Positions 1 to 64,000 of a stretch of 64,000 nucleotides of DNA are shown here, one piece after another. The stretch covers positions 32,001 to 96,000 of IMG/VR virus record IMGVR_UViG_3300035193_000067. One strand, given 5' to 3'. Every line of letters starts with the position of its first letter. Within the stretch, counting starts at the first letter, position 1. A program made the position numbers and the translations under genes. The stretch comes from a virus. The notes under the pieces are model-generated. The model was not told the origin of the DNA. It made no database searches and saw nothing but the letters and a program-made list of their open reading frames with translations.

Positions 1-234
1 CTCCGCTAGCCTGTAACACCACTCTGAAAGCTTAAGCATAGCTTCTTTTGTTGTAGGCTTCTCACACTCAGTAATATGCAGCTCAGCTTTTACACAAGGC
101 TTTTCGCAGTAATGACCATAAATCTTTAAAGACATGTCCTGACTAAGAGTATTGTCGTCATTAGTATGCAGCACTTCATAATCCAGGCGTAAGATCTCTC
201 CAGAAGCCTTCTCTATGTTTTTCAGCTTAATCAT
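1..234 (-). CDS. hypothetical protein, partial (runs off window start)
   Basis: Manual translation: ATG at 234 preceded by AGGAGG; frame MIKLKNIEKASGEILRLDYEV... stays open to position 1. Not in the supplied ORF track. Confidence 0.7.
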   Translation of the reverse strand, partial: MIKLKNIEKASGEILRLDYEVLHTNDDNTLSQDMSLKIYGHYCEKPCVKAELHITECEKPTTKEAMLKLSEWCYRLAE

Positions 235-248
235 TGCGTAGCCCCTCC

Positions 249-1256
249 TTAAAAGCCGTAGTGCTCTTTTACGCCCTTTTCAAGCACTGCAAACACTTCA
301 GGAGCCTCTTTTAGCGCTTCAACAAAATTACCCAAACCCTGTGCTTTCAACTCCCCATAGGAATACCAACCACCACCACTTTTACTTACTAAATCAAGCC
401 CTTCAGCAAGATCAACAATCTCCTCTTCATAAGGAATACCTTCCCCGTACCTGACAATAGTCGAAGCTTCCCTGAATGGAGGTGCCAATTTGTTTTTGAT
501 AAACTTAACACGTACGTCATTATGGGTAGCAATACCGTCCTTGTCCTTATGTGTTTTGGTTCTTCGAATATCCAACCGCATAGAAGCAAAAAACTTAAGA
601 GCATTTCCCCCAGAGGTTGTTTCATTACTTCCGTACGTAACCCCTAGCTTACTTCTAATCTGATTAACCCATAAAAGAATCACACCAGAACTGCCAACAA
701 TGGAATTGAGCTTTCTGCATGCCTGGGACATCAACCGTGCCTGCGCACCCATTTGAGCATCACCCATCTCCCCATTAATTTCAGAGACAGGAGTAATAGC
801 TGCAACAGAATCAATCACAATAATATCACCTTCACCAAAAACCTTGCACATATCCTCAACAGAGTTCAAGCCCTGCTCACCTGAATCAGGCTGAAGGAGT
901 AACGCTTTGCTTAAATCAAACCCGAGATTGGAACAGTAGGAAGGATCCAAAGCATGCTCGAAATCGCAGTAAAAAACCATCCCACCTTTCTTTTGCACTT
1001 CTGCACAGGTCTGGATACAGATTGTGCTTTTCCCTGAACTCTCCGGTCCAAAGATCTCCACCATCCTCCCATGAGGTGCTCCACCGATTCCTGATGCAAT
1101 ATCCAGTTTCAGAGATCCGAAAGAGGTGTGCGGGACTTCATTTTTAATATCCGTCTCATCCATTACCATAATCTCTGTTTTATTCAACTTATTGAACTGC
1201 TGCAAAATATCCTGTACAGATCGTGTTGCAACTTTTTCACTCTTTTTCTTAGCCAT
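249..1256 (-). CDS. recA: RecA recombinase
   Basis: Walker A GPESSGKST, DFEHALDP, QPDSGEQ, IDSVAA, GAQARLMSQACRK, NQIRSKLG, TSGGNALKFFAS and KNKLAPPF are all RecA signature motifs; AGGAGG RBS upstream. Confidence 0.97.
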   Translation of the reverse strand: MAKKKSEKVATRSVQDILQQFNKLNKTEIMVMDETDIKNEVPHTSFGSLKLDIASGIGGAPHGRMVEIFGPESSGKSTICIQTCAEVQKKGGMVFYCDFEHALDPSYCSNLGFDLSKALLLQPDSGEQGLNSVEDMCKVFGEGDIIVIDSVAAITPVSEINGEMGDAQMGAQARLMSQACRKLNSIVGSSGVILLWVNQIRSKLGVTYGSNETTSGGNALKFFASMRLDIRRTKTHKDKDGIATHNDVRVKFIKNKLAPPFREASTIVRYGEGIPYEEEIVDLAEGLDLVSKSGGGWYSYGELKAQGLGNFVEALKEAPEVFAVLEKGVKEHYGF

Positions 1257-1279
1257 AAAGACCTCCTGAAAGGAAAAAC

Positions 1280-1322
1280 ACAGGTCTTGAGGTACCTATT
1301 GAGTTAGTACCAAAAGACCTGC
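1280..1322 (-). terminator. hairpin / probable intrinsic terminator or attenuator between ssb-like gene and recA
   Basis: Minus strand GCAGGTCTT-tt-GGTAC...GTACC-tc-AAGACCTGT stem followed by GTTTTTCCTTT. Confidence 0.55.
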
Positions 1323-1339
1323 ATTATTTTATTGAAAAA

Positions 1340-2674
1340 TTACCATTTTTCAGGCTGGTCGCCTGCTTCACCCCTGTCAGGAAGATCAAACACATCAGGC
1401 TCAGCGTCTGCAGACATTCCAGGAACACTGGGAACCATAGGAGGAGCTGTCTGAGCTACAGGAGGAGCTGTCTGAGCTACAGGAGGAGCTGTCTGAGCTA
1501 CAGGAGGAGCTGTTTGAGCTACAGGAGGAGCTGTCTGAGCTACAGGAGGAGCTGTTTGAGCTACAGGAGGTGCTGTCTGAGCTACAGGAGGTGCTGTCAT
1601 ACCTGGAACCATAGGAGGTGCTGCAGGAGCTGCCACAGCTGCCTGTTTAGGGATATACGCGTTCATACTCTGGGCAGGAACGTTGGCAGACGAAGAAGAC
1701 CCCCCAATGTACTGCTGCATTTCTTCAGCAGTGAGGATGCTAATAATCTCTGAAGGATCAGCCATGTTGGAAAGGCTTGTCATATAGGTCTTCCAAGCCT
1801 CTTCAGGTTGCACATAATCCCCGAGAGTTACTGTATAATCAGTATCTCTGAAATTATTATTGCTGCATTTGGTTGTATCCTTATCTACTTCAATCAAACG
1901 CAACCCTTCTGGATCATCAAAAACAAAAAACGGAAGATGGCCTTTATCAGCTGCTTTCTCATAAAACTTGTTAAGCATTTTAACAATGCTTGTAGGAGTA
2001 ATCCAGTACTGATAGCCTGCATCTTCCCCCTCAGGGATCTGAACAGTTCCTTTGATTCGTCCGTAGTCAACTACCTGAGTAATATACTTGTCAGATACTT
2101 CATACGTCCTGGTAGCAGCGATAAAAGTCTCACTGAGAATCGGATCAGAATCAACAATGGATTTGTAAGCCTTTCCTTTAGGCTTCTCTATCAGTCCACG
2201 ATCCTCCAGTACCTGTGTCCAGCGCTCATTGTGATCATCCCAGGCCTGTTTACGTGCTTTACAGAACGGGCAGGACCCGTCCTTGAACATCTTGGATTTT
2301 CCCCAGACCTGAGTAAGGTACTTGTTGAACTCATTGGGACAAATGAAAGTATGGAAACCTGTAGACCCGTCCTCACGCTCGTACTTGTCAATGGAGTGTA
2401 CAGGAATCTTGAAGTGATAGGTGTAGACAGGATCCTCTCCCTGACGAGGTGCCAGTGGGTTTCCTGCAACAAGGCCCAGTGCTTCCGCCTCTTCAGGTGT
2501 CTTGTTAAAGATCTTCCACATATCCGGTTGATACAGAGGAATATACAGTTCATTGGTGAATGATTTACCCGTCTGATGGGGCAGGGGTTTATACATTCTG
2601 GTCAGTTTTGTTGCGGAGGAAGTACCTTCAACTTCAGTACGTGCTGCCGCAGGTGCGTTGTAAGTTATTTTCAT
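1340..2674 (-). CDS. probable single-stranded DNA-binding protein (T4 gp32-like) with Pro/Ala-rich repeat linker
   Basis: Lies directly upstream of recA; H/C...CPFC putative Zn ligands; 'RDTDYTV' resembles gp32-family C-terminal strand; long low-complexity linker and acidic tail ending in an aromatic residue. Confidence 0.6.
   Translation of the reverse strand: MKITYNAPAAARTEVEGTSSATKLTRMYKPLPHQTGKSFTNELYIPLYQPDMWKIFNKTPEEAEALGLVAGNPLAPRQGEDPVYTYHFKIPVHSIDKYEREDGSTGFHTFICPNEFNKYLTQVWGKSKMFKDGSCPFCKARKQAWDDHNERWTQVLEDRGLIEKPKGKAYKSIVDSDPILSETFIAATRTYEVSDKYITQVVDYGRIKGTVQIPEGEDAGYQYWITPTSIVKMLNKFYEKAADKGHLPFFVFDDPEGLRLIEVDKDTTKCSNNNFRDTDYTVTLGDYVQPEEAWKTYMTSLSNMADPSEIISILTAEEMQQYIGGSSSSANVPAQSMNAYIPKQAAVAAPAAPPMVPGMTAPPVAQTAPPVAQTAPPVAQTAPPVAQTAPPVAQTAPPVAQTAPPVAQTAPPMVPSVPGMSADAEPDVFDLPDRGEAGDQPEKW
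1440..1598. repeat. 21-bp tandem repeat, 7 full copies plus a partial copy, encoding (TAPPVAQ)n
   Basis: GGAGGAGCTGT[C/T]TGAGCTACA units starting at 1440, 1461, 1482, 1503, 1524, 1545, 1566; in-frame within the SSB-like gene. Confidence 0.95.
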
Positions 2675-2686
2675 AAAATACTCCTT

Positions 2687-2962
2687 TTAGATAACCTTGT
2701 CATAGGTTTGTTCAAAAATGTCAGGCTTGCAGGGATAGAATTCACCCTGTACACCTTTAATTATATAATCACCAATAGATGCAACCATTACCCCTTCCAG
2801 AGTGGTAATCTTAAACTGACCATCCGCAGGATCAATTCCGTAACCACATTCATGAAAAGCTCCCAAGCCTTTCACTCCCATAAAATCAAGGACATCCTCA
2901 ACATTATGAGTGTTTAATTTTATTGCATCAACTTCTACAGGCTTCTTTCTGTACTTAGCCAT
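2687..2962 (-). CDS. conserved small phage protein
   Basis: KYRKKPVEVDA...TLEG...GDYIIKGVQGEFYPCKPDIFEQTY is a widespread phage protein pattern of unknown function. Confidence 0.8.
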   Translation of the reverse strand: MAKYRKKPVEVDAIKLNTHNVEDVLDFMGVKGLGAFHECGYGIDPADGQFKITTLEGVMVASIGDYIIKGVQGEFYPCKPDIFEQTYDKVI

Positions 2963-3599
2963 TGTTTACCTCATTTTCTACAGGAATGAAATCATTTTCT
3001 TCATTCAGTTTGTATAGTACATTAGGGAGAAGTCCGTTCTCTCCGATATACCCTGTCTTTAACCGGTAACGACCTTCCTCATAATCTGCATATACAATAG
3101 AAACCATCCCCCTCCACCCAGCAGAAACAGATCCACCTAACCCCGCTGTAGCAAACCCATAGAACCCCGCTTTAGCAACCCCTCCAAACCCAGCTGTTGC
3201 AAACCCCCCATAACCTACAACAGCTGTTTGGTTATCTGCAACAGCAATTATTGCACCTGCAACATTGGCAGGGTCAGCCCCTTTCTCGATAATAAAATCT
3301 GTGGCAGCTTTGCGGTCCCCGCAGAACTCTACATAACCTGATTTAAATTTTACCATACCATTCAGACCTACAACACCGCCATCCACACGAACAACCACCC
3401 ACTTAGCGTTAGGAGACCAGTCTAATGCTACACCTGCACCAGAGCCCCACAACAATCCGTGGAGACCTTTACCGAAGATGGGTTCAGGATCCCAGTCAGG
3501 AGCTTCCACGTAACCGTAGGAAGGCCATTGGAAACCGTTATAAGATGTCAAGTCCTCATTGCAGGTCCTTAAAACATACACTGGTTTGTTTTCTTTCAT
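2955..3599 (-). CDS. ice-nucleation-protein-like protein (INP N- and C-terminal domains with very short repeat core)
   Basis: VLRTC...GFQWP..G.VE...W...GLHGLLWG.G...AKWVV...GMVKF...GDR..A..FI....ADPA parallels InaZ/InaK N-domain; GRYR....IGENGL.....Y..NEEND parallels their C-domain; about five 8-aa Gly/Ala repeats between. Confidence 0.75.
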   Translation of the reverse strand: MKENKPVYVLRTCNEDLTSYNGFQWPSYGYVEAPDWDPEPIFGKGLHGLLWGSGAGVALDWSPNAKWVVVRVDGGVVGLNGMVKFKSGYVEFCGDRKAATDFIIEKGADPANVAGAIIAVADNQTAVVGYGGFATAGFGGVAKAGFYGFATAGLGGSVSAGWRGMVSIVYADYEEGRYRLKTGYIGENGLLPNVLYKLNEENDFIPVENEVNNG

Positions 3600-3603
3600 T
3601 ACA

Positions 3604-4269
3604 TTACCTCATCTTCGGTGCAAAAGACTGCATCGATTGTGCACGATCAACATCTGACATAGGTCCTACATTTCCGTGCTTTTCCATTACCAATTCTTTC
3701 AAATCCTTCATGTGGAAAGATCTGGCTTCCAGACGCTTTGCTATATTCTGAAGAGTTTCCACCTGCTTCTTCATCTCTGACAAGGATCTCACCAAAGCTT
3801 CATAATACCAGACAGAAGTACCGGACACATACTTATACATGTCTTCAGAGAAATCCTCAAAAGTATCATGATGCACTCCACCACGCTTGGAGTAAGCATC
3901 GTATGCAAGCATGGCATACTTCTGTCTCAAAGACTCTGCAGTATTCTCTGAATAAATCATGATTACGTTGTCTTTAATAGATTCCATCGTAGGAGTCTTC
4001 TCACCATACGCTAGAGACAGCAATTTAGCAAATTTCTTATTATGTGCCCACCAGCTCTTCTCAAATTCGTTTTTAAAAAGGTCATAGCGGTTGTTATAAT
4101 TGATTGCCAGTTGCTCCCAACGTGCCTGGACAGCTGCATGAGTCTTGTACAGAGACTCTATCTGAGTTTCATCAAACTCAAGCAGATCGATGATATCCGT
4201 CTCAGGGACTTCCTCTTCAGACACTAAAGAGAATATCCCATTAGTGATTGCTACACGGAAGTTGCTCAT
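3604..4269 (-). CDS. hypothetical helical protein, possibly UvsY-like recombination mediator
   Basis: Helical/coiled-coil composition, C-terminal 'LQNIAKRLEARSFHMKDL', near ssb and recA. Function is inference only. Confidence 0.4.
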   Translation of the reverse strand: MSNFRVAITNGIFSLVSEEEVPETDIIDLLEFDETQIESLYKTHAAVQARWEQLAINYNNRYDLFKNEFEKSWWAHNKKFAKLLSLAYGEKTPTMESIKDNVIMIYSENTAESLRQKYAMLAYDAYSKRGGVHHDTFEDFSEDMYKYVSGTSVWYYEALVRSLSEMKKQVETLQNIAKRLEARSFHMKDLKELVMEKHGNVGPMSDVDRAQSMQSFAPKMR

Positions 4270-4790
4270 CAGTCAGATTCCTCCATTATCATATCGGAAA
4301 TAGCTCCAGCAGTCCAATAAGGCCCAAAACGATTAACCAGTACTGAAAAATCCTCCAGATCATGAGGTACAAGCTTATCACCGCTTGGATCGATATGCAT
4401 CAGCTCGTGTACCAGTGTCAGATCCTCCACCTGATCAGGGTTGTCCTGTACCATGTTCAACTTGTCATCATTCAATGCAATGAGAAAACGCAAATCAAAC
4501 AAATCCTCATCCACATTAGATACCGCTGAAAGATTCAACATGTTGTTTTGAGCCAGGAAACCTATGACGTACTTTGAGATAAGTGTCATAGGAGCTTTAC
4601 CAAAGTAGAAGCATTTACCCATCCATTTTGCTTTAGTGTTGCTAATTCTGACAAAGATCACCTGATCCAGATCCACATGACTGATCAGATCAATGTAGTC
4701 AGTATCCTGCTGCAGCTGCCTTGCACGGTTTTTCAGACCCATGTCAACTTCCCAAACTGCCCCTGATTTATCGATATCTTTCATAACCAA
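4269..4790 (-). CDS. putative phage metallopeptidase
   Basis: HELMH (HExxH) followed by VPHDLEDFSVLVNRFG, the pattern of the phage metallopeptidase family. Confidence 0.75.
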   Translation of the reverse strand: MVMKDIDKSGAVWEVDMGLKNRARQLQQDTDYIDLISHVDLDQVIFVRISNTKAKWMGKCFYFGKAPMTLISKYVIGFLAQNNMLNLSAVSNVDEDLFDLRFLIALNDDKLNMVQDNPDQVEDLTLVHELMHIDPSGDKLVPHDLEDFSVLVNRFGPYWTAGAISDMIMEESD

Positions 4791-4795
4791 ACCTC

Positions 4796-5182
4796 CTAGA
4801 AAGGAATACTATCCTCTTCTGTAAATGACTCTTTTGAGCCAATATATTTCTCAAATATTATTTTCAACGTTTTCTTCTGAGGACCTGAAAAATCTGTCTT
4901 TCTTCGCAGATCTTCCTGACACCTTAGCAGAAACGCCCTGTCCTGCACAGTAACTGATGTAGTCCTGTCCATTAAAGCTTTCAGCTCTACAAGCATCCTC
5001 TCAGAGTCAACCTGCGAAACAAAAGTAAGCATGTCTTTTTGAAAGTCAACAAGCCGATCCACAACTTCGTAACTCAGAAAAAGTGAAACATCTCCAGTAT
5101 CCAGCATGACTCCGTTTATCTCATCAAAATTGGTACTGCGCATATTCTTAATATCAGATCCTTTTACTATCAGAGACAACAT
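4796..5182 (-). CDS. hypothetical protein with SSB-like acidic C-terminal tail (EEDSIPF)
   Basis: 128-aa ORF packed between dnaX-like and peptidase genes; ends FTEEDSIPF. Confidence 0.65.
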   Translation of the reverse strand: MLSLIVKGSDIKNMRSTNFDEINGVMLDTGDVSLFLSYEVVDRLVDFQKDMLTFVSQVDSERMLVELKALMDRTTSVTVQDRAFLLRCQEDLRRKTDFSGPQKKTLKIIFEKYIGSKESFTEEDSIPF

Positions 5183-6274
5183 CTAATTGTTACCAAATGC
5201 AGCAGCAAAAAACATGGTGAAAATACTTTTTGGGTAACCAGATTCTTCCATCATAGAAGAGAACTCCTTCCATACATTTGTTAAATACTTGATATGATCA
5301 GCGTTTAATTTCATCTTCTTCCTAAAAGATTCCACAGGAATTCCTGACAAAAAAGGAGGAGCCTTCCCATCAAAACCGTTCAAATAAAGCAACATGTCTC
5401 TCAGCAAGTTAGGAATTCCGTCAAGATACAACTTCTGCAGATCAACCCCATTTGAATACCAGTTCTCCAGAGTTTGCAATGCGTACTTAACGTTCCAAAA
5501 ATTAAGAACCCCTGCCAGATCCCTGTAAACACTTCCTGAGAGAATACCAAACATACTCTCCAACAAACCAGAATCCAAAGTATCCCCGTTCGATGCCAGA
5601 ATAACCTGATCAAGATATTGCTGGACGTCCCTTAAAGATCCGTCACTCAGTAAAGATATGTCAGAGATAAAAGAATCTGTAAAGGGGATATTTTCACTCT
5701 GAAGAATTCTTTTTACTGATTCTGCCACACCTTCCACCGTAAGAGGAGTTAAAGGCATGGACAGACACCTGGAACGCACTGTTCTGACAAGCTTTTCAGG
5801 ATCTGTGGTTACCAGAATGAAAGTAACACCCTGAGGCGGCTCTTCAAGCAGTTTCAGGAAAGCTGCCTGAGCCTGAGGAGTGAACATGTGCACTTCATCG
5901 AAAATAAACACTTTCCTGTTGTAGGTCTTGACACGTAACACGTAATCCTCGAAGGATCGGACAAAATCAACCCCGTTGTTTGAGGCTGCATCAAACTCAA
6001 AAATATCCGGATGAGTGTCGTTTTCAGCATCTATACAAGACGGGCAGGTTCTGCAAGGATCTTCCCCAGGAGGAGAACTCTGGCAGTTTAATGACTTTGC
6101 GTAAATTCTTGCCAGAGTCGTCTTACCTGTACCACGTACCCCTGAGATAAGCATACCTGAAGGAACTCTGCCCATTTTAATGGAGTTCTTCATAATGGTA
6201 ACTGAGACATCCTGCCCGATTACCTCTGAATATACCTGTGGCCTATACTTCCTGGCAAGAACCTGATAAGACAC
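5183..6274 (-). CDS. dnaX: DNA polymerase III gamma/tau-like clamp loader subunit
   Basis: YQVLARKYRP, GVRGTGKTT, Zn-site C...CRTCPSC, EFDAASN, IFDEVHM, AFLKLLEEPP, TVRSRC, GSLRD; 363 aa (gamma length, no tau C-terminal domains). Confidence 0.92.
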   Translation of the reverse strand: MSYQVLARKYRPQVYSEVIGQDVSVTIMKNSIKMGRVPSGMLISGVRGTGKTTLARIYAKSLNCQSSPPGEDPCRTCPSCIDAENDTHPDIFEFDAASNNGVDFVRSFEDYVLRVKTYNRKVFIFDEVHMFTPQAQAAFLKLLEEPPQGVTFILVTTDPEKLVRTVRSRCLSMPLTPLTVEGVAESVKRILQSENIPFTDSFISDISLLSDGSLRDVQQYLDQVILASNGDTLDSGLLESMFGILSGSVYRDLAGVLNFWNVKYALQTLENWYSNGVDLQKLYLDGIPNLLRDMLLYLNGFDGKAPPFLSGIPVESFRKKMKLNADHIKYLTNVWKEFSSMMEESGYPKSIFTMFFAAAFGNN

Positions 6275-6276
6275 TT

Positions 6277-6546
6277 CTAATACCTCACGTGCTCTCTATT
6301 GATTCTTGTTTGAGCCTCTGTCAGTTCCTTACAGCAACCTCCACAGGAGCACTCGTCAGACTCTTCTTCAAGGTCACAGAACTCAGTCAGCTCATAAATG
6401 CCCTGTTCCCCATCAAGATCAACAAGAACCTTCAGGTAAAAATTATTAGGTTGTGCACCCAGCTCCAGAACTTCATAAGAAGCTCCTGCAGCATCAAGAG
6501 CTGTATATAAGAGTCTCTGTAACTTATCAAACTGTTTTCCACTCAT
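6277..6546 (-). CDS. hypothetical protein (Cys-rich C-terminal part)
   Basis: 89-aa ORF, start overlaps upstream stop; CSCGGCC motif. Confidence 0.6.
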   Translation of the reverse strand: MSGKQFDKLQRLLYTALDAAGASYEVLELGAQPNNFYLKVLVDLDGEQGIYELTEFCDLEEESDECSCGGCCKELTEAQTRINREHVRY

Positions 6547-7409
6547 TAGAATTTCTCCACAAATTTGTAAAACTGATTAGCAACATCAGTTTGGAATTTT
6601 TCCAGATCCTGAATACCTGCAAGATCCCACTTTGATTTTTTGGAATTTGCATGAAGAAGCTGACCCTCATGATGCTTGTAGTCTGGTGAGAAGTCCTTCA
6701 AGACTGATCCATTTCCTGAAGGATTTCTCATGAAATACGGAGGTACCGGATCTTTGAAGTTCAGAATATCTTCATAAGCCAGAGCTGCCCAGATACCTGC
6801 TGTCAACTTAATCAGGCATTCAAGCTGCTTCTCAGTCAGTAGAAATACTTTATGAGTGCTTCCCTGAATATACACCTTACCAACTTCATGAGGATCCAAA
6901 CCAAGCCTTTTACAGCGCTCTTCCGAGTATGCTTCAGGTTTTGTAGCAGCACTTGGGTACAGAGCATTCTCAATTCCTATTGAAGTCCTGTTAAGATCTC
7001 CGGCATGCCAGGCACATTCTACTGCATCAAGAGGCTGATAAATAACCCCTTTATCATCTGTCAAAAACTGAACAGATAACTTTCTTTCGAAATGCAGTGT
7101 ATTAAAGGCCTGACGAGCAGTGAAGCCTCCAGTATGGTGCTGGACTATCTGTTTGATGGCTGCAAGACCACCTTTTCGCTTACTGTAGCGCTTTCCCTTA
7201 ATTGAATGCTTAATGCGTTTTCCTGTTTTTCGACAGTCTTCATACCAGACACGTTTAGACGTATCATAACTGTTCAAACCCATTGCATCATCCCATTTAA
7301 GAACTTTTGTACCAATGTCGTAATAAACGCCATTCACACAAATAGCATTGTCACGATTAAAAGGCTCTCCTGTAAAGGATACAAACTTCTCATTTAATTC
7401 TTTTTTCAT
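6546..7409 (-). CDS. N-acetylmuramoyl-L-alanine amidase (Amidase_2 type), probable endolysin
   Basis: IVQHHTGG, LSVQFLTDDKGVIYQ, AWHAG, NRTSIGIEN, and late H...K.D Zn-ligand region. Confidence 0.8.
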   Translation of the reverse strand: MKKELNEKFVSFTGEPFNRDNAICVNGVYYDIGTKVLKWDDAMGLNSYDTSKRVWYEDCRKTGKRIKHSIKGKRYSKRKGGLAAIKQIVQHHTGGFTARQAFNTLHFERKLSVQFLTDDKGVIYQPLDAVECAWHAGDLNRTSIGIENALYPSAATKPEAYSEERCKRLGLDPHEVGKVYIQGSTHKVFLLTEKQLECLIKLTAGIWAALAYEDILNFKDPVPPYFMRNPSGNGSVLKDFSPDYKHHEGQLLHANSKKSKWDLAGIQDLEKFQTDVANQFYKFVEKF

Positions 7410-7430
7410 GTAAAATTCCTTCTCAAAATG

Positions 7431-8207
7431 TTAAAATATTTCATTAGACCACAACCACCACACATACCACTGACTCAACATTTGTGGATACAGATGAGGT
7501 TTAGAAAAACCATAAAGACCACAGGAGTAAAAATTATGAACTTCTATAACATACAGATTCCCATTGTAAACTCCTATATCTAAAGTGTACGCAGAAGGAT
7601 ATTCTGTAGGCTTTACCTTCTCGTATTCACGATCACATTCACGTGCAAAAGCCTGAATATCACAAGCCTGTTTAAACAGTTCTCCTTCATACTGCTTTAT
7701 GTCCAAAAGTAAACCGTTAAAAATAAAACATCGATACTCTGCATCAAAACCTGAAGGCAAGTATTCTGTTACCTGCCATCTTCCTGCAGGAATGTCAACA
7801 GACACTCCATTTAAAGGATGTTTTATCTTCTCCATAGACTTAATAAACACAGGAGCACTATATCCACATAGAGGCACATCCTGCTGGTTAAACACAGAGA
7901 TATCTTTCACAGCAATATAAGGATTCAAACCATAAAGATAAAGAGCTTTAGGAACATTTACAGGAGAAGGTACAGGTATATCGTTTAACTCAAAAAACCT
8001 GTGAACAAATTCAACAGATCCTACAGGCACACTACTGCAGACATCTTCCACTTTTTCAGGAGCTATACACAACTCCCACACCTTCTCCTTGTAAGAAGTA
8101 AGCGCACCATCATATACTCTATTCTGATACTTAATAGAATTAATAAGCTCCACCTGCCAATCAAACATAGGTAATCCATCAGTATCGCATTGAATTAAAA
8201 ACCTCAT
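7431..8207 (-). CDS. ATP-grasp domain protein (R2K clade / DUF4343-like)
   Basis: PVGSVEFV, FIKS, EYRCFIFNG, YTLDIGV, VIEVHNFYSCGLYG motif series. Confidence 0.75.
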   Translation of the reverse strand: MRFLIQCDTDGLPMFDWQVELINSIKYQNRVYDGALTSYKEKVWELCIAPEKVEDVCSSVPVGSVEFVHRFFELNDIPVPSPVNVPKALYLYGLNPYIAVKDISVFNQQDVPLCGYSAPVFIKSMEKIKHPLNGVSVDIPAGRWQVTEYLPSGFDAEYRCFIFNGLLLDIKQYEGELFKQACDIQAFARECDREYEKVKPTEYPSAYTLDIGVYNGNLYVIEVHNFYSCGLYGFSKPHLYPQMLSQWYVWWLWSNEIF

Positions 8208-10396
8208 TTATCACCCCAGCATTTGTGAACTTCCAGATCTGCAATAAGAGGAACTGAAAACCCTGTAAAATCTCTGAGCCAGTCTGTCATGTAGTACTGC
8301 ATTATCTGACCAACCCTCTCAACCTCATCCTTATGAGTAATGCAGCAAATTTCGTCATGCACAATATTACCTACCGCAGATCTCAGCTTCTCTTTCCTAA
8401 TCTGTTCATCAATTTTAATCAAAGATAATGCCGCCATGTCTGAAGCAGATCCCTGTACAATTGTATTAACTGACTGTCTGAGTGCATGCTTCTTCGTTTG
8501 GTCAATGTAACGAGTCTCCGAGTTTGGAAAACAACTTCCCAGGTACTGACAGTCTGCACACTTAAAGTAGTGAGGCTTCCCGGAAGATTTAATCATTCTT
8601 TTCAAACTGTCAAGATCAACTTCGTACGCATCGTTCTGGCTCAACCCGATATCCATAGGTTTGATGCAGAATTTGTAGCACTCAGGGCGATCATTGTACT
8701 TTGGCATACTCCTGTAATGAGGTACCTGTAGCTGTGCTGTGGGCAGGTGTCTACGTCTGCCGAACATATTGACTACATATCCGTTTTCCTGAACGAAAGA
8801 ATGAATGTAATCAATCCATTCTTTCAGCACAGGCGCGTTTCCAAAATAGTCCACATTTACAAGCTTTTCAGCTTCCTCTATCTCCATATCAAGAGACTTT
8901 GACAAAGACCATACGCTCTCTCCGTAAATAATACCAAAGTTAATAGTTTTTGCACGGCTTCTCAAGTGACTGGGGACCTCTGCAACATCACAATCAAGCT
9001 TGAATACAGATTTTGCTGTAGCTGAGTGCATATCTTCACCACGATTAAATGAATCAATCCACACAGGCTCCTGAGATACATGAGCAGCTACCCGCAACTC
9101 CATCTGCGAAAAGTCACTGAAAATAAAAACATAGTCATCCGGACACTCCCACATACCTTTAACGATCTTTCCTCCGTTCTCTTTCCGGGGAAGATTCATC
9201 AGGTTTGGATCACTACCTTTCAACCGGCCTGTCAGAGAATCCATAAACACAGAAGGATGCACCCATCCAACCTTTCCACCATCTGAGACTTCATCAACCT
9301 TTACAATAGCAGGTGAAGCGTATGTAGACTGAATCTGTTGAGCTCTTCTGTATTTGGACAGAGGCTCTTTGACAGGATGTTCCAGCTCCTTCAGAACGGA
9401 ATCATCCACAACCCAACCATGTTTATTACGCCGTCCACCAGGAAGCTGCAAGTCCTCAAACAGAACCTTACCGAGCTGAGGATTGGAAGAAACCTTGAAC
9501 TCCTGTCCTGTCAGCTCCCAGATTTCTGCCTCAAGACTCTTCATATCTCGAAGCATGTTTGATTCCACTTCCCTGGCCTTTTGAATATTTAGAGGCATTC
9601 CTTTGGACTCCATACGCACCAAAGCGTCAGACAAAGGAAGAGAAATGTTATTAAACACCCAGTAAGTCTTCTCCTCAATAAGACGAGGACGCATAATGAA
9701 CATCAGAGACAATGTCAAATCAGCATCTGCGCAAGCATATGGATACAAAACCTCCAAAGGAACTTTGTGATACCTCTTCAGATCAGGATCAAAATGAACC
9801 AAAGCATCCTGAAGATCTTCTTTAAACGCTGAAGCGCCTAAATCCAGGTACTTATCCGCCATTCCCAATTTGGTTACTTTTCCATCAGGGGCAAAATCTG
9901 ATTTCAAAGCATGTGAGCACTCTCTGCGCTCTTCGTCCAGGAGAGCATGTGCAAGCATTGTGTCAAACTTAAAATTCTGAACCTCAATGCCTTTTTTTCT
10001 GAGCAGTTCCCTAGAGTCGAATTTCCCATTATGAGCCACCTTTGCAACAGGACTCTCCAAAATACCTTTTAAGGCCTTATCAACGTTCTTTTGATTAGAA
10101 CGCCAGAAAGGAGATTCATCCATACGTATTAAAGGTAAATAAGCCCCTGTACCAGGCTCCCAGGGAGTACTTACAGAGGTTCTTCCCCATGAAAACGCCA
10201 CACCAGCAACTCTAACAGGAGTTCCCGAAACATAATCCTGTTTTTTATCCTTACTCTTAACTGTTGGATGTGTTGTTTCAATATCATACGCCATGTAAGG
10301 AGTCTTCAATAGAGTATTGTACATCCATGACAGCTTCTTTGGCGTGTCGACAAGATGGTAACTCTTAGGGATCTTTAGTTTGTTAAAAAAATTCAT
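8204..10396 (-). CDS. polA: family A DNA polymerase (3'-5' exonuclease + polymerase; no 5'-3' exo domain)
   Basis: Exo I DIET, Exo II HNGKFD, DTMLA, Exo III YACADAD; TGRL...PNLMNLP; motif A DFSQMELR; motif B RSRAKTINFGIIYG; motif C VHDE. Confidence 0.95.
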   Translation of the reverse strand: MNFFNKLKIPKSYHLVDTPKKLSWMYNTLLKTPYMAYDIETTHPTVKSKDKKQDYVSGTPVRVAGVAFSWGRTSVSTPWEPGTGAYLPLIRMDESPFWRSNQKNVDKALKGILESPVAKVAHNGKFDSRELLRKKGIEVQNFKFDTMLAHALLDEERRECSHALKSDFAPDGKVTKLGMADKYLDLGASAFKEDLQDALVHFDPDLKRYHKVPLEVLYPYACADADLTLSLMFIMRPRLIEEKTYWVFNNISLPLSDALVRMESKGMPLNIQKAREVESNMLRDMKSLEAEIWELTGQEFKVSSNPQLGKVLFEDLQLPGGRRNKHGWVVDDSVLKELEHPVKEPLSKYRRAQQIQSTYASPAIVKVDEVSDGGKVGWVHPSVFMDSLTGRLKGSDPNLMNLPRKENGGKIVKGMWECPDDYVFIFSDFSQMELRVAAHVSQEPVWIDSFNRGEDMHSATAKSVFKLDCDVAEVPSHLRSRAKTINFGIIYGESVWSLSKSLDMEIEEAEKLVNVDYFGNAPVLKEWIDYIHSFVQENGYVVNMFGRRRHLPTAQLQVPHYRSMPKYNDRPECYKFCIKPMDIGLSQNDAYEVDLDSLKRMIKSSGKPHYFKCADCQYLGSCFPNSETRYIDQTKKHALRQSVNTIVQGSASDMAALSLIKIDEQIRKEKLRSAVGNIVHDEICCITHKDEVERVGQIMQYYMTDWLRDFTGFSVPLIADLEVHKCWGDK

Positions 10397-10866
10397 GAAT
10401 TTCTGATAATTTTGAAGAAAGCATATTTTGAAATTTCATCATCCTGAGGTTCCTGAAGAATTTCATTATGCTTATCAATTATCACATCCCATGTACCAGG
10501 CTCATAAACTCTCGGCTCATCTCTTCTACGATCCTTGGCAGTATCAATGTCAGTAATAACCCAAATAAGCCAGGACTCCACACCCATTTCTTCAGCAACG
10601 GCTACCAGAGAAAGACGGGAGGACTCAAACACGTTCGTTTCATCCACAATAACACTAAATCCATCCTCCAGAGCTTTTTTGATTGCGTACCTGTCAAGAT
10701 CCTTAATGAAAGGCTCATACTTGTCATCAAACACATATTCACCACGGATCATTTCTCTCAAGGAATCTCTGCTGATAATAACGGTATTCTCGTCAAGATA
10801 TTTTTTGGCATGTGTGGATTTTCCAGATCCAGGAACTCCCATCATCAAAATAAGTTTCTGTTTCAT
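10393..10866 (-). CDS. P-loop kinase (polynucleotide kinase-like, AAA_33)
   Basis: GVPGSGKST, ISRDSLR, VIVDETN, R...R lid. Confidence 0.85.
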   Translation of the reverse strand: MKQKLILMMGVPGSGKSTHAKKYLDENTVIISRDSLREMIRGEYVFDDKYEPFIKDLDRYAIKKALEDGFSVIVDETNVFESSRLSLVAVAEEMGVESWLIWVITDIDTAKDRRRDEPRVYEPGTWDVIIDKHNEILQEPQDDEISKYAFFKIIRNS

Positions 10867-11546
10867 TTTTTCCCCCGTCTTTTAAAAGTTGAACAAAACT
10901 TCTTCAGTTCTTCCTGAGTTACATACTCCTTACCGTCTGACTCCACTGTAGTAGCGATCCGCCCATCCTTAGAAGCTTTTTTCATCGTTGGATAAGAGAT
11001 ACTCTCCTGAATACCGGCTTTCCATAATGTAATCGGATCTTCACTAGAGGTTTTCTCTTCAGGCACATCTTCTTCAACAGGCTCTTTCACTTCTTCAGGA
11101 GCAGTCTCACTCAAAACCTCCTGAACAAACTCTGCCAGCCCACTGCTTTTAGGAAGTGCATCTATACCACAGGAAAGCACCAGAGTTACTTCATCATACA
11201 ACTGTTCAGGAGTTCTCTTATACAGATTCCTGTGCAAGGCTTTTTCAAAATCCTCTCCTCCAATTCCCAACCTGTATGCATAAGTAGCCAAGCAAAAGGT
11301 CTGAACATCACAGGAAATTGCACAAGGCACATCCACGTTACCACGACATTCTGAACACTGTCGGTTTCCTGGGAGCATCACTCTTGAATTGCAGGCATGC
11401 TGCTCCAATGCTGGCTCAGAAAAAAGATTGCAGGGTTTGAAGTCAGGACTCTCAAAAGGATCTTTTTTAAGCTTGTAGTATGCCACAATTCTTTTTAGGA
11501 TATCCGGAGCCATTTTAATTATTTGCTTTGTAGTAGGTTCTGTCAT
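10863..11546 (-). CDS. hypothetical Cys-rich protein with C-terminal excisionase/MerR-like HTH
   Basis: Seven Cys in N-terminal half including CSEC; C-terminal ITLWKAG..ISYPTMKKASKDGRI...GKEYVTQEEL resembles winged HTH. Confidence 0.5.
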   Translation of the reverse strand: MTEPTTKQIIKMAPDILKRIVAYYKLKKDPFESPDFKPCNLFSEPALEQHACNSRVMLPGNRQCSECRGNVDVPCAISCDVQTFCLATYAYRLGIGGEDFEKALHRNLYKRTPEQLYDEVTLVLSCGIDALPKSSGLAEFVQEVLSETAPEEVKEPVEEDVPEEKTSSEDPITLWKAGIQESISYPTMKKASKDGRIATTVESDGKEYVTQEELKKFCSTFKRRGKK

Positions 11547-12703
11547 ATTGCCGCCTTTACGAGTAATGAGACCCTGTACCCTTCCGCATCAGTAAAAGCC
11601 GCTACAGAGGAGTTTAGATCACATAAATATATTTCATCCTTAAACAGGTTTAAAGCCTTTGACAGCCTTTCCTTGTTTAACATAAACCCTTCAACAACCT
11701 TCCCGTGAGAGCTCAGTATTTTCTCTGAAACCTCCACACCTTTGTGAGATTTTCCTGAAATCTCCCACACAAGACTGTCACCGGATTGTCCGAGTATCTT
11801 AAAAGTTATCCAGGAATCAGTAGGACCTAATGAAGAAGTGACCAAATCAACTGCTGAAGCCAATGCTGAAGCGTCCAGTTTGTAGCACTCTCTTAGCTCC
11901 TGCAAACGTGAATTGTTGGTTAGTGAGAAATGGCTTGCATATTCCAACGGGTATGAATCATGAGGAACAGGTAGAGTTATCAAAGTACCATTGGTGAGCT
12001 CAACTCCGGCAATATTGGTGGAGGAAGAAAGCACTATGCTCTTTACAGACTTTTTAAAAGATCTGCACACCTTTGCCAACGTATCAGGAAGAATAAACCG
12101 AGAATCCCCAGTAAATAATGCATTTCCTGTTTTAAGATAAAAGGATATTTGAGAGAATTTACAGATCCTGCTGACACCCCCTTTAGTATCCACAAGAATT
12201 CCTGCAAATTTATTGACAGATCCCTTTTTTGAAGTCTCGGAAATGGCAGACAAACAATCTCCAACACCTTCAACTATCCATTGACAGGAATCTCCTTCAA
12301 TCCTATTGAGCTCAGGTAATCTAATTCTTCTCTTTTTCGCCACAACCACAAAAGATGCTTTTATGTTGTCTTCCTTAAATTCTACCGTATTGCCTTTTTT
12401 GTTGTTTTTCAGAGTAATAGTGACTTCACCTGGATACAGTTTTTTAAAAAATGCAACAACACGCTCTGCATCCACTCCAAAGTAAAAAGGCTCACATGCT
12501 GCAGGTACTTTGGTATTCAAAGATACAGATACTCCTGCAGAGATTCCGTCAATCTTGTCTTCAGAGTACATTGAAAGAGTGTTGTCTTCAACTGATATGT
12601 AAACAATTCCTTTGTCAGCAATGGAGGTATCCACAGCTTTGAAGAAATCTGAAAAGAAATCGAATGACCCTTTTATCTTTTTATCAGCAATAACTAAACT
12701 CAT
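11543..12703 (-). CDS. probable DNA sliding clamp (DnaN/beta-like)
   Basis: 386 aa (beta-clamp size), alternating strand/helix pattern in three repeats, GVDAERVVAFFKKL, YPLEY, and a DnaX-like loader in the same operon. Confidence 0.6.
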   Translation of the reverse strand: MSLVIADKKIKGSFDFFSDFFKAVDTSIADKGIVYISVEDNTLSMYSEDKIDGISAGVSVSLNTKVPAACEPFYFGVDAERVVAFFKKLYPGEVTITLKNNKKGNTVEFKEDNIKASFVVVAKKRRIRLPELNRIEGDSCQWIVEGVGDCLSAISETSKKGSVNKFAGILVDTKGGVSRICKFSQISFYLKTGNALFTGDSRFILPDTLAKVCRSFKKSVKSIVLSSSTNIAGVELTNGTLITLPVPHDSYPLEYASHFSLTNNSRLQELRECYKLDASALASAVDLVTSSLGPTDSWITFKILGQSGDSLVWEISGKSHKGVEVSEKILSSHGKVVEGFMLNKERLSKALNLFKDEIYLCDLNSSVAAFTDAEGYRVSLLVKAAI

Positions 12704-13515
12704 CTCAGCACCGTATCCGTGTTGAAAAATACAGGAGACCTTCCTCCCAGACCAACCATAAGTTCTTTTTGATCATTGTCAACATCTGAAAACATCACTT
12801 TGTTGAATACTCTGTGCACTTCCGCTTCAGCGTGCCGCAGTTCCTTCATGTAAAGCTTTGATGGTTTTGACCAACCCTCAAGAGGACCTGGTGGAAGGTA
12901 TTCAATCATGTCAAGGTACCTTTTAGCTTTATTTGACAAACGTTGATATAATTTTTCCCGGATCTCTTCACAGATCAGGATGCTCTCAGGATCCCCTTTG
13001 TCACCCTGTGTTACATCCATTAAAGTGTAACCGTCATCATCGTCTGAACAGGAACTGGTGTCCAATGAGTAGATGTCAACCTTTGAACCTCTTTTTTCCC
13101 TGTTACAGTATGCTGCATAATCTGCACACATCTGACCAATACGTCGATAAAAGAATGCAACATATATTTTCCAGGTAGCAGGAAAAACCTGATCCTTTGG
13201 TACAATGCTCTTAATCTTGTGATGCTGCACGTAAACACCCTCAGGAGTCTCTCCAAGCTTCCGACAAACCACACCATCCACCAGCACGTTCTTGTCGTAA
13301 AAACCGCCCATATCCTCCCACAGACGTATTACAAGGTACTGCAGTATCTCATCAGGATCTGTTTTGAACTGACGAGCAGTTATAAGTGCTTTTTTAACCA
13401 TAACCTTCTGATGCTCCATAACCGCCTTACGGAAGGAATCATCAAAGTCTTTTGATTTTGAGATGGCTTTAAGATATGATGCCATCCGGGACAATAAATC
13501 TTCTGAAAATTTCAC
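12700..13515 (-). CDS. phage RNA polymerase sigma factor-like protein
   Basis: Region-2-like 'ARQF..DPDEILQ..IRLWE...FFYRRI...ADY...REKRG', then 'SLD...TLMD..GDPE..L..EE.REKLYQRLS'; region 4 looks degenerate. Confidence 0.6.
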   Translation of the reverse strand: MKFSEDLLSRMASYLKAISKSKDFDDSFRKAVMEHQKVMVKKALITARQFKTDPDEILQYLVIRLWEDMGGFYDKNVLVDGVVCRKLGETPEGVYVQHHKIKSIVPKDQVFPATWKIYVAFFYRRIGQMCADYAAYCNREKRGSKVDIYSLDTSSCSDDDDGYTLMDVTQGDKGDPESILICEEIREKLYQRLSNKAKRYLDMIEYLPPGPLEGWSKPSKLYMKELRHAEAEVHRVFNKVMFSDVDNDQKELMVGLGGRSPVFFNTDTVLR

Positions 13516-14447
13516 AAGAGCTCCTTTAGTATTTGCTGAAACTGATCATGAGTAAGGTCTCCAGGATCACCTGTTTCAAGCCTGACTATTTTAGGACCAA
13601 GACCCATCGCCTCAATCTCATAATATAATTTCTGTGCAGCTTCCCATGCATCTGAGTCGAGACAAACTACAGGCACCTTGTGATACAGTCTGCAAAGAGT
13701 TAGAAGGCGCTTCATCTGTCCTGGGGAAGCTTCTTTGGTATTCAGTCCCACCGCTTGTCCTCCCAGAGAAGCAACTTTCCAGGTGTCGGAAGCGCCTTCC
13801 ACAACAAAAAGATAACCACCTTCCGAGATAAGCCAACCCCCGTAAAGTAAATCTTGTATAGGCGATTCTTCAGGATTCTTCCATCTGACATATGCCTTTT
13901 CAGATATGCACCTTAACTGAAAAGTTCTGTACTCTCCGTCAATATCCCAAACAGGTGCTACTATAGTCTGCCAAAGACTTATCCCTTTATGCTCACCGAT
14001 CTCACCATACCTTCCGCCTTTCCCGTACTGCAGACCGAACTCACGAATAATGTTCTCATCAAGACCTCTGTCAGCAAGATACTTTACTACTGACAAAGGC
14101 TCCAGACAGGCCTGATTAGGGAACTCATTGATGATCTTGTCAGATTTTCTGAAGCCTTTTTTAGCTCCAAACAGATCTTCGAATTTAAAATCTGTGGAGG
14201 TCTCCTTGAGCCTGTCAAAAACCTCCCGCCAGTTGGACAGGTTCTCTGACAGTTTGTAAAACAGAGGGAAAGTTCCACGGACTCCACAGGAGCTTGATCC
14301 GCAGATAAACAGACCATCATCAACATTTATGGAGAATGACGGACGACTGTCATTATGAAAAGGGCAGTACGTGTGAATCTTCCCACTGTGGTTTGGAGAA
14401 GCATCAGGAAACTTGGAGATAATGTATGAAGAGATGTCAACGCTCAT
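13512..14447 (-). CDS. dnaG: DNA primase (CHC2 Zn finger + TOPRIM)
   Basis: CPFHNDSRPSFS...FICGSSSC, YLADRGL, VVEGASD, CLDSD, GDPGD. Confidence 0.92.
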   Translation of the reverse strand: MSVDISSYIISKFPDASPNHSGKIHTYCPFHNDSRPSFSINVDDGLFICGSSSCGVRGTFPLFYKLSENLSNWREVFDRLKETSTDFKFEDLFGAKKGFRKSDKIINEFPNQACLEPLSVVKYLADRGLDENIIREFGLQYGKGGRYGEIGEHKGISLWQTIVAPVWDIDGEYRTFQLRCISEKAYVRWKNPEESPIQDLLYGGWLISEGGYLFVVEGASDTWKVASLGGQAVGLNTKEASPGQMKRLLTLCRLYHKVPVVCLDSDAWEAAQKLYYEIEAMGLGPKIVRLETGDPGDLTHDQFQQILKELL

Positions 14448-14862
14448 GTTTAATAATACTAGATAGTCGAGGATAAGGGTTTGTTACAAGGTAACCAGAA
14501 CTTCTATGTACGTTAATAGCCTCAATTAAATCGTTGGGTTGATACACCTCCTTAATATACTTCTCCTTAAGACAAGGAGGTCGCTTTAACCACCATACAA
14601 AACGGTTAAAACAATTTATAGTATGCTGTGATTCTTCTTGTAAAATATCAAACAAATTATGCTCTACCTGAGCAAAAGGGTTAGCACAATAGTCATAATC
14701 ATATGAATAATAACCCTCCGTACCTCTATTATACCCACACATTGTCTGCCACAGGAACAAGGTCTTTCTCTGAAGGTAATATTTATCCTCTAAACCTGCA
14801 TTAAAGCAAATTACGCGATATCTAAGGTTATCTCTTTCATTAACGAACTGTAGCTTTTCCAT
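14437..14862 (-). CDS. hypothetical protein
   Basis: 141-aa ORF with GAGG RBS, aromatic-rich, looks AT-richer than neighbours. Confidence 0.6.
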   Translation of the reverse strand: MEKLQFVNERDNLRYRVICFNAGLEDKYYLQRKTLFLWQTMCGYNRGTEGYYSYDYDYCANPFAQVEHNLFDILQEESQHTINCFNRFVWWLKRPPCLKEKYIKEVYQPNDLIEAINVHRSSGYLVTNPYPRLSSIIKHER

Positions 14863-14879
14863 CTATTTACCTCTTCTGC

Positions 14880-15350
14880 TTATAAAAATTTAATAGGATC
14901 GGTATGCACGCGGACAGTACCGGCTTTACTGTTATATTCTTTCCTGTAATATTCCTGCTCTTGAGCAAAATGGTCTATGAATATTTCTCTGAAGTTGTAA
15001 CCTACTAAGTTTCTTGACCATGTGGAAAAAATAACCTTAGTATGGTTATCGAAAGACCCTCCAGACATTATAGGCACATAAATGCAGTGACCACAAGGTT
15101 CTTTCTGAGCATTAACGCCCCAGAACCACCTTGACGTACCTACACCAGGTATATCAAGATTAGGAAACTCATGGCCTTTACACAATCCTAAAAACCTCAT
15201 AGCAAGATCCTTGGCATAATGGTCAGAATGAGCGATCACAAGAATTGGATACTCCTCTATACCCTCCGGCAGGAGACTCAGCACATCAATAAGCATCCTG
15301 GTAGTATTGCCTCTTACTTCTGAATATTCAGTAACTTCTTCATGTATCAT
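14880..15350 (-). CDS. hypothetical protein, possibly degenerate P-loop fold
   Basis: Start placed at 15350 (ATGA overlap with helicase stop) rather than 15377; RGNTT, ILVIAH and IFIDH resemble decayed helicase/terminase ATPase motifs. Confidence 0.5.
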   Translation of the reverse strand: MIHEEVTEYSEVRGNTTRMLIDVLSLLPEGIEEYPILVIAHSDHYAKDLAMRFLGLCKGHEFPNLDIPGVGTSRWFWGVNAQKEPCGHCIYVPIMSGGSFDNHTKVIFSTWSRNLVGYNFREIFIDHFAQEQEYYRKEYNSKAGTVRVHTDPIKFL

Positions 15351-16714
15351 ATATGTACTTCCTTTGCTATCTCCCACAGGTAATCAACATCTCGGGAGAC
15401 CATCATCTTTGGAATGTCACAGTCCAAATAAACTTCTCGCTGTTTAATATCACCATCACGCACAAGCAACGCCTCAAGCATGATTATCTGCTCCTCTTTC
15501 TCCTGAGGAGTCTGATTAATGGCAAAAGTATAATCCACTGCCTGGGAAATATCAATAGCCTTTCCCTGGTGAGTAGAGTCAACACGCTTTTTGGTCAGCT
15601 CATTTTTGGAAATCTGACGTACTGCCTTATTCCCTTCCTGGTTTGTCTGAGTCGCTGTAAAGAATGGACACTTCCTTTTCTCAACCAGGTATTTAATGTC
15701 CCACAGAATCTGCCCCTGCTTCAGGTTTTCCTCACGTATGGATCTATCTGAACATGCAAGAATGTTCGCATAGTCAAGAGTTACCACGTCAGGTACAAAT
15801 CCTTCCTTCTCCTCAAGACGTGCCAATCTGTCTTCAATATCATAAATATTGGTTTTCTTGGAAACGCCTTTAATGATCTTCAGCCGGTTTGACCAGCTGT
15901 TCACCCAACCCATACGCTCTTTCAGCGTACCCAGCTCATCAGGAGTCAAAGCACCTGCCTTCAACCTATCGTAGTTAATCTGATTGAAATACGCATCATA
16001 TCTGTTCTGAGTCATCTCAACAGAGTTTTCGAGAATTATGTGAACAACGTTGAACCCCTGCATAAGAGCCGCAGCACTGATATCATTGAGAAATATGGAC
16101 TTGTATGATTTGAACGGTGCCAGAAAGTTGACAATTACAGCACCTTTTATCTCAAACTGGTCATCCATTTCTCTAAAACCCATTTTAACAACGGGATTCA
16201 CATCAGGGTTATCCCGCAAATACAAACGCTCTTTCTGACGCTCATCAAAACCATCCGCATAATCCACCACTTCTATTCCAGATCCCTCAAGAATAGATCT
16301 ACCACTTGCCAACTCCTTATTGATTCCATGAAACAGAAAATCAGCTCTGTTTGATTTCTCGAAGGAATCAAAGGAATCCTTGATACCTGCCTTTACTTTT
16401 GAGACTGCAACAAACTGAACAAAATCCCGTACTGCATCTTCCTTGAAAGTAAGTTCTCTTCCATACAGATTCCATATCTGATTTCTGTAGACTTCCAGTT
16501 TGTCTTCATCCTCTTTAAAAGACTCAACCAGCAACGGATCTACATACTCCCAGACAACAGGCTGCCACTTACGATCTTTTAGAATCTTCACAAGCCATTT
16601 ATAAGAATCCACATTAAAAAAACCAGGCTCTACATGAGAGAGAACATCTCTGTCAGAGAAGTCACCTTTTAAAACAGCTGCCAGGATCTCTGATTGAATA
16701 TTTACATGAAGCAA
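15347..16714 (-). CDS. DnaB-like replicative helicase
   Basis: VVHIILEN, VVTLDYANIL, FTATQTNQEG, AVDYTFAINQ, RDG motifs; Walker A atypical (APFKSYKS); next to primase and DnaC-like gene. Confidence 0.82.
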   Translation of the reverse strand: MLHVNIQSEILAAVLKGDFSDRDVLSHVEPGFFNVDSYKWLVKILKDRKWQPVVWEYVDPLLVESFKEDEDKLEVYRNQIWNLYGRELTFKEDAVRDFVQFVAVSKVKAGIKDSFDSFEKSNRADFLFHGINKELASGRSILEGSGIEVVDYADGFDERQKERLYLRDNPDVNPVVKMGFREMDDQFEIKGAVIVNFLAPFKSYKSIFLNDISAAALMQGFNVVHIILENSVEMTQNRYDAYFNQINYDRLKAGALTPDELGTLKERMGWVNSWSNRLKIIKGVSKKTNIYDIEDRLARLEEKEGFVPDVVTLDYANILACSDRSIREENLKQGQILWDIKYLVEKRKCPFFTATQTNQEGNKAVRQISKNELTKKRVDSTHQGKAIDISQAVDYTFAINQTPQEKEEQIIMLEALLVRDGDIKQREVYLDCDIPKMMVSRDVDYLWEIAKEVHI

Positions 16715-16715
16715 A

Positions 16716-17438
16716 TTAAACCTCCCACTGTGACAAGGACAGTCTCAAATCTTCAGCACCAGACACTTTAACAGCTCTGTAATACTGTCCACCCATATCC
16801 CCGGAAGGCTGTATCTCCAACAGGCTGTCAAGGACTCCTTCATACCTACCGCTCAGATCACCTGGTGAATAGTTGGAAGTAATTACCGTAGGAAGCTGAT
16901 GGTTCCTTCTATACTGCAGCATCTTCTGAAGTTCTGAAATCATCTGATCCTTCTTCCAGGCAGGAGTGGAAGGCTCGTTCCCCAGGTCATCCAAAACATA
17001 CCATACTGCATGAAAGGGTTTGTCACCTGACTCATCCCTGGAATTAACCAAAAATGAATGAGCATCTTCAAACGCATAACTTCTATGGGAACTGTACAGA
17101 GACAAGTTTGAAAAACATCCTACCACTTTACTCATAATGAAATGTGCCAGAGTTGTTTTACCTCTACCACGATCTTTAGAGTAAATGTACAGACTCAGAC
17201 CCTTTTTATCAACTTCAACGATATTGTTCAAAAAATACTTTACAAAATTCTCTCCAGACTCAATCTCAGGCCACTCATAGTTATCGTAGACAATATCCAG
17301 CGAGTTCTTGTAGAAACCACCATCAATAAGACGGTTGTACACCCTGAAGCGCTTCATGCACTCACAAGGTACAAGTCTGTCAATGAACCCGTCCGAGCAC
17401 TTAGTGCAGGCTCCTACAATTTCATCCTTTAAGCTCAT
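16716..17438 (-). CDS. DnaC/IstB-like helicase loader ATPase
   Basis: CTKC...PCEC Zn site, GRGKTT, VLDDLGNE, PTVITSN, SGAEDLR. Start placed at 17438 (TAATG overlap) rather than 17468. Confidence 0.85.
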   Translation of the reverse strand: MSLKDEIVGACTKCSDGFIDRLVPCECMKRFRVYNRLIDGGFYKNSLDIVYDNYEWPEIESGENFVKYFLNNIVEVDKKGLSLYIYSKDRGRGKTTLAHFIMSKVVGCFSNLSLYSSHRSYAFEDAHSFLVNSRDESGDKPFHAVWYVLDDLGNEPSTPAWKKDQMISELQKMLQYRRNHQLPTVITSNYSPGDLSGRYEGVLDSLLEIQPSGDMGGQYYRAVKVSGAEDLRLSLSQWEV

Positions 17439-18094
17439 TAGAGAGACTCCAGGTACAGCTTTGACCAATCTGTTAAGGAATCAGGAGATTTCAAAAGATC
17501 CTCCCGACAGAACCACTCAAGAGTTTTGCTGTCTGAAGAAAAATCAATGCGTCTCTTAATGTCTTCACTTACTTTTATCAAGTAGACGATGCCTAAATGA
17601 TTGGATGCATCAAAAGAACCATCTGCAGCAAAATCCGAATAAATAAAACAAGTAGGGTGTCTAAAATTTGCCTTCATCATTAAATCATCAAAAGGTACAC
17701 TATCCTTTATTGAAAACTCATTAGAGAACCTGCGGTAAACTGCATTGGTTATATAGGAGTACATGTCACGATTTCCAGGCATCTTATCAAGATCTGTTAC
17801 ATGGCAGGAGATGCCTATGGAAATTTTCCCGTAATTACGACTGGTAGACTTTTCAACCGAATGAATTGCATACAAGTCTCCATAATTCAGTACCAAGTAA
17901 GGAACAAACTGCTTGAACTCTAACTCCTTTTCTGCAAAAGTTCTGTCCATGAAATATGCATGCGTAGTTATATACTTAAAGTAATTAATGTCCCTGGAGC
18001 AACCTGTAAAATATATATTCTCAGTTCTTTCCATGTCGAAGAAACCTGTCATAAACTTACCATCAAAACCAAGCACCAAATCCAAATTTTTCAT
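17438..18094 (-). CDS. NUDIX-fold phosphoesterase-like protein (YmaB-like), Nudix box degenerate
   Basis: FKQFVPYLVL, KISIGISCHV, HLGIVY, terminal 'LTDWS'; start placed at 18094 (ATGA overlap). Confidence 0.65.
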   Translation of the reverse strand: MKNLDLVLGFDGKFMTGFFDMERTENIYFTGCSRDINYFKYITTHAYFMDRTFAEKELEFKQFVPYLVLNYGDLYAIHSVEKSTSRNYGKISIGISCHVTDLDKMPGNRDMYSYITNAVYRRFSNEFSIKDSVPFDDLMMKANFRHPTCFIYSDFAADGSFDASNHLGIVYLIKVSEDIKRRIDFSSDSKTLEWFCREDLLKSPDSLTDWSKLYLESL

Positions 18095-19131
18095 TTCTTT
18101 CTCCATGTAACAGGTTTTCCTCTCTCGTTTATACTGGATCCGTCTTCAGCCCAGTATTTATCTTCAGGACCATATTTTGAATACTCTTCCCAGGTTGGCA
18201 TTTTAGCCAACAGACGTGGATCATCCCATGAGCCTTTAAATTCTTCAAAGTTTTCAGGAGTGCAGTTTATTACCATATAAGCGTTATTCATATAATGTCT
18301 CTTACCCCTCCTTTGCGAACCATCAGGGTAATAGTAATAACCATCCTTTGTTATTTTGACAATATCCTCAATCTTATCTCTGTCACCTGATGCAGGTCTC
18401 CAGCCTTTTGGGACAGTTCCATCAGGAAATTCACAAGACAAAGACACCCCTAAAAACTGTCGAACACCTCTCCATGCATCATTGGCTTCCAGCTTCAACT
18501 TTTTCATATCAGGTTCAAGCGAATTGTTATTAGCAAGTACTGAAAATGCTATATTATCCTTAAATGCTTTGATACATTTTTCGTATTTAGCAACGATCCA
18601 CAATTTAGGGTCAACCCGATCCTCCTTCAGATCAGAAATCCTGTCAACAAGCGTGTAATATGTCTGAAGATACTTTGCTCCTCTTTCAGAGTTACTTCCC
18701 AGGAAGACATCAACATCCTTCAGCAGGTTATTGAACGTAAAAAACACTGATTTATGATCACCTGGTGGAAGGTTCCCTTGATACTCCAATAGATGGTAAA
18801 TTAATCCAGCAACTTCAACAAAGCTCTCAGAGCTCCCACAATACTCCCTGAGCCCTTTTAACTGTTCCATAAGGTCTACTCTTCCGTAAAGCCTCATAGG
18901 GCTGCGAAAGTGCTCGGAACGTGCCAGAGTGCATGCCAGTATACAGTAGGAAGGTAGATCAAGATCATGATCAGACAGATACTGATAGAACTCTCCTATA
19001 TGCTTTTTGTACTGGGTTTGGTTAAAGTGGTATTCAGCCTTGTCATGCCACCCAGAACCTTTTGCAGATCCCCGCAGCAATGTGTACATTGTCCTTGATA
19101 TTCCTGTCATTATTTGTTGATAACTGTCCAC
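18091..19131 (-). CDS. hypothetical protein
   Basis: 346-aa ORF with GGAGG RBS before GTG; no family recognised. Confidence 0.7.
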   Translation of the reverse strand: MDSYQQIMTGISRTMYTLLRGSAKGSGWHDKAEYHFNQTQYKKHIGEFYQYLSDHDLDLPSYCILACTLARSEHFRSPMRLYGRVDLMEQLKGLREYCGSSESFVEVAGLIYHLLEYQGNLPPGDHKSVFFTFNNLLKDVDVFLGSNSERGAKYLQTYYTLVDRISDLKEDRVDPKLWIVAKYEKCIKAFKDNIAFSVLANNNSLEPDMKKLKLEANDAWRGVRQFLGVSLSCEFPDGTVPKGWRPASGDRDKIEDIVKITKDGYYYYPDGSQRRGKRHYMNNAYMVINCTPENFEEFKGSWDDPRLLAKMPTWEEYSKYGPEDKYWAEDGSSINERGKPVTWRKK

Positions 19132-19139
19132 AGATCCTC

Positions 19140-20939
19140 CTACAGAAATTTAGAAATTGATTTTTTGGATATTGAAGGCGTTACTGTTTCAGACATCGAA
19201 TCCTTCTCCCTCATTCTCTCAGCAATGTACTCATCCACAGTACCTTTAGCCTGCAGCTGAATAATGGTACAAGGTTGTGCTCGCATCTTGTCCAACCAGG
19301 TCAACTCTCCCTCTGTTTTCACTCTTCTGTGAATCCTGTCAATAGACTGGTTCTTCTCTGTTGAAGACCTGATATAGTCTATAAAAACGCTTGTACGAGC
19401 TCTTGCCAGAAAATCCACACCTGTACCTGCTTTCTTAGGAAGTGCTGCCGCAATCCTAATCTCATTACCGTATACAAACTTTTTCTCAAGATCCTCATCG
19501 ATGTCAACTCCACCGTACAGCTTCATTACACCATACTGATCATTCCACAGCTCATGAATCAGATCTACCGCAGCTCTGTATTCTGTCCACAGTATTATCT
19601 TCTGATCAGGATCTGAAAGGACCTCCTCCAGGATCTCAGACAAGGCTTCATATTTGGCGGACTTCGTAGCTTCACCGATTAACCTTGGATGGTTAAGCAG
19701 CTGTATCAACCTGATCCCTGCATTATTGACAGAAAAAAACGTATCCAGATCTTCCCGATCTGTCAAGGAGCTTTTAACGCCATCAGACAGATCCTTGTAC
19801 AAGGTTTTCTGCCTTCCTGAGAGTATTACAGTTCTTGTCTGCATTGTCTTGTCAGGGAAACCTTTCAGATCTGCTTTGGTTCTCCGGATAGAGCAGGACT
19901 CCAACCTCTCTCTGAGAATATCAAGATTTTTGTAGCCAACCACTTTAGGTATACTGATCTTGTAGGTCTTGCCTGTCTTAGGATCCATACGAGGTACCTG
20001 TATTTCCTTAATAATATTAAAATACTTCTCGTACTTTACCTGTGTCGGAAGGTTACCGTTACCCATAATCTGAAGAGCAAAGTATGCATTCAATGGATTC
20101 TCAGACACAAGAGTACCTGTCATAGGATGCACCCTGGGAGGTTTACCTTCCAAAGTCTTTATGCGCCTGAGCATGCTTGACAGAACTTTCGATCTCTTTG
20201 CATCAGTATTTTTATACCAATGGAACTCGTCTATCAGTACTGTCTCAAAAGGAATCCTGCAAATAATACCGGTAAGTTCACTCTCAAGTTCTTTTTTATA
20301 CCCTATGATATTTTCAGGATGAACAAGCAGCACATTCCAGTCACCTTTTAAGTTCTTCTTGAGAGCTTTAGCAGCTGCCTTGCGCCCTGAAGGTACTACG
20401 TAAGGTTTCAAATAGGTATGCTCTAGTACTTCCTTCTCAAAACCCAGAAGTACCGGCAGAGGGGCTACTACAAGCGTCCTGGATGACTCTGAGGATACTA
20501 TAGCAGATACTGCCAGGGCTTGTAGAGTCTTACCAATACCCATTGAATCCATAAGCATGCTTCTAGGATTTTTGTACAGGAAAGCAATACCTGATAGCTG
20601 ATCCTCATAAGGTACGGTTTTTAGCTTACCGTCAAGCAGTTCCAGAACCTTACCGTTGTACTCTCCATGCTTTAATCTCTGGTTGAAAGCTTCCATCTTG
20701 GAATAATGCTTCAGCAATGCAAATGCCTCAGAGGAAGCTGTACGACCTTCAACCAGACCAGCTTCATCAAGTTTTCGTTTCAGTACTTTAAAATCCGCAT
20801 AATCCACTACCCACTCACCTGTTACATTCTCATACGTCGATAACAGTGATCGTATAATCATGTAACAGGTCCTGTAATTAGGATCAGCAGGATCAATTTT
20901 TACAAGAAAAAATTTCCCGTCAGTTCTGGTTTGCAGCAC
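19140..20939 (-). CDS. SNF2-family helicase
   Basis: DSMGIGKT, LVVAP, LIDEFH, MTGTLVSENP, IRRTK, SAKYEAL, GTGVDF, QSIDRIHR, GTVDE. Confidence 0.9.
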   Translation of the reverse strand: MLQTRTDGKFFLVKIDPADPNYRTCYMIIRSLLSTYENVTGEWVVDYADFKVLKRKLDEAGLVEGRTASSEAFALLKHYSKMEAFNQRLKHGEYNGKVLELLDGKLKTVPYEDQLSGIAFLYKNPRSMLMDSMGIGKTLQALAVSAIVSSESSRTLVVAPLPVLLGFEKEVLEHTYLKPYVVPSGRKAAAKALKKNLKGDWNVLLVHPENIIGYKKELESELTGIICRIPFETVLIDEFHWYKNTDAKRSKVLSSMLRRIKTLEGKPPRVHPMTGTLVSENPLNAYFALQIMGNGNLPTQVKYEKYFNIIKEIQVPRMDPKTGKTYKISIPKVVGYKNLDILRERLESCSIRRTKADLKGFPDKTMQTRTVILSGRQKTLYKDLSDGVKSSLTDREDLDTFFSVNNAGIRLIQLLNHPRLIGEATKSAKYEALSEILEEVLSDPDQKIILWTEYRAAVDLIHELWNDQYGVMKLYGGVDIDEDLEKKFVYGNEIRIAAALPKKAGTGVDFLARARTSVFIDYIRSSTEKNQSIDRIHRRVKTEGELTWLDKMRAQPCTIIQLQAKGTVDEYIAERMREKDSMSETVTPSISKKSISKFL

Positions 20940-21361
20940 TAGAACCCCTCATTTAAAAAATCTTCAATTTCCTGTTCGCGCTCATCTGCTGCACTGAAGG
21001 AATACACCTCCTGCAACCTACCTTTAAGAAGAGGATAACCCCGTTTACCCACTTTCGGGTTAGAGATCTCCTCTACATCCACTGAAGAGTTGACATAATA
21101 TACATTCTCAAACGTCAAGTCTTCATCTTTCCCCGCATCAGTAATGAACGTTTTAACAACTAGTTTAATCTGATCCCCGTCTTCCAAATCAAACTTTGAC
21201 ATATACCAACGAAGACCTCTCTGCTGAGCTTCTGCAAAAGATGTTATGAATTTCCCTTCACCGGAGTCCCAGGAAACCGGTTCATCATTTACAAAAGCTT
21301 CCACAATCTGAGTCCGTTTTCTCGACCTTTCGCTTCCTATTTGTACGATAATTTTAGTCAT
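20939..21361 (-). CDS. hypothetical protein
   Basis: 140-aa ORF tightly coupled to neighbours. Confidence 0.65.
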   Translation of the reverse strand: MTKIIVQIGSERSRKRTQIVEAFVNDEPVSWDSGEGKFITSFAEAQQRGLRWYMSKFDLEDGDQIKLVVKTFITDAGKDEDLTFENVYYVNSSVDVEEISNPKVGKRGYPLLKGRLQEVYSFSAADEREQEIEDFLNEGF

Positions 21362-21367
21362 TGCAAA

Positions 21368-22018
21368 CTACCGTTCATGAATTCTGTCAGAGAACAAAAA
21401 CTTATGATCCTCAGGCAGCATGTCTACCATTTCATAAGCAATATCGCGAATCTCCCACAGGGCTCTGTTTGAAGTCCGTAGGCAAAACCAGTTCCGGAGA
21501 CTTCTGGCATTTACTGTCCATTGCACCTGCGTTTTAAAAGCTTCGGGCAGTGCATATTTAATAATATCATTAGGTTTACGATCCCACTTTTCAGCATTCG
21601 ACCATTTGGCTATTTGCCAAATCTGAGACCTTACTGATTCATCTATCTCAGCATCTCCGGTATGAGTAAAGAAAGCATCCAGTTTGTCGGGAGAAGCGTT
21701 TTTAAGTACTCGCTTTAATGCCCACCTGGTACTCTCCACACTAGGAGACGCTATACGATGTTTTGCCAGCTGCTGAAGTACTGCACGTGAAAAATCCATA
21801 CCAAATGTGTAAACAGCATGTTCAAGCACTGATTCATGAGGAGGATTGAGAGGATCGAAGTCTTTACCTCTCTGCAGAATTCTTTCCTCAATTACTTTTC
21901 GATCCTTCAGACCTAAGTAATCGACTGTAGAATCCATTTTACTCAAAGTACCAGTACAGAGCCGTACAGCTCTGGCAACCAAATAAACAGGACTGTTATA
22001 AATTAATTCAACACTCAT
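21368..22018 (-). CDS. thyX: FAD-dependent thymidylate synthase
   Basis: HESVLEH, SRAVLQQLAKHRIASPSVESTR (ThyX motif with K for R), NARSLRNW..LR, ALWEIR. Confidence 0.92.
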   Translation of the reverse strand: MSVELIYNSPVYLVARAVRLCTGTLSKMDSTVDYLGLKDRKVIEERILQRGKDFDPLNPPHESVLEHAVYTFGMDFSRAVLQQLAKHRIASPSVESTRWALKRVLKNASPDKLDAFFTHTGDAEIDESVRSQIWQIAKWSNAEKWDRKPNDIIKYALPEAFKTQVQWTVNARSLRNWFCLRTSNRALWEIRDIAYEMVDMLPEDHKFLFSDRIHER

Positions 22019-22812
22019 TTTACCCTCTCAAACAATTCATTCAAGTCTACCTGCCAAACCCACTTACCTGTCAAAGCTCTGACAAAATAATTAATAGCCT
22101 TCTTCAGCTCCTTCTCCCAATCGTTGTCTTTTTTAAGACCAAGTCTGATTAAGTGTTTAATACCCATGCAGACGAGATACCGAGACTTTACAGGAACATC
22201 CACATTGTTCTCCATTATCTGCTCAGCAATATCAGTGGCCTGAATATTCATTTTCCTGTAATGATTGTCAGATACCTGGGTAGGAGATTCAAGCTCGTAT
22301 GGAAGTACTTCTACTACGCTTTCTTTAATGACACCATCCTCCTTTTTCTCAGAAATTGGATTTCCCCCACAAACGTCACAGATTAACTCATCTCTACATG
22401 AAGTATCATGAGTGTTTGCATGATCTGTCGAAGAAGGCTCTGATGTATCTATATGAAAAGTAGTACTACCGTCCCAAGGATAGCTTACCGACAAACTTTC
22501 CAAAACACCATCCTTATGGGAAAATTTAATGGAATGTAATTCTTTAAGTTGTTTTCCAGATAACCACTTGCGCACTAGCGAAGCAACCCTCCCTACTAAA
22601 AAAACATACTCAGGGTGGATAAAATATTCAACTACAGAACACCGTCTCAAACCTCTCCTCCAATAAACAAGCCCTTTTTGCGCTAAAGATTTCACCTCAT
22701 CAAACCTTTGATCCTCTGACTTAAAACTTCCGTAAGTTCCCTCAAAAGCTCTATTAAGTATGAAAAACTCATCACCCGTTAATGTTACATCTTTTACCAA
22801 ATCTTCACTCAT
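22015..22812 (-). CDS. DUF3310-like domain protein with unrelated N-terminal extension
   Basis: C-terminal NHY...IQATD...IKHLIRLGLK....ELKKAINY pattern; central C...CDVC. Confidence 0.65.
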   Translation of the reverse strand: MSEDLVKDVTLTGDEFFILNRAFEGTYGSFKSEDQRFDEVKSLAQKGLVYWRRGLRRCSVVEYFIHPEYVFLVGRVASLVRKWLSGKQLKELHSIKFSHKDGVLESLSVSYPWDGSTTFHIDTSEPSSTDHANTHDTSCRDELICDVCGGNPISEKKEDGVIKESVVEVLPYELESPTQVSDNHYRKMNIQATDIAEQIMENNVDVPVKSRYLVCMGIKHLIRLGLKKDNDWEKELKKAINYFVRALTGKWVWQVDLNELFERVK

Positions 22813-24290
22813 TGCTGCTCCCTTTTCTTTCTAAAAAATTCCATAACCTTCTGCACACCAAACATCCAATCAACCCTTCGCTGATCACTCCTCAATGCCA
22901 GATCAGGATCTATAAGCACTGAAACAATACTGTCAACCTTTCCAAAGATTCCTTCAGGCCTGTCAAGGATCTCACCGGAGTGCTTTGAAGGCCTTCCTTT
23001 CAAAGGAGTGAGCACTGACATAGCTTCCAACCCCAGAGCAAAAATCATCTTAGGTTTAATGCTGTGGATTTCCGTCATCAAAAAATCTGAACAGCACTTC
23101 ATTCTTCCGTAAGTCAAAGGTAGCTTTCCAGGGCATTTACTGACATACGTCCACCAAACCCTCTCAGGAGCTATCTCAAGCCCGTCAAGAACTTTCTGCA
23201 CCATAGACCTGTCTGAGGAAGATGAGCGTGTTACAACCATAAAATCAGCGCCTACACGACCTTCAGGAAGAACAGGTTTAACACCTGTCATGCACCGTTG
23301 GCAGGAAGCAATACATCTGTCAAGGTCCTTCAAAAGGAGATCTATGTAAACCCTAAAAGGATTCAACCAGGTTTTGGAGAACTCCTGCAGTTCTGCATCA
23401 AGACCACTAAAACCATCTCGGGGACAATTGCCCATTGAGATTCCAAGAAGGTCCGCTTCTGTACGAGCTCTGATTAAATCCTTCGATAGAACCCTGGTAC
23501 ATTGATCTTTCAAGGAATCCAATTCTTCATCGTTGAGGTAATAAGAGAAATTATACAGATTTGGTAATTTTACCAATTGATAGGAGAGCTCCATATCCTC
23601 CGACAGGTTGAGAATCTTTTCAGTTGTCTTTCTCTTCTTCAGTTCCTTGGCATTCTCTGCTGACATAAGACCCTCCAGACCACCAAAATCCTGAAGAAGT
23701 TTACCTGCTGTTTTCTCCCCGATCCCTTTGACGCCTTTAATGTTGTCTGACGGATCTCCCACAAGGGCTTTGATGCTTCCAATCTCCTCAGGTCCTGCTG
23801 AAAAGTATTCATGGACCCCATTCAGATCTGTATAAGATCTCCCCATTGGATCGTAAAGAGATACCGATCCTGTTACCAGCTGCCACAGATCGTGATCCTT
23901 TGATGCGATAATAACCTGATCATAATTCAAACATTTGGAAAAGTACTCTGAAAGTACTGCTATTACGTCATCCGCCTCCACACCATTTACGCAGAGATTG
24001 CGTAAACCAAAGTACTCCAGATACTTCCTGGCATCGTTTTTCTGCCTCTTAAGCTCTGCCATATCAAAGTTTTTCTTGGTCTCCTCCCTGTGCTCCTTGT
24101 ACTGCGTATAATGATCAGATCTCCAACGAGATTTACCCTCATCCCAAAATACGATAAACTCAAAGTCAGAAAAAGTACCTACTATATTGAAAAAATACTT
24201 CAGGATGTTCTCAGTAACCGTAGAAACCCCTTTGGAATATGCAGCTCTCCACATTAAAGGGTTGCCATCAACCAACACTATTCGCTTCAT
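22809..24290 (-). CDS. 5'-3' (flap) exonuclease fused to a family-4 uracil-DNA-glycosylase-like domain
   Basis: LVDGN, VEADDVI, SKDHDL.QL, GDPSDNIKGVKGIGEKTA; C-terminal CQRC...PEG..GADFMVV...YVSKC...C..FL..EI..IKPKMIFALG. Confidence 0.88.
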   Translation of the reverse strand: MKRIVLVDGNPLMWRAAYSKGVSTVTENILKYFFNIVGTFSDFEFIVFWDEGKSRWRSDHYTQYKEHREETKKNFDMAELKRQKNDARKYLEYFGLRNLCVNGVEADDVIAVLSEYFSKCLNYDQVIIASKDHDLWQLVTGSVSLYDPMGRSYTDLNGVHEYFSAGPEEIGSIKALVGDPSDNIKGVKGIGEKTAGKLLQDFGGLEGLMSAENAKELKKRKTTEKILNLSEDMELSYQLVKLPNLYNFSYYLNDEELDSLKDQCTRVLSKDLIRARTEADLLGISMGNCPRDGFSGLDAELQEFSKTWLNPFRVYIDLLLKDLDRCIASCQRCMTGVKPVLPEGRVGADFMVVTRSSSSDRSMVQKVLDGLEIAPERVWWTYVSKCPGKLPLTYGRMKCCSDFLMTEIHSIKPKMIFALGLEAMSVLTPLKGRPSKHSGEILDRPEGIFGKVDSIVSVLIDPDLALRSDQRRVDWMFGVQKVMEFFRKKREQQ

Positions 24291-25513
24291 TCACCCTCCT
24301 TCACAGCATCTATCCGTTTCACAGTAAGATCACGAACAGGCTTTAGTGTCTTTTTATATTCAAGCATTTCAATTTCGTCCTCTGTAAAGACTCCCCGCTT
24401 CTTCAAATCTCTCCAGAGCTGCTCATCAACAACATACTCTGTCTTCATCAAATGACGCAAGCCTTTATTTTTTAAAGTTGCAATTAATGCGTCAGTTCTA
24501 ACCATAGGCTTGGTACGACCTTCTTCATATGAATAATAGGCTTCAAAGCCTGAGTCTTTAATCAGGCGATCTTTACCACCTTCTGCCAGAGGCAGCCCGT
24601 ACTCTTCCAGGTAATCTTTTATAATATAACCTGTCTGATATTTCACCCAATCCCAATGTTTCTTTGCTGACTCATATCGATCCTGAGCCTCATAATAATG
24701 ATTCAATGCATTATAGAACTTAAGAGACTCTGCATCGGTCCCAATTGATTTTTTAGTATACAGATCCTTATGCTCACCATACTGAAGAATCTTTATCTGT
24801 GACTCCCCAAAAACAGGTATCACCAGCAACTCACTGACAACAAAAACCCCGTCGTCTGTAGACACGTCCAGGTAAATAACATCCTGAGCGTCTGCCCATC
24901 TCCTGGAAACCAGTCCGACAGTAGGGGAATCAATATCTGTATAAGTAAATGAGTTATCGGGAGACTTCACCAACACCCTCCCCAGCAGCCTGAGAACAGT
25001 ACCTGGGTGAACGGCTTTAATGCCACAAACAACAGGATCTATAAAAGTCTCTTTCTTTTCTTTCTCAACCAAATCAGAAATGTACAGCTCTTTCCTTAGT
25101 TCTGACTTGTCTTCTTCAGATAAAACTGGTATTTTCTCCGCAAGCCTCGCAACGGTCTCCAGCTCCTGAGTCTTCAAATAGATATTACGATGTCTATCCT
25201 TCATCGCCTTATCCACCATCTTTTTCAGAACTTTCTCAGTATTGGGAGACTCCGGCTGCACTGAAGCAGCACTGGACTCCACTTCAACAGTAGATGGCAG
25301 ATCTGGGGCAATGAGCTGCTTAAAAGCTTCCTTACGGGCTGCCTCTACCCTTTCCTGCATCGCTTTATCTGGTTTAGCAGACCAATGATGTGCACGTGTT
25401 TTGTGCCTCTGAAGGCCTCCTTCTGTTGAATAAGTGCTGCCGCAGCTCTTGCACGTCAAAAATTCCTTTTCCCATTTTGTCAGTTTTTTGTTTTTATCTT
25501 TAGCTTTTCGCAA
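24287..25513 (-). CDS. C2H2 zinc-finger-containing protein
   Basis: CKSCGSTYSTEGGLQRHKTRAH = C-x2-C-x3-Y-x5-L-x2-H-x4-H; TTG start with AGGAGG RBS. Confidence 0.7.
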   Translation of the reverse strand: MRKAKDKNKKLTKWEKEFLTCKSCGSTYSTEGGLQRHKTRAHHWSAKPDKAMQERVEAARKEAFKQLIAPDLPSTVEVESSAASVQPESPNTEKVLKKMVDKAMKDRHRNIYLKTQELETVARLAEKIPVLSEEDKSELRKELYISDLVEKEKKETFIDPVVCGIKAVHPGTVLRLLGRVLVKSPDNSFTYTDIDSPTVGLVSRRWADAQDVIYLDVSTDDGVFVVSELLVIPVFGESQIKILQYGEHKDLYTKKSIGTDAESLKFYNALNHYYEAQDRYESAKKHWDWVKYQTGYIIKDYLEEYGLPLAEGGKDRLIKDSGFEAYYSYEEGRTKPMVRTDALIATLKNKGLRHLMKTEYVVDEQLWRDLKKRGVFTEDEIEMLEYKKTLKPVRDLTVKRIDAVKEGE

Positions 25514-25539
25514 AACGATAGACCTCCTTAAGCTGTTAA

Positions 25540-25567
25540 AGCTTAACCACTACACAAAAAATGTCAA
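25540..25567 (-). promoter_or_regulatory. sigma70-type promoter heading the replication operon
   Basis: Minus strand TTGACA-N16-TAAGCT with AT-rich upstream tract, at the structural/replication module boundary. Confidence 0.65.
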
Positions 25568-25582
25568 GAGTTTTAAAAAAGA

Positions 25583-28500
25583 TTACCAGGGAGCTACTAA
25601 AACTGCATCAGTATTAGTACCTAGAGAGAATATTGAACTATAATCACTAACCACTGCAACATGTGAGGACCCAATTACTTCTGTCTGATGAGTAATATTA
25701 TTGGAAATCACATATCTGGCCGTACCTGCTGAAGGAAGTGGAAGATCCGCGAAATAGATAACAGTAGGCTCGTTGGCAGAGTTGTATAAAACAGGCAAAG
25801 AACCACCTACATAATTTCCTCCTACAATAGTATTCCCTTGTACCGAAATTGCATGAGTTCTTGCTGAATTGTAGTAGGCACCTACTGTAAAATAAATACC
25901 GGACATGGAATAGTTTCCTGAGTTGGTACCCTGACTGACCATATCTAAATAATTATTATCGACTACATACATTCGTCCTACAGAAGCGGATACAGAATCA
26001 CCAATCTCTGCAATAATATGATATGCTTTGTACGTAGCCGTTGGAAGGTTACCTCCTATACGCTCAACAGTATCTGTAGTAGATGTATGATTACGAGAAA
26101 TATTAAAACCTCCCCGAGAGAATACTCCAATACACCACGCTCCGTTAGGTACATTATTCAAACCAGCAGAAGGGTAATCTGCCCTCGGAATAAGCGCTAC
26201 ATCGTTATCACATACTTCAACAAAACCTGTATTGAAAGACGCAAATATCCCTGAAGTACTGCTCTGTATTTTATTAGAAAGAACCCGCACACCATTACAC
26301 TCATTTAACGTAATACCCCACTGATGAGCTTTTATAGAGTTTCCTCTGATCTCTCCTGTAGCCAAGGCTTCTTCAATTACAATACCGCCCCCACTCAAAG
26401 CATAATAAGATCCTGAGTCCAGGTAATCTATAACATTATCTGCCAAAAGAAATTCCAAAAAGCCAGAAAGCTTTAATGCAACAGGCTTGTATGATGCAGA
26501 AGAAGTATCTACATAGGAAGATTTAACATTTATTGTATTCCCTTGAACAACCGCCTTCCCTGCACTTGAATTACCTGCTAACGAAATGCCATATGACTGA
26601 ACACTGTCTGCTCCAGTGTCATTGAATATAGTGTACCCAATAGAATTACCTTCCACTGTAAACGTTGATTTTGTACCTGACGAAGGGTTGCTTAACAGAT
26701 TCATCATAGTTACATGATAATTTGTAGAAAAGAACCCGGAAAATATATTTTTAGAAATATCTACATTATAAATATTAACTCCATTTATCGCTGCCGAAAT
26801 TCCATATAAAGGAAGTTTTGAAGAAGAGGTATACTCAAAAGAATCAAAAACATTACTGTTTATTGTTATTGACCTAGTATTACATTGGGAACTGCAGTTG
26901 ATGAGTATACCGCCTAAGGACACATCAGATGACTGGAAATCTGACAGGTTGTTCCCTGATATAACCAACCCATCAACGGAAGAACCAACCCCCCCAACTG
27001 CCACTCTTATTCCTGCTATATAAGGGTAGGAAGATAATGAAGAGGAGCTGTACCTGAAATCGCTTGCGGTGTTGTTCGAGATAGAAACACCTGAACAAGT
27101 GATCGCAGCTACGTTTACCATACTACCGTACATCTCTCTAAAATTATTTGAAGAGATAGATACATTATACAGCGCTGCATCGTACTCAAACAATACACCA
27201 GTATGCAACCCTCGGAAAGTGTTTCCTGTAATCGATAAATCCGTAATATCAGAAGTATCATAAGCATAAACGCCTATAGCTGCACGAGTAGTACTGGAAG
27301 AGTACCTGCTTACAACATTCCCGCTGATATTTACTGAGGTTGTTTCCTTCAGTATTATAGCAGGCTCTTCGACAGAACCAGAACTCTCATCTATTTCAAT
27401 AGTATTCCCTGTAATGCTGACATTTGATGATGTGTACAGAGATATTGCACCTCCTACAAAACTACCCTTACCTTCAACAAAAAACGTATTGTTGGAAATA
27501 GTTGAGTTGGAAAAAGGTCCTGCAACCAACCCTGCATATTGAACAGTAAAACCTGTATTAGATGTGTAAAAAGTATTTCCAGAGACAACCCAATAATCCG
27601 CCTTGCTGGGAGAAAAAGTGTTTGGATTTACCAACCCCTGTGCTTCAACGGTATTATTAACAAAACGAACGCTATCTACAGTAGCGACTGAAGCTCCGTT
27701 AAACACAAAAGTATCATAAGTACAAGATATGACACAGTTTTGAATAGAAACCTTTGTATTTATCCCGAAAATGTACTCAACGTTACTCACAGTAGAAGAT
27801 ATTGACAAATCTTTTACAATACTACCGCTAGATAAACGCCACACATAATTAGAAGGAGTCCATGTTCCATAATTAGCAAATGACACTGAAGCGTCTGCGG
27901 AGGTACCGGACACTGTAACGTGAGAAGGTTGGGTGATTTCTTCTTTGACAACAACATCTCCCAGTACCTTAATCTCTACACAAGATCCATCATAAAGGTT
28001 TGCATAAAGAAAGGCAGCCTCCAGAGAAGTAAATGCAGTTTTAAAAGAAGACCCTACACTCCAGATATCCGAAACCTCATTAACATTTCTCACCAGTTCT
28101 ATTGTAGCAGTAACGTCTAATGAGGATGAATCTGTGGTAAATATATGAAGAGGTACACCTCTTTCAGGACTACCCTGCCCTGCATACACAGCTGTAGCAG
28201 TATAATCGGAAGAAACATTAGGCCTAAAAGATCCATCTCCTACGAGATACCTCAAAGCCTCCAATCGAGATCCTGCAAAATCATCTGTTATATTCAAATA
28301 CTGCAAAGATCCTGTACCCGCCTCAACATATGTCATAAACTCTTTATTAGCCAAGAGTGTTAGTACAGTATCTTCTGAAGATAGTCTTTTTCCTCTACAA
28401 TAAGAGCTGCCTCCTTTTACTGAAACAGAAAAACCAGTGGTGTTCACATAGGAAAAACTGTGATACCCTTTAGAGTCCCTCTCCAGAAGTACCCCTGAAG

Positions 28501-30250
28501 CACTTAACTCATCGTTTGCGTGATAAATGTAATCCTGAAGAAAAGAATCACTAATATTATCAGCACAAATATTACCAAATACCCTTCTATCTACAACAGA
28601 TCTGGCCACAGAATACGGAGCATAACCGACAAAAGTTTGTAAAGTAACTGCGTCATACCAGTATGGAATATTTCCCAGCAAAAGATTATCATTCCACGAA
28701 GGAGAGTCATATACCGTAATAGAATCTTGATAGGTTCCTGGTGAGGAAGGGAGATATGCATCAGTTATCCCGGAAGAAGCTGTGCGAACCCATATATCAA
28801 TGTACTGATAACCGTTTGCTGAGTAAAGACGTATTACCTGATCTGCTGATCCTTCTTTTATAAGAACGCTAGGACCACCATCCCACGAAAAAAAGAAGCT
28901 TAACGGGGATGTTCCTGATACAACAACTTTTAGTAAATAAGACCCTGCAGGGTAGTTATCCGAGGAATTAACTATCCAAGTCCCTCTAAGCAGACGCGCT
29001 GGAGGATATTCCATTTTTTTATTAACATCTGCACCACCTTCATCTGTAGCATACACCTCCCACATGGAGCTGACAACACCAGCAGTAGCAGGAGTAAATG
29101 CAAAAGATGAAGCATCTAGATCTGTTAATTTTTTTCCATTAATATAATAAAGATCACCTGTTGCAGGAACGTTTATGCCAAGAGTATCATAAGGTGACGA
29201 AGGGATAACATAAGGTAGAAGTACTGTACTCGTAGAGCCTTTCCATACTCCGTTGCAATGCATTACATCCTGATGCTCATCCAGTAAAAACAAAGACTCT
29301 CCAGATAAATCATTCAGACTGGATCCGTGAGGATTCTTTTCAGAAACGATACCTGTACCACGTAATTTCCTATGAAGCCAATCCTCTGCTGTATTTCTAG
29401 GGACATCTTGTTTATATAAATCTACAATCTCAATTAACTCAACAAAAGGAAAGGTTCCAGTGGTGCTCATTTGAGAGATTGCCATATAAACGGATATGTA
29501 TCTACCTGATGCATCTGTTACTGTTTTTTCCCCATCCACAGTCCAATTCACCCAAGCACCTGCAACATTACCAGGTGATGCCCACCTCAACTGATAACCG
29601 GATAATGTGTACTGATACTCAAGAGTTCCTGTGCCTGTTTCCGTAAGAACATCTACAAATTGAATATTCACACCTGCCATAGAAGGGATATCTACAGGAT
29701 TGGTATACAAAAGATTGTTAAAAGGGATAGGCCCTTCAATATTGGCAGCAGTCAGAGATCCTCCTGTCGCAGTTACTATACCCAACAAAAGCGCTCTGTC
29801 AACAGCATTGTTAGCTAAGTTATTGTCAGAAGGTGAGATCTCTGAAGGATTGTTATACTCTGCTTCTGTCAGCACTACGATCCTGTATGAAGCGTTTATA
29901 TGAGTAGAATAAGTCAACCCGTTAGACTCATGAGGCTTGCTGCCTGTAAGAATTTCCGTATATATCGCAAGAACGTAGTTACGAGTGCCTGCAACGCTGC
30001 TGGAGAGTGGTACATTGTTTGTAGCAGCAGTAGCGCTGACATAATCACCTCTAGGAGTATAACCAGAGAACGCAGCAATATCAACCCTATCCGTATTAAG
30101 AGCATTTACAGTTATAGAACCACCACTAACAACACCACGAGACGCCAGGTCATACCTAGTACGCAGTATCTGAGAACCTTTGGCAGCTTCACTGCGATCA
30201 AGGTCAACCTCGGTCACCAACACGCCATTTTTAAAATTAGTACCTTCCAT
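25583..30250 (-). CDS. tail fibre / tailspike with parallel beta-helix (pectin-lyase-like) receptor-binding region
   Basis: 1555 aa; last gene of baseplate cluster; many 'V.I.GN.' / 'ISNN' beta-helix repeats in the C-terminal ~750 aa; NPHG motif in N-terminal part. Confidence 0.8.
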   Translation of the reverse strand: MEGTNFKNGVLVTEVDLDRSEAAKGSQILRTRYDLASRGVVSGGSITVNALNTDRVDIAAFSGYTPRGDYVSATAATNNVPLSSSVAGTRNYVLAIYTEILTGSKPHESNGLTYSTHINASYRIVVLTEAEYNNPSEISPSDNNLANNAVDRALLLGIVTATGGSLTAANIEGPIPFNNLLYTNPVDIPSMAGVNIQFVDVLTETGTGTLEYQYTLSGYQLRWASPGNVAGAWVNWTVDGEKTVTDASGRYISVYMAISQMSTTGTFPFVELIEIVDLYKQDVPRNTAEDWLHRKLRGTGIVSEKNPHGSSLNDLSGESLFLLDEHQDVMHCNGVWKGSTSTVLLPYVIPSSPYDTLGINVPATGDLYYINGKKLTDLDASSFAFTPATAGVVSSMWEVYATDEGGADVNKKMEYPPARLLRGTWIVNSSDNYPAGSYLLKVVVSGTSPLSFFFSWDGGPSVLIKEGSADQVIRLYSANGYQYIDIWVRTASSGITDAYLPSSPGTYQDSITVYDSPSWNDNLLLGNIPYWYDAVTLQTFVGYAPYSVARSVVDRRVFGNICADNISDSFLQDYIYHANDELSASGVLLERDSKGYHSFSYVNTTGFSVSVKGGSSYCRGKRLSSEDTVLTLLANKEFMTYVEAGTGSLQYLNITDDFAGSRLEALRYLVGDGSFRPNVSSDYTATAVYAGQGSPERGVPLHIFTTDSSSLDVTATIELVRNVNEVSDIWSVGSSFKTAFTSLEAAFLYANLYDGSCVEIKVLGDVVVKEEITQPSHVTVSGTSADASVSFANYGTWTPSNYVWRLSSGSIVKDLSISSTVSNVEYIFGINTKVSIQNCVISCTYDTFVFNGASVATVDSVRFVNNTVEAQGLVNPNTFSPSKADYWVVSGNTFYTSNTGFTVQYAGLVAGPFSNSTISNNTFFVEGKGSFVGGAISLYTSSNVSITGNTIEIDESSGSVEEPAIILKETTSVNISGNVVSRYSSSTTRAAIGVYAYDTSDITDLSITGNTFRGLHTGVLFEYDAALYNVSISSNNFREMYGSMVNVAAITCSGVSISNNTASDFRYSSSSLSSYPYIAGIRVAVGGVGSSVDGLVISGNNLSDFQSSDVSLGGILINCSSQCNTRSITINSNVFDSFEYTSSSKLPLYGISAAINGVNIYNVDISKNIFSGFFSTNYHVTMMNLLSNPSSGTKSTFTVEGNSIGYTIFNDTGADSVQSYGISLAGNSSAGKAVVQGNTINVKSSYVDTSSASYKPVALKLSGFLEFLLADNVIDYLDSGSYYALSGGGIVIEEALATGEIRGNSIKAHQWGITLNECNGVRVLSNKIQSSTSGIFASFNTGFVEVCDNDVALIPRADYPSAGLNNVPNGAWCIGVFSRGGFNISRNHTSTTDTVERIGGNLPTATYKAYHIIAEIGDSVSASVGRMYVVDNNYLDMVSQGTNSGNYSMSGIYFTVGAYYNSARTHAISVQGNTIVGGNYVGGSLPVLYNSANEPTVIYFADLPLPSAGTARYVISNNITHQTEVIGSSHVAVVSDYSSIFSLGTNTDAVLVAPW

Positions 30251-30340
30251 TATATCTCCTTAAAGAGCTCACCCGCAAATACGAGGGTATTTTAAATAAA
30301 CAAGTGGTCTTACTATAATCAGCAAACCACGAAAAAATAA

Positions 30341-33300
30341 TCAGGAACCTATCCATGTAGTTGTAGAGGTCAACCCCGGAATTGCAGATACACCTCCTGA
30401 CATACTGAGACCTTTAATAGACATTGATCTCATTTTAAAATCCCTAAGATCACGTATACCTGAAATACTCAACCTTAGCTGATGGTATCCATGAGGAGTT
30501 GTCTGATAAATATCTACAATAGAATTCTTACTTACAGTGGACCATGCAGCAGAAACACAATCAACAGCGGTAGCTCCTGACCTGTGCTCAAAAGTAATGT
30601 TTAACCTACTCTGCTCATATACACGAGATTCCTGATGCTGTAAAAAGTACTGGCCGTTAACGAGATAGTTTAAATCAATCTCTACAGTAGTATCATCCAC
30701 AAAACGCCAATAAGACTTCGGGATCTCTCTTTGGATTTCCGCCTGTTGCAGCAGTAAATTACTTCTACTTTTATTTGCCGCAGATCTCTTATCCAGAACA
30801 GCTCTCCCAGTATCCTGATTAAAAAACAACTGAGAAGTGGCATCGAATTCTCCCTGAACACTGTCGTACCTTTCGTATATGCTATAATCAACCCACCATG
30901 CATAATCATGCCAGGAAGCATTTACAATAGGCATATCCAGAACCGTTGAAGTAACCTGATAAATTAGGTGGTAGTCTATAGTGTAAGAAGAAGAAATACT
31001 TAAATGCCCCGCAGTAATAACAGATGCAGGTATACTGACAGTGTTACCTGCGGAAAAACTCCACCAGGTATTTGGAACAGGTATGCCATTTTCGTAAAGA
31101 GTAGCCTCAACCTGATCTGAATTACTGTAATAGGACAGCGTAGCCTCATAGCTCAAACCTACCAGAGAAAAAGTTAGTTGCTCCCCTCTGACTGGACTTT
31201 CAAATTCTGGATAGACAAATGCATACTTGAAAGGATCTCTAGGAGAGATATCACAATTGACCAACCCGCATAGAGAAAAGTCATCTTCTCCAATCACTCC
31301 TATTAAATTCTTGCACAACCCACCAGTGCCATACTCTGAAACATCATGAATAGACAAAGAAGTATAACAAGGGCTTATCTCTCTTGTCTGCCCTCTGTAT
31401 GTGGTTTCATCTGAGATAACAAGAACTCTGCTCCTACTATCTGTAGGTAGAATATTGTATGTGCAGTTTACCTGTAGGTAACTACCATCCGGAGCAGTAA
31501 GTGTATATACACCATCAGCAGTAACAGTAACATAACCAACACCAGACCCCCAAACAGTACCGTAAGGAGTCCAACGCAATTTTTTAATAGTGGACAAAGA
31601 AGTGTATTCATACTCCATGGTACCATTACCTGCAGGGGTATCTAAAGACACATGAGTTATTGAGACTCCTGCATAAGGAGTTGTTTTATTGACTATCTTG
31701 TGAGGAAGCCCTAAGTATTTTTTCTCATTAAGTGACAATGGATCTTTTGACCAGACAAAAGTTAAATCTTCCATATACTGACTATGAAGGCTTCGGGGAA
31801 CTGTAGCATTTCCCAAAAAACCTGAAGATATATATTTTACCTGGGCATTGACACAATCAGTTATTACATCTATATTGCCAGTAAGCTTCTCAAACAGAAC
31901 AGATACCAGAACATCACCTGTACAAGGCTGTATCGGAGTGACAAACTCAATATAAGTAAAATCTGCTGCAAACAACCCGCCAGTGTCCGTATTGACAACT
32001 GAAGGAGTACCTGCTATCCATGAAGACCCGCCATCAAAGGACACTCTCAAAGTTGCTTCCAAAGTGCCTGAATTGAGACTCAGAAACCATCCTGAGATTT
32101 TTAAGTCATAGCCCTCATAATCAGCAATGCCTCCAGGTACACCAAGAACCCCATCAGGAATACGTACGGAAGAATCTATAGCAGAGGATTGCAAAGACCT
32201 TCCACTCAATGTAACAGACGTAGCAGCAGAATCAGTAAACCTGTAAGCAAAAGCAGGAGTAACGTCATATGAATCATGCTTATCTGTCAAAATAAAAGAT
32301 GGATAAAATTCTGAGGAAGACGTACCAGTTATCGGACTAACTCTCCAGTAGTCAGGAGTCTCTACGTACCCATCCGTAATATCATCATAAACAATTACCG
32401 TATCAACCTGAGTAGTCGAGGGTAGAAGTTCTCTGTTTACAGACACCAACAACCCCTGAGATCTCACAGTGTTTTCCACCAGTTTATGAAAAGATACAGA
32501 GATGGTTTCTTCAGCCAGTGCTGTTTGTACAAGCAAATCAACATCCACGTAAACGTTAATGACATGACCATCTGCATCAGTTATCGCATAATACCCCGAT
32601 TCTGACACAGTATACATACCCCCAAAGGATGCAGAGACTGAAGCTTTCCCGTAGAACTCGAAAACATCAAAAGTAGAGTTATAGATATACCTTACTCTTG
32701 CCTCATTAACGTCATGTATATACCCTTTCGCCCCACCATTGATCTCCAAAACCTGTACTGCATTGTTAAAAAGAGAGGATGTACCCAGGTAAAGATCTCC
32801 ACCATCCACACCCAGCAACTCAGAAGCTGCATTGTACTGACCACTTTCCACTTTTATCGAATTCGTTGCACGCAGTAGCAACCTGCCTCCATATACTGAA
32901 GCAGTGGTAGTGTATGGAGCACCGTATCTAATATCTGAAGAAAGGGCTGTATTGATAGCACTTACCACAGTAGCCACAGAAGGAGTACCTGAAGGAATGT
33001 CTATAGAAATCACTCCTCGTGAGTTCAAGTCCAGGTACAATGTCTTATCGACACCTGATACTATAGAGTAGGAGTATGTTGAAACATCTCTTCCTGTAAT
33101 TGTTACATTGCTAAATTTTAAAGGGCCTGCTAAAAAAACCTCTCCGTCACCTGCGTAGACAGTTTGACCTACACCTCCGTCAGGACTCCACTCCAGATTA
33201 CCTGTAGAAGGATTGTACGTCAAGCTATGTGGTACAGAAGGACTGCTAAGAACATCTGGATCAGCTTTAACCAGCGTTACTCCAGTTATATTTCCTGTAG

Positions 33301-33970
33301 AGGTAAGAACAGAAGATCTGTCCAGGAACCTGTGATTAACCAACATGGACTGATCCAGCACCCAATTAGGACCCCAGAACTTACGAGAATAGCTCATAGG
33401 CTCCACTTGAGTAATAACAGCTACTGCCTCATTAAGTCCTTTATAGACGCCTCCAAAATTGCGATAGGAAGCTCTCAGCTGATACACCTGATCTCGGTAG
33501 GAGTCAACCCCTTGACCAGTATCCCTGTAAAAAGATAAAGGCTCTCCATAGATTTCCTGAAGAGATGTAGCATTTGCTGTATTTATTGAGATATTTGATC
33601 TTACCTGAGAAATATTATCGTCAATAATCTCCAGACAGTACGCATATGCTGCCAACCATATTGCCCAATCCCGTACAGTAAGGTATGCCTTATATACTCT
33701 TCCGGTTTGATTAGACCTGCAGGAAATGATAACTTCACCTTGGGGTATCTTTCTGGAGAAGGTAACAGATCCTCCAGAGTTGCTTTTAGCTATACCTGAG
33801 AAATTATCATTTATGTAGATACCAAATTCTGTATTAGGTTCTGTGGTCTCCAATCGTAATGGAGTTGTTCCAGATCTTAACGGTACTACTACACCAAGGG
33901 ACTCATAAAAAGGGCCTCCAACAATACTGCGAACCATCTGAGAGTATCTGTCAATTACAGGGAACGTCAT
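30341..33970 (-). CDS. large baseplate wedge / fibre-attachment protein
   Basis: 'SINTANATSLQEIYG...DSYRDQV...GLNEAV' resembles gpI/gp7-type wedge domain; beta-rich remainder. Start placed at 33970 (GGAGG RBS) rather than 34033. Confidence 0.6.
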   Translation of the reverse strand: MTFPVIDRYSQMVRSIVGGPFYESLGVVVPLRSGTTPLRLETTEPNTEFGIYINDNFSGIAKSNSGGSVTFSRKIPQGEVIISCRSNQTGRVYKAYLTVRDWAIWLAAYAYCLEIIDDNISQVRSNISINTANATSLQEIYGEPLSFYRDTGQGVDSYRDQVYQLRASYRNFGGVYKGLNEAVAVITQVEPMSYSRKFWGPNWVLDQSMLVNHRFLDRSSVLTSTGNITGVTLVKADPDVLSSPSVPHSLTYNPSTGNLEWSPDGGVGQTVYAGDGEVFLAGPLKFSNVTITGRDVSTYSYSIVSGVDKTLYLDLNSRGVISIDIPSGTPSVATVVSAINTALSSDIRYGAPYTTTASVYGGRLLLRATNSIKVESGQYNAASELLGVDGGDLYLGTSSLFNNAVQVLEINGGAKGYIHDVNEARVRYIYNSTFDVFEFYGKASVSASFGGMYTVSESGYYAITDADGHVINVYVDVDLLVQTALAEETISVSFHKLVENTVRSQGLLVSVNRELLPSTTQVDTVIVYDDITDGYVETPDYWRVSPITGTSSSEFYPSFILTDKHDSYDVTPAFAYRFTDSAATSVTLSGRSLQSSAIDSSVRIPDGVLGVPGGIADYEGYDLKISGWFLSLNSGTLEATLRVSFDGGSSWIAGTPSVVNTDTGGLFAADFTYIEFVTPIQPCTGDVLVSVLFEKLTGNIDVITDCVNAQVKYISSGFLGNATVPRSLHSQYMEDLTFVWSKDPLSLNEKKYLGLPHKIVNKTTPYAGVSITHVSLDTPAGNGTMEYEYTSLSTIKKLRWTPYGTVWGSGVGYVTVTADGVYTLTAPDGSYLQVNCTYNILPTDSRSRVLVISDETTYRGQTREISPCYTSLSIHDVSEYGTGGLCKNLIGVIGEDDFSLCGLVNCDISPRDPFKYAFVYPEFESPVRGEQLTFSLVGLSYEATLSYYSNSDQVEATLYENGIPVPNTWWSFSAGNTVSIPASVITAGHLSISSSYTIDYHLIYQVTSTVLDMPIVNASWHDYAWWVDYSIYERYDSVQGEFDATSQLFFNQDTGRAVLDKRSAANKSRSNLLLQQAEIQREIPKSYWRFVDDTTVEIDLNYLVNGQYFLQHQESRVYEQSRLNITFEHRSGATAVDCVSAAWSTVSKNSIVDIYQTTPHGYHQLRLSISGIRDLRDFKMRSMSIKGLSMSGGVSAIPGLTSTTTWIGS

Positions 33971-33974
33971 ATAT

Positions 33975-34988
33975 CTATTTACCTCCACCCAACCCCTGAG
34001 ATTCCAGAACAGGAGTACGAACAGTAGTATCATCAGGTATAGTCATCTTAACATTAAACTGAGGCGAGTTTAGTATGACTAAATTATCCTCAAAGTAGTA
34101 TTCATAAAAATTGGGGCGTGTAACTGTCCCTCCTGATACCACAGATACGTCCACATAACCACTGTATGCAGCCAACTGATCTCTACCATCTCTGGAAGGA
34201 GGAGTAAGACCTCTTAAACGGTATGCTGAGACTATGATAGGATCAAACACTACCTGCTCACCAAATACCACAAAAGTCTTTAAAAGAGAATGTAATACAT
34301 TTACACCAGCTACTGCATAGGATGCAGAATTATTTGCAGAATAGTAGCGTATAGTAGCACTTGTTGTGACGAATCTTTTCGAACTGAAGAACAATGATCC
34401 GTTTCCATAAAAATACACTGAGGTACCAAATCTCAACATCCGGAAAACTGACACACCAGTTGTCCAGGAAGAACTCCAGGTATCAACCACACGACCATTG
34501 ACAACAACAGAGGCAGTAAGCTCAGTCGTACCACTGGAAGTTCCCTGAGTTACTGCAAATGAACAGTAGTTTGAAGAATCCACGTATGCTTCATATGTAA
34601 ATAAATTGACAGAGGATGAAGGGTATACACTTACGGAAGGTATGCTAACCCGTGTCTCGAATTGAAAGTTTGATACAGAGGATACAGAGGATACCCCGGA
34701 AACACTTCCAGAGGTTGCCCCTGTGTTCAGTAAAAGATTAGGAGAAGCTACAGATATGGATCCAGATCCCGAAGATATATCAGACCATTTGGCAGCGTCA
34801 AGTGTGGCATTGGTCCAGGTATCATCATACCCTTCATAACCAAAACTCTCCCCAGTTAGTACAAAACGCTGGCCGCCCGTAGAAGGACCGGATTCTACAG
34901 AAATACTGCTGAGGACAGTATCAAAACCGTAGACATCACCACCTGCCGCATAAGTACCTGCATATAAAAAGTCTGAATAAAGTCCCAT
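33975..34988 (-). CDS. virion structural protein with split IPT/TIG-like and lectin-like beta domains
   Basis: SSISVESGPSTGGQRFVLTGESF ... V.FG....LRGLTPP...VDVSV...YEY; Ser/Thr-rich beta insert; baseplate context. Confidence 0.55.
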   Translation of the reverse strand: MGLYSDFLYAGTYAAGGDVYGFDTVLSSISVESGPSTGGQRFVLTGESFGYEGYDDTWTNATLDAAKWSDISSGSGSISVASPNLLLNTGATSGSVSGVSSVSSVSNFQFETRVSIPSVSVYPSSSVNLFTYEAYVDSSNYCSFAVTQGTSSGTTELTASVVVNGRVVDTWSSSWTTGVSVFRMLRFGTSVYFYGNGSLFFSSKRFVTTSATIRYYSANNSASYAVAGVNVLHSLLKTFVVFGEQVVFDPIIVSAYRLRGLTPPSRDGRDQLAAYSGYVDVSVVSGGTVTRPNFYEYYFEDNLVILNSPQFNVKMTIPDDTTVRTPVLESQGLGGGK

Positions 34989-34989
34989 A

Positions 34990-36414
34990 CTAAGCCAGAT
35001 TAATAACCAGATCAGCTTCTTCTATTCTGGCATATTGGTTTTTATCAATCACTAAATCTCCAATACCTGTACCACCCTGGTAATCTAAAACGGTGTACAC
35101 AAAGTTATCAACACCATAAATCCTACCAACCTCCCTGTCAATATCAAATTCCTCCAAATTGTCGCCGAGCATCAATGAGTTGATGTACGTTTTTATGGCA
35201 CTTCTAACGTTGGCAAGGACATTTGTAGGAGATCCTGCATTTACCGTTAAAGTAGCCTCCAAGGTTACAGGTACGCGTATGGCAGCCTTAAACAAAACAT
35301 CAGATCCACGAGATTTTTTAGAGATCTGACCGAAAAATGATTGAAGCTGTGCAATTAAAGAATTATATACATACGTAATAGTGAGGTCATCTCCGATATC
35401 AGGATGATTACCACCGCTCAACCACCTTATACCATCAGATCCACGAACACTGTAAGAATACACAGAGTCTCCAGTAACAACCTCATAATCAGTTCCTTCA
35501 AAATAAGAAGCCGCAGCAGCAACTGAAGTTACTGAAGAGACAGATACCACAGGCTGCTTGTCCAGAATGTTGGTAGTGTAAACGCCATAATACTCTGTTG
35601 TATAGGATCTTGTCAAAGAAGAATCACCAAGCACCCAGGCATCAACTGCACCAGGATCCTCATCAGACCTTGTAAAGATGGTATCCCCGTCATAAACAAC
35701 AGCTATATCAGTAACACTTGAGAAATTATCCAAAACAAAACTTTTTAGACCATCAGGAGTACTTATCTGAGAGCCTGTCACATGAAGCAAATACCTTTTT
35801 GCCAGCTTATCATTAGTTTCAATACCACTGCCATCAGTTGCCGCAGATCTGTTGAAGACCTCATCAAACTCAGGAAGCGCCCTTCGCATTTCTGTAATAT
35901 TAAAAGCAGGAACTGCTGTATTGGATCCCTGTGAAGTACTTACTACAGAAACATCCAATTCATACTTACCTGTATCGCTGTTATAATACTGGCTCGCAGA
36001 AGCTGCATACATTGTCTTCTCTTCAGAAGTCTTAAACAGAATACTCCTACCTGTAGCAGCGCTTATTTTAGTTGACACAGGAAAGGAAATAGGTACAGTG
36101 ATATCAGATACTGGAGGAGTTGACCTGCTGAAAGTTACCACTGTAGAGGATCTTACCGATCCAAAGCGGATAATATTGTCATTGTACACCAGATCGTCCA
36201 CATCATCAGGTACCAGTTGATCGGCATTTTTTAAACTAATCAGCTTATTGAGATAATAAACACGATCATTCTGATTTTGCAGAACTCCTGCTTGTGGATC
36301 AATAAAAATATCCCGGTAGGGTCCTATGCGCGTATCCAATGTCCTGTCACGCTCATTGACCGCATTGCTCAGGAATGTAGCAAAATCGTCAGATGTCAAT
36401 CGTTCTATTGTCAC
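34990..36414 (-). CDS. baseplate J-like wedge protein
   Basis: VTFSR, G...ETNDKLAKR, PGAVDAWV, IKTYINSLMLG; follows gp25-like gene. Confidence 0.85.
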   Translation of the reverse strand: MTIERLTSDDFATFLSNAVNERDRTLDTRIGPYRDIFIDPQAGVLQNQNDRVYYLNKLISLKNADQLVPDDVDDLVYNDNIIRFGSVRSSTVVTFSRSTPPVSDITVPISFPVSTKISAATGRSILFKTSEEKTMYAASASQYYNSDTGKYELDVSVVSTSQGSNTAVPAFNITEMRRALPEFDEVFNRSAATDGSGIETNDKLAKRYLLHVTGSQISTPDGLKSFVLDNFSSVTDIAVVYDGDTIFTRSDEDPGAVDAWVLGDSSLTRSYTTEYYGVYTTNILDKQPVVSVSSVTSVAAAASYFEGTDYEVVTGDSVYSYSVRGSDGIRWLSGGNHPDIGDDLTITYVYNSLIAQLQSFFGQISKKSRGSDVLFKAAIRVPVTLEATLTVNAGSPTNVLANVRSAIKTYINSLMLGDNLEEFDIDREVGRIYGVDNFVYTVLDYQGGTGIGDLVIDKNQYARIEEADLVINLA

Positions 36415-36845
36415 GCCGTACCGCCTACTGTAAAGTTGCTGCGTCTGTCTTCAGTAAACACATTTATACTCCATTCATAATTCCGAGGATCCTGGTCCGA
36501 ATACCAGACCTTGACAGTGGAAAAATCAAAAATAAGCTCATCAGGAGTACGTGTATCATACTGGTAAAATTTCTGTGCACTCTTAAGCCTGCTAAGACCG
36601 TTGTACAGGTTTCTTTGAAAATCAAAAACTGCAGGATATTGAGTGTAGGAAGAAGTATACATCATGGTATCCTCTCCAATTATCTGCCTGAGACCACACC
36701 CTAAACCGGTAGATTTCCTGATATCTGTTGTAATTACGCACTCGACGTCCTGCTTCACTTTGCTTTTGCCGGATACGTAAGAATAACCTGTACCGCCGTC
36801 TAATCGTACCATATCACCATTGGAAAACTGTAAAGTTGTTGACAT
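36411..36845 (-). CDS. baseplate wedge subunit (gp25/W-like sheath initiator)
   Basis: 144 aa, NGD...SGKSKVKQDV...GLGCGL..IIG; immediately upstream of baseplate J. Confidence 0.65.
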   Translation of the reverse strand: MSTTLQFSNGDMVRLDGGTGYSYVSGKSKVKQDVECVITTDIRKSTGLGCGLRQIIGEDTMMYTSSYTQYPAVFDFQRNLYNGLSRLKSAQKFYQYDTRTPDELIFDFSTVKVWYSDQDPRNYEWSINVFTEDRRSNFTVGGTA

Positions 36846-36853
36846 TTAAAACC

Positions 36854-37351
36854 TCATGGGATTAAATTTCCCGCTTTCTGTGTTTGAATGTATGCTGCAT
36901 CGTCAATAACATCCAATATAGCTAACAGGAACGTACGAATACCTACCCAGTACGCAATGAGCTGATCATAATAATGAACAACAGATACAGTACTCATCCA
37001 CTGATCAGTATAAGGAGTATACGCAGATAAGGATGCATCGATCAACCCAATCAAAGGATCAGTTATGTAAGCATAGAACTCAGGGCACGCATCATCTATT
37101 GGACCTGGAACCCCACTGAGAAGTGCGGATTTAATTTCATCAATAATAGCCTGTACCTGATCATTGACCAGCTCTGCATATTTTTTAATCAGATCATACT
37201 GAGCTAAAAATGCACGAAGCTGTAAAATCTTTGCATCAATGAAAAACAACGCCTTTTCTACAATAGCCCTTAGTTTTGATAAAAGCTCTGAAGTAATGGA
37301 GTAGATGTAATTTAAAATACATTTTGCAAGAGGTTGAAGTGGTGTTGCCAT
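36854..37351 (-). CDS. hypothetical helical baseplate-region protein
   Basis: 165 aa, amphipathic/hydrophobic helices; between spike and gp25-like genes. Confidence 0.55.
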   Translation of the reverse strand: MATPLQPLAKCILNYIYSITSELLSKLRAIVEKALFFIDAKILQLRAFLAQYDLIKKYAELVNDQVQAIIDEIKSALLSGVPGPIDDACPEFYAYITDPLIGLIDASLSAYTPYTDQWMSTVSVVHYYDQLIAYWVGIRTFLLAILDVIDDAAYIQTQKAGNLIP

Positions 37352-37354
37352 GTG

Positions 37355-38653
37355 TTAAACCCCTTTCACCTGGACTGTTGCAGAACTGGATAAGGCTGCT
37401 GCCATTGCTGTAGCCCCTGCTGCTGCAGTAGTGTATATAGTCGCAGTGGCAGGGTCTGGGCTTACTGTAGGATTAGTGGACAGTTTTGTCCACGCAGCCG
37501 CTGCTGAAGTAAAGTAGGTTGTCCAGACAGTAGCCAAGGTAGGAGTAATTTTAACGAAAGGTAAGCTGCCTACAGTATTGCCAAGAGATACCATGGGAGC
37601 TAAAACATTAGCCGCAGAGGCAGCTGTGGCAGTTATTGTAGGAGCAGTTATGTTGTACGCTCCTCCCGCAGAATGAGTGGTTGCTCCTGAAGACGTGATT
37701 GTTGTGCTTAGGTTGGTTATTGACCAGGCTGCCAAAGGTGTCGAAAAAGAGAAGACAGAAGCCAATGCAGCTGTTACGAAACTGTTTCCATTACTGTCAA
37801 TAACTTTATCATGAGTAGTTAAGAGCCCCGTAATATCCTGTGAATACTCCCAACGTCTGACAGGTAGAGCTGAAGGAGATAATTTAATGAAAGATGCACC
37901 ACCTTGCTCTTCAACAACATCTCCCTGAGAAATGTAAGCAAGGTCAACAGGTCCTGTACCAGGGTTCCAGCGAGTTGCTGCAGTATACTCCTGGGCAGCA
38001 GTACCTCTGGATGAAATAATAAGACTCTCTTCCCTGTCTGTAGGCAATTGCTTACGACGGACAGCACCATATCGAATATCTGAGGCAGACGCATTGTTTA
38101 CAATTATCAACGCAGTATTGGTAATATCGTTGGTACTTTGATTGTATATAGACTTGCAACTGGTGGATCCTATAACAGCACGATCACCCAGGTATAAATA
38201 GGATCCTCTGGAGGATTTAAAATCCCAATCTCCAGGCTTCACTTCCCTACCAGCAACAGTACCCCACCCAATACCCCCTACGTCAATACTGTCTTCATCC
38301 TGTATGTCAAAGTCTTTGTAGTATACAGCAGAATATCCTAAAATGTGCACCTTGCGATTAGGAGCTATCCCAACGAGAACCATATCCCCAACCTGAGGAA
38401 TGTACCTCCCCCAGGATGCCTTGTTGTAGTTGGCAGAATCGCCTTCCAAAGGAGCGGACAATCCCAGCAAAGGAAACAGTGCTTCAGCAGTACCTGAAGT
38501 ACTTTCCATGTTCAATGAAACAGTGCCTCTGGAGATATGTACTTCAGATACTCTAGCTCGTTGTATGGAAGAGGTGGACAGCGATTGAGCATGTTCTCTC
38601 TGCTCAAAAGAACTCCTATTCGGAAGTACTGTGTTCATTCCCATGAGTATCAC
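37355..38653 (-). CDS. baseplate central spike (gpV/gp5 OB-fold type)
   Basis: ARVSEV...GTVSL...YIPQVGDMVLVG OB-fold pattern, Thr/Ala-rich beta repeats toward the C-terminus; follows hub gene. Confidence 0.65.
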   Translation of the reverse strand: MILMGMNTVLPNRSSFEQREHAQSLSTSSIQRARVSEVHISRGTVSLNMESTSGTAEALFPLLGLSAPLEGDSANYNKASWGRYIPQVGDMVLVGIAPNRKVHILGYSAVYYKDFDIQDEDSIDVGGIGWGTVAGREVKPGDWDFKSSRGSYLYLGDRAVIGSTSCKSIYNQSTNDITNTALIIVNNASASDIRYGAVRRKQLPTDREESLIISSRGTAAQEYTAATRWNPGTGPVDLAYISQGDVVEEQGGASFIKLSPSALPVRRWEYSQDITGLLTTHDKVIDSNGNSFVTAALASVFSFSTPLAAWSITNLSTTITSSGATTHSAGGAYNITAPTITATAASAANVLAPMVSLGNTVGSLPFVKITPTLATVWTTYFTSAAAAWTKLSTNPTVSPDPATATIYTTAAAGATAMAAALSSSATVQVKGV

Positions 38654-41413
38654 CTATTGAAAGTAGAACTTGTAGTTCTGGTTGTCTTTGGAAGAATCTG
38701 ATACAGATCCTTTTCGTTTTTCATTAAGCTCCTTGAAAAGTGTTGCCAAGTTGAAAGGTCTTCTGCTGTCTCCAAAATGCCTGTATACCAACTGTCCGGT
38801 ATCAGGATCTATTTCTCCTGACCATGTACGTACATTATTCAGATTTACTGAGGTAGAAATTTCACTGTTCCAGGTCATAGAATGAGACATTGAAACCGTG
38901 GTACAATAGTAATTACGGTGTCCCCAATATAAAGGCCTGTTTACCATTAAACCAAACTTGGGAGTAGTCGTTATGGACAGATTACGTGCATTGGAATTTA
39001 TCTTATTGAGCTGCAATGCTGAAAATACTGCCGCTTCTTCGTTGGAGTCTATAAAGTACCACATCTCTTCACCTTCAGACTGACGATACCCCAGTGTTGG
39101 AAACAGAGTAGGATCATATACAACAACTTCTTTTCTGTACCCACTGTTCGCATCAGATCTACCCTCAACCCAATTCACCTTAGTACGATAACTCGTAATA
39201 ACCCCATTATCAGTATTAGTGTTTGAATAATCCGATTGTTCGTAAGGTTGTATTGAAAAGCATGACGAATAGTCATAAGGTATATCAGGCTTTTCTGTAT
39301 TATACAGGTTAAACGCCCCGGAATATAAAGAGAGCTCATCATAAAGCAAATTCCAGCTGGCAGTGTCTGCAGAATTAACGTTGGAAAATACTGCATCACC
39401 TCTTCCAAAAAAAGCACTGGTAGTTATGCTGCTAATCTGATCAAGGTTCTTGTCAGCAGGTTTTGCAATAACTGACTTGTTTGCCCAAAAATCTGAAGGG
39501 TTGTAATCATAAAAAGGCATTTCAAAAACAAAGTCACCTTTTGGAGTAGCATAGCAACGCCAGTCAATAGCGTCCGCCAGATCATACAAGTATGAAAGTC
39601 TGTCCTTGAAAGATGAATATACAGACCCTGCTCCGCCGAACGCACGATCAAGAGCATTCAACCCTATTACTGAAGTCAGCCCTGCAGGAGCCATGTAGAA
39701 AACTCTACCACCACCAACAGGGTAGTCCTTTATATTCGTACCAATCTTCCAGATTGCCTGATCCAGAGTAATGTCCTTGCCAGGCTCAACCAGATTAACT
39801 GCATCAACATGCATAGTCTGCAAATCAGAAACACGCACCCTGTGATGCACTACCTCATTCCAATCCCGCAAATCCTTGATAGGAATAGCACCAACGCTGT
39901 TATCTGCTGAATCAGGATCTCCATAAACATAATGATAGATCCCACTGTAGTTACCATTACGCTTAAACGCAATATGACGAGGAGAGGTAACACCTGGGTA
40001 ATCCAGAGAATTTAACTTACCACGCCTTTTAACCCTCAAATCATCAAGAACTTTGTTCTTTGCCACTTCATAGTCAGTAGAGCCTTCCACCAGCTTTACT
40101 CGTGAGTTAATTTGAGCAGACTCAGTACTTGCTGAAATGGATCTGTACCAGTCCTCCAAGGTCATTTTATCACTCTCAAGGAGGTACCTATCCAACTCTT
40201 CTTTGGATAGGTCTTTTAAATTCTCAATCAAAACTGAAGTGGCAGAATCTGAAATATTTGCTGCAGATTTAGAACCGAAAAATATTGACTCAACAATAGA
40301 ATACACTGGAAGATTGCTGAATAGTTCCTTGTCTACAATAACCCCTTGGTTGGTTGCAGTCTGAGCCCCTTCAATTGACGCTATAGGAGCCTCAGACGCC
40401 TCTGTAATACCTGTTCCTATACCTATAGTAGCATAGCGGGCCATCTTTGTTACGTCAGTAAAAGACAGCGTTAAGGTTGATTCCTTATTAACTCCAGAAT
40501 ACTCTGTAAACGTATCAAGGAATCCTGTAAAGCTCCAGTACCAAATTTGAGGATTGAAAGGATCTCTTAATGCCACCCTTACAGGATCATTTGAATTAAA
40601 GATACAGTCACCTGCACTCATTGGGTATTCATAAATTAATTTGTCTTCATACGTCAGAGCATCGTAATTCCTATTATCAGGAACAATATGTACAGTGTTC
40701 TTCATTTTACTGGAGACAACTGCCTGTTTTACCCCAAAAGGTACATCCATCTCAGTAGACAGAACATCAAAGAGACCGCTGTCTGTTATAGGTCTGTCAG
40801 AAACCAGACGCAGTCCTTCCAGTCTCTGACTCAGAGTCAGTGCATCATCTGCATTCAATACCAGAGGATTACCGGAATCATCGGTCATACCTGCAAGAGT
40901 CTGATAAATCTCTTGAGGTGACTTGTATGCCAACCGCTCCACCAGGCTCTGAAGAGTGGCAGGATCTAAAGACTTCCCGCCTAAAGGATATAATGCATCT
41001 TCTCCTGGGAGATCTATGTCAACAGACCATCTGCTGCCCTGCTGATTGACATTTACAGTACCGTTATCAGAGACATACGGATCTACATAAAGATCAATCA
41101 GAGAAGCTTCTATCCCATTAAAACCTGAAGGATTGTCATAGGTGGACGCCAAAGCGTCTTTCCAGGTACCTTGCATCTTCTGCTTAAGTACTCCTATCTT
41201 TCGCATATCTTTATTAGTCAGTATGTATTTATCGTTTGAGTTTGCCAGAGTAATAGAGCATGTGGAAGGAGCTCTCTCCAGGCTGCCGGAGGATTGATTA
41301 ATCCTGATATCAATAATATCTGCAGAAACTTCCTGACCGTAAACAAAAACTCTGGCCTTGGGAAAAGCTACCCTGTTTACAGATCCTCCTAATAAAGAAT
41401 TTACAGAAGTCAT
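38654..41413 (-). CDS. baseplate hub protein (gp27/gpD-like)
   Basis: CSITLAN, FTGFLD, LSFTDVTK, LADAIDWRCYATPKGDFVF, C-terminal 'TVSMSHSMTW..TSVNL'; position after tape measure. Confidence 0.65.
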   Translation of the reverse strand: MTSVNSLLGGSVNRVAFPKARVFVYGQEVSADIIDIRINQSSGSLERAPSTCSITLANSNDKYILTNKDMRKIGVLKQKMQGTWKDALASTYDNPSGFNGIEASLIDLYVDPYVSDNGTVNVNQQGSRWSVDIDLPGEDALYPLGGKSLDPATLQSLVERLAYKSPQEIYQTLAGMTDDSGNPLVLNADDALTLSQRLEGLRLVSDRPITDSGLFDVLSTEMDVPFGVKQAVVSSKMKNTVHIVPDNRNYDALTYEDKLIYEYPMSAGDCIFNSNDPVRVALRDPFNPQIWYWSFTGFLDTFTEYSGVNKESTLTLSFTDVTKMARYATIGIGTGITEASEAPIASIEGAQTATNQGVIVDKELFSNLPVYSIVESIFFGSKSAANISDSATSVLIENLKDLSKEELDRYLLESDKMTLEDWYRSISASTESAQINSRVKLVEGSTDYEVAKNKVLDDLRVKRRGKLNSLDYPGVTSPRHIAFKRNGNYSGIYHYVYGDPDSADNSVGAIPIKDLRDWNEVVHHRVRVSDLQTMHVDAVNLVEPGKDITLDQAIWKIGTNIKDYPVGGGRVFYMAPAGLTSVIGLNALDRAFGGAGSVYSSFKDRLSYLYDLADAIDWRCYATPKGDFVFEMPFYDYNPSDFWANKSVIAKPADKNLDQISSITTSAFFGRGDAVFSNVNSADTASWNLLYDELSLYSGAFNLYNTEKPDIPYDYSSCFSIQPYEQSDYSNTNTDNGVITSYRTKVNWVEGRSDANSGYRKEVVVYDPTLFPTLGYRQSEGEEMWYFIDSNEEAAVFSALQLNKINSNARNLSITTTPKFGLMVNRPLYWGHRNYYCTTVSMSHSMTWNSEISTSVNLNNVRTWSGEIDPDTGQLVYRHFGDSRRPFNLATLFKELNEKRKGSVSDSSKDNQNYKFYFQ

Positions 41414-41417
41414 ACAT

Positions 41418-42215
41418 TTACCCCAAAGGATTCATAAAAACAGAGCTTAAGTTGGAAGATACTGTCGTATAAATTGCATCCATGGAAGGCATGGAAGACA
41501 GTACAGTAAAACCGAAGCTATAACGGACATTAAAAGGAGACGTAGCATCGTCAGTGAAATCAAGAACATTGTTGAAGTGACCAATAAAAGTTACAAATGT
41601 ATTTGCAAAAGCAGGACTACTGTATGAAATAAAGTACTGAATAGGCACTTTGGTGTATGGATCAATCATCGGTTCCCTCGTGAGAGAGTACAAATTGTAG
41701 AAGTTGCTTAAACGGGCAGCGCCTGATACGCTGTAACCACCACCTTTTAACGCCACTGCCAACTGAGTAGAAGAAACACTGCGATTCTCTGCAGCAATGT
41801 TGTTTATCTCGTCTACAGCCTGAGTCTTTTCTCCAGTAATTTTGTTCCAGAGATAACCAAGAGCTTCGGAAGCCCCGTTATTAACGGTACCAAAATTTAC
41901 GCCAATATTACCAGTCTGTCCTGTAAACTCCATACTGAGTATGTCATTGTTCCGACCATCTTTATTTGTCCAATGGTAAAAGACAGATCCTGCCTGAGTG
42001 TCTCTTCTAGTAGTCCTTTTTGCCTGAACAAAATGAACAGAAGAAGGATTCATCAGCATGCTTACACCAGGGATTCCGTTAGCCTGGCGATAGCTTGACG
42101 TGAGGTAGAAAGGTACCCTTATGGACTTATCTCCGTAGGGTGACAATGATCTCTCCAGCACCATGGAAAAATCTGAAACAAGAGTATCTCTTTCAAATGT
42201 ATTAGTAACTGCCAT
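41418..42215 (-). CDS. tail tube initiator / baseplate tube-like protein
   Basis: MLMNPSSV....K, MEFTGQTG, FIGHF...FTDDA.SPF..RYSFGFTV pattern typical of tube-fold initiators downstream of tape measure. Confidence 0.6.
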   Translation of the reverse strand: MAVTNTFERDTLVSDFSMVLERSLSPYGDKSIRVPFYLTSSYRQANGIPGVSMLMNPSSVHFVQAKRTTRRDTQAGSVFYHWTNKDGRNNDILSMEFTGQTGNIGVNFGTVNNGASEALGYLWNKITGEKTQAVDEINNIAAENRSVSSTQLAVALKGGGYSVSGAARLSNFYNLYSLTREPMIDPYTKVPIQYFISYSSPAFANTFVTFIGHFNNVLDFTDDATSPFNVRYSFGFTVLSSMPSMDAIYTTVSSNLSSVFMNPLG

Positions 42216-44989
42216 TATAAACCACTTTCCGTAACAGGAGCCTTAAACGAAGTATCCTCAGATTTGTATAAGTTTTGATCAATCCATTCTTCAGGATTGG
42301 ACACTCTACTCTCTTCAGAGGACTTCTCTCCAACTTTTGACGTATCAACCCCCAACCAAGGGTGTTTTTTCCTGACATCAACATGCACAAAAGGAGTATT
42401 AGTGTAGTAACCAAGACCTCCTTTTTTAGTTCCGTAACCTTTCTCATAGAGAGTTCTAAACACGTCCTCTTTTGACACACCCTCTACTCCCAGATCAAGC
42501 GCTTTACCTGTGGCATGCACGCCTTTATTACCTTCTTCACCCACCCGTTCAGAGCTGTACAACTTGATAGCTTTCCCTGGGTACGCTGCAGCCAATACTT
42601 TCAAAGGTGCCTTTAGTGCAGGATCGAGAGGATCCAATTCCTGACCAGATTCTTGAATTTCCTGCTTTCTTTTCTTAGACATTTCAAGTTCTTTTACCCG
42701 ACTCATCGCATCAGAAGAATCCAAATTGATGTACTGAGATTCCCCTGGTTTCTTTGTGGATTTAAATTTAATTCCAGTTGCTTTATCCCAGTCATCCATG
42801 TAAGACCCTTCATCAAAACCTTCATCATAATCAAGACCGCACCTGGGGCACTGACCGGTTAAGGCCAAATGAATAGATCCTGAGTCATCTACTCCATAGG
42901 ACACTATCTGAAGAGGTTCTGTTCCCTTCCAGTAGTCCATCGCGAGCTTGGCAGGACCATAAGGGTTCCTGGCATAAGCAGCTTTGGCGGCTTCATACTC
43001 AGGTACTTCCACAGAAGCTACAGCAGGACCTGACTGAGGTACGTACACAGTCCTTACAGTTGGAGGAGCTGCTATTACTACACCAGGAGAAGTGCCTCTG
43101 CCAATACCCATATTACTTCTGATAGCTTCCCTGTCTGATACAGCTGCCTTATGGGTATCTATCGACAAATCTGTACTGAATGCACTCTTAAGGTTTTTGA
43201 TGGACTGCCCAAAAGCGTCCCCCATCAAAGAGATACCTGCATCAACCAAGCCTTTAAACCCACGCTCAATCAGATCTGTTGAGGATTTGGTATTACCTAC
43301 CGTCTTTTCTATCGATCTTATAATTGCATCACGACGGGCAGATCCACCTTTTTCAAAAAACGTCCCAAACATCTCCGGGACATATCTCCAGAACAAAATC
43401 ATCTTGGACAGAGCATTTGCAACAAGACCCATTAAACCCATTCCTATATGAGAAATATGCTTCATCCACTTATTCATATCTCTTTCCCACTGAGTTCTTT
43501 TTTGAGCCTCTGTCTTATAAGAGTTTCTAAGATTTTTAAAAGCTTCTTTAGAAGCCTCGGCAGCCTTTTCCTTAGCTTCACTGGATTTTGTTGGATCCTT
43601 CTCTATAAGACTGTTTTGATAAACTTCCCAAGCTAAAGTAGCTCCTTCAGCACTCATTCCTATATCTGACTGCTGGAGTTTATGTTTAGTAGTATATTCG
43701 TCTTTAAAATACTCTACGAACTTTTTAACAACACCAGTAACAAATTTTTGAAGAGCTTCCGGATCCCCTTTATTCTCAGACAGACGAGACCAAGTCTCTT
43801 GAAAATTAATTAACGCCTCTAACCCAGTTCCCATACCCAAACTCTCAGCAATCTCAGTTTTCCACCCTTCAGACATCCCTTGAATACCTGAAGAGATTCC
43901 TTTTATGCCTTTGTTGATTAACGCAGCTCCTATAAATTTAGGGATATACAGACTGTCAAAATGTTCCTGCATATTAGCCATAAATTCTGCAGTAGTTTGA
44001 ACATTGAATCCCAGTTTCTCTGTTTCTACGGAAGCGTCTTTGACAGATTCATAAAATTTGGAATAACCAAGACCTGTTGTAGTACCCAGTACAAGAGATC
44101 TGTTCAGGTAATCGGTAGACTCCTTCAAAGACATCCCAAATCTGTGCTGGTTATCAACCATGTCTCTGGCAGTTGATCCTCCAGCAATGTTAAGCAGCTT
44201 GTCAACGCCTAACGAGAGAGTGTGGAAGTTTTTTCCAACTAAACCAAGGTCTCTATCTGCAGACTGACTCCACTCAGCAGTAGCTATACCGCCTTTAACC
44301 ATTTCTGAAAGAGCTGCCTGATATTCCTGTCTGCTGATTCCGTAGAACTTCTGAAGAGATTCCTGTACTGCTGCTACAGTTCTCTGAGCCTTTCCCTGCA
44401 GCTTCTTTAAATGCCCATCTGACGCCATTACCAGAATGTCTGATACTTCACCAGCCTCAGCCTGTAAACGCTGTCTCTCGGCAACACCATAAGCGATTAG
44501 ACCTATAAGACCAGCACCTACAGCACCAAGAACAGGAAGTTTCAAAGAGTTAAGAAAACCCTTTAATTTAAATTTTACAGACTCAACCTCTTTATTAGGC
44601 TTACGTTTCTCTTTCTTGGGAACTTTCAGCTGCTTTCTTTTATCAGAGTTCTTCTTGTCCTTTAGATCTCCGGAAACTGCAGAGAAATGATCAGACAATT
44701 TATTAACAGATTCAGAAAACTTGTCCACTTCAGGAGTACTGATGGAAGACATTGTGTCGAGGATAGAATCAACTTTAGACATCTGTTCCATTACGGTATC
44801 AGCAAATGAAGAAACTTTATGTAGTTCATCCTGTGAAATTACACTCTTCATCAGTTCCGTTAATTTCTCTGTCTGCAGGTAGATGCTGTTAAAGTACTCA
44901 TCATTCTGACGTGATAAATCAGAAAGAACTGCCCCTGTACTGGACAATAAGTACTTCATCTCCTCAAGTTTTTCCAGATCAACTATCAC
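42215..44989 (-). CDS. tape-measure-like protein 2 with C-terminal peptidase M15-like (YcbK/DUF882-type) domain
   Basis: Long helical body with hydrophobic Gly-rich segments; C-terminal S..R...GVHATGKALD...GGLGYY....FVHVDVR Zn-peptidase motif. Confidence 0.75.
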   Translation of the reverse strand: MIVDLEKLEEMKYLLSSTGAVLSDLSRQNDEYFNSIYLQTEKLTELMKSVISQDELHKVSSFADTVMEQMSKVDSILDTMSSISTPEVDKFSESVNKLSDHFSAVSGDLKDKKNSDKRKQLKVPKKEKRKPNKEVESVKFKLKGFLNSLKLPVLGAVGAGLIGLIAYGVAERQRLQAEAGEVSDILVMASDGHLKKLQGKAQRTVAAVQESLQKFYGISRQEYQAALSEMVKGGIATAEWSQSADRDLGLVGKNFHTLSLGVDKLLNIAGGSTARDMVDNQHRFGMSLKESTDYLNRSLVLGTTTGLGYSKFYESVKDASVETEKLGFNVQTTAEFMANMQEHFDSLYIPKFIGAALINKGIKGISSGIQGMSEGWKTEIAESLGMGTGLEALINFQETWSRLSENKGDPEALQKFVTGVVKKFVEYFKDEYTTKHKLQQSDIGMSAEGATLAWEVYQNSLIEKDPTKSSEAKEKAAEASKEAFKNLRNSYKTEAQKRTQWERDMNKWMKHISHIGMGLMGLVANALSKMILFWRYVPEMFGTFFEKGGSARRDAIIRSIEKTVGNTKSSTDLIERGFKGLVDAGISLMGDAFGQSIKNLKSAFSTDLSIDTHKAAVSDREAIRSNMGIGRGTSPGVVIAAPPTVRTVYVPQSGPAVASVEVPEYEAAKAAYARNPYGPAKLAMDYWKGTEPLQIVSYGVDDSGSIHLALTGQCPRCGLDYDEGFDEGSYMDDWDKATGIKFKSTKKPGESQYINLDSSDAMSRVKELEMSKKRKQEIQESGQELDPLDPALKAPLKVLAAAYPGKAIKLYSSERVGEEGNKGVHATGKALDLGVEGVSKEDVFRTLYEKGYGTKKGGLGYYTNTPFVHVDVRKKHPWLGVDTSKVGEKSSEESRVSNPEEWIDQNLYKSEDTSFKAPVTESGL

Positions 44990-47358
44990 GGAGTTCGCCC
45001 CACTCTTCTCTGATTGCGTATCATGTCAGACTTGTCAAGGTCTCCTGCATTTATTACTGCAGTTACTCCTTTTTTTACCTTCTTAGATAGACTATCTTTT
45101 GAGACAGATCCTTTCATCGTAGGACCTTCCCATCTTTTTGCAGAATCATATGCCACGTCAGTAGCTTTCTGTCTCTGTTGTTCCCGAGCCTTAACCGCAC
45201 TATCTGATAAAACACCTGTCTTGTTTAGCACAACATCTGCAAGAAACTCTACCCGATCAGTCAAGGATCTCATTAGCATATCTCTCTCTGTCTGAGAGCT
45301 CATTAGGTTGTCTACAGCCTCTTTAGTATCCTTTACGGTGTTCCACATGCTTGTCCAGTTTACAGATCCTACATCAGCTGTAGCAGCCCTCTTAATACTA
45401 CCTAACTGGTCAATTATAGAGATCGTATCACCTAATGCTGAAGCAACGTTTTTGTAACCTTCAATGATCTTAGAAACAGCATCAGACATTCCTTCAAAAA
45501 AAGTGCTTTGAGTCTGCCCTATCTTATCAATGTTCCCAAATGCAGCGTTACGATCTTCCTTGGATGCAGTGGGATCTAAAGCAGTTACTGCTGCATGAAC
45601 CAATGGAGGAATCGACCTGATTCCCAGTATTAAAGTTGCCAGGATATTTGATACCAGATTAAGAAGACCTTCACCCACCTTGGCAAGTCCATCGATAAGA
45701 TCTCTCTGATTCTTCTGGAGCTGTGTTAATTGCGATCCTTCAATGTTAAACGTCTGTTTCCACTGCTTTTCCTGTTCAGGGGTCATAGGAGCCAAACCTT
45801 CAGGTGTTCTGTTGGCATTGTAGTAATCAACAATACCTTGAGCCTGTAGACTGCTTAAGCCGTAGCCACCTTTAAGTATATGCTTTCTATCGTATACACT
45901 CTTAGCCCCTGCGGTTGCGTCTGTATTAAGCCATTCAATTAAACTAAGCAGTGCTCCTGAAGATTCTCCACCTCCTTGCAAAAAAAGCTCCTCCATTCTT
46001 ACAAGAGCTTCATGACCTTTTGTTGAATAATCTTTTCCTTGTTTTTTCTTAAAGTAATAAATAGCAAAAGCCTGCTTCTGAGACTCGCTCATACCCCCAA
46101 AAACACCGCCCATTCCTTCAGTGACCTTCGCAGATAAAGCTCCTGCCTGAGCCTCTCCCATACCCATATCTTCATAAGTTTTCTTCAACCCCTTCATCAC
46201 AGACGCTACTTCAGACATATCAACCCTATACTGCATCAGCGATGATTGGCCTGACAGTATTGAATTAACAAACTTGTCCATAGACATACCAGATCGTTGA
46301 GCCTCATAATTAAGCATCTTCAGTTGCTCAACAGCCCCTCCGATAGTACCTCCAAATTCCTGTACAAGTTTATCCGCCTGCTTTATCGTAGTACCGGCAG
46401 CCTGGTTGAATGCTTTATCGAGTGCTAAGGATTGTGTAAGAATGTTTGCATTAACATCCGACACAGACTTGTTAAAGTCAGACATTGACAACTCTGCAGC
46501 GTGTCCTCCTTTAACAATAGCCTCCATAACAGACTGGATCTCTTTACGCCCGATCCCGTAATGGTACTGAGCCTTCTCCTGAAAATTGGAAGCCCATTTT
46601 ACAGCCTGTTGAGATGTCTTCTCAAAGAGGTTTCCTGCCGCCTCATACGCGTTAGCCATCTCCCCTCTCTGAGCACCCTTGCGCTGCCTCTCCTGAACAC
46701 CCATCACCATGGAGCTTATCAAAGCTAAAGCACCCATACCCAAGAAACCAGTGCCGAGAGCTCCCCCACTAAAACCGCTGAGCATCCCACTTATTTTTGA
46801 CTTGGCAGTTTTAAGCTCTTTTACAAGATATCCCCCAATTTTCTTGGCAGAGTCTTTCCAGGACTTTTCAGCCTTCTTTGATTCTTCTATGGCTTTTTTG
46901 GCAGCCCTGCTAACAGCCTCTGCAGTAGCTAAAGACTTCTGCAGCTCTTCAACGTTCTGAGCACCACCTGAGATACTAAAATTAAAACCCTGACCACCTG
47001 CCGCAGCACCTGCAGGAACGTTGGATCCGTTTGATTTCAGATTAAAATCACCAAGAACTTTTAACTGATTGTGAAGACTTTTTGCATTACTGTCAATTTC
47101 TGAAAACAGCTGGGAAGATGTCTCAAGTCTGGAGAGAAATGAAGTATAAAAAGTATCCAGCTTTGAATAGGAAGAATCCAGAGCTGATGAGATATTTACC
47201 ACCTTGTTTTCGATATCTGTCAAGGAAGTGTTAATATCTCGGGATGTCTGCTGTACTCCGGAGGTGAATACACTGTATGCAGCCTGGAGCTCTGCCATCT
47301 GCCTGGTGAGCTCCTGTACATCGAACGAAAGAACGTATTGAGTATCTAAGTCTGCCAC
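44986..47358 (-). CDS. tape-measure-like protein 1
   Basis: 790 aa helical, Ala/Gly/Ser-rich, two hydrophobic segments; directly after tail chaperones. Confidence 0.75.
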   Translation of the reverse strand: MADLDTQYVLSFDVQELTRQMAELQAAYSVFTSGVQQTSRDINTSLTDIENKVVNISSALDSSYSKLDTFYTSFLSRLETSSQLFSEIDSNAKSLHNQLKVLGDFNLKSNGSNVPAGAAAGGQGFNFSISGGAQNVEELQKSLATAEAVSRAAKKAIEESKKAEKSWKDSAKKIGGYLVKELKTAKSKISGMLSGFSGGALGTGFLGMGALALISSMVMGVQERQRKGAQRGEMANAYEAAGNLFEKTSQQAVKWASNFQEKAQYHYGIGRKEIQSVMEAIVKGGHAAELSMSDFNKSVSDVNANILTQSLALDKAFNQAAGTTIKQADKLVQEFGGTIGGAVEQLKMLNYEAQRSGMSMDKFVNSILSGQSSLMQYRVDMSEVASVMKGLKKTYEDMGMGEAQAGALSAKVTEGMGGVFGGMSESQKQAFAIYYFKKKQGKDYSTKGHEALVRMEELFLQGGGESSGALLSLIEWLNTDATAGAKSVYDRKHILKGGYGLSSLQAQGIVDYYNANRTPEGLAPMTPEQEKQWKQTFNIEGSQLTQLQKNQRDLIDGLAKVGEGLLNLVSNILATLILGIRSIPPLVHAAVTALDPTASKEDRNAAFGNIDKIGQTQSTFFEGMSDAVSKIIEGYKNVASALGDTISIIDQLGSIKRAATADVGSVNWTSMWNTVKDTKEAVDNLMSSQTERDMLMRSLTDRVEFLADVVLNKTGVLSDSAVKAREQQRQKATDVAYDSAKRWEGPTMKGSVSKDSLSKKVKKGVTAVINAGDLDKSDMIRNQRRVGRTP

Positions 47359-47969
47359 TACTTAATCCGGAAGGTTGAAGATCTCCTGCGCTCCCCTTCC
47401 ACTACGGAAGGATTACTCTCATTTAGTATATCATCCTTTTGGTTCATAGGCTTAACCATATGCTTAAGAATTTCCTTATTCTCGAATGATTCCCATTTAA
47501 GTTTCTTTTCAAGCTCTTCAGGATCATCGGGGAATATCAAATCATCATCCTGCATAAACTCGTCAAGCTCTTCAGGAGTCATCATAACAATCTTGCCTGA
47601 CTCTTCCTTCTCTTCAAGCTCTTCCTGCTTCTGCAGCTCTGCATGAGATTCAGCCACTTTACTAAGTACTGCATCATTTCCGCAAAGAAACGCCAGAGGA
47701 GTTATTTCATTCTCGTCAGGCTTACGCAGTCTGGTATAAGTGTTACCCTCTTCATCCACAAGACTCTCTTCAACAGGTATGGTATTTAGACCCAACATGT
47801 CTATAAGAGAATTACGAGATACTTTCATGATCGAAGAAATATCCTCATACTTCCGCTTGTCTCGCTCAACCAAACCCAGCAGCTCAAAGTTCCACTGAGT
47901 GGAATTCATTCTCTGAGCTGCAGGATCACTGATTAAAATTCTCTTACGTGAAAGAACTTCAGATTTCAC
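47358..47969 (-). CDS. tail assembly chaperone, frameshift extension (gpT-like portion)
   Basis: Its frame is open upstream to the slippery site at 48056-48062, in the -1 frame of the preceding ORF. Confidence 0.75.
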   Translation of the reverse strand: MKSEVLSRKRILISDPAAQRMNSTQWNFELLGLVERDKRKYEDISSIMKVSRNSLIDMLGLNTIPVEESLVDEEGNTYTRLRKPDENEITPLAFLCGNDAVLSKVAESHAELQKQEELEEKEESGKIVMMTPEELDEFMQDDDLIFPDDPEELEKKLKWESFENKEILKHMVKPMNQKDDILNESNPSVVEGERRRSSTFRIK

Positions 47970-48013
47970 ACGTATGGTGGAACAGATTTTTGGCCATTCC
48001 GGAAAAGTTTCAT

Positions 48014-48550
48014 TCAGCTCTCTTCCGTACTCTTCTCCGAACTCTCCGGTAAGGACTTTTTTACGGATGCCTGCATATCATTCTGTCGCTTCTGAAGCTC
48101 TCCCCATTTTGTATACAGATCATTCAAAAATGTAGAAGGTTGCTGCCCAAGCCATTCATAGAATAATTTGCAAAGTAAGTATTTTCCTTCAAAACCATCA
48201 TACGGAGACAGGAACTTACTCAACTCATCCTTTTCTTCCTGCTTAAGAGTCTCGAAGTGATCGTAGTACCGGGTACGTTTACTGAGAATCTCATCAAGAT
48301 CCTCCTGAAAGATTTCTTCAATGCTGCACCCGTTAATGCTGCGGATACCTACTGCGAGAGTTGCAACACGGGCTGTCAACGTAAGAGTGACTGTATTCTT
48401 GCTGTCTATGATATTGTATGACCAGGCAGCCTCTGAGTCAGTGAGAAGTTTCATCTCATAAGATCTGCCATTAATCTCGTAAGTTTCACACAACAACTGT
48501 CCCTGCAGTTCTGCATTCAGATCCAGTAAAATTTGCTTGGCTTTTGACAT
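48014..48550 (-). CDS. tail assembly chaperone (gpG-like)
   Basis: Between tail tube and tape measure; carries A-AAA-AAG near its 3' end. Confidence 0.78.
   Translation of the reverse strand: MSKAKQILLDLNAELQGQLLCETYEINGRSYEMKLLTDSEAAWSYNIIDSKNTVTLTLTARVATLAVGIRSINGCSIEEIFQEDLDEILSKRTRYYDHFETLKQEEKDELSKFLSPYDGFEGKYLLCKLFYEWLGQQPSTFLNDLYTKWGELQKRQNDMQASVKKSLPESSEKSTEES
48056..48062 (-). other. programmed -1 ribosomal frameshift site A-AAA-AAG
   Basis: GTA AAA AAG in frame 0; -1 frame reads KVLTGEFGEEYGRELNETFPEWPKICSTIRVKSEVL with no stop into 47358..47969. Confidence 0.85.
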
Positions 48551-48658
48551 TATTCAAGCCTCCATCTGTCTTTAGATTGTCAATGTTTCCTGAAAATATA
48601 CTAATTTCCAGATAAGGTTACTTACTATAAGGAGAGAGTTTGAGGAAATTTCCGAGGA

Positions 48659-49108
48659 CTAGGAAACTCTGTACTTTTTAACGTACATGAGAGATGCATT
48701 AACTTTAGTAATGCGATCCCCTTGAGCAGAGTGGTTACGGCCAAGAGAAGTGAACCAGCAGCCTGAGTACACCCATACCTCTGGAGTCCCGTTAGGTTTA
48801 AGCCATTTTTCCTGAATCTGTATAGGGTTGGTCTGATCAGTAAGCATCTGAATAGAAAAGTCAGGTCCCCACACATCTTCCATTTTGGAAGTATACAGAT
48901 CATAGCGATTGACAGTAATATTCAATCCTGTGATATTACCAGGAACGTTCTCATAAACTTCACCGGATGTAGCAGAATTGAGCTCATACGTATGAGTAAC
49001 AGTTCTGTTCTGTTGAGGGTTCCAATCCTGTATCTGACCAATTGTCTTACCGCTCACCCTAATGGATAGAGCATGATCAGTTCTAGTGGCTGTATTTGGC
49101 AAAGGCAT
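48659..49108 (-). CDS. tail tube protein
   Basis: 149 aa directly after sheath; IGQIQ.W, VYENVPG, WVYSGCWFTS pattern. Confidence 0.85.
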   Translation of the reverse strand: MPLPNTATRTDHALSIRVSGKTIGQIQDWNPQQNRTVTHTYELNSATSGEVYENVPGNITGLNITVNRYDLYTSKMEDVWGPDFSIQMLTDQTNPIQIQEKWLKPNGTPEVWVYSGCWFTSLGRNHSAQGDRITKVNASLMYVKKYRVS

Positions 49109-49118
49109 TTATATCTCC

Positions 49119-51596
49119 TTAGTTAGTGTAGAACGGATTATCGACACTATATTCACCGAAAAATCTCTTGGCTACGTACTTAAGATTGAACCAATATCTG
49201 AACACAAAACTACGAGGATCGTTCTCATCCTGGTACGCTTCAATATCTGTTAGCAAATCGATGTCACGTGTAGATCCGTTGGGATTTCTGTAAGTACCAA
49301 TATCTCTGTTTGAGATTGATCCTTTAATCGCAATGGAAATCCATGTTTTAATGTCAGTAATAAAATCTGCGAGATCATCAGGAACAACACCTTTTACATT
49401 CCCATCCAACGCCCTGGCAACCGCACGAGTAACAGCATCCTTCTGAGAAGAAGAGGAGATCTCTTCAAACTGTACAACTTTAGCCCCACCTGCTTCAGTT
49501 GTAAGAGGATCAATCAGAGTCAGGTTACCTGCTTCATTGGTCACAACAGTTACGCCATTACCTGCCAGAGTATAACGCTGACCTTGCAGATAAGTCTGAA
49601 AAGTGCTGTCAGTGAGGAATCCTGTAACAGTCTTGTTCAACAAAGCCTCTGAAGGACCTGAGAGGCTGCAGAATCTTGCAGCAACAGCTGTAGCAAGGTA
49701 ACTTCCATCAAGCTGTACAGTAACCTCTGTAGCGTCTTCCAGAACCAGTGTACGAGATACGTTGGCAGGAGCTACAAGGATCTGACGACCTCTACCGGAG
49801 GAAGTGTTACCTGGTTGAAGAGTTCTGGTAGCTCTATATACGAATGTATCAGGCGTATCAGGATCTCCAACAGCGGTATCACGTGCCATACCATACCAAC
49901 CACGACGATATTTCTTTTCAGTGATAGAACTCATGGAAGAAACATGATTCATCAGGTATACTGCCTGAGCTTCTGCGGTATCAATAACAACTAAATCAGT
50001 AATTCCGGATTTTTCACGACATACATCAATAGCTGCATTTACCTGTGAAGGAGTCGGGTACCCTGGAGCAGTTGAGTCATTAATCTGAGTGATGTACAGA
50101 GCAGAGATACCATTCTCAAAAGCAATCTCACCAGCTACAGCAAGCTCATTACGAGGGTAGTTGGCCAGAGTTAAAGGAGAGCAGTAATCATACAGCTGAT
50201 CAGGTGTGTAAACAATATTTGAAGTAGCGTAATCCGTGCTGGGGCGGGTATAATCATACGAGGAGTAGAACACTGTACCAAAGTTAGGACGGTTACCGGT
50301 ACCTGAGATTTCATAAGGGAGGGAGCTGGAAGCTATCCCGAAGATATCAGTTACACCAGAAGTGGTTCCTTCGAATAAAGAAATAGAGGATGCCGCACCT
50401 TTGGAAGAAGGTGTATCAGTAAACATTGCAGGAGCTGTCAGATTGACAGCAGAGCCACTTACTGAAGCAACATGACCATACAAAGGACCGTAAGAAGCAG
50501 ATGCAGTAAAAGCTGCATTAATATCAGCTACAACATCAGCAGCTGCAGGATTAGGGAGATTGGTGGTCAATGTGACAGTTATAGGATCGATGTTGTTGAA
50601 ACCTATTTTCAGATCTGTACCTGTTGCAGTAAAGACACCATCAAGTCCCGTAATAGTAGCATCCGTCCATGAAGTAGTATCCCAATCAAGATAATTGCCG
50701 TTAGCTTCATAGTCATAATTCTGAGTATAACTGGAAGATCCAGGATATGCACCAACAAACAGGATAGAGCTTAAAGGAGTTGCTGTAGCAGTGTTGGATA
50801 ATACATCAAGAAGCATATCCACAGCTACATAATCAATAGTGTAGGTATCAGACGAGCTGTACAGTGCGTCATTGACACGAACTACAGTAGAGGATTGAAC
50901 TCCTGCACCAGTAGTAGGAGCCCATGCAGTATTGGATACTTCAGAAGCAGCATCAGCAGCTGCAGGAGATGACAAAATAACCTTAATGTCAGAAGTTGAA
51001 TCAGTAGCTACCCCGTTAAGAGTAATAACCGGATACGTGACACCTGTAGCAGAAGAAGCAAATGCACTGTAGGAAGATCCATACAAAGGACTTGCAACCA
51101 AACCTGCATTAATGGCAGCAGCAATATTGGCACCACTTGCTGTAGCAGGAGTACCACCGACTGAAGTAACCAAGGCATCTAGATCCAGTTTAATGAAACC
51201 TTTATTATCTGCATTCAACGAAAGGTATTGAGCTGTTCCTGTTCCTGAAGATACGTCTATTGTTGCAGCAGCCCATTCATCGCCTACGAGAGTTGCAGCA
51301 ACAAAACTCCAATCACCAAGACCCAGTGCATTACTGTTCCTGTAAAGAACTGCCTGGGTACGATCTCGGTTGGAAGTATTGGAAAGAGTAGCTACATAAG
51401 GAGTGGAGGTTGAGAGAGTCAAAGACTCATTGTATACCTTACCTCGTACAATAGCTTCATCATTCGCTCTACGCGTCCGTGGTGCAATAGCAACAATACC
51501 CAGTGTTCTCTCTGATGTAATAGAGACAGCACCAGGCTGTACTTTTTCTCGAATATATGTTCCTGGGTCAACATACCCATTAACTCCAAAAGCCAT
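49119..51596 (-). CDS. tail sheath protein
   Basis: N-terminal YVDPGTYIRE, AFENG, HVSSMS...RRG, YLATAVAA, L..NGVTVV; 825 aa with inserted beta domains. Confidence 0.88.
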   Translation of the reverse strand: MAFGVNGYVDPGTYIREKVQPGAVSITSERTLGIVAIAPRTRRANDEAIVRGKVYNESLTLSTSTPYVATLSNTSNRDRTQAVLYRNSNALGLGDWSFVAATLVGDEWAAATIDVSSGTGTAQYLSLNADNKGFIKLDLDALVTSVGGTPATASGANIAAAINAGLVASPLYGSSYSAFASSATGVTYPVITLNGVATDSTSDIKVILSSPAAADAASEVSNTAWAPTTGAGVQSSTVVRVNDALYSSSDTYTIDYVAVDMLLDVLSNTATATPLSSILFVGAYPGSSSYTQNYDYEANGNYLDWDTTSWTDATITGLDGVFTATGTDLKIGFNNIDPITVTLTTNLPNPAAADVVADINAAFTASASYGPLYGHVASVSGSAVNLTAPAMFTDTPSSKGAASSISLFEGTTSGVTDIFGIASSSLPYEISGTGNRPNFGTVFYSSYDYTRPSTDYATSNIVYTPDQLYDYCSPLTLANYPRNELAVAGEIAFENGISALYITQINDSTAPGYPTPSQVNAAIDVCREKSGITDLVVIDTAEAQAVYLMNHVSSMSSITEKKYRRGWYGMARDTAVGDPDTPDTFVYRATRTLQPGNTSSGRGRQILVAPANVSRTLVLEDATEVTVQLDGSYLATAVAARFCSLSGPSEALLNKTVTGFLTDSTFQTYLQGQRYTLAGNGVTVVTNEAGNLTLIDPLTTEAGGAKVVQFEEISSSSQKDAVTRAVARALDGNVKGVVPDDLADFITDIKTWISIAIKGSISNRDIGTYRNPNGSTRDIDLLTDIEAYQDENDPRSFVFRYWFNLKYVAKRFFGEYSVDNPFYTN

Positions 51597-51670
51597 TCAG
51601 CATCTCCTAATCTCTCACTGCGTGAGCTTAAATGGAAAACAGCAGATCAATACTACCTACCGCAGTATCA

Positions 51671-51695
51671 ATTATAGAACAGAGATTGTCGGGAT
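51671..51695 (-). promoter_or_regulatory. candidate late promoter (upstream of sheath)
   Basis: Minus strand ATCCCGACA-N10-TATAAT; similar motifs upstream of other structural units. Confidence 0.55.
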
Positions 51696-51711
51696 TTTAA
51701 AGATGGGTTGT

Positions 51712-52875
51712 TTACAGTTTAAAATAGTTAGTACCAAAATAATCACCGGATAAGGAGTCTCCTGATGCTGTAGGTATAGGTACTGCATTTGTTTTGTCAG
51801 CTATATATACGTCTCCAGAAGTCTTCTTATCTATAAAGTCTTCAATGAATATAGGTACAGACCCTCGCACTGCATAAATGTGCTCATACTGCTCCCCTCC
51901 CTGTCTGGGTTTATTAATTTCACCGTTCCAGGAGAATTGATTATTTAATGATATATGATACCATTCATCCGCAACAGATCTGTCAAAATAAGATCTTCCA
52001 AAAAACTCAAAAGCATTCTTGTTTGTGTAGTATGTAAAAAAAGCGCTAACAAGGTCAGACAGCTCAGCACGAGTATTGATACTATCGCCTACTACATCTA
52101 TATTTATGACCATATCAGCAGACTGAGAATATCTGTTCAGAATAGGATTGTCTGCATCAGTATATGAAGCAGATTGACCAACACTTAAGCCTAGCAAGGA
52201 CAGCAGCTGTGAATTTCCTCCAGTAATTTCAACTGAATTACGATCTGAAGGAGATGCAGCTCCTCCGGCTTCTATCTCCAAACAACCTGAAGAAGATTCT
52301 TTGAGCGTATAATAGAGTGCCTGAGTCTTATTAACCACTCTGACAATATCTGCCACAGACACTGAAGAGAAATCTGCGAACTGAGAAGGATCCAGAGTGA
52401 TAGTGGAGTATTGAGTATATTGATCCAGAGGAGTTGTTTTAATCTGAATATTCAAAGGGGATATCAATGTATTTAAATTAAAAGGCCCTGTACCAGTACC
52501 TGAAACAAAAGGAGGGTATTGAATTTGAGAAACAAAAGTACCACCTATACCCATAACCCGCTCTCTGTAAGAAGATGACGTGATGGAGATCATGGGGAAC
52601 TTATCCAGGGTATCACCGTATGCAGTAATGATATTAACTACAGTCTCAAGCCCTGATAAACCTTCATTTCCACCAAAGGAGAATTTTTGAATATTGGGAA
52701 TCTCTTCAATCTTGGAAAGACCGTCCTGATTCGTGTAATCAAAAAAATCAGTAAGTTCTTTTATGAAGACATCCTTGGCAGTCTCCTGAAGCTGACCAAA
52801 CCTGGATCTGTCGGTAGGATCAAAAGGCTGGCTGGATCTCATTTCCAAATAAGGTCTTGTTTGAGTTGCAACCAT
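51712..52875 (-). CDS. tail terminator / neck protein
   Basis: Directly upstream of sheath; FPMISIT and INIDVV...RAELSDLV pattern of tail-completion proteins. Confidence 0.55.
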   Translation of the reverse strand: MVATQTRPYLEMRSSQPFDPTDRSRFGQLQETAKDVFIKELTDFFDYTNQDGLSKIEEIPNIQKFSFGGNEGLSGLETVVNIITAYGDTLDKFPMISITSSSYRERVMGIGGTFVSQIQYPPFVSGTGTGPFNLNTLISPLNIQIKTTPLDQYTQYSTITLDPSQFADFSSVSVADIVRVVNKTQALYYTLKESSSGCLEIEAGGAASPSDRNSVEITGGNSQLLSLLGLSVGQSASYTDADNPILNRYSQSADMVINIDVVGDSINTRAELSDLVSAFFTYYTNKNAFEFFGRSYFDRSVADEWYHISLNNQFSWNGEINKPRQGGEQYEHIYAVRGSVPIFIEDFIDKKTSGDVYIADKTNAVPIPTASGDSLSGDYFGTNYFKL

Positions 52876-52878
52876 ATA

Positions 52879-53922
52879 TCACCACACCAGAGAGAAAGGC
52901 CCTACAGAGTCTTCTGCTCGAACCTTAAACGTTTGAGTCATTACTGTAAATCCTCTGGGATCAGATCCTGACCATGCAGTCAGAATGAAGCGACTCCCTT
53001 TAAAGGTACCGTCCATAAACTCAATTACTACATTAGGACCTTCCAGTTTCTCCTGATCAGATCCCACCTCAATACGAGAATCAAAAAATGAAAGACCCAC
53101 TGTCCAGAAGGATAGACCGTTTATTTCAGGATAATCACCATACTCTGATTTTACAATTGTTTTCTCAGGAACGGTCTTAATTACCTTGATAAAAGGACCT
53201 GTCTGATACTGCCCATCTGCATCCAGGTTTCCTAAAGGAATTTCAGAATACCTTGCCCGAACTATCTCAAAGAAAGGTGAAAGCACATTAATAGTGTCTC
53301 TATGAAGAACTGCCTTAAATCTTATCAAACCCGTTGAAGGATTATCCGTTGGAAGATTTGATATAGGACTCCAGGTAGATCCTGAGTCAGTGGAATAGTA
53401 AACATCAACTGAAGAATACTGACTTATGCGCTCGTATGTAACTGCTTCATAATCCCAAACACTACCTATGGCATCTCGTGTAAAAGGTTTATCACCACTT
53501 TCAAGACTTCCTTCAGTTTCCCCTGAAACTATTTGTACCTTTGAAGATTTGAAGTCTGTAGTTATTTCAAGGTTACTAAGAATTACGTCACCATCAGTAG
53601 GAGCCATCCACAAAGTCTTGTAGCCCCACTTAAAATACCCCGGTACGTAACCATCAAAAACACCATGACAGCTTCTACATTTCCGATCAGAGCTTGCATG
53701 AGACTTTTTGTAGCAACTGCAGGTATTACCTGATGTAGCGCCTATCCAAACTTCCACACGAACACCTGCCAGAGAAACCTCTTCCCGTAGAGAGGCAAGT
53801 TCCTTACCTGTAGTATTGTCTGCGGTAATCCTACGATTAATATCCCTGCCCCAGTAACCTACAGCAGTACCTCCCAGGCCTTTACAGCCATCCTTCGTAA
53901 GCCATGGAACACATGTTGACAT
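52879..53922 (-). CDS. neck / head-closure protein with Zn-binding motif
   Basis: CSC...CRSCHG..GY motif; position between head and sheath genes. Confidence 0.55.
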   Translation of the reverse strand: MSTCVPWLTKDGCKGLGGTAVGYWGRDINRRITADNTTGKELASLREEVSLAGVRVEVWIGATSGNTCSCYKKSHASSDRKCRSCHGVFDGYVPGYFKWGYKTLWMAPTDGDVILSNLEITTDFKSSKVQIVSGETEGSLESGDKPFTRDAIGSVWDYEAVTYERISQYSSVDVYYSTDSGSTWSPISNLPTDNPSTGLIRFKAVLHRDTINVLSPFFEIVRARYSEIPLGNLDADGQYQTGPFIKVIKTVPEKTIVKSEYGDYPEINGLSFWTVGLSFFDSRIEVGSDQEKLEGPNVVIEFMDGTFKGSRFILTAWSGSDPRGFTVMTQTFKVRAEDSVGPFSLVW

Positions 53923-53928
53923 AGGAAA

Positions 53929-54102
53929 CTACCGCCCTTCCAAAAACTCTAATACAAGCTCTTCCAGAGACCTCTTTTCATGAGGATCTTTTACTCTGGA
54001 AATCAGTACGGATATTCTCTCCGGATTGAATATGTTATTAAGTATTTCCTGACCTTCTGACTGAGGATCTGATAAATCAACCTCTATCTTTTTTTCAGTC
54101 AT
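53929..54102 (-). CDS. small hypothetical protein (57 aa)
   Basis: Manual translation MTEKKIEVDLSDPQSEG...LEFLEGR*; TGATG overlap with upstream gene; fills the gap exactly. Below ORF-track cutoff. Confidence 0.65.
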   Translation of the reverse strand: MTEKKIEVDLSDPQSEGQEILNNIFNPERISVLISRVKDPHEKRSLEELVLEFLEGR

Positions 54103-55025
54103 CAGTACGTACCAGGCATGTTCGAATTATAATAATTTCTGAAATAAGCACCTGTAGGGGCTGCCAGGATTCCCTGATAAAAACCATAACCAACACGGTA
54201 CTCTGATATAGAGAACCCTGTGTTGATATAGTGCATCTTAAATTCTCTGATGTCCTTTGAAATCTCCGAAGATAGTGAATCATACATGGGTTTCAACATC
54301 TGAGCATGCGTAATGGCAAACGAATGTCCGCTGTCCGAAAACTGCGGAATATCCGTATCCACCGCAAAAAGGAACTGGCTGCGAAGCCCTTCAAGTACAG
54401 CACACCTGATAAGCAACTCAGATCCATGCCAGAACGGAAAGTTGGACATTCCAAAAGTTACATATGGTTGAGCCTGATTAATTCGCTCAAGACCTGCCTG
54501 CAGATACAAAAGGAGCTGAGAATCACTATAACCCAATGTACAAAACTTTTCAGGATTGATAACCTTAATGGATTTATCCAACTGAAGACGTAACCTGGGA
54601 AGTAACGACAATACTACCGGAGTGTATACTTCCAGAAGTTGTACTCTAAAAACTTCCTCTTCCCCTGAAGCACGTCTAACTCTCCATGCGAACAAATACG
54701 CCCCTGAAGAATTTGTTTCACCTGAAGAGTCTCCCCAGGTTATGCCGTATTTTCCTGTGCCAATATGCTTTATCCGTCTGTTGTCAGGGATGGAAACAGG
54801 CCAGTATGATTCTGAATAAACTATTGTATTTGTATAGTCGTAAACATCAAGATACAAATACCCTGTAGGCTCAGTACCGCCGTTAGTCATCTGCTCTTCT
54901 ATATCTACAGGATTACCTTCATAATCCATTACTGATATATCCACCAACCTCTTGGAGTTGAGCATAGCCATCTCAACCTCATTGAGAACGGAAGGAGCGT
55001 TATGACCTGGTTGGATAATGAGCAT
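54102..55025 (-). CDS. head-tail adaptor / neck protein
   Basis: Ig-like N half and helical 'YSDSQLLLYLQAGLERIN..P' adaptor-like C half; neck-gene position. Confidence 0.55.
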   Translation of the reverse strand: MLIIQPGHNAPSVLNEVEMAMLNSKRLVDISVMDYEGNPVDIEEQMTNGGTEPTGYLYLDVYDYTNTIVYSESYWPVSIPDNRRIKHIGTGKYGITWGDSSGETNSSGAYLFAWRVRRASGEEEVFRVQLLEVYTPVVLSLLPRLRLQLDKSIKVINPEKFCTLGYSDSQLLLYLQAGLERINQAQPYVTFGMSNFPFWHGSELLIRCAVLEGLRSQFLFAVDTDIPQFSDSGHSFAITHAQMLKPMYDSLSSEISKDIREFKMHYINTGFSISEYRVGYGFYQGILAAPTGAYFRNYYNSNMPGTY

Positions 55026-55405
55026 TAATCACCCAGTACAATGAAAGTTACTACCGCCTGTGAGGAAGTTGCCTGCACTGTGGCTTCCGTAATGTTGCAT
55101 TTAGCAAGAAGAATGAAACCGCCAGCACCTATAGAGATCGTCTCAGCACCACCGTTTAAAATAACATCAACCGGAGCACTGGCACCGACATAGAATACTG
55201 ATCCTGAAGAGACTGTGCTCATGGGAAGAGATGTGGGAGAAGCTGTAGGGACACTAAGTGTCTGAGCACCTCCCTCAGCATACGTAATTGTAAGACCTGT
55301 TGTAGAGGAAGATCCTACGGCAGGAGATCCCAACAGAACACTTGAAGATGCACCGTCCTGCACGATTGGATAAGTAATACTACCTGTTATAGTTGATGTT
55401 GACAT
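55025..55405 (-). CDS. small beta-rich virion protein
   Basis: 126 aa, Ser/Thr/Gly/Val-rich. Confidence 0.5.
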   Translation of the reverse strand: MSTSTITGSITYPIVQDGASSSVLLGSPAVGSSSTTGLTITYAEGGAQTLSVPTASPTSLPMSTVSSGSVFYVGASAPVDVILNGGAETISIGAGGFILLAKCNITEATVQATSSQAVVTFIVLGD

Positions 55406-55860
55406 TAATCAGCTCCTTGCAGCCCATATGAGAGACCTATTGCCAAGAGTCCCCCTGATATTATACCTACTATAAATAAAAATGATGGTGATTTATACCA
55501 TCTACTGTTTTCATTTAAAGATTGCCTGTACCGCTCTTCCAGTGCATCATAGTTCTTTTCGGACTTTCCCAAAGCGTCTTCATACTTATCGGAGATCTTT
55601 TCTGAGACTGCCAATTGGACCTTGTACTTGGAAATAAGTATTTCCTGCAATCGTATTTTTGTATCCAACTCAGGGATCTTTTTCTCTCGGATTAATGAAA
55701 GCTCTGAAAGATCTTTCAGCATTAAATCAGTAGTAGGCTCATCAAACCAGTATCCAGGAACATCGTTATATACCAAATACGCTTTATTGGAGTAACCCAG
55801 AGAATTCACAGAGAACAATGAAAACAACAACAGTAATACAACTGATACTACTTTCTTCAA
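55405..55860 (-). CDS. membrane protein, possibly spanin-like (signal peptide, coiled coil, C-terminal TM)
   Basis: MKK + hydrophobic leader, coiled coil, C-terminal FLFIVGIISGGLLAIGL; no lipobox Cys. Confidence 0.5.
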   Translation of the reverse strand: MKKVVSVVLLLLFSLFSVNSLGYSNKAYLVYNDVPGYWFDEPTTDLMLKDLSELSLIREKKIPELDTKIRLQEILISKYKVQLAVSEKISDKYEDALGKSEKNYDALEERYRQSLNENSRWYKSPSFLFIVGIISGGLLAIGLSYGLQGAD

Positions 55861-56210
55861 TACCCCAGCTCCTCAAATTTATCCAGTTTTTGATCAAAGT
55901 CCATGGACTCAATCTCTTTATTGGTTTTAACGATCTCCTGATCTACTTCTGAAATGTTGGCATCGGTTTCCTTTAAAGAACCCTCAACCTCAATTATCTG
56001 CTCCTGTAGCGCTTCCTTATAACCTTTAAGATGCTCAGCCTCCTGAAGGTCCTCAGATATACCATTAGGCTTCTCAAAATCTACTGGAGGTAATATATCT
56101 TTTCTCTTAAATAAAGCAAACAAAACAACTGCCGCAACGCTGATAGCAGATAAAACAACTACAACATGATCAGACAACCATTCATATACTCTTTTTAAGA
56201 CAGTCTTCAT
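55857..56210 (-). CDS. i-spanin-like membrane protein
   Basis: Single N-terminal TM followed by acidic coiled coil; overlaps both neighbours by 4 nt. Confidence 0.5.
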   Translation of the reverse strand: MKTVLKRVYEWLSDHVVVVLSAISVAAVVLFALFKRKDILPPVDFEKPNGISEDLQEAEHLKGYKEALQEQIIEVEGSLKETDANISEVDQEIVKTNKEIESMDFDQKLDKFEELGY

Positions 56211-56518
56211 TTTTTAGACTCGATCTTTTTCTCTATTGAAGCTTTTTTTGCAATGGTAACGGTAACAGTTTTATAAATCAGAAGATTCAAGCAACCCAAG
56301 CCACCACCTACCAAAAGCTTATCACCTAAAGAGTCCTCCGGAAGAAGAAGTCCACCAGCAGCTCCAAGTATTACAGGAAGGAAGTGGATAACCCGAAGAC
56401 CATTAACGGTATGAAAAAAATCAAACCTTGACTTTAAACCGTTGACAATAAAATGAACAATAACAGGGAGAAATATATAAGGACCAAAATCCTTAAAAAT
56501 GCTTACCAGTTCACTCAT
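56207..56518 (-). CDS. putative holin
   Basis: 103 aa, three hydrophobic segments, Lys-rich C-terminus. Confidence 0.6.
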   Translation of the reverse strand: MSELVSIFKDFGPYIFLPVIVHFIVNGLKSRFDFFHTVNGLRVIHFLPVILGAAGGLLLPEDSLGDKLLVGGGLGCLNLLIYKTVTVTIAKKASIEKKIESKK

Positions 56519-56529
56519 AACACACTCCT

Positions 56530-56976
56530 TTAAACGTTTGAACTTAAAACTTCAGTGATAAAAATCACCTCAACAGGCATATCCACCGTATCTGTGTTTT
56601 TAAATTCTACAACAACAGGATAACCGTTGAGATCTACCGATTTACCTGGGACATTTGCAGGAAGAATACCTGTACCTGAATAGATAGTATATGCAGCCTC
56701 AGATGTGCTGGTGCCGACTGCAGCCGCAGCCGCCTGACTGATACCTCCTACATGAATAGAGTCAACAGCGTAGGCAGAAACCTTGTTACCTGACACATCC
56801 GTAAAGTAACCCCCAAAGAAAACTTCCCTGGAAAGCTTGGTTGCATCCACTCCAACGGACCTAACAAGGATGGTTAGATTCTTAACCGGAGCAGAATATG
56901 TATTATCCCAAACACGATAAGCACCACCACCTGTAGGCACGCTTACATTTTTGACAGTCTGATTAAATTGAGGCAT
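56530..56976 (-). CDS. hypothetical virion protein
   Basis: 148 aa beta-rich, AGGAG RBS, preceded by candidate late promoter. Confidence 0.6.
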   Translation of the reverse strand: MPQFNQTVKNVSVPTGGGAYRVWDNTYSAPVKNLTILVRSVGVDATKLSREVFFGGYFTDVSGNKVSAYAVDSIHVGGISQAAAAAVGTSTSEAAYTIYSGTGILPANVPGKSVDLNGYPVVVEFKNTDTVDMPVEVIFITEVLSSNV

Positions 56977-57007
56977 TTAGTCTCCTAAATAAAAGGTCAA
57001 CAATAAT

Positions 57008-57032
57008 AGTATAACAGCACGTATGTAGGGAT
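57008..57032 (-). promoter_or_regulatory. candidate late promoter
   Basis: Minus strand ATCCCTACA-N10-TATACT. Confidence 0.55.
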
Positions 57033-57046
57033 ATTAAAGTGAGGAA

Positions 57047-57856
57047 CTATTCAGTGAGGTGCTTGAGAGCAAAGTCTTTAACTGTCGGATATCCTGCATT
57101 GCTGGCAAGGTACTCCCAGTCAAGATCCTTCAGATCAGATTCAATAGTTTCAATTTCATCGATCATGTCACGAGCTTTAATTCTATCCGCACCCTGGTCT
57201 TTTTCAGATCTCAGGCACAAACCTACTACACGAGGATCAGGCTCATTTGCATTCAGAATTTTCTCTTCCTTGGAAACTTCTTCATCTTCTTCAGGCTTAG
57301 CATCAGAAACAGATCTCCTGTTCATCAGTGCCGAAAATTTATCCTGTGCATTCATCATCTCTTCTTCGGCAGATGTACCAAACCGCTTAGCCAATTTTTC
57401 AAAATAATCATAATACTCTTCCTCAGATACGAGTCGAAGGATTGAAGGTTTGCGGTTAATCATTGCGCGTAATTCCATAGAACCTTTAATACCGTCAAAT
57501 GGTACAAACTGAGTCAGATTCATAGGATGCTTAACCCTGGGGATGTTGATAAAAATAGGCTCGCCCTCATATTTACAGGTTATTGAGATATTGGTAGTAC
57601 CCAGGTTCTGAATATAGATCTCAGATTCTTCCTCAAAGAGTTTAGTCCAGTTGGTTACAAAGCTGTTAGCGTTTTTTGTCTGTCGTTTAATCATTGTTTC
57701 ACTCTCAATTTCTCCAGCATGCTTTAGCATGAAGGGTTTTTTGCTGAAGACAGTACACTTGCCTGTTTTCAGCAGCATTCTTGCTTTGGCCGGTGATGTT
57801 TTTGAGATAAACTGATTATTTTGATCCAGAACTGGTACAGTTTTATCTGTGGACAT
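57047..57856 (-). CDS. protein with N-terminal PLMP/RRXRR-like domain fused to an unknown domain
   Basis: VPVLDQNNQFISKTSPAKARMLLKTGKCTVFSKKPFMLK parallels the IscB N-terminal consensus V.VLD..G.PLMPT.PA.AR.LLK.GKA.V....PFTI.L. Start placed at 57856 (MSTDK) rather than 57922. Confidence 0.7.
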   Translation of the reverse strand: MSTDKTVPVLDQNNQFISKTSPAKARMLLKTGKCTVFSKKPFMLKHAGEIESETMIKRQTKNANSFVTNWTKLFEEESEIYIQNLGTTNISITCKYEGEPIFINIPRVKHPMNLTQFVPFDGIKGSMELRAMINRKPSILRLVSEEEYYDYFEKLAKRFGTSAEEEMMNAQDKFSALMNRRSVSDAKPEEDEEVSKEEKILNANEPDPRVVGLCLRSEKDQGADRIKARDMIDEIETIESDLKDLDWEYLASNAGYPTVKDFALKHLTE

Positions 57857-57860
57857 TTTC

Positions 57861-57945
57861 CAGCCTTCGCTGATCTCTCCAAAAAAGGAGGTTAAATAGA
57901 GACCTCCCGGTTTGAGGTGCATTATTGCATAGCCTTGGGAGGTTC
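57861..57945 (-). promoter_or_regulatory. structured RNA leader upstream of PLMP-domain gene
   Basis: Stems ACCTCCC/GGGAGGT enclosing AGG/CCT and TGCA-ATAA-TGCA; CTCC-T6-GGAG; CAGC-GAAG-GCTG. Confidence 0.5.
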
Positions 57946-57951
57946 TGTTTT

Positions 57952-57998
57952 AAAAAAGAGGGGAGGGTCACAAAAGGAGGCGAAAAGCAACCCTCCCC
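57952..57998 (-). terminator. intrinsic terminator after major capsid gene
   Basis: GGGGAGGGTTGC...GTGACCCTCCCC stem followed by TCTTTTTT. Confidence 0.75.
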
Positions 57999-58012
57999 CA
58001 AAAAGCTAATGA

Positions 58013-59179
58013 TTATTTGGAACCTTTAGCAACACGGCGACCATCAGGAAGACCGAAGCCTACCATCTCAGTAAACATCCAACCCTTAACGGTTTCACCC
58101 AGAGCATACTTATTGTACGGCTCGCTGAAAAGCTCAATACGCTCACCCATAACACCGAGGTACTCAGGAGAAGTACAAGCATAGAAAGTACCGCTGGGGA
58201 TAACTTCCTGTACGCCAGTACCGGCAGCAGTCAGAATTTGAGCATTCATGATGTTACCAATGTAACCAGACAGCAACAGTTCACGCTCAGTAACCGGATC
58301 AACAGCAGAAGACATGGTTTTAACGATGTCAGAAAGCTCAGAACGGTTAATCAGGAACTGCTCCACCATCAAGCGGTGACGCTCTACCTGGTAACGTACA
58401 TCTTCAAAAGCACCAATACCCAAAGTACTGAAAGTGGTTTCGGTGTTTATAGCAGTGGAAGCAGCATCAAGAGCATTGATAGCAGCTTTGTCTTCCTGCA
58501 ATTCGATTTCCTGACGAGCTGTATCCTGAGCTCTTTCCAGGATGTCAAAATTAGCCTGATAGATGTCAACGATGTCTACAGGAGCAAAAGACGTAATTTT
58601 GAATTCTTCCGGAGTAATGTAGTTGGTTTTGATCCGTGATTCAGGAGTTTGACCATCCTGACCGATGATGTAGGCAACCGCACGAACATCCTTCGGAATT
58701 CTGAACAATTCAGCCTGTCCCAGTTTACGAGGCATGAAAATTCTGCGAGCAAAACCTTCATAGTCCAGGATAGCTTTGATCGGAAGAGAAAGCTCTTGAC
58801 CAATGCGATGGAAGCCACGACCACTCGGATCCTGAATAGCAGCTGTCAGTGCACGTCGTTGCTGCTCAAAAGAGGCTTCAACTTTGGAGGAAGTACGCAC
58901 CATTTGAAGACTGGAAGCGTTCTTTTTCGTTACATCGTTCAAGAGATGAGCAACCTGTTGCAGAACGTCTTTTTTGTCATATGCATTGACTTCACCCTTC
59001 GTATCAAACATACGATTGGCAGTTTTGGCAGCTTTATAACGAGTAGGGTTAAATTCCCCACTGGGATCATAAAGACTCTCTTCTCTTTTCGAAGAAACTT
59101 TTTTAACCGGTTTTACACGCATACGGCTAGGAGCTGTCTTCGAAGCACTCTTACGGAAAGGATTTTTCGTATTCTTCAT
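58013..59179 (-). CDS. major capsid protein (HK97 fold)
   Basis: 388 aa; PIKAILDYEGFARRIF, P.EFKITS.A, AQDTARQEIELQED, GWMFTEMVG...RRVAKG; follows protease/scaffold/decoration genes; strong terminator downstream. Confidence 0.85.
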   Translation of the reverse strand: MKNTKNPFRKSASKTAPSRMRVKPVKKVSSKREESLYDPSGEFNPTRYKAAKTANRMFDTKGEVNAYDKKDVLQQVAHLLNDVTKKNASSLQMVRTSSKVEASFEQQRRALTAAIQDPSGRGFHRIGQELSLPIKAILDYEGFARRIFMPRKLGQAELFRIPKDVRAVAYIIGQDGQTPESRIKTNYITPEEFKITSFAPVDIVDIYQANFDILERAQDTARQEIELQEDKAAINALDAASTAINTETTFSTLGIGAFEDVRYQVERHRLMVEQFLINRSELSDIVKTMSSAVDPVTERELLLSGYIGNIMNAQILTAAGTGVQEVIPSGTFYACTSPEYLGVMGERIELFSEPYNKYALGETVKGWMFTEMVGFGLPDGRRVAKGSK

Positions 59180-59194
59180 AACATTATCTCCTTA

Positions 59195-59983
59195 TTAGCC
59201 GAAGTACTTAATGCCCAGGAAGGGGTCATCAGCAGTTGGAAGTTGGATTACCCGACCAATTACAACAGTGTTGGTAGAGTCAGTTGTACGGTCAAAAAGA
59301 CCACCACAGTAATCAGTAGTAGCATCACCAGGAGATACGCTATCATTGATAGCCCATGCACGTGCAGCATTGTACTGAGTAGTGAAAATAGTAGCTTCGC
59401 CTTCAATTACAGTAACTTTTCCGCCCTGAATAGTAACATCATCTTGGTAATTCCAGAAGTTAGCACCATTAGCCAGAAGCTCTACAGCAGAAAGAGTTCT
59501 CATGTACCAGGCATATACTGTAGTTGCTGTAGGAATGGAGCCACCACCAACATGAGTAACTACGCCAGTAGAAGATACATACGTAAAATCAGTAGTCTCT
59601 GTGTAAGTAGTACCTACACCCGCTGCATCGGAGGTGATGCGAAGACCGCCTGTATTAGCAGTCGCACCATGATCAACAAGCGTTGTGTACTTCAGAGTAG
59701 CAGTGCCACCAGAGGTAGCGAACTGAATCGGCTCAGCACTGACCATGGCTGTAAAAGAGGTCTTTTTGTTGTATTTTGTGATACCGAAAGGACGTGTATC
59801 CGTACCAGGATGTACAACAACCTGACCACTGGTGTTAAGAGAAACAGGCATACCTGCTTCAAAAGTTGTGCTGGGAGCCGCAACACGATTCCCGTAAGCC
59901 CGCAGATAATCGGTACGCTGGTGGTCCAAGCCCCGAGCGATAGTATCTACTCTGAAAGCTTCTCTTTTTGTCGATAGAGTCAT
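59195..59983 (-). CDS. capsid decoration / cement-like protein
   Basis: FEAGMPVSL, GKVTVI.G...FTTQY, IGRVIQLPTADDPFLGI; immediately upstream of capsid gene. Confidence 0.6.
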   Translation of the reverse strand: MTLSTKREAFRVDTIARGLDHQRTDYLRAYGNRVAAPSTTFEAGMPVSLNTSGQVVVHPGTDTRPFGITKYNKKTSFTAMVSAEPIQFATSGGTATLKYTTLVDHGATANTGGLRITSDAAGVGTTYTETTDFTYVSSTGVVTHVGGGSIPTATTVYAWYMRTLSAVELLANGANFWNYQDDVTIQGGKVTVIEGEATIFTTQYNAARAWAINDSVSPGDATTDYCGGLFDRTTDSTNTVVIGRVIQLPTADDPFLGIKYFG

Positions 59984-60006
59984 ATCTCTCTCCTCATAGG
60001 CTAGTC

Positions 60007-61734
60007 CTAGCGCTGCCCCTTGTTGAGCGTAGCGAGTTTAACTGCACGCTGGCTCAACGAAGTGCTTCCGACAACTGAGCGGATACTGCCATCTTCTTTG
60101 GTGTTATTAAAGCTCGAAGCAGGAGCTTTTATTTGCATATTAAAATTTCCATCAACAGCTTCCTTACGAGCTGTTTTGGCTGTTTTTGATTTTGAAGAGG
60201 ATTTGGAAAAAGCAGAAGCTTCTACAGGACGTACATTTTGAATTTCAAGATCTTTTTCAATATCGTTACGGTAGTCACTGGATCTCTTCATGAGAGAAGA
60301 AGTACGATTGAGAAGCTGTTCAATAAACGCAGTATGACCTGCACTTGCAATCATCTCTGCCAACTCTGCAGCATCATCCTCATCCATGTCTGAAACTACT
60401 TCATCATCTGTTAGTACATCAAAAGCAGCAATTTTAAACTGGTGCTCATCGTGATTCAGAAGCATACGTGTAGCAGCAATCTTAAAGGATTGAATGAAGT
60501 CAGCTACGAATTTCGTGTTCAAGTCTCTGGCTTCTTTTGTAGCACGACTCTTATACAGCTCTTTAAGGTTAGCCTCTACTGTAGAGTAATCAACTTCAGC
60601 AGCGTCCTGAGTGCTCTCATGAGATGCAGGCATTGCCTCATCAGTTACATCCTCTGCACCATCAAGAACTGAAGAAGGTGTAGCGTCTACTGCTTCATCA
60701 GTGGTTAAATCAACACCCTCATCAACTCCACCTGATTTGTGATTCTCTTTGGAATCAAACTCAGCTTGTGCATCAACAGAATCTGTAGAAGGAGTTTTTA
60801 CTTCCTTAGTATCCGACTCAGCAGAATCAGTTACAGGAGCAGTCACTTCAGGGACTTCAGCATCAGCTGCTAAATCAACACCTTCATCAACTCCACCGAT
60901 AATAGAAGTACCACATTTCTGTGCCGCAGTTTTCAACCCATCAAAAGCGCACCAGGAAGCCACTTTATTAGCTTCACGAGCCAGAGCTTTATCATTACTG
61001 CGAACAGACTCAGAGGCAGTATGAAGGAATACAGGTTTACCTTCATAGGATACGAGGATGTTGCGATCTGCAGTAACTTTAACTCTAAGCTTGGATATAT
61101 CTATAGAACTCTTGATACCAAGAGATTCCGAAGAAGTGACGTCCTCTTCAGACTCATCTTCCTTCAGAGTCTCCAGATCCTCATCGGACTCTGTAGAAAT
61201 CTTCTTAGACCGTGCAATCAGGTCTTTTTTCTCCTCATCCATAGGCTTTTTAGGACCTTTACCAGGCATATCTTTTTTACCCTCAGGACCTTTTCCAGGA
61301 AGCTCTTTTTTATCTTCAAGACCTTTCCCTGGCATATCCTTTTTCATCTCAGGACCTTTTCCAGGTTTCACCTCTTCAGACTCTTCTTCCTCTTCAGACT
61401 CTTCAGACTCTTCAGACTTCTCAGGACCTTTAACAGGCTTCATCTCTTCAGATTTATCTTTAACAGAATCAGTATCAAGCTCCCCGCGATCCTTAAGAAA
61501 TGACAAAACAGCCTCAAACGCCTCATCGGCATTCTGAATGCCTTTCAGTTCGTTTAAAAGTTTGTCAAAACCTTCAGGAGCCTTGGAAGCTGTCCTGGCT
61601 GCGCTCAGCAACTCACGAGTCTCCTGCTCAATAATGCGTTGCTCTGCAGCAGTCAGAGTTACCGATCCTTTTGAATGAAGAGACTGTACTGTTTTCAATA
61701 GTTTCATCGTTTCTTTACCCATAAACAGCCTCAA
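60007..61734 (-). CDS. scaffolding-like / internal head protein
   Basis: Highly charged, low-complexity, internal repeats; between protease and capsid genes. True start may be ATG at 61722. Confidence 0.65.
   Translation of the reverse strand: MRLFMGKETMKLLKTVQSLHSKGSVTLTAAEQRIIEQETRELLSAARTASKAPEGFDKLLNELKGIQNADEAFEAVLSFLKDRGELDTDSVKDKSEEMKPVKGPEKSEESEESEEEEESEEVKPGKGPEMKKDMPGKGLEDKKELPGKGPEGKKDMPGKGPKKPMDEEKKDLIARSKKISTESDEDLETLKEDESEEDVTSSESLGIKSSIDISKLRVKVTADRNILVSYEGKPVFLHTASESVRSNDKALAREANKVASWCAFDGLKTAAQKCGTSIIGGVDEGVDLAADAEVPEVTAPVTDSAESDTKEVKTPSTDSVDAQAEFDSKENHKSGGVDEGVDLTTDEAVDATPSSVLDGAEDVTDEAMPASHESTQDAAEVDYSTVEANLKELYKSRATKEARDLNTKFVADFIQSFKIAATRMLLNHDEHQFKIAAFDVLTDDEVVSDMDEDDAAELAEMIASAGHTAFIEQLLNRTSSLMKRSSDYRNDIEKDLEIQNVRPVEASAFSKSSSKSKTAKTARKEAVDGNFNMQIKAPASSFNNTKEDGSIRSVVGSTSLSQRAVKLATLNKGQR
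60706..60897. repeat. 27-bp direct repeat pair (encodes GGVDEGVDL), 165 bp apart
   Basis: TAAATCAACACC[C/T]TCATCAACTCCACC at 60706-60732 and 60871-60897, one mismatch. Confidence 0.85.
61250..61440. repeat. degenerate 33-bp (KKDMPGKGPE-type) and 9-bp (SEE) coding repeats
   Basis: Protein reads KPGKGPEMKKDMPGKGLEDKKELPGKGPEGKKDMPGKGP and SEESEESEEEEESEE. Confidence 0.75.
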
Positions 61735-62657
61735 ATTCCTGCAGATATGGCAAAGTTTATAGCCTTGGCCACAGATTCTGGAAGAATCCCTGCATTTTTG
61801 ATAGTGTATTTAATCAGCTCTTCCCTATCCTTATCTGTAAGAGATAAGGAAGAAGCAGCTTTTTGAATGCTTAGTAAGCCGTCCTGTATAACAGCCGTTT
61901 TATCTGCAGGATCTGCTACAGCAGACAGTTCCTGATAAACAGTACCAATGCAAAGCTCACCACCTAAACGGTAGGATCCATCAGGCATTTGGTATTCACG
62001 TTTTTGAAATTTATTGCGTACATGATCGCAGAACTGAAATGTGGTAGACGCTACATTTCCACAGACATTACACTGAGTTGCCTCAACATCTGCCCCCATG
62101 GAAAATGTACTAACACTGCCATTTTTGTACGCTGCAGCAAGCGCCTTATCTTTAGTAGTATCTACTGCAATCAATGTCTCGACAAAAACATCTTTTGCAG
62201 GATACGTACCGATGGTTTTGAACACTTCCTCCTGATCCTCAGGAGACGCATCATTATCAGCATTGATATGGGCATCCAGAAGGAAACCTCTGGAGACTTC
62301 TGGGTGTGCTGCATTATGTTCAACAAAATGTGGTTTATTGCGGTAGGTCTCATACGTGAGGCAACCCAACTCAGGACGGAATGCTTTTATTTCATCCCAG
62401 GTCCAACCATCCAGATTGGCATTTAAACGCCCTACAGAGTTGGCTCTGGCAGGTATAAGGAGGTAATCGGAAGGGTCTCTACTAATCCTGTAAGTATCAG
62501 CAACATGCTCAAGACGTTCTCCTAAAGAAAATGAGAGATCGCTTGACTGCTTGTTCATGAAATATGACTCAGCTTTGGATTTACTGGCAGACTTACGCCA
62601 TGAACCTGACGACAAGACTCCCATAAACTCTATTGATGCATATTTTCTAAAACTCAA
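61731..62657 (-). CDS. prohead (capsid maturation) protease with Zn-ribbon insert
   Basis: NANLDGW, KPHFVEH, SRGFLLDA, FSMG...CNVCGN...CDH, ELSAVADPAD; first gene of head operon; TTG start with AGGA RBS. Confidence 0.78.
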   Translation of the reverse strand: MSFRKYASIEFMGVLSSGSWRKSASKSKAESYFMNKQSSDLSFSLGERLEHVADTYRISRDPSDYLLIPARANSVGRLNANLDGWTWDEIKAFRPELGCLTYETYRNKPHFVEHNAAHPEVSRGFLLDAHINADNDASPEDQEEVFKTIGTYPAKDVFVETLIAVDTTKDKALAAAYKNGSVSTFSMGADVEATQCNVCGNVASTTFQFCDHVRNKFQKREYQMPDGSYRLGGELCIGTVYQELSAVADPADKTAVIQDGLLSIQKAASSLSLTDKDREELIKYTIKNAGILPESVAKAINFAISAGI

Positions 62658-62688
62658 AAGATTATTCCTTTACAAAAGGTACTATACC

Positions 62689-62714
62689 AGTATAAGTTAA
62701 ACAGGTGTCGGTAT
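62689..62714 (-). promoter_or_regulatory. candidate late promoter (upstream of protease-scaffold-capsid operon)
   Basis: Minus strand ATACCGACA-N11-TATACT. Confidence 0.55.
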
Positions 62715-62745
62715 CCTAAAGCTCTGCAAAAATCCCATAAATAAA

Positions 62746-63066
62746 TCAAAGAAGACTTTTAGAGAATTCTTCAAATTCAGCAATATCAACAAATTCACCG
62801 GATTCTGAAACAGACCAGTAACCTGATTTACAAAGAACCTCTAAGACCTTATCTGCGTATTCTGAAAAACTTTCAGTTATGTAGTACACAGATACTGACT
62901 CATCTGTGCTCTTCCGCAGCTGTGCAGATTTTATAGAGTCTGCACAGAAACCCAAAGCAGTATTCAAGTAAGACGATCTGCTTCTGGTCAGAAACAGAGA
63001 GCTGCTATAATCATGCAACACTGATCCCACAGGACCACTGCTGTCAGAGATCACAAAATACCTCAT
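62746..63066 (-). CDS. hypothetical protein
   Basis: 106-aa ORF with GGAG RBS. Confidence 0.6.
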   Translation of the reverse strand: MRYFVISDSSGPVGSVLHDYSSSLFLTRSRSSYLNTALGFCADSIKSAQLRKSTDESVSVYYITESFSEYADKVLEVLCKSGYWSVSESGEFVDIAEFEEFSKSLL

Positions 63067-63185
63067 TTACTCTCCGAGGTGTCTTTTGATTCTTCCTTAA
63101 GGTCTTTTTCAGTCTTCTCATCAGAGTTTTTCAGATCCTTCAAAGGACCTATAACTTTTCCATCATTTTTTCCGTATTTTTTCAT
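63063..63185 (-). CDS. small charged hypothetical protein (40 aa)
   Basis: Manual translation MKKYGKNDGKVIGPLKDLKNSDEKTEKDLKEESKDTSESK*; ATGA overlap with next gene. Confidence 0.5.
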   Translation of the reverse strand: MKKYGKNDGKVIGPLKDLKNSDEKTEKDLKEESKDTSESK

Positions 63186-63187
63186 AA

Positions 63188-63973
63188 CTAAACACGCTCT
63201 CCTGATTCTATATCAAAATAGTATCCATTATTAAGAGTTACCTGCTTACCTTTATAATAAAGGATTTCATCCGAGGAATTACAGGTTACTGCCGCATCAC
63301 TATCACCTTTCACCCATTCTCTCAAAAAGTCTGCAGGAGACTTATTACTTACATATAAATTATGTACAAGCACATACTTTTCTGTAGCCATCAGCACGTA
63401 CTCAGAAGTGTTCAAATCGGAAAAATTAATAAAACGTACATCTTTCACAGGTACTTCAATGCTAGTAATCTCAGAGATAAGCTCTATAGGAATTCCCGTA
63501 TATTTAATTCCATTTTGCTCAAGATCAGATAATGTATTAAATACCAATGAAGATCTGTCGTAAATTAACGGAAGGAAATTATATGCACAGGAAAATTTAT
63601 CAGATCTTGCCAGAATCAACTCCCACACCTTCTCCAATAATACAGAGACATTATTCATACAGGCACACAACGGACAACTGCATAAAGACTCGATCCTCAA
63701 ATAAGGAATACGAAGATCTCTGTATGCAGAAAGCTGTGCCAGGTTAATAACGGCAGACTCTGAAAAAACCTCTTCAGCCAAGTACTTAATGAGGTAATTA
63801 TCTGCAGGAGTCAGAACAAGATCAGACAACCTTGCAGGACCTTCCATAATAGAGGATTTGTACTCAGTATAATTGAACAGATCATAACATCGTTTTTTGT
63901 ACTCCAGAAACAAACGTGATGCTTCACTTCGGGAGACTGGAGAGATCGTATTTACCGGAAAATCATCCATCAT
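63188..63973 (-). CDS. hypothetical protein, possibly degenerate MuF-like head morphogenesis protein
   Basis: CSCPLC..MN and later 'C.Y.FLP' resemble the Cys motifs of MuF-type proteins; upstream of the head operon. Confidence 0.4.
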   Translation of the reverse strand: MMDDFPVNTISPVSRSEASRLFLEYKKRCYDLFNYTEYKSSIMEGPARLSDLVLTPADNYLIKYLAEEVFSESAVINLAQLSAYRDLRIPYLRIESLCSCPLCACMNNVSVLLEKVWELILARSDKFSCAYNFLPLIYDRSSLVFNTLSDLEQNGIKYTGIPIELISEITSIEVPVKDVRFINFSDLNTSEYVLMATEKYVLVHNLYVSNKSPADFLREWVKGDSDAAVTCNSSDEILYYKGKQVTLNNGYYFDIESGERV

Positions 63974-64000
63974 ACAAAAGGAAGACTGATCTTCTGCGAA

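Follow-up and report, generated by a model that had tools for sequence, protein, structure and literature searches.

A short phage-encoded homolog of the terminal domains of bacterial ice-nucleation proteins

A gene in a phage replication block encodes a protein of 214 residues whose two ends resemble those of the bacterial ice-nucleation proteins (INPs). This raises the questions of whether the resemblance reflects homology, whether so short a form would nucleate ice, what else it may do in the infected cell, and how it stands in relation to the origin of the INPs.

The locus and the predicted protein

The window analyzed is a 64,000-nt stretch of DNA comprising bases 32001-96000 of a 163,407-bp viral record, which is ~93% complete and has a G+C content of 41.6%. 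The DNA polymerase of the phage shares less than 32% identity with the polymerase of any cultured phage. The features of the locus, in window coordinates, are:

2955..3599, minus strand: complete coding sequence of the mini-INP P0001, 214 aa plus stop codon (ATG-to-TAA open reading frame with homologs found)
3276..3599, minus strand: head domain, residues 1-108, DUF7666-like and homologous to the INP N-terminal globular domain (Pfam, profile, BLASTP, AlphaFold2, and ESM Atlas)
3108..3275, minus strand: linker and octapeptide β-solenoid rod, residues 109-164 (AlphaFold2 strands and octad statistics)
2982..3107, minus strand: C-terminal cap, residues 165-206, homologous to the ~41-aa INP cap (profile and BLASTP)
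2955..2981, minus strand: tail, residues 207-214, and stop codon (AlphaFold2), overlapping the downstream reading frame 2687-2962
3604-3606, minus strand: stop codon of the preceding reading frame
3607..3610, minus strand: GAGG ribosome-binding site, 7 nt upstream of the ATG (read from the sequence)
249-1256: UvsX-like recombinase, a neighbor in the same gene block
5183-6274: clamp loader, a neighbor in the same gene block
8204-10396: family-A DNA polymerase, a neighbor in the same gene block

An earlier note on this DNA had placed a miniature INP homolog at 2955-3599, and a minus-strand reading frame of 214 codons is found exactly there. It is a real gene; a word search retrieved 109 homologs of P0001, and PHROG 18079 matches it with an E value of 2.8e-41. 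The GAGG site lies just upstream of the stop codon of the preceding reading frame, inside the last codons of that frame, which implies translational coupling of the mini-INP gene. The start codon follows the preceding stop by 4 nt and the downstream reading frame overlaps the end of the gene by 8 nt, and the gene is therefore part of a tightly coupled, co-directional block. The block also encodes an amidase-like protein, and the early/replication operon proposed as the setting is borne out by the neighboring UvsX-like recombinase, clamp loader, and DNA polymerase genes. The N-terminal motifs quoted in the earlier note (VLRTC, GFQWP, GLHGLLWG, AKWVV, GMVKF, GDR, and ADPA) are all found in P0001, as is the C-terminal motif GRYRLKTGYIGENGLLPNVLYKLNEEND.

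The AlphaFold2 model of P0001, computed with a 22-sequence family alignment as input, has a mean pLDDT of 94.7 and a pTM of 0.84, and agrees with the solenoid proposed from the repeats in placing a β-strand every 8 residues. The head is predicted to consist of six strands and one helix and is joined to the rod by a linker of ~8 aa. The rod strands (117-120, 125-128, 133-136, 141-144, 149-152, and 157-160; pLDDT 96-98) are each four residues long with 8-residue spacing from residue 117 to 160. The five octapeptides noted earlier are present and are preceded by one further degenerate octad, so the modeled rod comprises about six octads, or about three 16-residue coils. The cap region (165-206) is modeled as two longer strands with a small cap, and the tail is predicted to be disordered from about residue 210 (pLDDT <50). 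Position 7 of the octads, which is the position of the INP tyrosine ladder, is occupied by Y, F, F, L, and W. Neither a signal peptide nor a transmembrane segment is present in the P0001 sequence. At the DNA level, the octads are underlain by a 24-bp tandem repeat (3139..3206) with 2.8 copies and a 77% match. A fresh slippage array was rejected on these values, and the DNA array is old and diverged.

Homology to ice-nucleation proteins and membership of a phage family

Comparison with genuine INPs was performed on sequences fetched by a degenerate DNA pattern for AGYGSTQTA, which gave 74 loci (Pseudomonas, Pantoea, Xanthomonas, and others). Eight full-length INP reading frames of 873-1,615 aa were taken from the Pseudomonas and Xanthomonas loci, and the INP terminal motifs given in the earlier note hold against the fetched genes. 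A head profile (104 positions) and a cap profile (42 positions) were built from phage-type mini-proteins only, with the repeats cut out. All eight full-length INPs are matched by both: the head profile scores 88-101 bits over residues ~6-108 and the cap profile 27-38 bits at the extreme C terminus, so the claim that P0001 has the same terminal domains as the INPs is upheld with the repeats unused. As a specificity control, 6,608 stop-to-stop six-frame translations from 521 kb of bacterial loci were searched. All 36 frames matched by the head profile run on into INP repeats, and all 35 cap matches lie in INP frames, none more than 45 aa away from the frame end; the next-best scores of 16 bits fall on truncated INP fragments, and no off-target head or cap match was found among the 6,608 frames. 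In BLASTP, the head of P0001 shares 41% identity over 98 aa with a P. syringae INP (E 4e-16) and the cap aligns with an E value of 2e-4. The P. syringae, Pantoea ananatis, and X. nasturtii genomes, each searched in full, gave exactly one match apiece (E ~1e-27), which begins a long INP frame of 1,266 aa in P. syringae and 1,483 aa in X. nasturtii; the open frame in Pantoea ananatis is only 356 aa. Bacterial INP clusters are also structural neighbors of the P0001 head in the ESM Atlas, with TM values of 0.90-0.91. The true INPs were not retrieved when longer proteins were searched by words with the P0001 head and its relative P0098 as queries.

The agreement of the repeat-free profiles, BLASTP, the genome searches, and the Atlas establishes that P0001 is homologous to both INP terminal domains. 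The resemblance might instead have been convergence or a low-complexity artifact of Gly/Ala/Thr-rich repeats, and the BLASTP alignments between P0001 and INP repeats are indeed weak and numerous. However, head and cap alone give the scores cited above with perfect positional specificity, and each INP-bearing genome yields exactly one match; this explanation is excluded.

P0001 and the INPs have in common a ~100-aa N-terminal globular domain with the LRTC, WP, GLxGLLWGxG, AxWxV, and KF motifs, an 8-residue repeat register forming 16-residue β-solenoid coils, and a ~41-aa C-terminal cap with the pattern WD...R.R...GE.G...Y, and both are without a signal peptide. They differ in coil number, which is ~3 in P0001 and more than 40 in INPs, and in the spacer between head and rod, which is ~8-10 aa in P0001 and a flexible linker of ~50 aa in INPs. 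The segment between the termini is 55 aa in P0001 compared with 719-1,433 aa in genuine INPs. The head of P0001 keeps Asp-35 and His-47, both of which are replaced in INPs, and P0001 has neither the TxT/SxLT water-organizing motifs of INPs nor a match to PF00818. Furthermore, the P0001 gene belongs to the replication block of a phage, and the INP genes are located on the chromosomes of Pseudomonas, Pantoea, and Xanthomonas.

P0001 belongs to a very large phage/prophage family, within which it is short and divergent. It scores 26.5 bits against Pfam DUF7666 (PF24703), for which the cutoff is 27, and the precomputed Pfam list of the protein collection assigns PF24703 to it; its relatives carry DUF7666 with or without DUF4774 (PF15999). 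DUF7666, DUF4774, and PHROG 18079 are unannotated families to which P0001 belongs by sequence. NCBIfam holds no match for P0001, a feature search of the Atlas yielded nothing of use, PDB sequence searches with P0001 and P0098 as queries returned nothing meaningful, and P0001 alone as a query has no close relative in IMG/VR. With an alignment as query, 79 family loci were found in IMG/VR. A search of 1.84 billion proteins with the head profile yielded 1,984 representatives (50% identity clusters), of which 1,403 have E ≤ 1e-10; the best 150 of the 1,984 matches are without exception short, at 105-531 aa. The heads of genuine INPs escape the Pfam DUF7666 model at E ≤ 0.01, and the link between the family and the INPs is thus absent from the database. 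The literature searched nowhere describes the family as a relative of INPs and makes no mention of DUF7666; prior knowledge of the family consists of the three database entries, the uncharacterized Bbp36/VR2, and a BLAST-based annotation of Mica gp48.

The survey of repeat number called for by the earlier note covered 198 sampled relatives with both termini, in which 15-209 aa (median 80 aa, or ~10 octads) separate the two, and the rods of the family span ~2 to 26 octads. Octads of the family follow the logo G-T-A-T-A-G-[D/Y]-x, and at least three TxT octads are present in 105 of the 198 relatives. The P0001 rod has no T.T.G octad and lies at the 13th percentile of the family for Thr and the 98th for aromatics, and P0001 is thus atypical within its family in having a TxT-free, Thr-poor, and aromatic-rich rod. 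The description of a minimal solenoid lacking a TxT face therefore fits P0001 but does not extend to the family as a whole. PF00818 is matched by the relatives P0098, P0101, and P0252. The ESM Atlas shows this head joined in other phages to pentapeptide, YdcK/hexapeptide, or LRR arrays, and in one lineage a PRPP-synthetase-like enzyme is fused to the mini-INP, with the same reading frame found on two contigs. A role for the rods as DNA mimics was rejected, as they carry almost no net charge, the median being -0.12 per octad (the P0001 rod as a whole has -1). The head is rare in cellular genomes: in an even sample of 300 genomes from the class of P. syringae it was found only in the center genome itself, and two members on long bacterial contigs lie inside prophages. 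In IMG/VR, 26 of 82 family reading frames reach the end of their contig, and because arrays break short-read assemblies, longer phage arrays are probably under-sampled.

Among the named relatives, Bbp36 of the Bordetella phages BPP-1/BMP-1/BIP-1 shares 41% identity over 80% of P0001 (tblastn, E 1e-12). Both have a head and a 24-bp/8-aa tandem array, and the "variable region 2" (VR2) is this array. Bbp36 is longer (309 aa) with a near-perfect DNA repeat, in contrast to the short, diverged repeat of P0001, and in BPP-1 its gene is flanked by the repressor on one side and the exonuclease/SSB/polymerase genes on the other. PMC2884959, with reference to Liu et al. 2004, gives 9 to 20 copies of the 24-bp unit across isolates and describes bbp36 as non-essential and without effect on tropism. 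Burkholderia phage Mica gp48 shares 43% identity over 93% of P0001 (tblastn, E 3e-27) and its gene is surrounded in the early region by those for nucleases, HTH regulators, and a helicase. A protein of Pseudomonas phage D14O is a further relative, and proteins of EL-like jumbo phages match the rod/cap region of P0001 only.

Ice nucleation, the head domain, and function

Any ice activity is reported to need at least 13-15 sixteen-residue repeats (Forbes et al., PMC9418140), and natural INPs have ~30 to more than 70 water-organizing coils in addition to R-coils (PMC10727499). P0001 has no match to PF00818 at E ≤ 10, and the model was not found in the whole phage or in 14 control genomes. The array does not conform to the INP repeat model AGYGSTxTAxxxSxLx (PF00818), although the 8-residue period and the strand register are common to both, and the TxT and SxL[T/I] water-organizing faces are absent. 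With ~3 coils compared with the published minimum, no TxT or SxLT motif, and no PF00818 match, P0001 is very unlikely to nucleate ice, and the expectation in the earlier note that it probably does not accords with that minimum. The Mica genome paper, in one sentence, took gp48 for an INP and a possible "accessory phytopathogen virulence factor" (PMC7883832); the name came from a BLASTP match to the Pantoea INP Q47879 (E 4e-10). That P0001 is, as this implies, a functional ice-nucleating or ice-binding protein is highly improbable, given its coil number, its aromatic-rich rod free of water-organizing motifs, the missing PF00818 match, and the occurrence of relatives in phages of Bordetella, Burkholderia cenocepacia, and P. 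aeruginosa. Where the Mica paper reads gp48 as a true INP, the present evidence speaks against ice activity of such short forms, and these points make the ice-nucleation virulence role suggested for gp48 unlikely for them.

The copies and surroundings of the gene bear on what it does instead. This phage carries at least ten family copies, including six full-length genes, three head-less rod and cap reading frames, and one head/rod pair divided over two reading frames with a 4-nt overlap; one copy wraps the ends of the record, and the paralog P0003 has a hydrophobic N-terminal extension ahead of the head. The early module houses the family genes in BPP-1, Mica, two prophages, and the 79 IMG/VR loci, where their neighbors are cI-type repressors, integrase, PD-(D/E)XK nucleases, helicases, AAA_24 ATPases, clamps, and polymerases. 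They are stand-alone genes of an early replication/recombination or lysogeny-switch module. No conserved partner gene was found, as the commonest neighbor cluster occurs in only 7 of the 79 loci; a fixed partner or two-gene system was rejected on this count, and the lack of a conserved neighbor indicates that the family gene acts alone, outside any fixed pair. Some of the top neighbor clusters overlap the family gene (negative median distance) and may be overlapping-frame artifacts.

The head domain was compared with known folds using two independent models (pLDDT 94.7 and 92.3). ADP-ribosyltransferase (ART)-fold proteins make up ~28 of 36 and ~40 of 50 head-domain rows in the VIA lists, with significance below the noise guide of the tool, and Foldseek searches of the PDB were not significant for either model. 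The weak but consistent ART-like fold is a lead, not a finding. The ART-fold proteins compared are BC2332 (2aua), Arr, TreTu/TreX, PARP catalytic domains, Tpt1, and diphtheria/pertussis-type toxins; unlike these, the P0001 head is much smaller, and it has no sequence similarity to them. No triad of canonical ART catalytic residues (H-Y-E or R-S-E) was identified in the P0001 head. Arg-11 on strand 1 is conserved in 94% of the mini-proteins and in all eight INPs. Structural homologs of the INP terminal domains were not found by Forbes et al. (PMC9418140), and the literature searched holds no link between INPs and ADP-ribosyltransferases.

P0001 is likely a non-ice protein expressed within the infected cell alongside the replication genes, where it would act as a dispensable accessory factor. 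That it is made there is indicated by the lack of a signal peptide and by the translational coupling within the recombinase/clamp-loader/polymerase block. The conserved head, with its putative ART-like fold and a polar cluster conserved across the family (Arg-11, Ser-19, Asp-35, Cys-42, His-47, Lys-82, and Lys-84), would be the working module and bind a ligand or protein, and the capped rod may serve as a rigid element whose length is easily changed. The tyrosine ladder of INPs has a proposed role in self-association or partner binding, and by analogy the position-7 aromatics of the P0001 rod may drive either of these. The specific proposal that P0001 engages a host or phage component through its head, and that the capped rod with its aromatic edges serves for self-association or binding, is tentative and somewhat doubtful. 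Taken as a whole, a three-part INP homolog acting as a non-ice, head-driven early accessory factor, from whose family the INPs would be derived, is the explanation we regard as fairly probable.

Several other functions were weighed against this explanation. The head might be an active NAD+-using enzyme (an ADP-ribosyltransferase or a relative) that modifies a host protein early in infection, with the rod as a targeting or oligomerization module. The dominance of ART-fold proteins in the lists for both head models, the early position of the family genes, and the conservation of the seven polar residues are consistent with such an enzyme, and T4 Alt/ModA/ModB would offer a precedent for early host-protein modification. 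The PRPP-synthetase-like/mini-INP fusion points the same way, in that the ART-fold match ParT is listed as a Prs-ADP-ribosylating toxin. We nevertheless judge this enzyme unlikely. About equally improbable is an action at the envelope, in which the head targets the membrane or outer membrane and alters the cell surface, for example in superinfection exclusion or receptor masking. In INPs, the homologous N-domain is reported to serve as an outer-membrane anchor and not to be required for ice nucleation (PMC10727499), from which a similar placement might be argued; P0003 has its hydrophobic extension, copy number and repeats vary rapidly in the family, and prophage copies adjoin repressor and integrase genes. 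However, P0001 lacks both a signal peptide and a transmembrane segment, its gene is part of a lytic replication block rather than a lysogeny module, and six near-invariant head residues are replaced in INPs, which suggests that anchoring may be new to the INPs. Mimicry of the MinC C-terminal β-helix by the rod and cap, interfering with host division (MinD/FtsZ) as some early phage proteins do, is very improbable.

Relation to the origin of the INPs

The head-domain tree contains 259 sequences, including the eight INPs, and was rooted at the midpoint with no outgroup. In this tree, of the kind called for by the earlier note, the INPs form one clade inside the family, with a support of 1.0, placed 16 nodes deep within the mini-protein radiation under this rooting; the backbone supports are just 0.17-0.86. 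Six residues (Phe-23, Asp-35, Cys-42, Gly-43, His-47, and Lys-82) are at least 93% conserved in the 251 mini-proteins and replaced in all eight INPs, and Arg-11, Thr-12, Cys-13, and Lys-84 are retained in the INP heads. The replacement of the six residues is independent of the rooting of the tree. A simple series from TATAG-type through STLT-type repeats to INPs is not supported, as the STLT mini-proteins P0098 and P0101 are not among the closest listed sister groups of the INPs.

The nested clade, the replaced residues, the narrow taxonomic range of the INPs, and the breadth of the family favor the INPs being a derived offshoot of the phage mini-protein family, and on these sequence comparisons we consider this polarity the probable one. 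The suggestion that P0001 reflects the ancestral scaffold from which INPs expanded is thus favored yet unproven, because the tree has no outgroup. The INPs would have arisen through massive expansion of the array, insertion of the ~50-aa linker, and loss of the polar cluster of the head. A more far-reaching joint proposal would have the INPs come from the phage early family via gammaproteobacterial capture, with more than 10-fold array expansion, loss of Asp-35/Cys-42/His-47/Lys-82, and re-use of the head as an envelope anchor. The phage head would then be an atypical module of the ADP-ribosyltransferase superfamily that binds or uses NAD+, ADP-ribose, or a nucleotide and thereby acts on the host early in infection, and the interchangeable octapeptide, pentapeptide, and YdcK-hexapeptide rods would be scaffolds or target binders. 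In this combined form the proposal is speculative and rather unlikely.

The family provides many natural homologs of the INP head and cap joined by ~2 to 26 octads, and thereby a natural series for the roles of head and cap, the shortest capped INP-type solenoid, and the origin of the giant INP arrays. It also corrects a spreading annotation in which short phage proteins are labeled "ice nucleation protein" or "virulence factor". What phage biology gains is a very abundant, multi-copy, and fast-varying early family with a possibly ART-like head joined to solenoids of several kinds, a profile that fits host-takeover or defence/counter-defence factors.

Copies of the family across the phage record

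The phage that encodes the mini-INP P0001 carries at least ten copies of the family of phage and prophage homologues of ice-nucleation proteins. Those lying outside the window are listed below.

Further family copies (coordinates of the whole record)
108391-109158, -, family copy
120045-120905, +, family copy
132554-133231, +, family copy
147147-147944, -, family copy
153044-153751, -, family copy
148522-148848 and 147941-148525, both -, split pair of a head gene and a rod-plus-cap gene
126184-126594, +, head-less ORF with rod and cap only
134622-135293, +, head-less ORF with rod and cap only
137203-137679, -, head-less ORF with rod and cap only
9-365 with 163192-163365, -, copy spanning the record ends

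The two genes of the split pair overlap by 4 nt, and one of the three head-less ORFs contains two rod-plus-cap units. Because one copy crosses the ends of the record, the record is suggested to be circular or circularly permuted.

Octapeptide arrays in metagenome assemblies

At the 79 IMG/VR loci, 26 of the 82 family ORFs are cut off where their contig ends, a much larger share than a gene of ~700 bp on contigs of ~40 kb should show. The octapeptide arrays of the family evidently break short-read assemblies, and array lengths taken from metagenomes are therefore biased low.

Neighboring ORFs in the replication block

The mini-INP block and the gene for the UvsX-like recombinase flank a 444-aa ORF (window 1340-2674, -) whose product has eight tandem PPVAQTA heptapeptides close to its C terminus and whose sole match is PHROG 25538, of unknown function. 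An amidase/endolysin-like ORF (6546-7409, -), matching PHROG lysis families with E values of 1e-9 to 1e-6, is positioned within the replication block with the clamp loader and DNA polymerase on either side, an unusual site for a lysis-type enzyme.

Structural matches of P0001 and fusions within the family

Two kinds of BFVD protein recurred as weak matches to the AF2 model of whole P0001: RIIB from T4-like phages and giant-virus "ankyrin repeat" proteins (in both cases ~110 columns, rmsd 3–4 Å, E 0.008–0.06, the half of the model matched not being reported). In the 531-aa metagenomic protein P0110, a natural fusion, a PRPP-synthetase-like half (PF13793 and PF00156) is joined to a complete mini-INP; its ORF is present in two samples, on contigs of 5,001 and 2,647 bp, and two mini-INP genes lie in tandem upstream of it. 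In phages, the family head is also joined to pentapeptide repeats, YdcK/hexapeptide β-solenoids, and LRRs (ESM Atlas clusters, TM 0.67–0.75). The pattern in these clusters is one of a conserved head with swappable repeat rods.

Follow-up and report, generated by a model that had tools for sequence, protein, structure and literature searches.

Large phages keep an IscB-type PLMP domain and a tandem-hairpin leader resembling omegaRNA 3' ends in a protein family without nuclease domains

Of the parts of IscB and IsrB, the PLMP domain is the one understood least; it is known only inside nucleases, where its role is inseparable from that of RuvC, and a literature search found no description of a PLMP domain outside nucleases or in a phage protein of the kind reported here. 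IscB and IsrB belong to IS200/605, are mobile and multi-copy, and are paired with an omegaRNA that has a guide segment and a full scaffold. A reduced architecture was reportedly described along with the OMEGA systems by Altae-Tran and colleagues in 2021, namely IshB, proteins of ~180 aa that combine PLMP with HNH. IshB likewise carries PLMP without RuvC but retains the HNH nuclease, whereas the partner of the PLMP domain described below is a non-enzymatic phage protein. In IsrB, PLMP contacts two hairpins in tandem, SL7 and SL8, of which SL7 holds the Shine-Dalgarno (SD) sequence just upstream of isrB (PMC9581776), and in OgeuIscB the terminal omegaRNA hairpins are recognised by PLMP (PMC9640706). 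The domain packs extensively against RuvC and TI in these proteins (PMC9581776, PMC9640706), and its RNA contacts are mainly sequence-independent (PMC9640706). Here we describe a large-phage gene family that keeps PLMP together with an apparent omegaRNA hairpin pair under selection without a nuclease. The reading we favour, to which we give an even chance, is that an OMEGA front end (the terminal omegaRNA hairpins plus PLMP) was fused to an older phage gene and that PLMP putatively binds its own leader.

The window, the whole stretch of DNA that was analysed, comprises 64,000 nucleotides (positions 32,001 to 96,000) of IMG/VR virus record IMGVR_UViG_3300035193_000067, which is 163 kb long and 93% complete; every gene in the window is on the minus strand. 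An ORF of 269 aa (57047-57856, minus strand) lies behind the capsid gene, from which it is separated by a gap of 156 nt, and in gene order the head protease (61731-62657) is followed by a scaffold-like acidic protein and a conserved protein of 262 aa, then by the capsid, the gap and the ORF. The following features were placed in and around the gene:

58013-59179, minus strand: gene of the major capsid protein, immediately upstream (match to phrog_2522, major head protein, with E 1.5e-56)
57854-57856, minus strand: start codon of the long (PLMP-core) product (alignment with relatives; a protein of exactly 269 aa in the database)
57695-57844, minus strand: PLMP domain, residues 5-54 (Pfam RRXRR, profile search and fold alignment)
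57692-57694, minus strand: internal in-frame ATG (Met55) at the border between PLMP and core, likely start of a short product (comparison with relatives)
57050-57694, minus strand: conserved core, made up of an alpha/beta domain (residues ~66-180) and a helical domain (residues 195-269) with an acidic linker between them
57008-57037, minus strand: promoter-like site TTAATA-18-TATACT with TG, between the PLMP gene and the next gene

Since MS(T/K)... is where relatives and the gene calls in databases begin, the start was assigned to the ATG at 57856 and not to that at 57922; the longer ORF from ATG 57922 was rejected, its extension not being conserved. Lying after the capsid terminator and ahead of the next promoter, the gene is probably reached by read-through. 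The absence of an IS200/605 transposase, which an earlier note made from the sequence alone had reported for the window, extended to the whole 163-kb record, in which neither a Y1 transposase (Y1_Tnp) nor a second RRXRR match was found. The PLMP element is single-copy and, in contrast to iscB and isrB, the gene is accompanied by no transposase and holds a fixed position after the capsid gene.

Residues 7-54 matched Pfam RRXRR (PF14239) with 29 bits against a cut-off of 25 (E 1.2e-6), which upheld the earlier suggestion that the first ~45 aa resemble IscB/IsrB; as the match covers only positions 1-48 of the 174 in the profile, the protein is a partial member, bearing the PLMP part only. RRXRR scored above the cut-off in 50 of 51 scanned domain-bearing relatives, with a best E of 2e-11. 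The single sequence matched TbaIscB 9k30 in phmmer (E 3.6e-4), and a family profile built from 60 N-domains matched all solved IscB/IsrB, with E values from 2.8e-16 (TbaIscB 9k30) to 4e-5; these matches fell at IscB/IsrB residues ~4-50, or at the equivalent residues of tagged or extended constructs. An AlphaFold2 model made from 70 sequences reached a pLDDT of 88.6 overall and of 84-96 in the PLMP domain, and the nine top Foldseek matches of the model in the PDB were IscB/IsrB only (probability 0.98-1.00). When aligned with VIA-align, the PLMP domain gave a Z of 7.8, with 51 residues superposed at an rmsd of 2.1 A and 43% identity. By profile and by fold alike, the N-terminal domain is a homologue of the IscB/IsrB PLMP domain (7UTN, 7XHT, 8CSZ, 8DMB, 9K30). 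The Ala-Arg helix (A25-R26), with the invariant Arg typical of PLMP, is kept in 60/60 sequences. As the earlier note had read it, the tetrad position is FISK (F16-I17-S18-K19), and it is FLSY or similar in relatives; the IscB/IsrB tetrad is not conserved in this family, and the loss of residues that contact RuvC and RNA in IscB counts against the reading we favour.

The next fold matches after IscB/IsrB were IF3 N-domains (6o6d, 1tif), which share with PLMP a small beta-sheet plus helix fold and have been published as remote homologues of it (PMC9581776). This likeness lends support to the main rival explanation, in which PLMP binds some other RNA (tRNA, the ribosome, phage or host mRNAs) in the manner of an IF3 N-domain while the leader hairpins act by themselves; the ESM Atlas clusters, which list RRXRR fused to tRNA-modifying QueH (an automatic label), point the same way. 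The IF3 fold scores, however, were weak (Foldseek E 0.5-1, against a probability of 1.0 for IscB/IsrB), and the IF3 C-terminal domain is absent here. We regard binding to another RNA as rather unlikely.

IscB and IsrB have RuvC, a bridge helix, a TAM-interacting domain and, in IscB, HNH; the PLMP-core protein has none of these. The earlier statement that RuvC and HNH motifs are missing from the rest of the protein was borne out by Pfam, in the window protein and in 70 relatives, and by a fold search of the AlphaFold2 model. No Pfam family at all matched beyond residue 55 of the window protein, nor did the confident model (pLDDT 88.6) contain an RNase H fold beyond that residue. In the identical Pfam test, L027, a real phage iscB, gave RRXRR at 1e-65 plus HNH. 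No acidic or His residue is invariant in the family alignment. The core, in which conserved catalytic residues are lacking, probably acts in binding or regulation and not as a part of the virion. A complex prediction for the PLMP domain against the core gave no verdict (score 0.04) and carries no weight in either direction.

Homologues of the core were found in other large phages. Residues 66-267 matched phrog_17686 weakly (E 1e-4), the core profile matched PaBG gp154 (E 1.1e-4), and a Foldseek search of BFVD returned uncharacterised proteins of ~210-240 aa from PaBG, Motura and BcepSaruman, among others (probability 1.0, E 3.5e-9 to 4e-5); a profile search of Motura gave no match, though BFVD lists the fold match. 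Across residues 66-269 the core is alike in fold, and weakly in profile, to PaBG gp154/phrog_17686, which is without PLMP. The PaBG gp154 gene, annotated as hypothetical, does not follow the capsid gene but sits far from it among replication and recombination genes, between primase and a RuvC resolvase; the neighbours of the PaBG capsid gene are labelled virion structural protein, and no core homologue was found beside the capsid genes of PaBG or Motura. PDB fold searches yielded a best Z of 3.9, which is not convincing, for the middle domain folded alone and generic helical matches only for residues 195-269, and an ESM Atlas feature search with the core gave no usable match. These poor PDB matches do not demonstrate a new fold.

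An exhaustive search placed the family at 157 clusters (50% identity), in large phages. The PLMP domain was present as called in at least 93 of 150 listed clusters (157 in total). When seven representatives called as core only were checked on their DNA, six proved to have PLMP in frame upstream, the caller having chosen an internal ATG, and in the remaining one (L066) PLMP and core were separate adjacent genes; L024 was the only contig truly without the domain. The order of 262-aa protein, capsid, gap and PLMP-core gene was kept almost everywhere among IMG/VR, Logan and GenBank loci, and in most loci with flanks the PLMP-core gene directly follows the major capsid gene, so that the adjacency observed in the window proved to be general. 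Across these loci the capsid proteins are 54-74% identical, as against 28-49% for the PLMP-core protein. The exceptions include insertions of 0.5-1.7 kb (a tRNA-Met in L013, small Cys-rich ORFs in L010) and two loci, L066 and L154, whose neighbours are non-structural and in which the capsid gene is not adjacent. These two loci, together with the position of the PaBG homologue, leave the role in phage morphogenesis that the earlier note had proposed without support.

For correctly aligned pairs with enough differences (the misaligned pairs L019/L020, L003/L005 and L014/L039 were left out), dN/dS of the PLMP domain was 0.09-0.30; the domain is under purifying selection. This value bears on the explanation that the locus is a decaying remnant, an iscB insertion mostly deleted that left a functionless N-terminal tag and leftover hairpins. 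The lack of nuclease domains and transposase and the single copy in the genome would be in keeping with decay, but the fusion is kept in the clusters counted above and in the six further representatives checked on DNA, and both leader stems described below are kept by compensatory changes across proteins that are 25-50% identical. A remnant is very unlikely, and this explanation is already close to refuted.

The 156-nt gap had been described as folding into a terminator plus three more stems, and four elements were indeed located there:

57952-57999, minus strand: hairpin resembling an intrinsic terminator, with a stem of 13 bp, a loop of 15 nt and a U-run behind it, downstream of the capsid gene (fold)
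57902-57944, minus strand: hairpin P1', ACC...GGU with an inner stem, followed by a U-rich run (fold)
57875-57893, minus strand: hairpin P1 with its flanks, AAC-CUCC-U6-GGAG-AG, the stem CUCC-U6-GGAG lying at 57877-57890
57861-57872, minus strand: hairpin P2, CAGC-GAAG-GCUG, with the SD-like GGAGAG on one side and the start codon on the other

The folding z-score of the gap was -2.6, modestly better than chance on a single sequence; the evidence for the leader is strong because of the comparison with relatives, not because of the single-sequence fold. Relatives have a strong hairpin at the site that matches the terminator. Among relatives only the nearest, L004, has P1', which gave a sub-threshold match to the abiF RNA of Rfam (26 bits, where the gathering score is 37); P1' may represent either a P1 duplicate or another terminator. 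P1 and P2 belong to a design shared by 31 distinct loci: [A/T]AC, P1 (C...G), AG, 0-6 nt, P2. The stem sequences vary widely yet stay complementary, including G-U pairs on the coding strand; variants of the P2 stem include CAGC/GCUG, UAGC/GCUA, AGGC/GCCU, GGGU/ACCC and others. A strict descriptor found the expected site in 26 of 30 loci, at an off-target rate of 4e-5 per nt, and covariance models gave one match per locus, at the expected place. In an alignment of 13 sequences, 94% of cells were paired and 8 of 11 pairs showed compensatory changes; none of 500 shuffles matched this, and slid controls collapsed. The covariance model R2 missed the AT-rich clade with default filters but was on target with filters off (E 0.2-6). 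In a subgroup with a leader of ~150 nt, compensatory changes occurred in 17 of 31 predicted pairs, and in some relatives such a leader has five helices. Compensatory changes have kept both tandem hairpins, P1 and P2, which constitute a structured RNA, not a terminator alone. A profile match, a fold match and a covarying upstream structure, the three computational findings whose absence had been set beforehand as refuting the earlier proposal, were thus all obtained.

An additional interpretation of the AAC-hairpin-AG motif, as a promoter or regulatory element repeated along the genome, was rejected: the 11 loose genome matches, against ~7 in shuffles, are no more than chance would give, and the leader element is single-copy in its own genome.

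The distribution of the module bears on its relation to PLMP. Upstream of the PLMP-less L024 there is a terminator and a plain AAGGAGG SD only. Three PLMP-bearing loci (L025, L059 and the split L066) are without a clear P1-P2 module, L002 has P1 only, and in L010 the module lies 1.6 kb from the gene, with the inserted ORFs in between. For the link between PLMP and the module there are one or two negative cases, and the sequences behind it are related, which counts against the reading we favour, and the split PLMP gene without a module in L066 and the distant module in L010 favour the main rival. So does the layout of the window, where the upstream start has a single good SD-like sequence, the GGAG(AG) of P1, which pairs with the anti-SD-like ACCUCC; this GGAG, in the 3' strand of P1, is separated from the AUG by a spacer of 18 nt that contains P2. 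P1 and P2 could be explained by translation control alone, a further point against PLMP binding. According to the rival, ACCUCC sequesters the SD, the hairpin shortens the long spacer between SD and AUG, and the long form is kept scarce relative to the short one, which we hold to be improbable to the same degree as the other-RNA binding that goes with it. Loci of the GC-rich clade have another SD closer to the start and so do not need P1's conserved GGGAGG as an SD, contrary to what translation control of this kind would suggest.

To compare the leader with omegaRNA, 80 relatives of L027, which had been found via its N-domain alone, were fetched. In these relatives, the last 75 nt before the start contain a terminal hairpin with an AAC-stem-AG(G) signature, and the complete tandem arrangement, AAC-P1-AG, short linker, P2, SD and ATG, is seen in one group. 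Of 67 distinct phage-borne iscB loci, 16 had an exact AC-C...G-AG hairpin no more than 100 nt from the start, against an expectation of 0.008 per locus, an enrichment of about 30-fold. A model built from the iscB hairpins only gave PLMP-core leaders the top two ranks (E 5.6e-4 for the first) and was on target in 5 of 16 loci; the reverse search, with the leader model against iscB, found the same spot in five iscB loci (E 0.1-5). Cross-family scores were marginal save for one match, and the iscB-derived model R3 gave 18 matches on the window at E up to 10, the window's short AT-rich P1 not being among them. No Rfam omegaRNA or HEARO model matched the leader of the window or those of two relatives. 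The comparison with omegaRNA/HEARO proposed earlier gave a signature shared with omegaRNA 3' ends of phage iscB but no match to the Rfam models.

Judged from their sequences, the leader hairpins have signature and layout in common with phage-borne iscB, at the 3' end of its omegaRNA. Like the PLMP-core gene, iscB and isrB are encoded right after tandem hairpins with an SD-like GGAG, with the AAC-stem-AG signature in common; the resemblance covers a tandem-hairpin module of ~35 nt only, however, whereas a full omegaRNA has 200-400 nt with a guide, and the PLMP-core leader appears to be without guide segment or full scaffold. That the tandem layout with AAC-P1-AG is common to RNA ends contacted by PLMP speaks against the view that PLMP binds another RNA while the hairpins act alone. 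It also weakens a second alternative, in which PLMP is a protein-protein or DNA-binding appendage of the core that, for example, docks the long isoform, while the hairpins only stabilise or process the read-through mRNA. The extensive packing of PLMP against RuvC and TI in IscB/IsrB would suit such a role, and a 5' structure could protect a processed read-through RNA from a gene lying between a terminator and the next promoter. Yet those domain partners are absent here, the shared signature would have to be a coincidence in spite of its enrichment at iscB loci, and the invariant-Arg helix is kept in every sequence compared; an appendage of this sort appears distinctly unlikely.

An in-frame ATG lies 5-15 residues ahead of the core in 35 of 36 loci. 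The SD at this internal start had a median anti-SD duplex energy of -8.7 kcal/mol, compared with -2.5 kcal/mol for the in-frame background, and 83% of loci, versus 12% of the background, reached -6 kcal/mol or lower. In the window, the internal SD is weak (GAGAG at 57702-57706, GGAGA at 57711-57715). Across loci GGAGG is kept though it is read in different frames (PRE, LEG, WEE, GGG, RRR), which points to selection at the level of RNA. Given an internal start with a strong SD in most of the loci, two products, a long PLMP-core form and a short PLMP-less one, are likely. The internal start, the PLMP-less L024 and the PLMP-less jumbo-phage homologues fit an ancestral core that kept its own start when PLMP was added upstream; the start of the older core survives as the internal start. 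The retained start and the PLMP-less PaBG-like homologues speak against the earlier description of this PLMP domain as an ancestral module, because they argue that it was added to an older gene.

We reasoned that the fusion of an OMEGA front end to an older phage gene could have proceeded and could operate as follows. A phage gene encoding the core (~215 aa), with its own SD and ATG, would have gained in frame, at its 5' end, a piece consisting of the last two omegaRNA hairpins and a PLMP domain of ~50 aa, with the RuvC, HNH and TAM-binding parts lost. Transcripts reading through the capsid terminator would fold P1-P2 around the upstream ribosome-binding site, and the PLMP domain of the long product would bind these hairpins, much as IscB and IsrB bind terminal omegaRNA hairpins that carry their own SD. 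Such binding might limit translation of the long product itself, or retain the RNA as a bound partner, while the internal start would yield the PLMP-less short form independently. Both the binding of P1-P2 by PLMP and the autoregulation are what we infer from the comparison with IscB and IsrB. Because the IscB/IsrB domain acts while packed against RuvC and TI, an isolated PLMP domain may not suffice.

The proposed logic would be analogous to known regulation. Ribosomal-protein leaders and T4 gene 32 and regA exemplify autogenous translational repression via a structured leader, and T4 genes 38 and 25 have split ribosome-binding sites bridged by a hairpin. In the former, as suggested here, the protein binds structured RNA at the ribosome-binding site of its own message; in the latter a hairpin stands between SD and AUG, as it appears to do in the PLMP-core leader. 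Neither the autogenous repressors nor the split sites have a sequence or fold relation to the PLMP-core protein.

If PLMP does bind the hairpin pair, the family would provide a natural minimal PLMP-RNA module for studying recognition, would indicate that OMEGA parts are exaptable as RNA-binding or regulatory cassettes, and would support the suggestion from the IsrB structure that the contact of PLMP with the SD hairpin regulates expression. A more far-reaching version, which we consider distinctly unlikely, is that the long isoform and the leader RNA form a stable, nuclease-free RNP derived from an OMEGA element and acting in trans late in infection, where this regulator, scaffolded or guided by RNA, would deliver the core to a nucleic-acid target; were this true, it would represent a third fate of IscB-type modules, beside transposon nucleases and Cas9. 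Apart from function, the internal start has a consequence for annotation: gene callers often cut proteins of this family there, which hides the PLMP domain.

In relatives of the window's PLMP-core gene (an IscB/IsrB-type PLMP domain, RRXRR, fused to a phage core protein), the gene and the region upstream of it, where the leader module (hairpins P1 and P2) lies in the window, were found in several arrangements, listed here with coordinates within each locus (L-numbers).

L013:1442-1518, tRNA-Met (CAT) gene separating the leader module from the capsid gene
L010:2294-3970, small Cys-rich ORFs (~1.6 kb) separating the PLMP-core gene from its leader module
L066:2291-3187, split PLMP-only gene (65 aa) and core gene, 12 nt apart
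L016, L017, L019-L021, L049 and L050, long leader of five helices, in the ~150 nt upstream of the gene

The tRNA-Met and Cys-rich insertions were each seen in one relative; the latter carries two copies of a motif of ~45 aa, and in the same locus a promoter-like site, TTGACA-17-TATACT, lies directly 3' of the capsid stop codon. In the split form, the PLMP-only gene comes first, and its neighbours on the upstream side encode adenylosuccinate lyase and dCMP deaminase rather than a capsid protein. The far longer leader of the ~150-nt subgroup has conserved single-stranded blocks: GGUGGGU, CAAA, GAGGG and CUGUGYAUG.

The best cross match of the PLMP-core leader covariance model was L077:1789-1818, directly 3' of an iscB stop codon; it reads UUAACC-hairpin-AGAGGU-GGCAC, and the element may end in a hairpin related to that of the leader. 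In the gap upstream of the window's own gene, the first hairpin, ACC...GGU, gave a match to another RNA motif.

57902-57942 (-), sub-threshold abiF RNA motif match, 26 bits versus a gathering score of 37

Automatic labels of ESM Atlas clusters combine RRXRR (PF14239) in Chloroflexota with QueH, an enzyme of tRNA modification, and also give RRXRR as the sole domain of proteins of ~170 aa; both may represent further non-nuclease contexts of the domain.

The window also encodes a scaffold-like protein.

60007-61734 (-), scaffold-like protein, 575 aa, with PGKGPE/KK(D/E)MPGKG units repeated in its acidic N-terminal half
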